Part shown: positions 1 to 64,000 of the stretch, one piece after another
Position numbering within the stretch: the stretch's first letter is position 1
Layout: each line of letters starts with the position of its first letter
From: Eledone cirrhosa
Lineage: Eukaryota
Length of the DNA stretch: 64,000 bases
Direction: 5' to 3'
Assembly (NCBI GenBank): GCA_964016885.1
Contig: OZ024742.1
Location: forward strand, 57,908,001-57,972,000
Notes under the pieces: model-generated
The model's input: the letters and a program-made list of their open reading frames with translations, nothing else
Told to the model about the DNA's origin: nothing
The model's database searches: none
Position numbers and translations under genes: made by a program

Positions 1-23252: not shown

Positions 23253-24754
23253 ATCATCATCATCAACGTTTAACGTCCGTGTTCCACGCTTGCATGGGTT
23301 TGGACGGGGGTAGTCCCACTTGAGGCAAGAGTGACTGTCTTGCAGGTTTTCTACAGTTGGATGCCCTTCCTAACACCAACCACATTTACAGTGTGGGTCT
23401 GGGAGGTTTTTACCGTGTTGCCTACACGGCCACATCACAGCGTGGACTGTGTGTTTTTTTGTCGTGACACCTACACGATCTCATTTGTTTCGGCCTGGAT
23501 GGCGCGGCACCAACATAACTTTACATAGAACTGGGTGGTGTGGATGAGATGGGGGTGGTGGTGGTGGGACGGGGTGTATTTTGTTAGAGATGCCTACTGG
23601 CTGGAGTAGGTTTTACTATATATTTAGGTAAGGCGGGTCTTCTCTGTTACTGAGTACCGCCAAAGGTCTCGGTCCAGTGACATTGTCTTGGAGAGGTGTA
23701 AGTGTGTGATGTCGGAGTTTATCAGCTCGTCCCAGGTTTTTCTAGGTCTGCCTATTCCGTGACTACCGTCTATCTTTATTGCCCTGCAGTTTGTTATACA
23801 GCTATCGACTTTCATGCGCATCACGTGTCCATACCAACGTAGCCTTCTCTCGAGTAAACAACATCTGATCCCTCTTATCTCTAATTTTTTCCTTAGTTCG
23901 TTTATGCTTTGCCGTTCACGTATATTACTGTTACACATCCAGCGGAGCATGCAAGCTTCGTTCCTCTCTAGTCTGCGTATATCCTCTGCACACAATGCCC
24001 AGGTCTCACTGCCATGCAGCATTGCTGTTCGTATGCAGGCATCGTACAACCTGCCTTTCATTTTTAGGGAGAACCCTTTAGCAGCTAATAGTGGTATAAG
24101 CTCTCTGAACTTTTTCCAACCAGTTCTGACTCTAGCTACAGTACTTTCAGAGCACCCTCCCCCACTGCTGATTTTATCGCCCAGGTAACGGAAGCTGTCC
24201 ACTATTTCTATAGAACCCTCTGCGCAATTGAAAGAGCTAGTATTTTGTGGGCACTTGCTGCTACTTATTGCACCAGAACACCGGCCACATGTAAAATCTA
24301 TGTTCTTAGTTAACTTACCTGTGATCCCACTACATCTTTTATGTACCCATACTTTGCATTTAGGACATAAAATGGAGTTTCTACCTACGCCTTTCCTACA
24401 CACCGAGCACGACCATTTCCCAGAAGGGACCGCCGCCTTGTTTTCTTTCTTACAAACTAGAACTTTGGTCTTAGCCAGGTTCATTTTAAGTCCTTTTGAC
24501 TCTAGGCCGTGCTTCCATGTTTGGAATTTCTTCTCTAGCTCGGCCATTGATTCCGCTATGAGTGTCAGGTCATCTGCGTATAGGAGTTCCCATGGGCAGC
24601 CTGTCTTGAACTCCTCAGTTATAGCCTGAAGGGCAATAATAAATAGTAGGGGGCTGAGAACAGAGCCCTGATGGACGCCAACTTTTACGCTAAACTCTTC
24701 ACTATATTCGTTGTTAATTCTAACCTTGCTGACTGTTTCTTTATACATGGCTTG

Positions 24755-24755
<1 letters not shown>
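23253..24755 (-). mobile_element. 5'-truncated RTE-clade LINE (C-terminal half of RT, PHD-like finger, 3' UTR, (GAT)n tail)
   Basis: [23 protein letters not shown] and LRWYGHV in an open frame 23624-24754; both ends lie in (TA)n. Confidence 0.93.
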
Positions 24756-24806
<51 letters not shown>

Positions 24807-25001
24807 CATATAAATATAGTTACACACATATATATATATACATATAAATATATATATACACACATATATATATACATATACATACATATATACATACATA
24901 CATATATACATACATATATATATACATACATATATATATACACATATATATATACACATATATATATACACAAATATATATATACATATATATATACACA
25001 A

Positions 25002-25034
<33 letters not shown>

Positions 25035-25127
25035 CATATATATATACATATATATATACATACATATATATATACACATATATATATACATATATACACA
25101 CATATACATATACATATCTATATATAC

Positions 25128-25656
25128 ACACGTGATGCGCATGAAAGTCGATAGCTGTATAACAAAGTGCAGGGCAATAAAGATAGACGGTAGCCACGGA
25201 ATAGGCAGACCTAGAAAAACCTGGGATGAGCTGATAAACTCCGACCTCACACACTTACACCTCTCCAAGACAATGTCACTGGACCGAGACCTTTGGCGGT
25301 ACTCAGTAACAGAGAAGACCCGCCTTGCCAGTAGGCATCTCTAACAAAATACACCCCGTCCCTCACCCCCCCCACACCATCCAGGCCGAAACAAATGAGA
25401 TCGTGTAGGTGTCACGACAAAAAAACACACAGTCCACGCTGTAATGTGGCCGTGTAGGCAACACGGTAAAAACCTCCCAGACCCACACTGTAAATGTGGT
25501 TGTTGTTAGGAAGGGCATCCAACTGTAGAAAACCTGCCAGACAGTCCTATGCGAGCAAGACAATCACTCTTGCCTCAAGTGGGACTACCCCCGTCCAAAC
25601 CCATGCAAGCATGGAACACGGACGTTAAACGTTGATGATGATGATGTTGATGATGA
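25128..25656 (+). mobile_element. RTE LINE 3' fragment, same subfamily, opposite orientation
   Basis: [10 protein letters not shown]...RPRKTWDE, followed by UTR and (GAT)n tail. Confidence 0.88.
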
Positions 25657-27183
25657 TATATATACATATATATATCTATATACACATATATATATATATA
25701 CATATATATATACACATATATATATACACATATATATATACACACATATATATATACACATATATATATACACATATATATATACACATATATATATACA
25801 CACATATATATATACACATATATATATACACATATATATATACACATATATATATACACATATATATATACATATATACATATATTTTATACACATATAT
25901 ATATACATATATATATACATATATATATATGTGTATAAAATATATGTATATGATATCGTTATGTAAATGATAGTAGAAAATTTCATTCCTTTATATATCT
26001 ATTTGTAGTGAAATATTAACGTTTATAAATTTTGATTACTTAAACCATAGCTAATATTGTATTGCCTTATTAGATATTTTAAATATTTTTAATATTAATT
26101 TATCAAATAGGGTTTTCGAGTCATTTACCGGGGCTGTTTCCTAAGTTTTTACTTAACTGCATGTGAGACCTAAGTATATACTTTTGTTTTTGTTTTTTAA
26201 TTTCCGGTTGATTCTATTTATTTATTTATTTATTTATTTATTAATACTACTGTGCATTCTATTTACTGTCTGGCCCTTACTCACTCATCCACATATATGT
26301 CTGTTTACCAACCTTGTAATTATAAGTAATTATATATTATATTATGTTAATTATTTTATATTGTATTTGTTATTGTACTATCGATCCTTATTACTTACCG
26401 TTGATTATATGTACCATTATGGTATGTTAAACTTTATATATCATGTAAGATGTTTATATTTTTGTACCATCATAATTTTGGGTATTGTACAATTTATATT
26501 TTTTCTCACCTACTCTGTAACTCTATATGAATTGATTTGTTAACTTGCATGCCATTATATATTATATTATATATTATATATGTTATTATATTATTATTAT
26601 AGTATTATTGTGACATCTATATTGTTTGTGTAAATTAACCGAAGATTATCTATTATATTATATTATATAGTATATAATTGTATAGTTTGTTATATATTAT
26701 ATGTGCTACTTATAATCATATCATATTATTACCTCATGTATATACGTATTATTATTATTATTATTATTATTTTTATTCCTATCATGCTTATTTATATTTA
26801 AACTCTTAATAAGGTTAAATTTGTGCTGTTGAAGATGGATATGTGTATTGATGTATGTGTATATGTGCGTACGTGTGCGTACATATATACATATGTATAT
26901 TGTACCTTTTAATTTTTATTGTAATTTTAATATTGTTACAAGTATATTATATTATATTATATAGTATTATATATAATTCCCGCTCTATATAACCACCTTT
27001 GTTTAGCTCTAGATTTTTTTGCTTTGGACTATATTTGTAATATGGTTCTAAATGTTATACACCTCTTTAGTGATTTTTATTATATATTTTTACCCATAAT
27101 CTTGCAATACTTTAGTGTATCTACACTCCATATTCTTCGGAGTTTTCGGCTTATATTGGCTGATAATACTTCTTGTTGTTTTA

Positions 27184-27228
27184 ATTGCCCTGATGAGTCC
27201 TTAATAGGACGAAACATTGTTGGCTAAT
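27184..27228 (+). ncRNA. Minimal type I hammerhead ribozyme motif (Penelope-type)
   Basis: ATTGCC-CTGATGA-GTCCT(TAAT)AGGAC-GAAA-CATTGT-T-GGCTAAT: exact core, 5-bp stem II, near-palindromic minimal stem III, GUU cleavage triplet, AATAAA directly after. Confidence 0.8.
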
Positions 27229-27417
27229 AAAGACTTTTGATGTATTGAAGGCTTCTTTGTTTTACTTTCATAATTCTTCGGCTCTGTTTAATTACATTGA
27301 GCTATACCTTTTACTGTCATTTCTATAATATGAAGAGGGTGTTTAACTCCAACACGCTCCAGTATTTTAATCCTTATATATATACATATATATATACATA
27401 TATATATACATATATAC

Positions 27418-27466
<49 letters not shown>

Positions 27467-27661
27467 CATATATATATACATATATATATATACATATATA
27501 TATACATATATATATATACATATATATATATATAGACATATATATATATATAGACATATATATATCGACATATATATATATAGACATATATATATAGACA
27601 TATACATATATATGTATATACATATACAGATATATAGACATATATATATAGTCATATATAC

Positions 27662-27693
<32 letters not shown>

Positions 27694-27701
27694 ACATATA
27701 C

Positions 27702-27733
<32 letters not shown>

Positions 27734-27814
27734 ACATATACATATACATATATATATATACATATATTTATACATATACATATATTTATACATACACACA
27801 TATATATATATATA

Positions 27815-28102
27815 TCATCATCATCATTTTACGTCCCCTTTTCCCTGCTTGCAAGGGTTGGATGGGTCCGATTCAGCACAGCATCTCTCCACTTGTCACG
27901 GTCCTTCGTCATCTCGATGATTTTCAGCGATCTGTGGTCTGCTCTCACCACCTCCGCCCATGTTTTTCGTGGTCTACCTCTACTGCGTCTTACCTCCACT
28001 GGAACTTCCTGTCACTTCTACACCCATCGGTCATCCTCCATGCCCATCACATGTCCATACCATCTCAGCCTTCTCTCCTGCACACTACAACTTATCCCTC
28101 TT
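27815..28102 (-). mobile_element. RTE LINE 3' fragment of another subfamily (shorter relative at 62863-62966)
   Basis: [19 protein letters not shown] and RGRPRKTW segments plus (GAT)n tail. Confidence 0.8.
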
Positions 28103-28160
28103 ATATATATATATATACATACATATATATATATACATACATATATATATATATACATAC

Positions 28161-28201
<41 letters not shown>

Positions 28202-28255
28202 CATATACATACATATATATACATACATACATACATATACATACATACATATACA

Positions 28256-28291
<36 letters not shown>

Positions 28292-28315
28292 TGCGTATAT
28301 ATATATATACATGTG

Positions 28316-28348
<33 letters not shown>

Positions 28349-28353
28349 ATATG

Positions 28354-28418
<65 letters not shown>

Positions 28419-28702
28419 ATATATATGTGTATATATATATGTATATATATGTCTGTATGTATATATATATGTGTGTGTATATATATATGTATATATATGT
28501 ATGTATATATATATATGTATATATATGTATGTATATATATATGTGTATATATATATGTATATATATATATATGTATGCATATATATATGTATGTATATAT
28601 ATATGTGTATATATATACGTATATATATATATATATGTATGCATATATATATGTATGTATATATATATGTGTATATATATATGTATATATATATATGTAT
28701 GC

Positions 28703-28737
<35 letters not shown>

Positions 28738-29236
28738 TATATGTATGCATATATATATATATATATATGTATGCATATATATATATGTACGTATATATAT
28801 ATGTACGTATATATATATATGTACGTATATATATATGTGTATATATATATATATATATACGTATATATATATATATATACGTATATATATATACGTATAT
28901 ATATATGTACGTATATATATATGTACGTATATATATATGTACGTATATATATATATGTACGTATATATATATGTACGTATATATATATATACGTATATAT
29001 ATATATATACGTATATATATATATATACGTATATATATATATATACGTATATATATACGTATATATATATATATATACGTATATATATATACGTATATAT
29101 ATATGTACGTATATATATATGTACGTATATATATATGTACGTATATATATATGTACGTATATATATATGTACGTATATATATATATACGTATATATATAT
29201 ATATACGTATATATATATATATACGTATATATATAC

Positions 29237-29268
<32 letters not shown>

Positions 29269-29364
29269 GTATATATATATATATGCATATATATATGCAT
29301 ATATATATATATGTATGTATATATATATATATGTATGTATATATATATATATATATGTATGTAT

Positions 29365-29405
<41 letters not shown>

Positions 29406-29429
29406 TATGTATGTATATATATATATATG

Positions 29430-29461
<32 letters not shown>

Positions 29462-29684
29462 TATGTATGTATATATATATATGTATGCATATATATATAT
29501 GTATGTATATATATATATATATGTATGTATATATATGAGTATATACATATGTATATATATATGTATATATATATATGTATATATATATGTATATATATAT
29601 ATGTATATATATACATATGTATATATATACATATGTATATTTACGATATTAAATAAATGGAAACTATATTTATAAAACCATATT

Positions 29685-29750
29685 TATTTCATTATATATA
29701 TTTCAGGGATATCATATTAAATATATGTTATGCCTTCTTCAGACAAAATA
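29685..29750 (-). ncRNA. Type I hammerhead ribozyme motif, family 2, copy A
   Basis: Minus strand: TATTTTGT-CTGAAGA-AGG..CCT-GAAA-TATATAT-A-ATGAAATA. Confidence 0.65.
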
Positions 29751-29960
29751 CAATATAAACAGTCTTATAAATAGATAGATTCGACATATGTATATATATA
29801 TATATATGTATGCATATATATATGTATGTATATATATATATATGTATGCATATATATATATATATATGTATGCATATATATATATATATATATATATGTA
29901 TGCATATATATATATGTACGTATATATATATGTACGTATATATATATATGTACGTATATA

Positions 29961-30003
<43 letters not shown>

Positions 30004-30060
30004 GTATATATATATATATGCATATATATATATATGTATGTATATATATATATATGTATG

Positions 30061-30096
<36 letters not shown>

Positions 30097-30177
30097 TATG
30101 TATGTATATATATATATATGTATGTATATATATATGTATGTATATATATATGTATGTATATATATATATGTATGTAT

Positions 30178-30218
<41 letters not shown>

Positions 30219-30423
30219 TATGTATGTATATATATATATGTATGCATATATATATATGTATGTATATATATATATATGTATGTATATATATGAGTATATA
30301 CATATGTATATATATATGTATATATATATATGTATATATATATGTATATATATATATGTATATATATACAGATGTATATTTACGATATTAAATAAATGGA
30401 AACTATATTTATAAAACCATATT

Positions 30424-30489
30424 TATTTCATTATATATATTTCAGGGATATCATATTAAATATATGTTATGCCTTCTTCAGACAAAATA
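30424..30489 (-). ncRNA. Type I hammerhead ribozyme motif, family 2, copy B (left palindrome arm)
   Basis: Same as copy A: stem I 8 bp with 2 GU pairs, extended stem II, palindromic ATATATAT stem III, AUA triplet. Confidence 0.65.
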
Positions 30490-30627
30490 CAATATAAACA
30501 GTCTTATAAATAGATAGATTCGACATACCTTTCAACTTCGACTTCTATTTGAAAAGTCAACTTTTCAAATAGAAGTCGAAGTTGAAAGGTATGTCGAATC
30601 TATCTATTTATAAGACTGTTTATATTG

Positions 30628-30693
30628 TATTTTGTCTGAAGAAGGCATAACATATTTTTAATATGATATCCCAGAAATATATATAATGAAATA
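30628..30693 (+). ncRNA. Type I hammerhead ribozyme motif, family 2, copy C (right palindrome arm)
   Basis: CTGAAGA at 30636-30642, GAAA at 30674-30677; the closing pair of stem II is an A-A mismatch in this copy. Confidence 0.55.
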
Positions 30694-31160
30694 AATATGG
30701 TTTTATAAATATAGTTTCCATTTATTTAATATCGTAAATATACTCCAAATACTTGTTGAGTGCTTTTATATCAGTTATAAATATTTACTCGTTGTTAACC
30801 CAACAATTTAAATAAAACTTTGCATACATATGTATATATATATGTATATATATATATGTATATATGTATGCATATATATATGTATGTATATATATATGTA
30901 TATATATGTATGCACATATGTATATATATGAGTATATACATATGTATATATATATATGTATATATATATGTATATATATATATTTATATATATGTATATA
31001 TATATGTATATATATATATGTATATATATATATGTATATATATATATGTATATATATATATTTATATATATGTATATATATATGTATATATATATATGTA
31101 TATATATATGTATATATATATAAATATATGTCTATAAGTGTATATATACATTACACGTAC

Positions 31161-31191
<31 letters not shown>

Positions 31192-31313
31192 TATATACAT
31201 ATATATATATATACATACATATGTATATATATATATGTATGTATAAGTGTATATATACATTACACACACACATATATATATATACACACACATATATATA
31301 TATATATACACAC

Positions 31314-31346
<33 letters not shown>

Positions 31347-31381
31347 CATACATATATATATATACACATATATATATATAT

Positions 31382-31412
<31 letters not shown>

Positions 31413-31644
31413 CACATGTATATATATATATACACACATATATATATATATACACATATATATATATATACACATATTTATATACACATATATATATATA
31501 CACACACATATATATATATATATATACACATACACACACATATATATATATATATATACACATGTATATATATATATATATATACACATGTATATATATA
31601 TATATATATATACATACATACATATATATACATACATACACACA

Positions 31645-31702
<58 letters not shown>

Positions 31703-31800
31703 TATATACATACATACACATACATACATACATACACACATATATATATATACATACACACACATATATATATATATATACATACATACACACACACATA

Positions 31801-31847
<47 letters not shown>

Positions 31848-32083
31848 CATACATACACATATATATATATATATACATACATACATACACATATATATAT
31901 ATATATACATACATACATACACATATATATATATATATACATACATACATACACATATATATATATATATACATACATACATACACATATATATATATAT
32001 ATATACATACATACATACACATATATATATATATATATATACATACATACATACACATATATATATATATACATACATACACA

Positions 32084-32169
<86 letters not shown>

Positions 32170-32211
32170 CATACATATATATATACATACACACATATAT
32201 ATATACATACA

Positions 32212-32249
<38 letters not shown>

Positions 32250-32511
32250 CATACATATATATATATATATACATACATATATATATATATACACATACAT
32301 ATATATATATACACATACATACATATATATATATACATACATATATATATATACATACATATATATATATATATATATACATACATATATATATATATAT
32401 TTACATACATATATATATACGTATATATATATACATACATATATATATATATACATACATATATATATACGTATATATATATACATACATATATATATAT
32501 ACATACATATA

Positions 32512-32565
<54 letters not shown>

Positions 32566-32580
32566 CGTATATATATATAC

Positions 32581-32619
<39 letters not shown>

Positions 32620-32657
32620 CGTATATATATATACATATATATACATACATATGTATA

Positions 32658-32699
<42 letters not shown>

Positions 32700-32810
32700 A
32701 ATATATATATACACATATATATACATATATATATACACATATATATACACACATATATACACACACATATATATATACACACACATATATATATACACAC
32801 ACATATATAC

Positions 32811-32852
<42 letters not shown>

Positions 32853-32858
<6 letters not shown>

Positions 32859-33261
32859 TGCCAACTCGTTTTCGAGTACGGCCACTACTTTATATCCATG
32901 TAGGAGAACCCCTACCGATGCACTGAACGAGTGTGACTTTTTAGTCCAGCCAGCGACTTGAAAACTCTGGTACAAACACTACACTTGTGACAATTATTGA
33001 CACATAGTGTTGGGCCCATGGTACCATGTGACGACAAGTGCAGAGAGATCTCCAGATACAAAGCAATGCCTGTGCCGTGAAGCATTTATAGTGAGCAAAG
33101 GCACTGCACAAAGCCAGTCCCACTCTCTTAACCAAGATGATATTTACCAAAAAGAAGAACAAGTCAACATCATTGGATACCATCAGGGTTGCAGGTGTTA
33201 TATCAGAGTTTTCCTTCTCCTAGAATTCTGCCTTGACAAAGGCTAAGGGGTCATCTCTCCC
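32853..33261 (-). mobile_element. ~610-bp element, truncated copy 3
   Basis: Matches 3170-3580. Confidence 0.75.
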
Positions 33262-33340
33262 GTATATATACACATATATATATACATACATATATATATA
33301 CATATATACATATATATATATATGTATGTATATTTATATA

Positions 33341-33610
33341 TCATCATCATCATCATCAACGTTTAACGTCCGTGTTCCACGCTTGCATGGGTTTGGACGG
33401 GGGTAGTCCCACTTGAGGCAAGAGTGATTGTCTTGCTCGCATAGGACTGTCTGGCAGGTTTTCTACAGTTGGATGCCCTTCCTAACACCAACCACATTTA
33501 CAGTGTGGGTCTGGGAGGTTTTTACCGTGTTGCCTACACGGCCACATTACAGCGTGGACTGTGTGTTTTTTTGTCGTGACACCTACACGATCTCATTTGT
33601 TTCGGCCTGG
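33341..33610 (-). mobile_element. RTE 3' UTR fragment
   Basis: Near-identical to the reverse complement of 25380-25640. Confidence 0.8.
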
Positions 33611-34638
33611 AGGGATATATATATGTATGTATATTTATATATATATTATTATTATAACGTCAAAGCATTTTAGTATAAAAGAATAATAACTATTCCCCCA
33701 CTCACCCTCACTATCCCATTTCCACTGTCAGTTGCAGAATTAACTCCACCCTAACCATATTTCTAACAAAATATATTGTCCACATGTTTCATTTTTTAAA
33801 AAATAATCAATCAAGAATTTTGATGGATTTAGTAAAATAGCTATTTCCTCATTATGTAGATGTTGTTTAGAACATAAGGTAAACAGATGATTCTTATGTA
33901 AAATTTTGAGAGCAGATTTAAATCTAAATAAATATAACTTTAAAACAGACAATTTTTTTTATCATACATTAGTGTTAAAACTAAAAACAAAAACATTTCC
34001 CCACCAATAACATTGGAAATGTAGTAGTACTTCAGGTGTGGAATTGTGACTCTCTAAAAGATAATTCTTTTGGCAGTTCTAATGAGGCACCATTAATTGA
34101 TTAAGGTAAAATTTGTCTGTTCTTGACCAGGAAAACAAGTGAAGAATTTCCTCATTTGCATAGCCTAACAATTCAAAAATGTAACTCATGAGAAAATACC
34201 TACAACTCCTTCAGAATTGATAAAATATGAGGATATCTGCTATGAAAATTCTGCACCCCAAATAAATGGCCAGGTTTGGTACAGAGAAGCCCAGATTTTT
34301 TACCTTTTGGACAATATTGACATCTATCTATCTATATATATATATATATATATATATGTCACGTGGTAGAAAACAAACCTGCTACAAGCTATAACTGTGA
34401 AGGGGTTGGTGTTAAGAAGTGCATCCAGCCGGAGAAACCAGACCAAGATTGAAAGTATGAGCAAGACATATTTGTCTGACCTGCCTGTCTAATATCAGAG
34501 CATGACAACTCATCTAACCCATGCAAGCATGGAAAATAGATGTAAAGTGGTGATGATTATATATATATTTATATATATATATAACGGCGATGAATTAGTT
34601 TTGCGAGGTTTTTGATATGAAATCGTGTGTCGAAACAA

Positions 34639-34826
34639 ATATTGTTATACTTGGGGAGGGTCATATTTGTGTAATAATTTGTGTAATAATATTGCCAGAA
34701 TTAATAACAGAACACACTCACTGTTAGCGACACAGAAGCAAAAACCAACCAAACAGTGAGTGTGTTCTGTTATTTATTCTGGCAATATTATTACACAAAT
34801 ATGACCCTCCCCAAGTATAACAATAT
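34639..34826. repeat. Foldback of an interspersed repeat (single-arm relative at 59186-59280)
   Basis: ~75-bp inverted arms with a 26-bp spacer; the left arm has an extra 12-bp duplication. Confidence 0.85.
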
Positions 34827-35467
34827 ATATATATATATATATACACATACATACATATATATATATATATACCTATACTTATATACATACTATACACATA
34901 TGTGTGTGGATATATACACACACACACAAATATATACATACAATCATTCAATATCAATGACAAGTATGAGGTTAGCTGTTTATTTGAAGCCAAAGGCATA
35001 GGGTTTCAAGTCATGGCTGGTACAACACAAATCACTGAAAAAAAGAAAGCAATTAAAAGAAATTCCCAAACTGAAATATTTCAGAAATACCTCCAGAATA
35101 ATAATTGCCTTTGGAGAAATGTTAAACAGGTTTCAGAAAAAAAGAAAGCTACAGATTACAAAGAAAGGTATTGCCAATTGCAAACAATTGATGTTGCTGG
35201 TTGCAAATAAAGGATTTAGTGACTTCTAGGACAGTGGATTGACAGAATCATTAGTGCATCAGATGAAATACATTTCAGTGATTTGTTACAGCACTCTATG
35301 TTCTGGTTTCAAATCCATAGAGGTCAACTCTGTCTTTCATCCTCCTAGGGTCAATGAAATAAAGTATCAGTAAAGTATTGAGGTCGGTATAATCGACTGT
35401 CCCCTTCCAGCAAAAATTGTTGACCTTGTGTCTGAATTAGAAACTAACATATGTATGTCACAGATAT

Positions 35468-35540
<73 letters not shown>

Positions 35541-37691
35541 CACACACAGACTACTTCCCCTGCCTTAGAAATTGCTGGCTTTGTGTTTAAATTAGAAAAT
35601 CTTATTAACTAACAATAGGGAAAACTGATCTGAATTGGATGTTCTTCATGAACCATTAAAATTATTGAGAGAGAGAGAGAAATATCTGTGTGTTGACTGC
35701 TGAGGGCAAAAAATTAACAACAAAACTCATGTTTTAGGGAAAAAATATTTTCTGGGCTAAACAGTGGCTGTGTGGCTAAGGAATTCGTTTCACAATCTCG
35801 TCATTTCAGGTTCAGTCACACTGTGTAATATCTTGGGCAAGTGTCTTCTACTGTAGCCTCATAGGGCTGACTAATGCTTTGTGAGTGAAATTTGGTAGAT
35901 AGAAAAAGCAGAAGCATTTCTGTGTATATATAAGTTGATAGATAGATAGAGAAACATATACATATTATATATATATCTATCAATACTGATCTTACAATGA
36001 GGTTGTTGTTCTACCCCTGTAAGGTAGATAGTGCTGGTGCCACAAACAATATATACTGTAAAGTGGTTGGCATTAGGAAGGATATCAAGCCATAGAAACC
36101 AAGCCCAAAACAGAACATATGAACAAGACATGGTCTAGGCGCACAACATGCTAACACATACAATCCATGCAAGCATGAAAAGTAGACGTTAAATGGTGAT
36201 GGTAATCATGTAGATAATATATATATATACACAAGTGTGTGTGTCTGTCTGTGTTTATGTCCTGTAACTTAACATTTCAACAAAAAGAGATGGATAAAAT
36301 AAATAACTGACTTAAAAGAAGTATGTACTGGAGTTGATATATTTTCAACTAAAAACTCTCTTCAAGGCGGTGTTGCCCCAGCATGGCCACATTCTAATGA
36401 TGACTGCAACCAGAAAAAAATTGTTAAGGAGAAGAGAGATGTTCAAGTTCTTTCATCGTGGAGGTGGTAGTGGTGATGGGAGGGAAGGAAGGAGCAAAAG
36501 AAATGCCATAATAAAAAGTGCAAAAAGAATGGATTAAGTTTTTCTTGTAGGAAGAAGAAAGGAGTAGAGAAAGGGTGCGGTTAAAAAATACAGAAGCTAA
36601 AAAAAAAGTTTCAATATGTTTTGGAAAGTGGATTTGATTTTTTTCTTTATTTTTCTTCTCGCCTCCCTGCATTGGTGAGAGGAAGTAAAAAAAGGGGTCA
36701 AAGATTATTATCACAGGGTAGTAGAAGCAGGTGCTACAACCATTAATTTAAGAAATGTAGCAGTTGATGTTTCGCTTATATATATATATATATGTTTGTG
36801 TGCTTATATATATAGTAAATGTTTGGTAAAGATATTCAAGGTCCATGGGACGAGTTTTTAATAAATTATTAAACTCAATACTGCAATGAAGACATAACAT
36901 GGAGAAACACAGGAACATGCGAGCAACTCCACGTGTGAGCAAACTCCACTTATTCAAGGTTGAATAAGTTTTGTTCACTCAACAAAATGCCTGTTCCTGC
37001 ATTTCTCCATGTGATATCTTTGTTGTAATAATGAATTTAATAACACACACACATATATATATATATATGTGTGTGTGTGTATTGAGAGAGAGAAAGAGTG
37101 TGAGGTTAATGTAAGATTGTTATATAAATAAATAGAAAAATAAAAACAGAAAATAGTAAAAACAGCCAAAGCTATTTTAAACGAGAGAAAGCAAAGGTGG
37201 AGGGGTGGGGGAGTGAGAAAGATAAATTGGGTGGAATATAATTAGACATGCATAAAAATTCCTGCTGAGTTTTATAAAATGTCTGATTGATGCATTGGTA
37301 TTGATGGTTGTATATGTTGTTGTTGGTGGTGTTTGTGTGTGTTTTTCATTTAGTCATGTGTAGTAACTCCACTTCAAATGATGTTCAAAATATAGTTGAA
37401 GGAGTCCATGTAGATAATGTTTGTATAGAAGATTAGTTGTTGTATGTTTTGGTAGCAACGATGTACGAATGTTGGGGTTTGTATGTCAGTGTTGGAGTGT
37501 GTTGATATTGGTGTTGATGTGTGTCAGTCTAAGTTGGTGTTGGTGTATGCCTATGTATTGATGTTGGTGTGATTGTGTATAAATATTGTGTTAGAAGAAA
37601 CAATTTCATCGTGGGATTCTGGAAGACATTAGGGAGGAAAAAATAATAGATGTGTGAAGAATAATAAAGAAGTTTGTTGTTGCTGTTGAAG

Positions 37692-37841
37692 TCAGGACCA
37701 AATACCGGCATAGTTCCCTTGTATATCTGAAGGCATTGGACCTCCAGCAGTAAATAGTCGCACACCTGTATCATCATATTTGTGTGTGAAGATGGAATTG
37801 GAATAACTTGGCCGCATCAAAGGGGAATTATTTTCTTTGTG
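37692..37841 (-). CDS. DCAF12: DCAF12 coding exon 8 (terminal)
   Basis: HKENN...[34 protein letters not shown]-stop; TTTTTCAG acceptor. Confidence 0.92.
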   Translation of the reverse strand, partial: HKENNSPLMRPSYSNSIFTHKYDDTGVRLFTAGGPMPSDIQGNYAGIWS

Positions 37842-40800
37842 CTGAAAAATAGTAAAATAAAAAATGCATACATATACTGTTAAAAAAAGTGGAAATTGCA
37901 GCTGCACAAATTTACCTACACCTAAATATGACAAAAACTGAGTTCATCTCTCTTTATCAGCCTTCAATAGACATCCTTACCTTAAAAGGGCATAAGCTAA
38001 AAAAGGTGAAAGATTTCAAATCTCTTGGAGCCTGGATAACAAATTTCTTCAAGGATATTAATGTTAGTGTAGCTCAAGCTTGGTCGGCATCTAACAAAAT
38101 GACAACAATATGGAAATCAAATCTAAATCGAGATCTAAAGCTCAGATTCTTCAGAGCAACAATAGAGGGTGTGTCGATGTTGAACGCAATACATCATGGA
38201 GGGAACATAAAACCAATGCTGAACCTTATGGCAATATGCCACCAATAACAACTATATAGTGCTAAAGAAGACTAATTTTTGCAGTCTGTCACTCTAGGCT
38301 GGTACTTTATTTTATCAGCAGCTAAGGGATGAAAGAACACCTTTAGTAAGGTCCACACTGTGGCAAACATTTGAGCCAGGTTTCTGGTTTGTGGATACCT
38401 TCCTTCCTCTCTCCTACCTGTCTCAGAGCTCCTGAAAAAGGTTATGGGTCACTCCCTTCCCTCCTTGGAATTGTATATCCAATTTAGAAGAGGTATACTG
38501 CATCCCTGCATATTACAAGGATCAACTAAAAGATTTTATGTCAGGAAGGGCATCTGGCTGTAAAAAATTACCTCAAAAAGTCCTGTACAACCCATGCCAA
38601 CATGGAAAAGTGGATGTAATAATGATAATGATGATGCTAGAATGTGATGCTATGTCAGAGAATCATAGTTGTGAATTGTCAGTAACACATTGTTAGGACT
38701 TATTGAAATATTTCAGATAATGCCTGTTGGAACACACATGACACACTCAGCTGTAATAAGTAATTGGTATACTTACAGTCCAACCTTCTCCAACAAATAA
38801 CTGACAATGTTTCCCAGATGGTGTCTCCAGAAACTGTTTAGTACGGACATCCAGGAATATCACAACACTCAGTCCTGTTCCAAGAGTGATGACATCATGA
38901 CGAACACTGATTGACCGAATACCTTGAGAGAGCAAACAGGATATAAAACAGTTAGTTAACAGGAGAAACAAAAAGAAAAAGAGCTAACTGTGAGATCAAA
39001 CTAAGGAGTCTATGTTTTAATTGGTCATTCAATTACTGTTACTTTTTATTGGCTGATAGAAGAAAGGAGATGATCTTGATATCAGACCAAGGAAACAATA
39101 TTTCCATTGGTCACTTCATTGCTGATAATATGTCAGTCACAACTCCTGGTAGAAGGAGCAGATCATTAGATTGGACCAAGGAAACAATGTTTCCATTTGT
39201 CTTTCCATTACAGATATTATTTGCAAGTCACATGGCTTAGTGGTTAGAGCATTGGCTTTGCAATCGAAAGGTTGTAAGTTCAATTCTCAGACCGGGTGAT
39301 GTGTTGTTTCCTTGAGCAAGACACTTTATTTCACATTGCTCCAGTTTACTCAGCTGTAGAAATGAGATGGTCGCTATCATTCCACTGCAAAGTGGTCGTG
39401 GAGGTGCCACAGCAAAAAAGCACCCAGCACTCACTGTAAATGAGGTTGGTGTTACGAAGGGCATCCAGCTGTAGAAATCAAGCCAGAATCAGTTCCCGTC
39501 CCATCCTTGCAAGCCGGGAAAAGCAGACGTAAAATGATGATGATGAACTGCTGGCAGAAAGGAGGTGTGACAAGAACTCAGGACACACAGAACTGGATTA
39601 GATATTGCAAAATGTCCTGTCCAATCCATGCAAGAGTGGAAGAGCATACATAAAAATGATGATGATGATAGATATTAAGAAAATTAATTCACATGCACAC
39701 ACATACACATCACCATCATTTAACGTCAATTTCCCTGCTTGCATGGGGTCACCACAGACCAAGTAAATATGAAAGCAGAGCTACTGACCTGTCAGATGGG
39801 CCAGCGCCCTGCATCTCACTTACAGAAATGTTCCCATACTCTACCAAGTACATTTTATGATGGCACCAGCACCAGGGAGGTTATGTCTTTGACACAGATA
39901 AAGAATCATCTTGACCCTTTCTTTGGAAGATTTTCTAGAGCTGGATGCCCTTCGTATCACCAACTAATTTACAAGTGTACTGGGTGCATTTATCATGTAA
40001 ATCACCTGCACTGGGGGAAGGGTCACATCTTTGAAACAACAGAATTGTCCTCCTGACCCTTTGAAAATAGTAAATGAACTAGAAAGATATCTGGTTATAG
40101 AAAACCCGCCTCAAAAAGTTTCATTCAGTCCATATAAGTATGGAAACAGCAGATGCAAAAACCATGATGATAATAATGGTGATGATGATGTTCAAAATAC
40201 CCGATTAATTAATATACTTGAAAAGAGAGGAACACACAGGATGATGTAGCCACAGTTATACAATAATCAAGAGGGAAACTGAATAGTCATGGACAGAATG
40301 TCATCGATCACATATCTGTTCAGTTAGGGAAAACCTGGGGTTAAACACAACCCCAACAACAACAACCACCAATTTATGATAAAGTTAGTTATTTTACTAA
40401 ATCACCTCCAAATTATTATTATTTTCAAACTTATTAGAAACACACAGACAGTGCATTGGTACTAGACAGTCCAAGGTAAGAGGATTAGCAGAATTATCAC
40501 ACTGCAATGTGGTTAGTAATAGGAAGAGCATCCAGCCATAGAAACCAAGTCAAATGCAGTTGCATATGAGCAAGACATGGTCACCAGACTTGGCTAGCCT
40601 CATAAGATAGCAACCTGCCTAACTCATGCAAGCATAGAAAATAGATGTTAAATGGTAATTATGATGATGATGATGCTTTTCAATATTTATTCTGGCTGTC
40701 CCACTCTGGCTTAACTTGGGAGGTAGACTTAATTGGTCTAGTTTAACACCACCATCCAGCCCCTAGGTGTACTTAGTGGAGTCCACTTTGTTGCAAGTAT

Positions 40801-43800
40801 TGGGGAGGGCCAGTTTTCTCAGTTTGAGGTTACTTCCTCCCTCTCTACAACCAGTCTCAGAGGGCTGGAAAAGATGTACTTTTTTTCCTATCAGTTAAAA
40901 ACAAAAAAGAAACAGGTGTTACTGACAAATAACCCAAAATAAATTTGATAGAGCCAGAGGCTTAATTAACTGACTGAATACATTATAGACTAAGCATAAT
41001 GCAGTTTCCCAAACAAAAGTTCATTATATAGGTCAATGTCTTCACACACACGATGTTACAGACCGTTTCACACACACACACACACACGTGATGTTGTAGA
41101 CGCTGTTTCACACACACGTGATGTTGCAGACTGTTTCACACATATACACACATACAATGTTACAGATACTGTTTGACATACATGACGTTACAGACCGTTT
41201 CACACACAAACACATCCTCAACAAGTGAGGGGGGATGACATTTGGGAGTAAGAGTTATTGAGCTAACCATATTAAGTGTGTTAGCACTTTACTATTCAGC
41301 TCAAAGGTCATTATTTGTATGACATAGAATGGATTAACAAAAATATATTAACCCTTTCATTACCATATTTAGAAATGAAAATTATGGCCTATGTTTTTCA
41401 AATAATTTTGAAAATAACCAACAATTTGGAGGGATTTAGTAAGATAACTAACCCTCTCCTCCTTCTTCACCTACATATTCCTGATGGGTCTGTAAGAAGC
41501 AACCGTCTCCAACTGATCAGGCTGGATCCCCAAGCAAGACCAGCCAAGCTCATGGATGTTATACAACCATCTTGCTAAGATTCTACCCCTGGGTCTCCTG
41601 CCAGTTGGTTTTGCCTGTAAAATCTGTCCAGCGATTCTTTCCTGAGACATTCTAACCATATGCCCACAGTATCAGAATTGTGATCTCTCAATTTGGAGAA
41701 GTAGCGGCTAACTGGAGTGACTCTCTGATCTCTTGGCTATGCTCTCTATTGAGTAACGTCACTCCAAAGATCCTTTAGAGAAAACTCATTTCAGCCGCTT
41801 GTATTCACGATTATATTATTTCGGTCATTACCCAAGATTCATGACCATAAGCAAGGGTTGGCACGAATACTGAATTGGAGATAGCGAGTTTGGTTTTAAT
41901 GCTACCTCCTTTCTTCTGATTACTGAATTCAGAAGCTGGTGCATTACTGCACCAGATCCTGGAATTCTAACACTTAATTCAGCCTTCTGCTTTCCATCAC
42001 TCACTATCACAACCCTGAGATACTTGAACTTCTCTACCTGTTTCAGTGGAACTCCATTCACATCGAGAGGACGAGTGTCTCAGTTTTTGCAGCACTGATT
42101 TTCATTCCAACCATGTAGCACACAGCATCAAACCTATCGAGTGCAAGTTGGAGATCACCTTCTGTCGAGTTAAGTAACAACATGTCATCTGAAAATTCCA
42201 GTTGACTGATTTTACACCCACCAGTCATTATATCACTTCCAACCCGGCTGCACATGTCAATCCTGTTCATGTAGATAATGAACAGGAGAGGTGTCAGTAT
42301 GCACCCTTGGCAGAGTCTGACTCCCACATAGAATGGTTTTGATTTAGCACCATTTATCTGAACACAAATACTTGGTGTTTTGAGGGTGGTGGATTGTCAG
42401 TATTGGTATAACAATGGACAACATGCTTTGGGCATATAGTTACAGTCCTTTATGTTCAGAGTTCAAATCTCGCTGAGATAAGGTTTGCCTTTCATCTTTA
42501 TGGGATCAATAAAATATAATACCAATAATGCAATGGGGAAAATTTACTTGGCACCCCCTTCCCTTCAAATTGCTAGCCTTGTACCAAAAGTAGAAACAAT
42601 TATTAAGCTGGTATTTGGAAGATAAAAGTTATGACAGGAGGTATTTAGATAAACATTAACACCTTACAATACAGTTTTGTATCATAAAGCCAAGGGCAAT
42701 TTCAGGCAGTTTTGGAGGCATTTTTTTTTTAAAATATACACAGAAAAAACAAAACAAGAAAAAGCAAATCAACACTTGTGATCAAACAGCATAACTGAGC
42801 TATGACTTACAGACAAGGTGATGAGGAACAGCAAATGATATCCACTGCATCTCTTATTCCACTTTATGGGGTTCTTTGTTCAAGCATGATGCCATCATCC
42901 TTGTTTTACAGAGGTCTCAGAATAGCTTGGGTCATTTTTCCTTTTTCTCATTAAAGTAGGCTCTTTATACAAGATCTCTGTCAGTCATTATAGTAGTGAC
43001 TTAAGTTTTATGGTACCTACACCATATCCATCAAAATTTGACTATTTATTTGAGTCATCAACATCCTCCTGATTTTGTGTCTTCTTTCCAAGTTGACATG
43101 GGATTGATGGGTTGTTATAGTCAGAGTAAGTTCTTATTCAGAATTACTTCCCTCCTAAACAGGTCAGGGGACCATGTCTTGCTCAAATGTTCTACAGCTG
43201 GATGCCCTTCCTAACTAATCACTTTACAGAGTGTACTGAGTACATTTTATTGTGACTCCAGCACTAGAGGCTATCATGTCCTCGACAAGACGAAAAAGTC
43301 CTCTCTGTAGAATGAATTATGTGAACATAAGCTTTATTATAAAAAACCATCCTTTTCAACTTTCTGTTTCCCCATCTCTTTTCTTGACTTGTACACTTTT
43401 TCTTCTCTCTTGCTACCAGTCTTGAAGCTTATCTTTCCTTTCCCCATCTCACAGCCTTTCTCCCATTTTCATTCATACATATTTTAATTCTATTTCTGTG
43501 TAACTCCCTCCATTTTTTGCCTGCCACTCTGCTCACTGACCCTCACATTCATACAACACATCAGAACCAACAAACAAAAAAGCGATACGAGTCAACTTAA
43601 GGGGAAATTAACATTCCACAGCAATTGTCGTGGAATGCAGTCATATGTCTTTGCAAGGTCTACAAAGTAAGCATACACTCCTTGGCAGTACTCCCATTAT
43701 TTCTCAAAGACCTGCTGCAGTGTGAATATTTGGTTGGCTGTGCTGTATCCAGGGTGAAAACCACACTGTTCAACAGATAGTTTGGACTCAACAATCTCTA

Positions 43801-46800
43801 TATCTCTTAGCCAGACACTTAGCATAGACTTTACTTTGGGGCTTAACAAGGAGATTCCTCTATAATTAGAGTAATATCTCTTGTCTCCCTTTTTGAAGAT
43901 TGTGATTATTACCCCCAATTGCCATTGTTTAGGTGGCTTTCCAGGGATCTAGGCCACCTGGCACACACGAATCAGCCAGAGAATACCTTCGTTATTTAAG
44001 GCTTTTAATATCTCAGGCCGAATTTCATCCTAATTAGTAGCCTTGCCACATTTGAGCTCTTTAATTGCTCTTGTGACCTCAGCCTCTGAGAGATTAGTCA
44101 TCACTCCCAGATGCACCTTGTGTACATCAGAAGATGCTGTTGTGATCAGGTTTAGGAGATCAGCAAAGTATTCTCTCCACCTCTCTGAAAAGAGGAGAAC
44201 CCCAGACACATTCTTGATAGCATGTGTGGAGGACGGCTTCTTATTATGAAGTTGGCGAATGGTCTGCCAGAACACTTTATTTGCTGATCTGAAGTCAGAT
44301 TCCTGCTTAACCCCTAAGTCCTTCCATGTCTTAACGTTTGACACCTTCACTGTCTCTGCTGTGACTTCTTGTACTTGCTTGTACCGCAAGTACAAGGAGG
44401 ACTTATTTCCAAGCCAAGCCAAGCTTTATATGCCCCCTCCTTTGCTTGGATGGCCTTTTTGACCTCTTGATTGAACCAAGGGGTTCTCCTGTCACCTGTT
44501 GCCACACCAAGCCACTTTCACCTGTAGCATTTAACAGCTGAAGCAGAAACTGCCAATTTAAACAGTCTCCACTGCATTTCAACATCCTCAGTTTGCTGAG
44601 GGATTTCTCTGAATTTGGATGCAATAGTATCTGTGTACCTGGTCCTGACCTCCTTATCCACCAATGCTTCCTCCTTTATCCTGCAGGTTGACCTGGACCT
44701 GCCAGTTTTGTGGGCTTCCTTAGCTTTGGGTAGTCTCATGTTGCAAATAACTAGATGGTGATCAGTTGACATCTTAGCGATCAGAGACAATTACAAAATC
44801 TCTGATTCCCCTTTTATTATGTATATTTATGGATGTTTTTGTGCTGGAAGGTGTTAGAGAGCCCATTACTACAACAGAAGTCTTATAAGGTGTCTCCATT
44901 CATATTTAGATTGGGATCACTATTCCATCCAATCACTTCTTTCCATGTCAGGTGGTCAGTGCCAACATATGCATTGAAGTCTCTCATTAGGATATATGAC
45001 TCAGTTTTAACTACTTTGAATGATGCAGTGACTTCATCAAGCAGGAGGCTGAATTAAGTGCAAACATTGCAGGAGGTGGTGCAGTAATGCGCCAACTTCA
45101 GCATTCAATAATCTTCAATTTGGTGTTCATGCCAACCTTGTCAATTGCAGATGGTTGCTTCTGACAGAACTTGCTGGAAGGAGTGTTTGAGGACTTTGCC
45201 CCTACGACTCTCCCAGGAATAAGTGGGCATAGAAGAAAAGATAAATGTTGCCCTTCAATATTGCTATCCTCAAAAATTTTTAAACTATTTCCCAAGATGT
45301 TGACATAATGATATCAGAATTGAGAGGGATATTACACAAGTGGATTTTTAGACATATAGACACAGTTATCTTCATCACTGTTTTTACACTCAATTTTTCA
45401 TTCTTGCAGGAGTTGGAAAAAGTGTCTAAGGTATTTTTCTATGGCTGGATGCTCTTGCTAAAGAAACCATACTTCTGTTTATATAGTTTGGTAAGTGCTG
45501 ATTACCTCCTTTAAACCATAAGCTGTGAAACATTGTTTTAAGCAAGACATAAATAAACATCACTGCTTGCTTTAAACAGTATTGTGTGCACAAATGAGTT
45601 GAAGGAAAAATTGGGTTTAAGAGGAATCAGATAGAAGACTGCACTGCTATGAACACGTAATGTGCATGAATGATTTGTTGGATGAAGTGAGTTTCAAGTG
45701 GAAGGAAGATGCAGTAGAAGAAGTCCAAGGAAAACAGGAAAACATGAACACACAACAAAAGGAGGTACATTGTGTTGGAGAAAACTCATGGAAGCATTGA
45801 AAAACTAATATGATGATGATGATGATGATGAGGGGGGGGGGGGATAATTACAGTTGTGTATATTTTTTAAATTGTAGCAACATTTATAAAATAACTAATT
45901 GAAGAACAAACAGAAGTACAACAACAGGGCAGCATGATGAGCATTCCTGAATTAAAAAGTGTATTAGAGGAATGACTATTATTTATACATTGCATGTTAG
46001 TGTTGCAATAACAATAATATATACACAATACAATAATGGCATTTAATTTAGACACAATCTCAGCATTTTTTAGGGAAGAGCAAAGTTGATTATATCGTTT
46101 TCAATACATTACTGGTATTTATTTTATTGACCCTGAAATAATTAAACAATTTGAAGTCGGGAATTAAATTTGAAATAACCCAAATTTGTTTATTAACCCG
46201 ACAACCACCTGATCACCTATAGATCAGGGGAGCACTCTAGTCAGTTAGATTTTATCCTCATCAGAGGACGTGACAGATGGACGGTCGTAAACACAAAAGC
46301 CTTCCCTAGTGAGGAATGTACATCCCAACATAGCTTAGTTGTCAGCGACCTCACGGTCAGAACTAGACGAGCCCTGAAACAGAGGCCAACCTGGAGAAGA
46401 AAGATCTGGAAGCTGAAAGTCCCCTCAACCAGTAACAGATTTAAAGATATTTTACTCAACGCCTACGACAGTAAAGAAGAACAGATAGAGACATTTAACG
46501 TAGAAGAGAACTGGGAGTTCCTAAAAAATAACTTACTAGAGGCGACGGATGAGGTTTGTGGCTGGAGTAAGACCTCAAGCAGGAGGAGAGTGACTTGGTG
46601 GTGGAACAATAAGGTAGATGAAGCAGTCAAGGCCAAGAGACAGGCATGGAAAGAATGGAAGAACGGGGGGAGCAGGGTACATTACATAGAGACCAAGAGG
46701 GAAGCTAGGCGACAAGTATACTTAGCTAGGAGGGAAGCAGAGGATAGAAAATTCAAGCATGTTTTACAACGTGAGGACCAGAAACAGGAGGTATTCAAGA

Positions 46801-49800
46801 TTGCGAGGCAGTGTGTCAGAGATAGTTGTGATGTCATTGGAGAGAAGTGTATCCGGAATGATAAAGGTGAGCTTGCCCTCACAAGTGCTGAGAAGAAAGA
46901 TGCATGGAAGAGTCATTATGATAGATTACTAAATGAGGAGAATGCATGGGAAGAAGAGACCCTACCCCACGTAGACCCTATAGAGGGACCAGCAGTACAA
47001 GTCAGCGGCAGCGTAGTAAGTAAGGCAATCAGAGATATGAAGATAGGGAAGGCAACCGGTCCATCGGGTATAGCTGCCGAGATGCTGAAGGCATCTGGGT
47101 CTGTAGGTCACACTATAACCACACGTATCGTTAACCAGGTAATACTAGAGGGGGCCATACCAAAAGATTGGTGCAGTAGCATCATTGTCAACTGCTACAA
47201 AGGTAAAGGCGATGCACTAGATAGAGGAAACTATAGAGGTATAAAGTTGATGGACCAGGTCATGAAAGTAACAGAAAGAGTTATAGCACAGCTGATTAGG
47301 GACCGGGTGAATATAGACGAGATGCAATTTGGGTTTGTTCCAGGGAAAGGCACCACTGATGCGCTCTTCCTTGTGAGGCAATTACAGGAAAAGTACCTAG
47401 CTAAAAGTAAGCCACTCTACTTGGCATTTGTCGACCTTGAGAAAGCCTTTGACAGAGTTCCACGTGCAGTAATCTGGTGGGCTCTTAGAAAACTAGGAGT
47501 AGATGAATGGCTTGTGAAAGCGGTACAAGCCATGTATAGGGGAGCAGTCAGCAAAGTTAGGATTGGCAATGAGTATAGCGAGGAATTTAGCGTACAGGTT
47601 GGGGTCCACCAGGGCTCTGTTCTTAGCCCTCTCCTGTTCATCATAGTCCTGCAGGCAATAACGGAGGAGTTTAAGACCGGATGCCCATGGGAACTCCTGT
47701 ATGCTGATGACCTCGCACTCATAGCTGAATCTATGGTAGAACTAGAGAATAAATTCCAAACCTGGAAGCAGGGACTAGAGAGAAAGGGCCTCAAAGTCAA
47801 CATGACAAAGACTAAGGTCCTTATAAGTAGACGAGAAAACAGAACCCAGATCCCCTCAGGGAAATGGCCTTGCTCAGTATGTAGGAAAGGTGTAGGTAGG
47901 AACTCCATTCTTTGCCCCAAATGCAAACAATGGGTACACAAGAGATGTAGCGGGATCTCAGGAAGCTTAATTAAGAATGTAGGATTCACATGCAGCAGCT
48001 GTGCTGAAACAGCAAGCAAACAGCCACAGGAAACAAGTACCACCAATCTCTGGGAGGGCCCTGTAGAAACAGTAGACAGCTTCTGCTACCTAGGTGACCG
48101 AATTAGCAACGGAGGTGGGTGCTCAGAAAGTACAATAACTAGGGTAAGAACGGGATGGAAGAAGTTTAGGGAACTACTACCACTGCTAGCTGCAAAAGGC
48201 TTCTCCCTCAGAATGAAAGGCAGACTGTATGATGCGTGTATCCGAACAGCGATGTTGCATGGTAGTGAGACCTGGGCGCTGAAGGTGGAAGACCTACGTA
48301 GATTAGAGAGAAACGAAGCCTGCATGCTCCGATGGATGTGTAACAGTAATATACGTGAACGACAAAGCATAAATGAATTGAGAGAGAGACTGAGCATAAG
48401 AGGAATCAAATGCTGCGTGCAGGAGAGGCGGTTACGCTGGTATGGACATGTGATGCGTATGAAGGATGACAGCTGCATAAAAAGGTGCAGAGCACTAGAA
48501 GTTGATGGAAACCGCGGAGTGGGGAGACCCAAGATGACTTGGGATGAGGTGATAAAAGCCGACCTTACCCAACTACACCTCTCAAAGTCAATGACACACG
48601 ACCGTGACTTCTGGCGTCACGCAGTAATACAGGGTACCCGACCTCCCATGGGTACATGCTGAAGCATATAAACAATATGCCCCCCCCCCCCCACCGCAAG
48701 GTGGTCGTGGAGGTGCCACGGCAAAAAAGCACCCAGCCCACACTGTAAAGTGGACGTGTAGGCGCCACGAAAAAGCACCCAGCACTCACTGTAAATGAGG
48801 TTGGTGTTAGGAAGGGCATCCAGCTGTAGAAATCAAGCCAGATCAGTTCCTGTATGAGCAAGGCATGGTCAGCCGACCAGACACTGCCCACAACAGGACA
48901 ACCCGTCTAACCCATGCTAGCGTGGAAGAACGGACGTAAAACGGTGATGATGATGATGATGATGATACCAAACCACCTGAAACTGTCTCTGAATATACAA
49001 TACAAAATTATTTATTTTTAAGTGTTTATATTTAGCTAAAAATCTTCTAACATTATTTTATGTTACAACATAGATTATTAAGTCTAAAATGGTTGAAAGA
49101 AAATAATTTTGTATTTTAAGCCTTTCATTACTATATTTCCAATGAAAGACATTGCTTGTGGATTTCAAATAATCTAGAATTTGGAGTTATTTAATAACAC
49201 CACAAACTGTCTATTATTAAACACTATTTCAAACAATAATGTTGTAACATAAAATAATGTTAGAAGGTTTTTAGCTAAATATAAACACTTAAAAATAAAC
49301 AATTGATTGGTGTCACATTGACTGACTTTATTTGATCCTAGTACCAGTTTCTGGTCATCATTAGTTGTTTAGAAGTGAAACAATATTGTTTTATGCTATT
49401 ATTTTTATTTGAACCTAAAATAATATTAAAAACAGTATTTCAGAAATTTACTCTTTGTTGGTTGATATAGGTCATTAACTCAAATTACTGAATAAAACAG
49501 TGGGGTGTAAATTTATTTCAGAAAAGTTGCCACATGATGAAAAAGATTGTGAAGCTCTTTATTAAATATTTCTAATTGATTATTCTTTCCAACTCACACA
49601 AAACAAAGACTCTACAAAAGAAATTGAGAAAAAAGCTAAACTCAACACCAATGATGGAAATGTGTTTTGGAAACTAGGAGTAAATTAAGATCCATGTAGC
49701 TGATATTGAGAAGAGTAGAGTGTCCTCTCACCACCATTCCAATCATTGCTAAACACAATAAAAAGGTAACATGAACCCTTTCATTGCCATATTTCTACTA

Positions 49801-51334
49801 AAAGACACCTCAGGTGGTTTTCAACTAATTTTGCAAATAATCAAAATTTGGAGAGATTTAGCAATGCAACAATCATTCTCATTATTTATCTGGTATTTGG
49901 AACATAAATTTAATATGGACGGTTTTTACATAAATATAAATACTTTAAAATAAACAGCTTTGTATTAGAAAACCAATGGCAGTTTTAAGTGGTTTAGTAA
50001 AAAATGTTTGTTTGATTTTTTTATCTCCCAGTAAAGAAAATATTTCTTACCAGAACTTCCTTCTTTAGACTTTATACTTGTAATTTGCTGTGGCGTTCTT
50101 GTGTCAATAAAGGTGACATGAGCTTGCGATCCAACTGCATACATTTGCCTTTCATTGCAGTATGTCATGCAGACTGGCTCTCGGAAATGGGGTAAAGATA
50201 GCTGTAATACCTAGCAAATATATGTTTAGGGAGAAAACATAGCTAGTATATAGGTAATTAAACAGCTGACATAGAGTCAGGAGAATACTATAGTAAGCAA
50301 ACAAAAATTGGCCAGAATTTATAATGACAAACACCTACCTGACTTGTTTTTGCAGACAGATCACACTCAGGCTGCAGATTGTGCACACACTGCGTTTCCC
50401 GGGGACGGCCTCAATCTTTCTTCAAGTTGATTTATCAGACATTCAGCTGCAGACTGCCAAGCAGCACTGGCTGCTCATATCCTGACTGATTAGACACCAG
50501 TTCTTTCGAGGAGATCTTTGAAAACGGCGCTCCACACCAGTCAGTCCTGGCCAGGAACGGACAGACGGACGGACTTCCACCTGATAGTGTGGATGGGGGT
50601 AAATATAAACCTTTTTGCTTTCTCAGAGCTTCAAGGTCTGCATTATCAGACTTTCAAAACTCTGGAAATTTCAGAAGTAATGAAGTAGCTACCATAACAC
50701 TTGGACAAATTAACAACGTTATGGTGTTAATGATGATGCAGTTTGAAGAGAAAAAAAAAAGTAACAGGGTAGAAAAAAAATAGAAACAAAAAATACATCA
50801 AAACATTATTTTTGATATAACTACTAAGTTTAAAAATTAAGTATCGAAGAACAAACAGTCCCCTAATAGCTAGTGTTTCATCTAAAATAGAGAAAGGCAC
50901 AAGATACAGCTCTCCTTCTGAGGTTATTGTCAATGGTAACCTACTGGTGTGGAGGAGGAACTAGGATGATTAGAGTGGCTATTTGCACTCCAAATAAAGA
51001 GTTGCAGTGACATTACCTGTTTGGTTCTGTTCATATCCCACGTTTGGAAATATTCATTGAGCGAACTCAACGCAAGTTCCTGTAAAGAAAAAACAATCAA
51101 ATGGTCAGGACTAGAATAGTTGAGTTGAGTAAGCTTTTTCTTTTGCAGTATGCTCACACAAACAGTCATACAGAAATATAGAGAGGGCAGACAGGGATAT
51201 AGAGAAATATAAATACATAGAGATGACAGACAGAAGCATTGAGAAACAGGTAGAGACATACAGTGACACCAGGCAGGTAGAGAAAGAAACACACACACAT
51301 GTATGTAGAGAGAGAGAGAGAGAGAGAGAGAAAA

Positions 51335-51413
<79 letters not shown>

Positions 51414-54400
51414 CATAGATAACCTAGCATGGAAAATGGACATTAAACGATGATGATGATGATGAAACAATGAGATAGATGTAGAAACGATGTCTTCATA
51501 AAGTTCTCTATGCGAATATAAATGAAGGGGGAGGAGGTAAATTACCTGCCGTCCTTTACAGTAAGCAAATGAGCGGATTTTCTCAGCGGAGCCACATCTT
51601 TTGATACATTCTGGTGAAATATGGGAGTAGCGGGGAGGCAATGCATTGTACATGTCTGTATTCTGTTCCTTAATCTTCCATATAGCAATTGTACTGTCTT
51701 TGGAACCTGTACGAAGTAGTAGAATAAAAAAATAAAATAAATATTCAAATAAACAATAAACTGCATGTATGTATGGACCTGAACTCCTGATGGAGTTGTC
51801 GGGGTGCATGTCTTGAGTACTTTAAACTTAGCAGAGCCCATCCCTGCTCCATGCATGCAATACCTGAGCCGAGAGTCCGCTGTGTGAAGGATTTGGTACA
51901 ACCAACTCGCCTGTCTCTCCACATAGTGGTGCCATTCAGCACTAGGCTCCCAAACTGTGGTTCCACACCTGTTCCTCCTCACAGCAATGTCATCCAGTAC
52001 CGAGCCCCAAAACTACGGTTACGTTGTGAGATGGGTTTGGCGCAGCCAACTGGCCTGTTCCTCCTTGTAGCAGTGCCATCCAGTACCAGGCCTAGCTATG
52101 CTGTGAGATGGGTTCAGAGCAACCAACTGGCTTGTCCCTCTTCATAATGGTGCCATCTAGTTCCACACTGTAAATGTGGATGGTGTTAGGAATGGTATCC
52201 AGCTGTAAAATTTGTGACCAAATTTAAAGTCCTTGTTGGGACAAGATACAGTGTGGCCAACTCTGGCTAGACTTGTCTGCCAACTAAGACAACCCCTCTA
52301 ACCCATGCAAGCATGGAAAAATGGATGCTAAATGGTGATAATGGTGATAATGATGACACACACACACACACACAATATAGAAATGGCGTCTACAGGACTA
52401 GAACTATTTCATTCAGGAGAAATCATCAGGAAGCCAACTGTCGAAGTAATATGGTGGTATTTATACATTTTCTGGAGGTAGGAGAGGGTGGTGATTGGGA
52501 TGGGTGGAGGTCATTGGTTCATGGATTTCAAGAAAAGGGAACTCTTTAAAAACTATATTTAGAGTAACAAAACGAGAAAAAAATTCAAGCTAAATACCTA
52601 AAAACAAATCCCACTGGGGGGGCAATCCTGATTATAAGGTTCGTTTATTTCAAGCAAAGAATGGCTATTCACTCAGTGCTCCTGTGGGAGTCCCTACATG
52701 GACACACTGGAAGAGGAAGACCAAGGTTAACGTATGTTGATGCCCTAAGGACAGACACTGGTCTGTTGGAGACGCAAGACATGGCAGCGATAATGAAGGA
52801 CAGAGACCTCTGGAGAGAACTCGTCCATGGATCTCGGGAATTTTATCCGCCCTAGAATCCATACATATATATATACATACATATATATACTCATACATAT
52901 ATATATATACATATGCATACACACATATATATACATATGCATACACACATATATATACATATGCATACACACACATATATATACATATGCATACACACAT
53001 ACATATATGCATATGCATATAGAAATATATATATATACATATGCATATACAAATATATATATACATATACATATACAAATATATATATACATATGCATAT
53101 ATACACATACATATAGAAATATTATATAGAAATAATATTGATTACGCTGAGATGCAACCGGTCCTAGCATTGATACCTATGCTGGATCCGTCAAATTCTT
53201 ATTATACACACACACACACATATATAGATATATAGCACTATGGGGAACTTTTTTTATTCCATCTAGAGTACATATTTTTCTTTGAAATATGTACTCTGTA
53301 TATATACAATATATTCTGTTTTCTTACGGATACATGGTCCTTTCTTTCTCTCTCTATATATACATATATCTTTTATACTTGAATTATTAAGGCTCTGGGA
53401 AACGTCTATTGAGCTGGTTTATTGAGAAGCACAAAAATCAAACATTTGTTGTTTTGATTTTTCACAGAGAGAGGTGGGGGGGGGGGGGGGTTTATACATA
53501 TATCAGAATAATTTATTCATACCAACAGTTTCATATTAACAGTTTCCTGTTTGTCTATGGCATTATGAAGATCTTCACAATACCTTAGGTCTAGTCCACA
53601 TTCTATGTAGGTAATCAACACAACATTAGTGACACCACTTCAAAATTACTGGCCAGACCTGTATGTCTGTGCTGAAAATATTCCATCATTATGTATATTG
53701 TACCTGCTTCTCTTTCTGGCATACTCCTACTCCACCTTTTAACACACATGCACATACACCCATACACACTACACACACATTAAATAACAAACCAAATCAA
53801 TACATACTACTACAGACAAAAAAAACCCTCGTCAATATCTTTTATTATTTCTCATGTTAGATAACTGATGAATGACTCATAAATATACATTTGTTGTATT
53901 GACTGCATCAGCTGTCCAACAACAAACAATAGGATGACAAGTCCATTTCATATAGGGGGGGGGGGGGGTGAGAGGGATGACAGCATACTACTAAAACAAA
54001 TTAAGATAGGGGTAGACAAAACAATGACTTGTCCCCCACCAGTTATATTTCATCTCTTGTGGTTTCATTTTAAGATGGAACAGATTCATTGTAACAATTC
54101 CTTCTAACATTGGCACAAGGCCAGACATTTAGGGGCAGAGGAAGTCAATTTGTCAACCCCAGTAGTTAAGTGATACTTTATTCTATCTGGCTTAGAAAGG
54201 TGAAAGACAAAGTTGACTTTGGTGGTATTTCAACTCAGAATGCTAAAAAGTTGTAAGTAAATACCACAAAGTTTTTGTCCAAGGTACTTTTATGGAGCAC
54301 CAGCCGATGCCTATGCATGCCAGTCTCCTCTCTCCTTTACTCCAGTATTGTCCAAGGGAAAGGTAAAGGCTGATAGAGCTTGGCACCAGTGCCGTTGCAA

Positions 54401-57400
54401 CAATGAAGGAGTATATAGAGATAATACTAAAGGGGAAGAGAATGAAGTGAAAATGTTGATGACAAAGATTGGTTGTTTAACGTTTTCATCATATCATCAT
54501 CATCATTTTATGTCTGCTTTCCAAGTTGGCATGGCTTGGACAAGTCATCATTGTCTGAGACAAGAATTGCTCATATGTTCCATATTTGGGTTTGTTTCTT
54601 CAATTGGATGCACTTCCTAATGTCAACCACTTTACAGGGTATACTGAGTGCACTTTATCATGCCACCAGTACTACCACTTTACAGAGTGTACTGGATGCA
54701 TTTTACTGTGATCCCAACATTAACTCTTTACAAAGTATACTGTGTGTATTTTATTGTGTCACCAGCATTAGCGATATTGCCATGTATTTGGCACGACTGA
54801 AGAGTCCTCTCTACCACTACTCATAATTTTTAATAAGTTTTGAAAGTAATCAAGAATTATGAGAAATTTAATAAAATATCTTTTTCAATTCTAAGCTGGT
54901 GTTTCAAACATAACAAATTTTTCTTACATAAAATCATGATAGGTGTTCTATCATATAACCTGCAGTAGTGGTCTCAGTAAATATCAAATAATTCAGTTGG
55001 TTTTTTTAAACAAATGTTAATAAAAGATTATTTTTTAAAAGCTAATAGCTTTGTATCATAGAACAAGGGTGGTTTCAGGCAGTTTGATATGAAAAGAGTT
55101 ACAACTTTCACCAACAAGAGGCAGGAGAGAAAAAATGAAGAGCTGGTGAACTATTTAATGTTATGAAAATTTGTTATATTTTGAACATCATTGCCCACAC
55201 CCTCCACTAGCTATTTTCAATAACCCTACAATAATTTTAAGTTACATAATATTTTTTTTACATTAAAACCCAAAAGGAAATTGATGAAAATTTTCAAAGT
55301 AGCAATGACTCCACAAAATAAATATCTGCTATATATTTTGTCTGTGAAACAGCAACAATAGCTAATGAAACTATTTTACTTATAACAACATATCCCGCTT
55401 ATCACCTCTAGATACAACATTGCTTACTCTGTCAGCTTCAAAGAGATTATAACTAAATTAAAAAACACAAAGAGAGGTGGTCAAAGCTAATCTCTTGAAA
55501 ATCAACCTCACAAAGAAGATGATAAAGGAGAGAAACATGTGGAGAGATGTACTGGAGAAGATACATATAACCCATGCAGGCATGAAAAAAAAACATGTAA
55601 AATCAATGATGAAAAAGTCTAAAATCTTTCTCAAACCCAGAAGCTCTTTAGGCCAAAGCTGATCCCGGTTTCCTTGGCATTAAGTGACTGAGAAAAGAAG
55701 ACTCCTTCCCTGCACAGGATGCTAGCCCATCACAGTGTTAACCCCCAGCTACTGCTGATACTCATTTTCAGTTGAGTGTACTGGAGTAATGTAAAATGAA
55801 GTGTTTTGCTGAAGAACACAACACACAATCCAATCCAGGAATCAAACCCAACCACTAGGCGACATGGCGTCACACAATGATTGTAATACCTATTTGTTAT
55901 ATCAGCACAGGACTAGAATCTGAGAGAGAAGAACAGAATGCTGTGATGTTTATGCTGCATCAATATAACATTGAGATGTTGAGGGAGCTTCTATAAGGTT
56001 GCTCAACCATTAATTTCTTTTTTCACTGTTTAATCAGGTGGGGAAGGGCAGTGACCATGACACTTTGCAGATCCTCTGAAATGAGAAAGAGAGAGGGGAA
56101 AGAAGGAAGGAAGGCATACTCAAAGTGGAGACATGGACCAAATGCTTGTAACAGAGTAGACCCTGCTAAAGGCACCTCCAGGCTATGTGGATATGCAAGA
56201 GATAGCAGCCAAATACTCCTTAAATTATACCTAGTCTTGAAAAGGGGAAAGACACATTGGATAATGTAGACCTAGATATGCAATACCTAAATGAAGGATG
56301 TGAAGGTCATGACTGAGATGCCTTTGGCAATAAATTTGACAACATGAACACCACTACCAACAACAACAAAACAACAATGACAACAGTGTTTTACTAACCT
56401 GTTACAATTGTATCATCAGTCAACCATGTCATATCATAAATCCAATCTTTGTGAGCCAGCTGAGAACAACAAAAGAAAAACAAAAACAATTTAGCAAAAT
56501 TTTAAATAGTAAATAAGTGAGCAATAATATCTGCATACATGGGCCTGACTTTTTTATCCACCAATGCTTCCCACTTTATCCTGTAGGTCACCCTGAACCT
56601 GCTAGTGTTGTGGGCTTCTTTGGCTTTAGTTAGTCTCAAGTTGCGGATAACTAGATGGTGATCAGTTGACAGCTCAGTCCTTCTCTTAAACATGAACATC
56701 CAATACAGAATCAAAAAGATCAGAGACAAGAATAAAATCAATTATTGATCTTTGTCTCTGTGCTGGAAGAAGGTGTTCATAATAGTGAGTCCATTGCTAG
56801 AACAGAAGTCTAGTAAGGCCTCTCCATTCGTATTTAGATCGGGGGCGCCATTCCTTCCAATCACTCCTTTCCATGTCATTTGGTCAGTGCAAACATGTGC
56901 ATTGAAGTCTTCCATCAGGATATATGACTCAGTCTTAACTACATCTAACACTGCAGTGACTTCATTGAGGAAGGACCTTGTTTGCTGCATAAATTTGGAT
57001 TCTGACCTCAGATCAGCAAATAAAGTGATCTGGCAGACCATCTGCCGATTTTGTAATAAGCCCTCCTTCACACCTGCTATCAAGAACGCGTCTGGGGTTC
57101 TCTCTTCAGAGAGGTGGATCCTTGCGAGGTGGAGAGAATACTTTGCTGATCTCCTAAACCTGATCACAACAGCCTCTTCTGATGTACACAAAGTGCATCT
57201 GGCAGTGATGAGTAATCTCCTAGAGGCTGAGGTCACAAGAGCAATTAAAGAGCTCAAATATGGCAAGGCCACTATTCGACCTAAGATATTAAAAGCTTTA
57301 AATAAAGAAGGTATTCTTTGGCTGATTCATGTGCCAGGTGGTCTGGATCTTTGGAAAGGTACCTAAACAATGGCAACCAGGACTGATACACCCAATTTTC

Positions 57401-59033
57401 TAAAAGGGAGACAAGAGAGATTGTTCCAATTACAGAGGGATCTCCTTGTTAAGCCTCCCCAGTAAAGTCTATGCTAAGTTTCTGGCAAAGAAATGCAGGA
57501 GATTGTCGAGATTAAGCTAGCTGATGAACAGTGTGGTTTTCACCCTCAATGCAGCACAGCTGACCAAATATTCACACTGCAGCAGGTCTTCAAGAAATTG
57601 CGTAAGTATTGCCAAGCGGTATATTCTTGTTTTGCCGACTTTGAAAAGGCATATGACCGTGTTCCTTGGGACCTGCTGTGGAAGGTTCTGCAGGAGTAAG
57701 GGATCGATGGTCAGCTTCTGCTGCCCTGATATCTCTATACAAATGCCCAAGTATTGGTGCTACATCGAAAACATTAAGTGTGGGAATCGGACTCCGCCAA
57801 TGGTGCATACTGTCACCTCTCCTGTTCATTATTTACATGAACAGGATTTACATGAGCAGTCGGGTTGGAAGTGGTGTCATGACTGACAATGTTGTACAAA
57901 GAAAGATAAATAAAATATGATGAAAATTATTGTTTTTATATCTTTTCCCATGCTAGTATGTGTTGGATGAGATTTTTTTGATGCAGTGTTTTAGGACCAG
58001 ATGCCCTTCCTGATGCCAACACATGCATTTTTTTAAAGTAATGGAAAGTCATGGTCAAACCACCACCCTTTAAATATAATAATATGATATCTATAATAAT
58101 TATTTCTAGCATTGGCACAAGGCTGCAAAGCATTTTATCCAACACTTTAATGGTTCTGCCTTCATGCTGTTTCTGATTTCACCAAAACATAGGTATTTCT
58201 TTTTTTGTTGGGGAGAGGGCATTTCATCAACTCCATTACTTCACTGGTACTTTAATTTGTTGACCCCGGAAGGATGAAAGGTAAAGTTAAACTCAGCAAG
58301 ATTTGGACACAGAATGGTAAAGAATTTCAACTAAATGCTGCAATGTACATTGCACGATGCTCTCACCAATCTGCCAATCCACCACTCATTAACATTAATA
58401 ATAAAATACCTATAACAATAATAATTATTGTTTCTACTTTAGGAACAAGGCCAGCAATTTGAAGGGAAAGAGTTAGTTGATTAAATTGACCCCAGTCCAT
58501 TACTGATACTTCATTTTATGGACCCTGCAAGGATGAAAGGCAAAACTAACCTCGGTGGGATTTGAACTCAGAACAAATACTGCAAAGTATTTTTTCTTAC
58601 GCTCTAACTATTCTGCCAATTCTCCACTATTTAACAACAACAATAATAATAAGATACTCACTTCTCCCACACAAAGTGGATCAAACGTGGGCAACTTGTA
58701 TATAGCAAGGTCGTTGGTCGTCTCAGCACCAGTGGCTAAATATGTCCGTGAGGGGTTGATCTCGATACTGTGGATACCGCAGGGGTCAGGAGCAGCACAA
58801 GATGAGCTGCTCTTCAGTGATGGGATGTCAAACAACCGTCCAGTGACCACATCTAGTACAATTAACTGACAAAAAGGGAAGAAAGCTAAATATCATACAC
58901 AGTAGCTACCGAGTTTCATTTGATGCCTGGATGGCAGTCACAGCACCCCTGCTTAAGAGAAATATATATATATATATATATACATACATATAAACATATA
59001 TATATATAAACACACACATATATATATATATAA

Positions 59034-59066
<33 letters not shown>

Positions 59067-59067
59067 A

Positions 59068-59119
<52 letters not shown>

Positions 59120-60390
59120 ACATATATATATATATAAACACATATATATATATATATAAACACACACATATATATATATATATATATGTTATATTTGGGG
59201 AGGGTCATATCGTTATAATATTGCCAGAAATAATAATAAAACACACTCACTGTTTGGTTTGGATTGGTTTTCGCTTCTGTATATTGTATATCCCTATAGT
59301 TGATTTAGCTGGCAATCAATGTTTATCATTGATTGACCAATGGTTAAAAATATAGATATAAATATATAGTCTATCAAAGTTCTTTCATCACACACCTGTG
59401 ACATCATCAGTGGTACTATTGCATATATATATATATATATAGTAAAGAATTAAACGATTTAAGAACCTTTATGTCATCTTAATTTGTTTTATATGTTCAG
59501 TGTTAAAAATATCACTTTTTTTCTTCTATTCTTAAGAGTCTCTCCCCTATATCTGTAAAGGCATAAACACATTGAGCTCAAATATTCTCACTCGATATTT
59601 CTCTTCAAGTAACTATGTGTATGTTTTGTTTTATATATAATTAAAAATATATTATAAATATACATATATATGTACATGTATATACATGTATATATATATG
59701 TGTGTGTATATATATGTATATGCATGTGTTTATGCATTTTTGGTACAACCATATAGTAACTTCCTACTTGTCACACACAAACATACACAACCAGCTTTTT
59801 ACGACCATTTCCTTATTAAAGCTTGAATTAGCCATGTGGGCCCCATGACAAGCTTCATACTCATCTTGGGATCCTTTCTGAGGCAATGTTTTATGGCAGG
59901 ATGTCTTTCCTGGCACCAACCCTTTTAGTCACCCCTTACAACATACAAGGATATGTACACCTATTTTAAACTAGATACACACAGCAACTTGTGTCAAAGA
60001 CATGACAACCTCACCAGTGCTGATGCCGTGATAAAATGTACACAGTAGAATGTGGGACCACATATAAGTGAAATGTGGAACTTTGGTTTGCCTGGGAGGT
60101 CTGTAGCCCTGCTACAGTACTGATTTGGTCTGTGAAGACCCGTCCAACCCTTGTTAGCAGGGACAGTGGACATTAAATGATGATATATAAATATTATATT
60201 GTATAAAATACATGGCAAAGTAGAACATACCTTCTGAGACACTCTTTCAGCTGAAGAATAATAAAAACAACTTGAGGAAACTGAGTATTTTAGAAGGGAA
60301 ACGCTAGTTTGCCATGTATTTTATACAATATAGTATATTTACCTCTATGATTACATATTGAGGGCTCTTTTTTAGTGAATACAACCATAC

Positions 60391-60452
<62 letters not shown>

Positions 60453-61760
60453 TGTGTGTGTGTGTGTGTGTGCGCGCACATACATATGCATATCTATACA
60501 AACTAGATTTTCCAATCAAACACATATACATACACACACTCTCACAAAGGGACCAATTATAACTACACTGCAAGGAATTTTAATAGAGACGGATGATAAT
60601 TATACTAACAAAAAGTAAAAGTAAATGAAAATAATAATTCTTTCTAACATTGGCACAAGGCCAGTAATTTGAAGGAAGAGGGAAAGTACTTAACCGGTAT
60701 GTATTTATTTTATCAACGCCAGAAATGTGAAAGGTAAAGTTGACCTCAGTGGCATTAACACAACATTATAGCACAAAGAATTTTGTCTGACATTTTTCTA
60801 ATAGTGGGATATACAGGAACATGACAAAATTATAACGAGGGTGATGATAATAATAATATATCTATCTCCACAGACAACAATATACCCATCAAGGAAATGG
60901 AGAAATTATCCAAATATAAAGATTTCGAGATAGAAATAACCCAAATGTGGATGATGAAAGCTGAAACAATCTCTATAATAACAGGTACTCTGGGAATGAT
61001 AAAAGAAACACACTGACAGATACAAAAACCCAGGATTTACAAACATATTCAGCATGCAGAAAATAGCCCTACTAGGCAGGCACTGCACACATATTACAAA
61101 GAGTACTCTCAATACAATAGAAACAGATGTTTCTCTCAGGTAAACATATTTCTTTAGCACATACCCAAGGCACACAGAGTTGTTTGGTAATGCAGTAACA
61201 ACACGCAATAAAAACAAATGTTTCTGAGACAAGTAGTTTAAAGCGAAGGGGAAAAAAATCAACCCAATACTTTACATGTTCTTTATAGACCTCGAAAGAA
61301 TGAAAGGCAAAATTGGCTTCAGCAGGATTTGAACACAGAATATAAAAAGCCGTAACATATAAAATGAAGCATTTGATTTGACACTATAATGACACTGCCA
61401 ATCCACCATTAGTATAATGATAATAATAAACAATAATAATAATGATGATAATGATATTAAAGAATCTCTTACTTTGTTACATTTTGTACCCATGACAACC
61501 AAATTCTTATCCAACCACTGAGATGCAAAAATCTTGTTGAAATATTCCAGGATAAACTCTTTCTCTTTGAACAACTGTGGCATGTTGAGGGCAGCTTGGC
61601 GTTTTGCTAGTTTACGAGCCCGATCATTGAATAACCCATATTGCCGGGCCCACGTATAGCTATATAAATACGGGGCCTTACTTAGATGTTTCTCTCGGGT
61701 AAACAGATATTTTTTCAGCACAGTATTTGAAGAAATCTTGGGCTTTTTCGGACTTTCCAT
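37692..61760 (-). CDS. DCAF12: DDB1- and CUL4-associated factor 12 (WD40 CRL4 substrate receptor); 8 coding exons, 1233 nt, 410 aa
   Basis: Exons 61473-61760, 58662-58865, 56399-56459, 51546-51706, 51017-51079, 50051-50210, 38777-38922 and 37692-37841 all have GT/AG ends and intron phases (0,0,1,0,0,1,0) that join into one frame. Motifs [52 protein letters not shown] and the C-terminus [15 protein letters not shown] match the DCAF12 family as I recall it. Confidence 0.93.
37885..38280 (+). mobile_element. Degenerate RTE-like LINE RT fragment
   Basis: LHLNMTKTE...[12 protein letters not shown]...[20 protein letters not shown]. Confidence 0.75.
38777..38922 (-). CDS. DCAF12: DCAF12 coding exon 7
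   Basis: (G)[26 protein letters not shown]...VGEGWT; AAG acceptor, GTAAG donor; 146 nt. Confidence 0.88.
39233..39546 (+). mobile_element. tRNA-derived SINE, same family as 3897-4240
   Basis: A and B boxes, near-identical body and (GAT)n tail. Confidence 0.85.
41040..41212. repeat. Degenerate minisatellite gatgttacagaccgtttcacaca
   Basis: About 5 variable-length copies. Confidence 0.7.
41460..42375 (-). mobile_element. Degenerate RTE LINE, RT C-terminal part
   Basis: [26 protein letters not shown] and GRRPRGR, with frameshifts. Confidence 0.85.
43620..45050 (-). mobile_element. Degenerate RTE LINE, APE endonuclease to RT N-terminus (probably the same insertion as 41460-42375)
   Basis: [33 protein letters not shown] and EQCGF. 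Confidence 0.85.
46197..48662 (+). CDS. RTE endonuclease-reverse transcriptase ORF (5'-truncated, no native start codon)
   Basis: The ORF-track frame 46590-48662 extends without stops to 46197 (translated by hand). Confidence 0.85.
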   Translation, partial: PDNHLITYRSGEHSSQLDFILIRGRDRWTVVNTKAFPSEECTSQHSLVVSDLTVRTRRALKQRPTWRRKIWKLKVPSTSNRFKDILLNAYDSKEEQIETFNVEENWEFLKNNLLEATDEVCGWSKTSSRRRVTWWWNNKVDEAVKAKRQAWKEWKNGGSRVHYIETKREARRQVYLARREAEDRKFKHVLQREDQKQEVFKIARQCVRDSCDVIGEKCIRNDKGELALTSAEKKDAWKSHYDRLLNEENAWEEETLPHVDPIEGPAVQVSGSVVSKAIRDMKIGKATGPSGIAAEMLKASGSVGHTITTRIVNQVILEGAIPKDWCSSIIVNCYKGKGDALDRGNYRGIKLMDQVMKVTERVIAQLIRDRVNIDEMQFGFVPGKGTTDALFLVRQLQEKYLAKSKPLYLAFVDLEKAFDRVPRAVIWWALRKLGVDEWLVKAVQAMYRGAVSKVRIGNEYSEEFSVQVGVHQGSVLSPLLFIIVLQAITEEFKTGCPWELLYADDLALIAESMVELENKFQTWKQGLERKGLKVNMTKTKVLISRRENRTQIPSGKWPCSVCRKGVGRNSILCPKCKQWVHKRCSGISGSLIKNVGFTCSSCAETASKQPQETSTTNLWEGPVETVDSFCYLGDRISNGGGCSESTITRVRTGWKKFRELLPLLAAKGFSLRMKGRLYDACIRTAMLHGSETWALKVEDLRRLERNEACMLRWMCNSNIRERQSINELRERLSIRGIKCCVQERRLRWYGHVMRMKDDSCIKRCRALEVDGNRGVGRPKMTWDEVIKADLTQLHLSKSMTHDRDFWRHAVIQGTRPPMGTC
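46197..48966 (+). mobile_element. Young 5'-truncated RTE-clade LINE in DCAF12 intron 6, antisense to the gene
   Basis: Open frame 46197-48662: APE end ([18 protein letters not shown]), then RT ([27 protein letters not shown]). 3' UTR with (GAT)n; 10-bp direct repeat aaccacctga at 46203 and 48971. Confidence 0.95.
49011..49299. repeat. ~61-bp inverted repeat pair (MITE-like or local inversion)
   Basis: 49011-49071 vs 49239-49299, one mismatch seen. Confidence 0.8.
50051..50210 (-). CDS. DCAF12: DCAF12 coding exon 6
   Basis: [17 protein letters not shown]...[15 protein letters not shown]...GSS-G; TAG acceptor, GTAAG donor; 160 nt. Confidence 0.88.
51017..51079 (-). CDS. DCAF12: DCAF12 coding exon 5
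   Basis: [21 protein letters not shown]; CAG acceptor, GTAATG donor; 63 nt. Confidence 0.85.
51308..51412. repeat. (AG)n microsatellite
   Basis: Directly visible. Confidence 0.95.
51546..51706 (-). CDS. DCAF12: DCAF12 coding exon 4
   Basis: (G)[11 protein letters not shown]...[14 protein letters not shown]; CAG acceptor, GTAAT donor; 161 nt. Confidence 0.9.
51880..52357 (+). mobile_element. SINE/RTE-tail element preceded by degenerate ~75-bp GC-rich tandem units
   Basis: tgtgagatggg..ccaactggc..gtgccatc recurs about 3-4 times, followed by the common cacactgtaaa..gttagg..(GAT)n tail. Confidence 0.55.
52661..52857 (+). mobile_element. RTE-like LINE 3' ORF fragment
   Basis: [29 protein letters not shown], followed by microsatellite. 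Confidence 0.7.
56399..56459 (-). CDS. DCAF12: DCAF12 coding exon 3 (not in the ORF track)
   Basis: [21 protein letters not shown], a WD40 segment; CAG acceptor, GTTAGT donor; 61 nt, phase 1 fits the next exon. Confidence 0.88.
56515..57885 (+). mobile_element. Degenerate RTE LINE with an inverted 5' segment
   Basis: APE part (EDFNAHV, NTFFQH, STDHHLV) on the minus strand at 56515-56975; linker and RT part ([28 protein letters not shown]) on the plus strand at 56990-57885. Confidence 0.85.
58662..58865 (-). CDS. DCAF12: DCAF12 coding exon 2
   Basis: LIVLDVVTG...[40 protein letters not shown]; CAG acceptor, GTGAG donor; 204 nt. Confidence 0.92.
60393..60472. repeat. (AG)n(TG)n compound microsatellite
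   Basis: Directly visible. Confidence 0.95.
60862..61120 (+). mobile_element. R4/Dong-type non-LTR retrotransposon C-terminal (restriction-like endonuclease) fragment
   Basis: [47 protein letters not shown], preceded by (TAA)n, the known Dong target repeat. Confidence 0.7.
61473..61760 (-). CDS. DCAF12: DCAF12 coding exon 1
   Basis: MESPKK...[22 protein letters not shown], followed by a GTAAG donor. An acceptor (T-tract..TAG at 61770-61771) just upstream of the ATG implies a further 5' UTR exon. Confidence 0.88.
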
Positions 61761-62073
61761 GATTGCCTTCTACATAAAAAAAAAAAATGTATTATATACA
61801 TATACATACACATATACGATATATATATATATATATATATAAAATCAAGAAGTGTAAGTGAACCGGTTAAAATTAACTTCGTTTATTCACATTTGCTGTT
61901 ATATATATTTCAATGACAACCATTATACAACAGCTATGACCTCATTAGACAGCTAGAATTTGAACTAAAAAAAAAACAGAAAAAGATAATGATGGAATAA
62001 AGTTTACGTATTTCAATTTTTCTATATGCTCAGTGCTGAAGTTTGGTGTCGTTTTCAGAAAGCTATCATCACA

Positions 62074-62097
62074 TTTATACATATATATAAAACTGAA

Positions 62098-62132
<35 letters not shown>

Positions 62133-62854
62133 TAATTTTGGCAAAGTCTATACAAATCCATATTTCTACTCCAATTGACTTCAAACTTGCATTTATATAT
62201 TCCTTGTGGTCTAAAGATATTAACAGCAGCTTTTATTTTTCAATTTTCTGTTGTTAAAGGCGTTTTTTTCACTAAAACTTTAAGCTCCTTTTGTTAGTTC
62301 GGCAATTTTGTCTACAATGTTCAAGAGAGAGATAACTCTTTAGTATTTCGAAAACGTTATCTCTCTTTATAGACTATATTATCCCTACTTAAACATACAT
62401 CCCTTGAAGTTGTTGATGGTGACCCCAATAGTAACTCCAAAGCGTTCGGCATCCGATATAACAGTTCGGTCTATATCAGATTGGGTAGATTTTTGTAACC
62501 TTAAAAGTATCCAACTAAATTCCTTCATGCTCTCCACCACTGCAGTCCCACATGCTTACTGCTCTGTAACTATTGCTTTCATTGTACCATAGCACAACAA
62601 ATACATGTTCAGTTTGTCGAATGCCTTTTTACTTAACCCTATCGTCTTGGCTTTCGTGGGTTGAACATTTTACTCTCAGGCACCCAATTAAGTTAAACCC
62701 CTGGTAATCTATGATGAATTTTTTTACAAGCACAAAATGTAGACACCATCCCCAGGCCAATATATTCCGTACTTCTCTGTACTGTTTCAGAAAGGAGGGA
62801 TAAACATGTCAATCTATGTTTAGAAGCCTGAGCAATGCTGGGCCATTCTGCTAG
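62074..62854 (+). mobile_element. Non-autonomous Helitron-like element
   Basis: 5' tatatataaaactgaa(TG)n..ccaattgacttcaaactt; 3' hairpin gcctgagc-aat-gctgggc (62826-62843), then CTAG|T. Confidence 0.6.
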
Positions 62855-64000
62855 TATATATATCATCATCACCATTTTATGTCCGCTTTTCCCTGCTTGC
62901 AAGAGTGGGACGGGTCCTATTCAGCACAGCATCTCTCCACTTGTCACGGTCCTTCGTCATCTCCATATATTAAAAAATGAGGTTTTTTTTCCAAAATGAA
63001 AAAAAAACGAGATGTCCTACACGAGTGAAAGTATAAGGAAAAAAGATGAAATCGAAAATGCAACTGACGTCTTTTTAAGAATATTTATTTGGTTCCTTTA
63101 CCAGTTTCGCAGTTCTTATGCTTTTCAATCTACTTTTGAAATTTTCGATTTCATCTTTTTTCCCTATATACCCCCCCACCCACCACCACTCTCAAGAGCA
63201 TGAAACTAATAAACCTTTGTTCGTACTGCCTCTCTGTTTTGTTCCCGTTCCATTTTTCACTATATATATATATATGTATATATATATATACATATATACA
63301 CTGTAAATGTGGTCGGTGTTAGGAAGGGCATCCAGCCGTAGAAAACCTGCCAGATAGTACTATATGAGCGAGACACGGCCACCCGACCGATCTTGCCTCA
63401 AGTGGGACAACTCCCGTCTAACTCATGCTAGCAGGAAGGCTGGGATGAGGAAACATGTGCTTACATATGTTCTGATTTTGGCATGGCTTCTATGACTGGA
63501 TGCCTTTTCTATCAGCAACTATTTGACAGTGTACTGGATGCATTTTATTGGGGTGCCAACACTATGGAGGCTGTCATGTCCTTGACACAACTGAAGAGTC
63601 TTCTCAGCCCTTTGTTTAGCATGGCTTCTATGGTTGGGTGTCCATCATAACACCAACAACCTCTCAGGGTGTGCTGGGTGGATTTTATTGTGACACCTAC
63701 AATAGGGAGGTTGCCATGTTCTTGGCACAACTAAAGAATTTTCTAATGCCAATTGCATATTGTTAATCCTTACAGTGCTAATTCAATTAAATATTTAATT
63801 ATAGACTAAGCAGCTGGTGGTTTCTGTCAAATATTTTTGCTCAGCAGAACTTATACAACCATAGAAATAATAATAATTAAAATCAATTTTATTATTGATC
63901 TTTATAATAAGCCCTACTAAGACAAACTTGTTATGTGCACAGAGTGAAGTGAAGCCTGCATGACAGATAGAAACATGTTAAAATTAGAATCACAAATCAT

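What the first reader, a model, noticed from the sequence alone, without database searches (positions are those of the whole stretch)
30374..30743. 370-bp foldback carrying two outward-facing hammerhead ribozymes, plus a third copy 739 bp upstream
Seen: a palindrome with 184-bp arms, a 2-nt spacer and only two arm mismatches that I could find. Each arm folds into a type I hammerhead: stem I TATTTTGT/ATGAAATA, core CTGAAGA..GAAA, stem II AGGCATAACATAT/ATATGATATCCCT (11 of 13 positions paired), palindromic ATATATAT stem III and AUA site. A left-arm-only copy lies at 29635-29788. Known: Penelope-like elements carry minimal hammerheads with palindromic stem III that work as dimers, and they often form inverted partial LTRs. 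Inference: this is a tiny ORF-less Penelope-derived or retrozyme-like module, so transcription from either side meets a ribozyme and read-through yields long dsRNA.
Basis: partly seen in the sequence, partly recalled or inferred. Interest (0 to 1): 0.75.

Follow-up and report, generated by a model that had tools for sequence, protein, structure and literature searches.

The report
Head-to-head stump of Hydra-type Penelope retrotransposon
This hairpin is two short end-copies of a very common jumping gene (Penelope-like, Hydra group) joined head to head in a TA repeat, one of hundreds of such joints in the genome; its two ribozyme motifs are conserved but predicted to be locked in the hairpin, and they likely sit inside an intron of the parent element.

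Summary
The palindrome is there as described: 184-bp arms, CA spacer, 2 mismatches, third copy 739 bp upstream. It is not an ORF-less family. It is the end repeat (pLTR) of an autonomous element (pLTR-ORF-pLTR, 3.9 kb) whose 750-aa protein has every listed Hydra-clade motif and a telomerase-like fold.

The pLTR anchor occurs 32,183 times. On a sampled chromosome stretch, 82 of 137 hammerhead copies lie in head-to-head pairs, and about 217 joints lie at this same spot.

The hammerhead is supported by compensatory changes, but any read-through RNA is predicted to lock it in the hairpin (pairing probability 0.97). The third copy is a later local duplication.

Additions: pairs join one short-ended and one long-ended arm (27 of 29), giving a tail near 89 nt against the published 30-40. 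Folds pile up at a likely transcription start. The ribozyme lies wholly inside a predicted 186-nt intron that holds all four upstream AUGs; splicing is untested.

The layout is in print (Cervera 2014; Craig 2021), and this scan noted the same kind of foldback many times elsewhere in this genome. Ordinary in kind, useful as mechanistic material.

The parts
30374..30557 (-). Left arm: inverted, 5'-truncated pLTR copy ending near the family's 'short' 3' end (7-9 nt beyond the usual CG|TA point); one private change at 30461
30557..30826 (+). Right arm: forward 5'-truncated pLTR copy, starting 9 nt inside the likely transcription start and ending at the family's 'long' 3' end (TTTGC|ATA); one private change at 30673
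30558..30559 (.). Fold centre (CA); belongs to the forward copy, with one base (30557) shared by both arms
30628..30693 (+). Type I hammerhead motif of the right arm; predicted cut after 30685; pair 10.1-11.1 broken (A.A)
30424..30489 (-). Type I hammerhead motif of the left arm; A10.1-U11.1 intact
30605..30711 (+). Predicted distal extension of stem I (30605-30616 with 30700-30711); the same helix is predicted in two diverged subfamilies
30589..30774 (+). Predicted 186-nt spliceosomal intron of the parent's 5' UTR (AG|GTATGT ... TTTATATCAG|) holding the whole hammerhead, four AUGs and the short 3' end; splicing not shown
30744..30826 (+). Unpaired tail (83 nt here; about 89 nt between the two family 3' ends), with a small predicted hairpin
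29635..29788 (-). Third copy: part of the left arm, duplicated after insertion together with its microsatellite flank; hammerhead at 29685-29750
28600..30373 (.). Interrupted (TA)n microsatellite on the left; the motif order before the third copy repeats before the left arm
30827..31300 (.). Interrupted (TA)n microsatellite on the right; its first ~130 nt resemble the stretch just left of the left arm

Best explanation
The foldback is one insertion made of two short copies of the end repeat of an ORF-bearing Hydra-clade Penelope-like retrotransposon, joined head to head in a (TA)n tract, likely because the element's enzyme nicked both strands and primed one cDNA from each of two fixed start points on unspliced, uncut RNA, both running out near the RNA's likely 5' end. 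Shown: identity with the pLTR of an ORF-bearing element, two fixed 3' ends, one short plus one long arm per pair, same variant on both arms, joints piling up at ACTRCC, hammerhead covariation. Inferred: twin priming; ACTRCC as transcription start; a 186-nt intron around the ribozyme whose removal would clear all upstream AUGs; a ribozyme that works only as a dimer or with protein help. At this locus the ribozymes are predicted to be silent, and read-through would give 184 bp of dsRNA. The third copy is likely a later slippage duplication at the hairpin. Odds: identity about 0.93, twin priming ending at the RNA start about 0.6, intron about 0.65.
For: Parent: pLTR 1804-2526, ORF, pLTR 5709-6421 in L031; window arms 99% identical to it. 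4 of 30 best RT-region loci hold a stop-free frame of 748-750 aa. Motifs RWR, DKT, YRDD, CxCx5C, IIY..YVG, CxxC; no CX2-5CxxC (against PMC8557442 section 11). Model pLDDT 86.6; the two best PDB matches are telomerase RTs. Architecture: 41 divergent, 1 convergent and 3 tandem neighbour pairs among 137 hits; 0 of 41 mix the two variants. 3' ends: 46 long, 43 short, 3 read-through, 2 other of 94 copies; 27 of 29 pairs are short+long by alignment. 5' ends: 24 of 94 (16 of 80 loci) fall in one 30-nt stretch, 10 of them at ACTACC/CTACC/TACC, including solo copies; L186 starts there and reads on into the ORF. 217 junction matches against 2 in the control; in the 50 listed, read by eye, no arm runs 2 or more nt past ACTRCC. 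Donor GTAYGT in 100 of 125 distinct copies (25 truncated or none); acceptor CAG in 56 of 58 that reach it; 0/4/0 ATGs in exon 1/intron/exon 2. D. virilis Penelope has an intron 46 bp after its start (PMC2377424); here 41-42 nt. Covariation: 6 pairs change on both sides, 91.7% of cells paired, slid controls 38-50%.
Against: No RNA evidence of start site, splicing or cleavage. No intron-less retrocopy was found (0 matches; one subfamily's junction only), so splicing has no direct support. A cruder regular-expression classifier gave 22 long+short, 2 other-long+short, 1 read-through+short, 2 short+short and 2 long+other-long of the 29 pairs; the junction letters show three of the last four were misread, and one (L174) is truly long plus near-long. 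The window's left arm runs 7-9 nt past the usual short end, and both arms start 9-12 nt inside ACTRCC, where a small hairpin of exon 1 could also stall the enzyme. The number of pairs with two-sided change is only weakly above shuffle (46 of 500), the 27 rows are related, and I picked them for having a core motif; in the unselected first 30 anchor hits the core was intact in 23. Pfam names neither domain. No read or contig bridges this locus's own centre.
Confidence: 0.75

Rival explanations
1. Same parent element, but the second arm is made by snap-back: one cDNA folds at its 3' end and copies itself, stopping or being cut at the short end.
For: Both arms always carry the same variant (0 of 41 mixed) and often end within a few bases of each other, some as perfect palindromes. 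Exon 1 has a small hairpin.
Against: 15 of 36 unpaired copies end at the short point with no partner within 8 kb, so it behaves as a start site of its own. Many pairs have arms of very different lengths or kilobases between them. Two start sites that define the tail were shown in vitro for another PLE (PMC11167929).
Confidence: 0.15
2. A dedicated non-autonomous foldback or retrozyme-like element that transposes as the 370-450-bp unit and uses its two ribozymes.
For: Short copies are very common, joints cluster so that many units have similar size, and a few junction strings recur at several loci.
Against: Most joints differ letter by letter; arm lengths form a continuum up to several kb; the sequence continues into an RT-EN ORF; ribozymes are predicted to be locked; no tandem array of monomers here.
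Confidence: 0.05
3. Assembly or chimeric-read artefact (palindrome and/or third copy).
For: Perfect palindromes in long TA tracts are hard to assemble; no independent read spans this centre.
Against: Each arm has its own departure from the family majority; the ends are asymmetric at family-typical points; hundreds of like joints exist; an opposite-strand joint of this family appears in short reads of two other samples (59 and 69 reads, one start each); the duplicated microsatellite flanks have diverged by slippage.
Confidence: 0.04

Closest known systems
Hydra clade of C-terminal EN+ Penelope-like elements, e.g. Hydra-1_Obim (Craig et al. 2021, PMC8557442)
   Same: Single ORF with RW[KR], DKT, CxCx5C linker, CxxC and CxH, no CCHH finger; (TA)n target; hammerhead; inverted 5'-truncated copy plus tail. 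The published Hydra-1_Obim hammerhead also has CUGAAGA and an A-U first pair of stem II.
   Different: 3.9-kb unit with a ~1.6-kb 3' region against 'generally <3 kb'; tail about 89 nt against 30-40 bp; hammerhead with a 12-14-bp stem II and long distal stem I; predicted intron around it. Identity to Hydra-1_Obim was not computed.
Metazoan PLE minimal hammerheads (Cervera and de la Pena 2014, PMC4209133)
   Same: Type I, long helix II, palindromic helix III suited to dimers; that paper already reports dual motifs 100-700 bp apart on opposite strands.
   Different: No extra base after A9 and no G10.1-C11.1 pair (A-U here; A.A in a 1,208-hit subfamily); helix I of 8 bp or more against 4-5.
Penelope of Drosophila virilis (PMC2377424) and Poseidon PAc (PMC11167929)
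   Same: Start site inside the pLTR, retained 5' UTR intron about 45 nt later; two RT start sites bounding the tail; uncut RNA as template.
   Different: In D. virilis the 75-bp intron ends at helix I of the ribozyme; here the predicted intron encloses the whole ribozyme and one of the two inferred RT start points.
Animal non-LTR retrozymes (Li, Clavereau, Pollet bioRxiv 10.64898/2026.07.22.740005)
   Same: Type I hammerhead related to PLE pLTRs, no ORF at this locus.
   Different: No head-to-tail array of monomers; arms are inverted and belong to an autonomous element.

Membership tests
EN+ Penelope-like element | pLTR-ORF-pLTR partial tandem | tested here: met
   L031: 723-bp repeats, 98.5% alike, flank the ORF
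EN+ Penelope-like element | Telomerase-like RT | tested here: met
   YRDD at 360; best fold matches are TERTs, E 2.6e-9 and 4.4e-9; Pfam and PDB sequence searches found nothing
EN+ Penelope-like element | C-terminal GIY-YIG endonuclease | tested here: inconclusive
   IIY...YVG at 628-645 matches the Hydra alignment seen; no profile or fold hit to GIY-YIG obtained; domain not folded alone
EN+ Penelope-like element | Inverted 5'-truncated copy and one-sided tail of 30-40 bp | tested here: met
   Layout met; the tail is about 89 nt, longer than published
Hydra clade | RWK motif and DKG changed to DKT | tested here: met
   RWR at 45, DKT at 126; RWK is RWR here
Hydra clade | CxCx5C linker instead of CX2-5CxxC; CCHH absent; CxxC and CxH near the C-terminus | tested here: met
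   CNCRDRSKC 609, CDLC 707; no cysteine pair inside the IIY..YVG core beyond one C; CCRH in most copies, CCRY in P0001
Hydra clade | GxKF/Y not conserved | tested here: inconclusive
   A GVKF string occurs at 92, after RWR, where Hydra proteins show N-x-x-F; likely not the N-terminal motif
Hydra clade | Insertion into (TA)n | tested here: met
   TA follows the long end in 28 of 30 loci, the other 2 read into the ORF
Hydra clade | Placement in an RT phylogeny | not tested
   No reference PLE set was available as usable sequences
Type I hammerhead ribozyme | Core CUGANGA, GAAA, NUH with three helices | tested here: met
   N7 varies (T 18, A 5, G 2, C 2 of 27) while the other core bases do not, in rows chosen for a core-like motif
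Type I hammerhead ribozyme | Self-cleavage | not testable with these tools
   No RNA run; monomer fold unfavourable
PLE minimal hammerhead consensus | Extra base after A9 and G10.1-C11.1 | tested here: not met
   A-U in 22 of 27 rows, G-U 1, unpaired 4
Non-LTR retrozyme | Two or more consecutive tandem units each with a hammerhead, non-coding family | tested here: not met
   Inverted arms; parent has an ORF; the one same-strand pair is a local duplication

The most novel reading that the evidence does not exclude
In this Hydra family splicing sorts the RNA into two jobs. The spliced RNA loses the ribozyme, all four upstream AUGs and one of the two reverse-transcription start points, so it can be translated but cannot build a normal two-armed insertion. 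Only the intron-retaining RNA carries both start points, which would explain why Penelope-like elements keep their introns. The hundreds of short foldbacks are then twin strong-stop copies that map the transcription start to the base, giving a genome-wide record of the integration mechanism.
Probability: 0.35. Interest if true: 0.6.

Novelty: new member of a known kind. Interest (0 to 1): 0.3.

Why it matters
The locus itself is an ordinary scar about 7 kb past the stop codon of a DCAF12-like gene. The family matters more: it is young, has intact frames and tens of thousands of ends, so how Penelope-like elements build inverted ends and tails, and why they retain introns (both named as open in PMC8557442), can be tested on counts and with simple RNA assays. 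Thousands of such hairpins would also be a standing source of dsRNA if read through.

Tried and rejected
Rfam: no hammerhead family hit on 30590-30760; on 28500-32000 the 150 listed of 320 hits were microRNA models below their gathering scores, nearly all on TA repeats. The repeat finder was swamped by microsatellite. Pfam and PDB sequence searches do not name the ORF.

First idea that 30673A is a family allele: a 1,208-hit subfamily does carry A there, but it is only about 87% like the window, so the right arm's A is a separate change. The idea that the two arms came from two subfamilies was dropped for the same reason.

Expression: no RNA holder listed, which says nothing either way; runs X1, X4, X5, X15 showed no intron-skipping joint, but none is on record as RNA. 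Intron-less retrocopies: none. Copies starting at the hammerhead cut site: none seen by eye in the 100 listed anchor hits.

The hammerhead energies printed used wrong end coordinates and were redone; positions printed are one base too high. Offsets mix two references and differ by 2 nt, so I cite the letters. The foldback is not in a coding intron: DCAF12-like exons end at 37695; a homolog search with one exon found nothing.

Full report
OBSERVATION. The palindrome has 184-bp arms (30374-30557, 30560-30743), spacer CA and two mismatches; 29635-29788 equals the left arm over 154 bp. The hammerhead motifs lie at 30628-30693 (+), 30424-30489 (-) and 29685-29750 (-). Both flanks are interrupted (TA)n. 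Rfam does not recognise the motif.

PARENT ELEMENT. The right arm plus tail gave 870 candidates in the 3.0-Gb genome; the 40 scored were 99-100% identical. In 30 loci read, 28 end in TA repeat after TTTGC or TTTAC and 2 run on into coding sequence. L031 shows pLTR (723 bp) - ORF - long 3' region - pLTR with a period of about 3.9 kb. An RT-region query gave 3,586 candidates; of the 30 best loci, 4 hold a stop-free frame of 748-750 aa. P0001 has 48 homologs at E<=1e-20, 31-42% identical, one named from Argonauta hians, so the host is likely a cephalopod (inference, not tested). An alignment of 41 of the 49 proteins gave a model of pLDDT 86.6 whose two best matches are telomerase RTs. Motifs agree with the Hydra clade as defined in PMC8557442 section 11. 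No PLE ORF lies in the window or 10 kb either side.

SCALE AND LAYOUT. A 22-nt pLTR anchor occurs 32,183 times; two stem II variants occur 2,769 and 1,208 times. On C1 up to about 124 Mb, the 137 listed hits of both variants form 41 divergent pairs within 8 kb, 1 convergent and 3 tandem; no divergent pair mixes variants. I fetched 80 stretches covering 94 of the first 100 hits of the commoner variant. Their 3' ends are 46 long, 43 short, 3 read-through and 2 other, and 27 of 29 pairs join a short to a long end. A cruder classifier gave 22 plain long+short pairs plus 7 others; one search's junction letters resolve most of these. The two ends are about 89 nt apart. PMC8557442 gives 30-40 bp for the tail, and PMC11167929 showed in vitro that the tail lies between two RT start sites.

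FOLD POINT. Of 94 5' ends, 43 lie 120 nt or more upstream of the donor and 24 (16 loci) fall in one 30-nt stretch; 10 begin at ACTACC, CTACC or TACC. A two-motif pattern finds 217 joints at this spot, control 2; the pattern can only see joints within 30 nt, but within that range none of the 50 listed passes ACTRCC by 2 nt or more. Solo copies and one ORF-bearing copy start there too. I infer that this is the RNA's 5' end. The window's joint lies 9-12 nt inside it.

RIBOZYME. On 27 distinct copies chosen for having a core-like motif (9 such rows, mostly single-change copies of the window's subfamilies, and 9 rows without a core match were left out), 91.7% of cells pair, 6 of 21 pairs change on both sides, and slid controls give 38-50%. 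The count of such pairs is reached by 46 of 500 shuffles, and rows are related. In 30 unselected hits the core is intact in 23. Stem III is the palindrome AUAUAUAU, which suits a dimer; the monomer fold is 4-5 kcal/mol above the minimum, and 9 kcal/mol in the intron context. In the whole foldback the right hammerhead pairs with the left arm with mean probability 0.97. PMC4209133 reports no monomer and low dimer activity for such motifs, and dual motifs 100-700 bp apart on opposite strands.

PREDICTED INTRON. A donor GTAYGT is found in 100 of 125 distinct copies (loci overlap subfamilies unevenly; 25 are truncated or lack it) and the acceptor CAG in 56 of 58 that reach it. In L032 the stretch from the start to the ORF's ATG splits into 42 nt with no ATG, 186 nt with four, and 98 nt with none. 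This mirrors the D. virilis intron 46 bp after the start (PMC2377424). No intron-less copy was found and no RNA run was available, so splicing is a prediction. The short end (30734-30736) lies inside the intron and the long end (30823-30826) after it, so a two-armed insertion would need unspliced RNA, uncut at 30685.

THIRD COPY. The left arm's change at 30461 occurs at three places in the genome, two of them this arm and the third copy. The microsatellite motif order before both is the same, and the copy ends at a short shared CATA. It is likely a slippage duplication after insertion; L195 shows a similar local triplication of a fold centre.

CONTEXT. DCAF12-like exons run on the minus strand from 61769 to 37695 (6 hits among 150 frames scanned); the foldback is about 7 kb beyond the stop codon. 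Whether transcription reaches it is unknown.

READS. No record bridges this centre. Two RAD-seq samples show an opposite-strand joint of this family at another point, and short-end junctions to TA are abundant (5,254 reads).

WHAT IS IN PRINT. The layout is described (PMC8557442 Fig. 2 legend; PMC4209133). Searches showed no paper on folds at the start site or on a hammerhead wholly inside a Hydra intron; the library lacks most subscription papers. Seen: PMC4209133 parts 1-2 of 4; PMC11167929 parts 1-2 of 4; PMC8557442 passages, section 11 and supplement look-ups (figures not seen); PMC2377424 passages; the 2026 bioRxiv preprint part 1 of 5 (supplements closed). Hammerhead numbering and the term twin priming are recalled.

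EARLIER SCAN NOTES. My reading was noted before the look-up. Notes from this genome report the same kind of foldback, two fixed ends, folds at the promoter and the Hydra assignment; they are not independent support.

VERDICT. A real, ordinary by-product of a known class; a new Hydra-clade family with a long tail and a predicted ribozyme-holding intron. Interest 0.3.

Noticed in passing
window 27178-27230 (+), within 25940-27370: A second, more canonical type I hammerhead motif (CTGATGA, G-C first pair of stem II, short palindromic stem III) at the end of what looks like the 3' region of another Penelope-like family, followed by TA repeat.
   Followed up: partly
L034:3089-3523 (about 3 kb past the window's right end): A foldback of a 77%-identical subfamily with the same layout and a fold centre about 45 nt upstream of its donor-like site.
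   Followed up: partly
window 37695-61769 (-): Exons of a DCAF12-like gene (Pfam PF23760), complete from profile position 1 to 381 apart from gaps.
   Followed up: partly
window 1-1392 and 8906-12909: Arrays of a ~625-bp tandem repeat, 97% alike, continuing in L033; no hammerhead core found by the pattern.
   Followed up: no
L195 (G000:C1:133985200-133986800): A foldback whose centre is triplicated in tandem with a 223-bp period, suggesting these palindromes are unstable.
   Followed up: partly
L031:1-1800: An inverted pair of 3' ORF fragments of a second Hydra-like family with its own hammerhead-like motif sits directly upstream of the full-length copy; the families nest in each other's TA tracts.
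   Followed up: no
L068-L077, L090-L091: A subfamily of 1,208 hits carries an A.A mismatch at hammerhead pair 10.1-11.1 and still spread, which suggests efficient cleavage is not needed for transposition.
   Followed up: partly
window 46197-48659 (+): An 821-codon open frame of a LINE-type element (endonuclease and RT by eye), with fragments elsewhere in the window.
   Followed up: no
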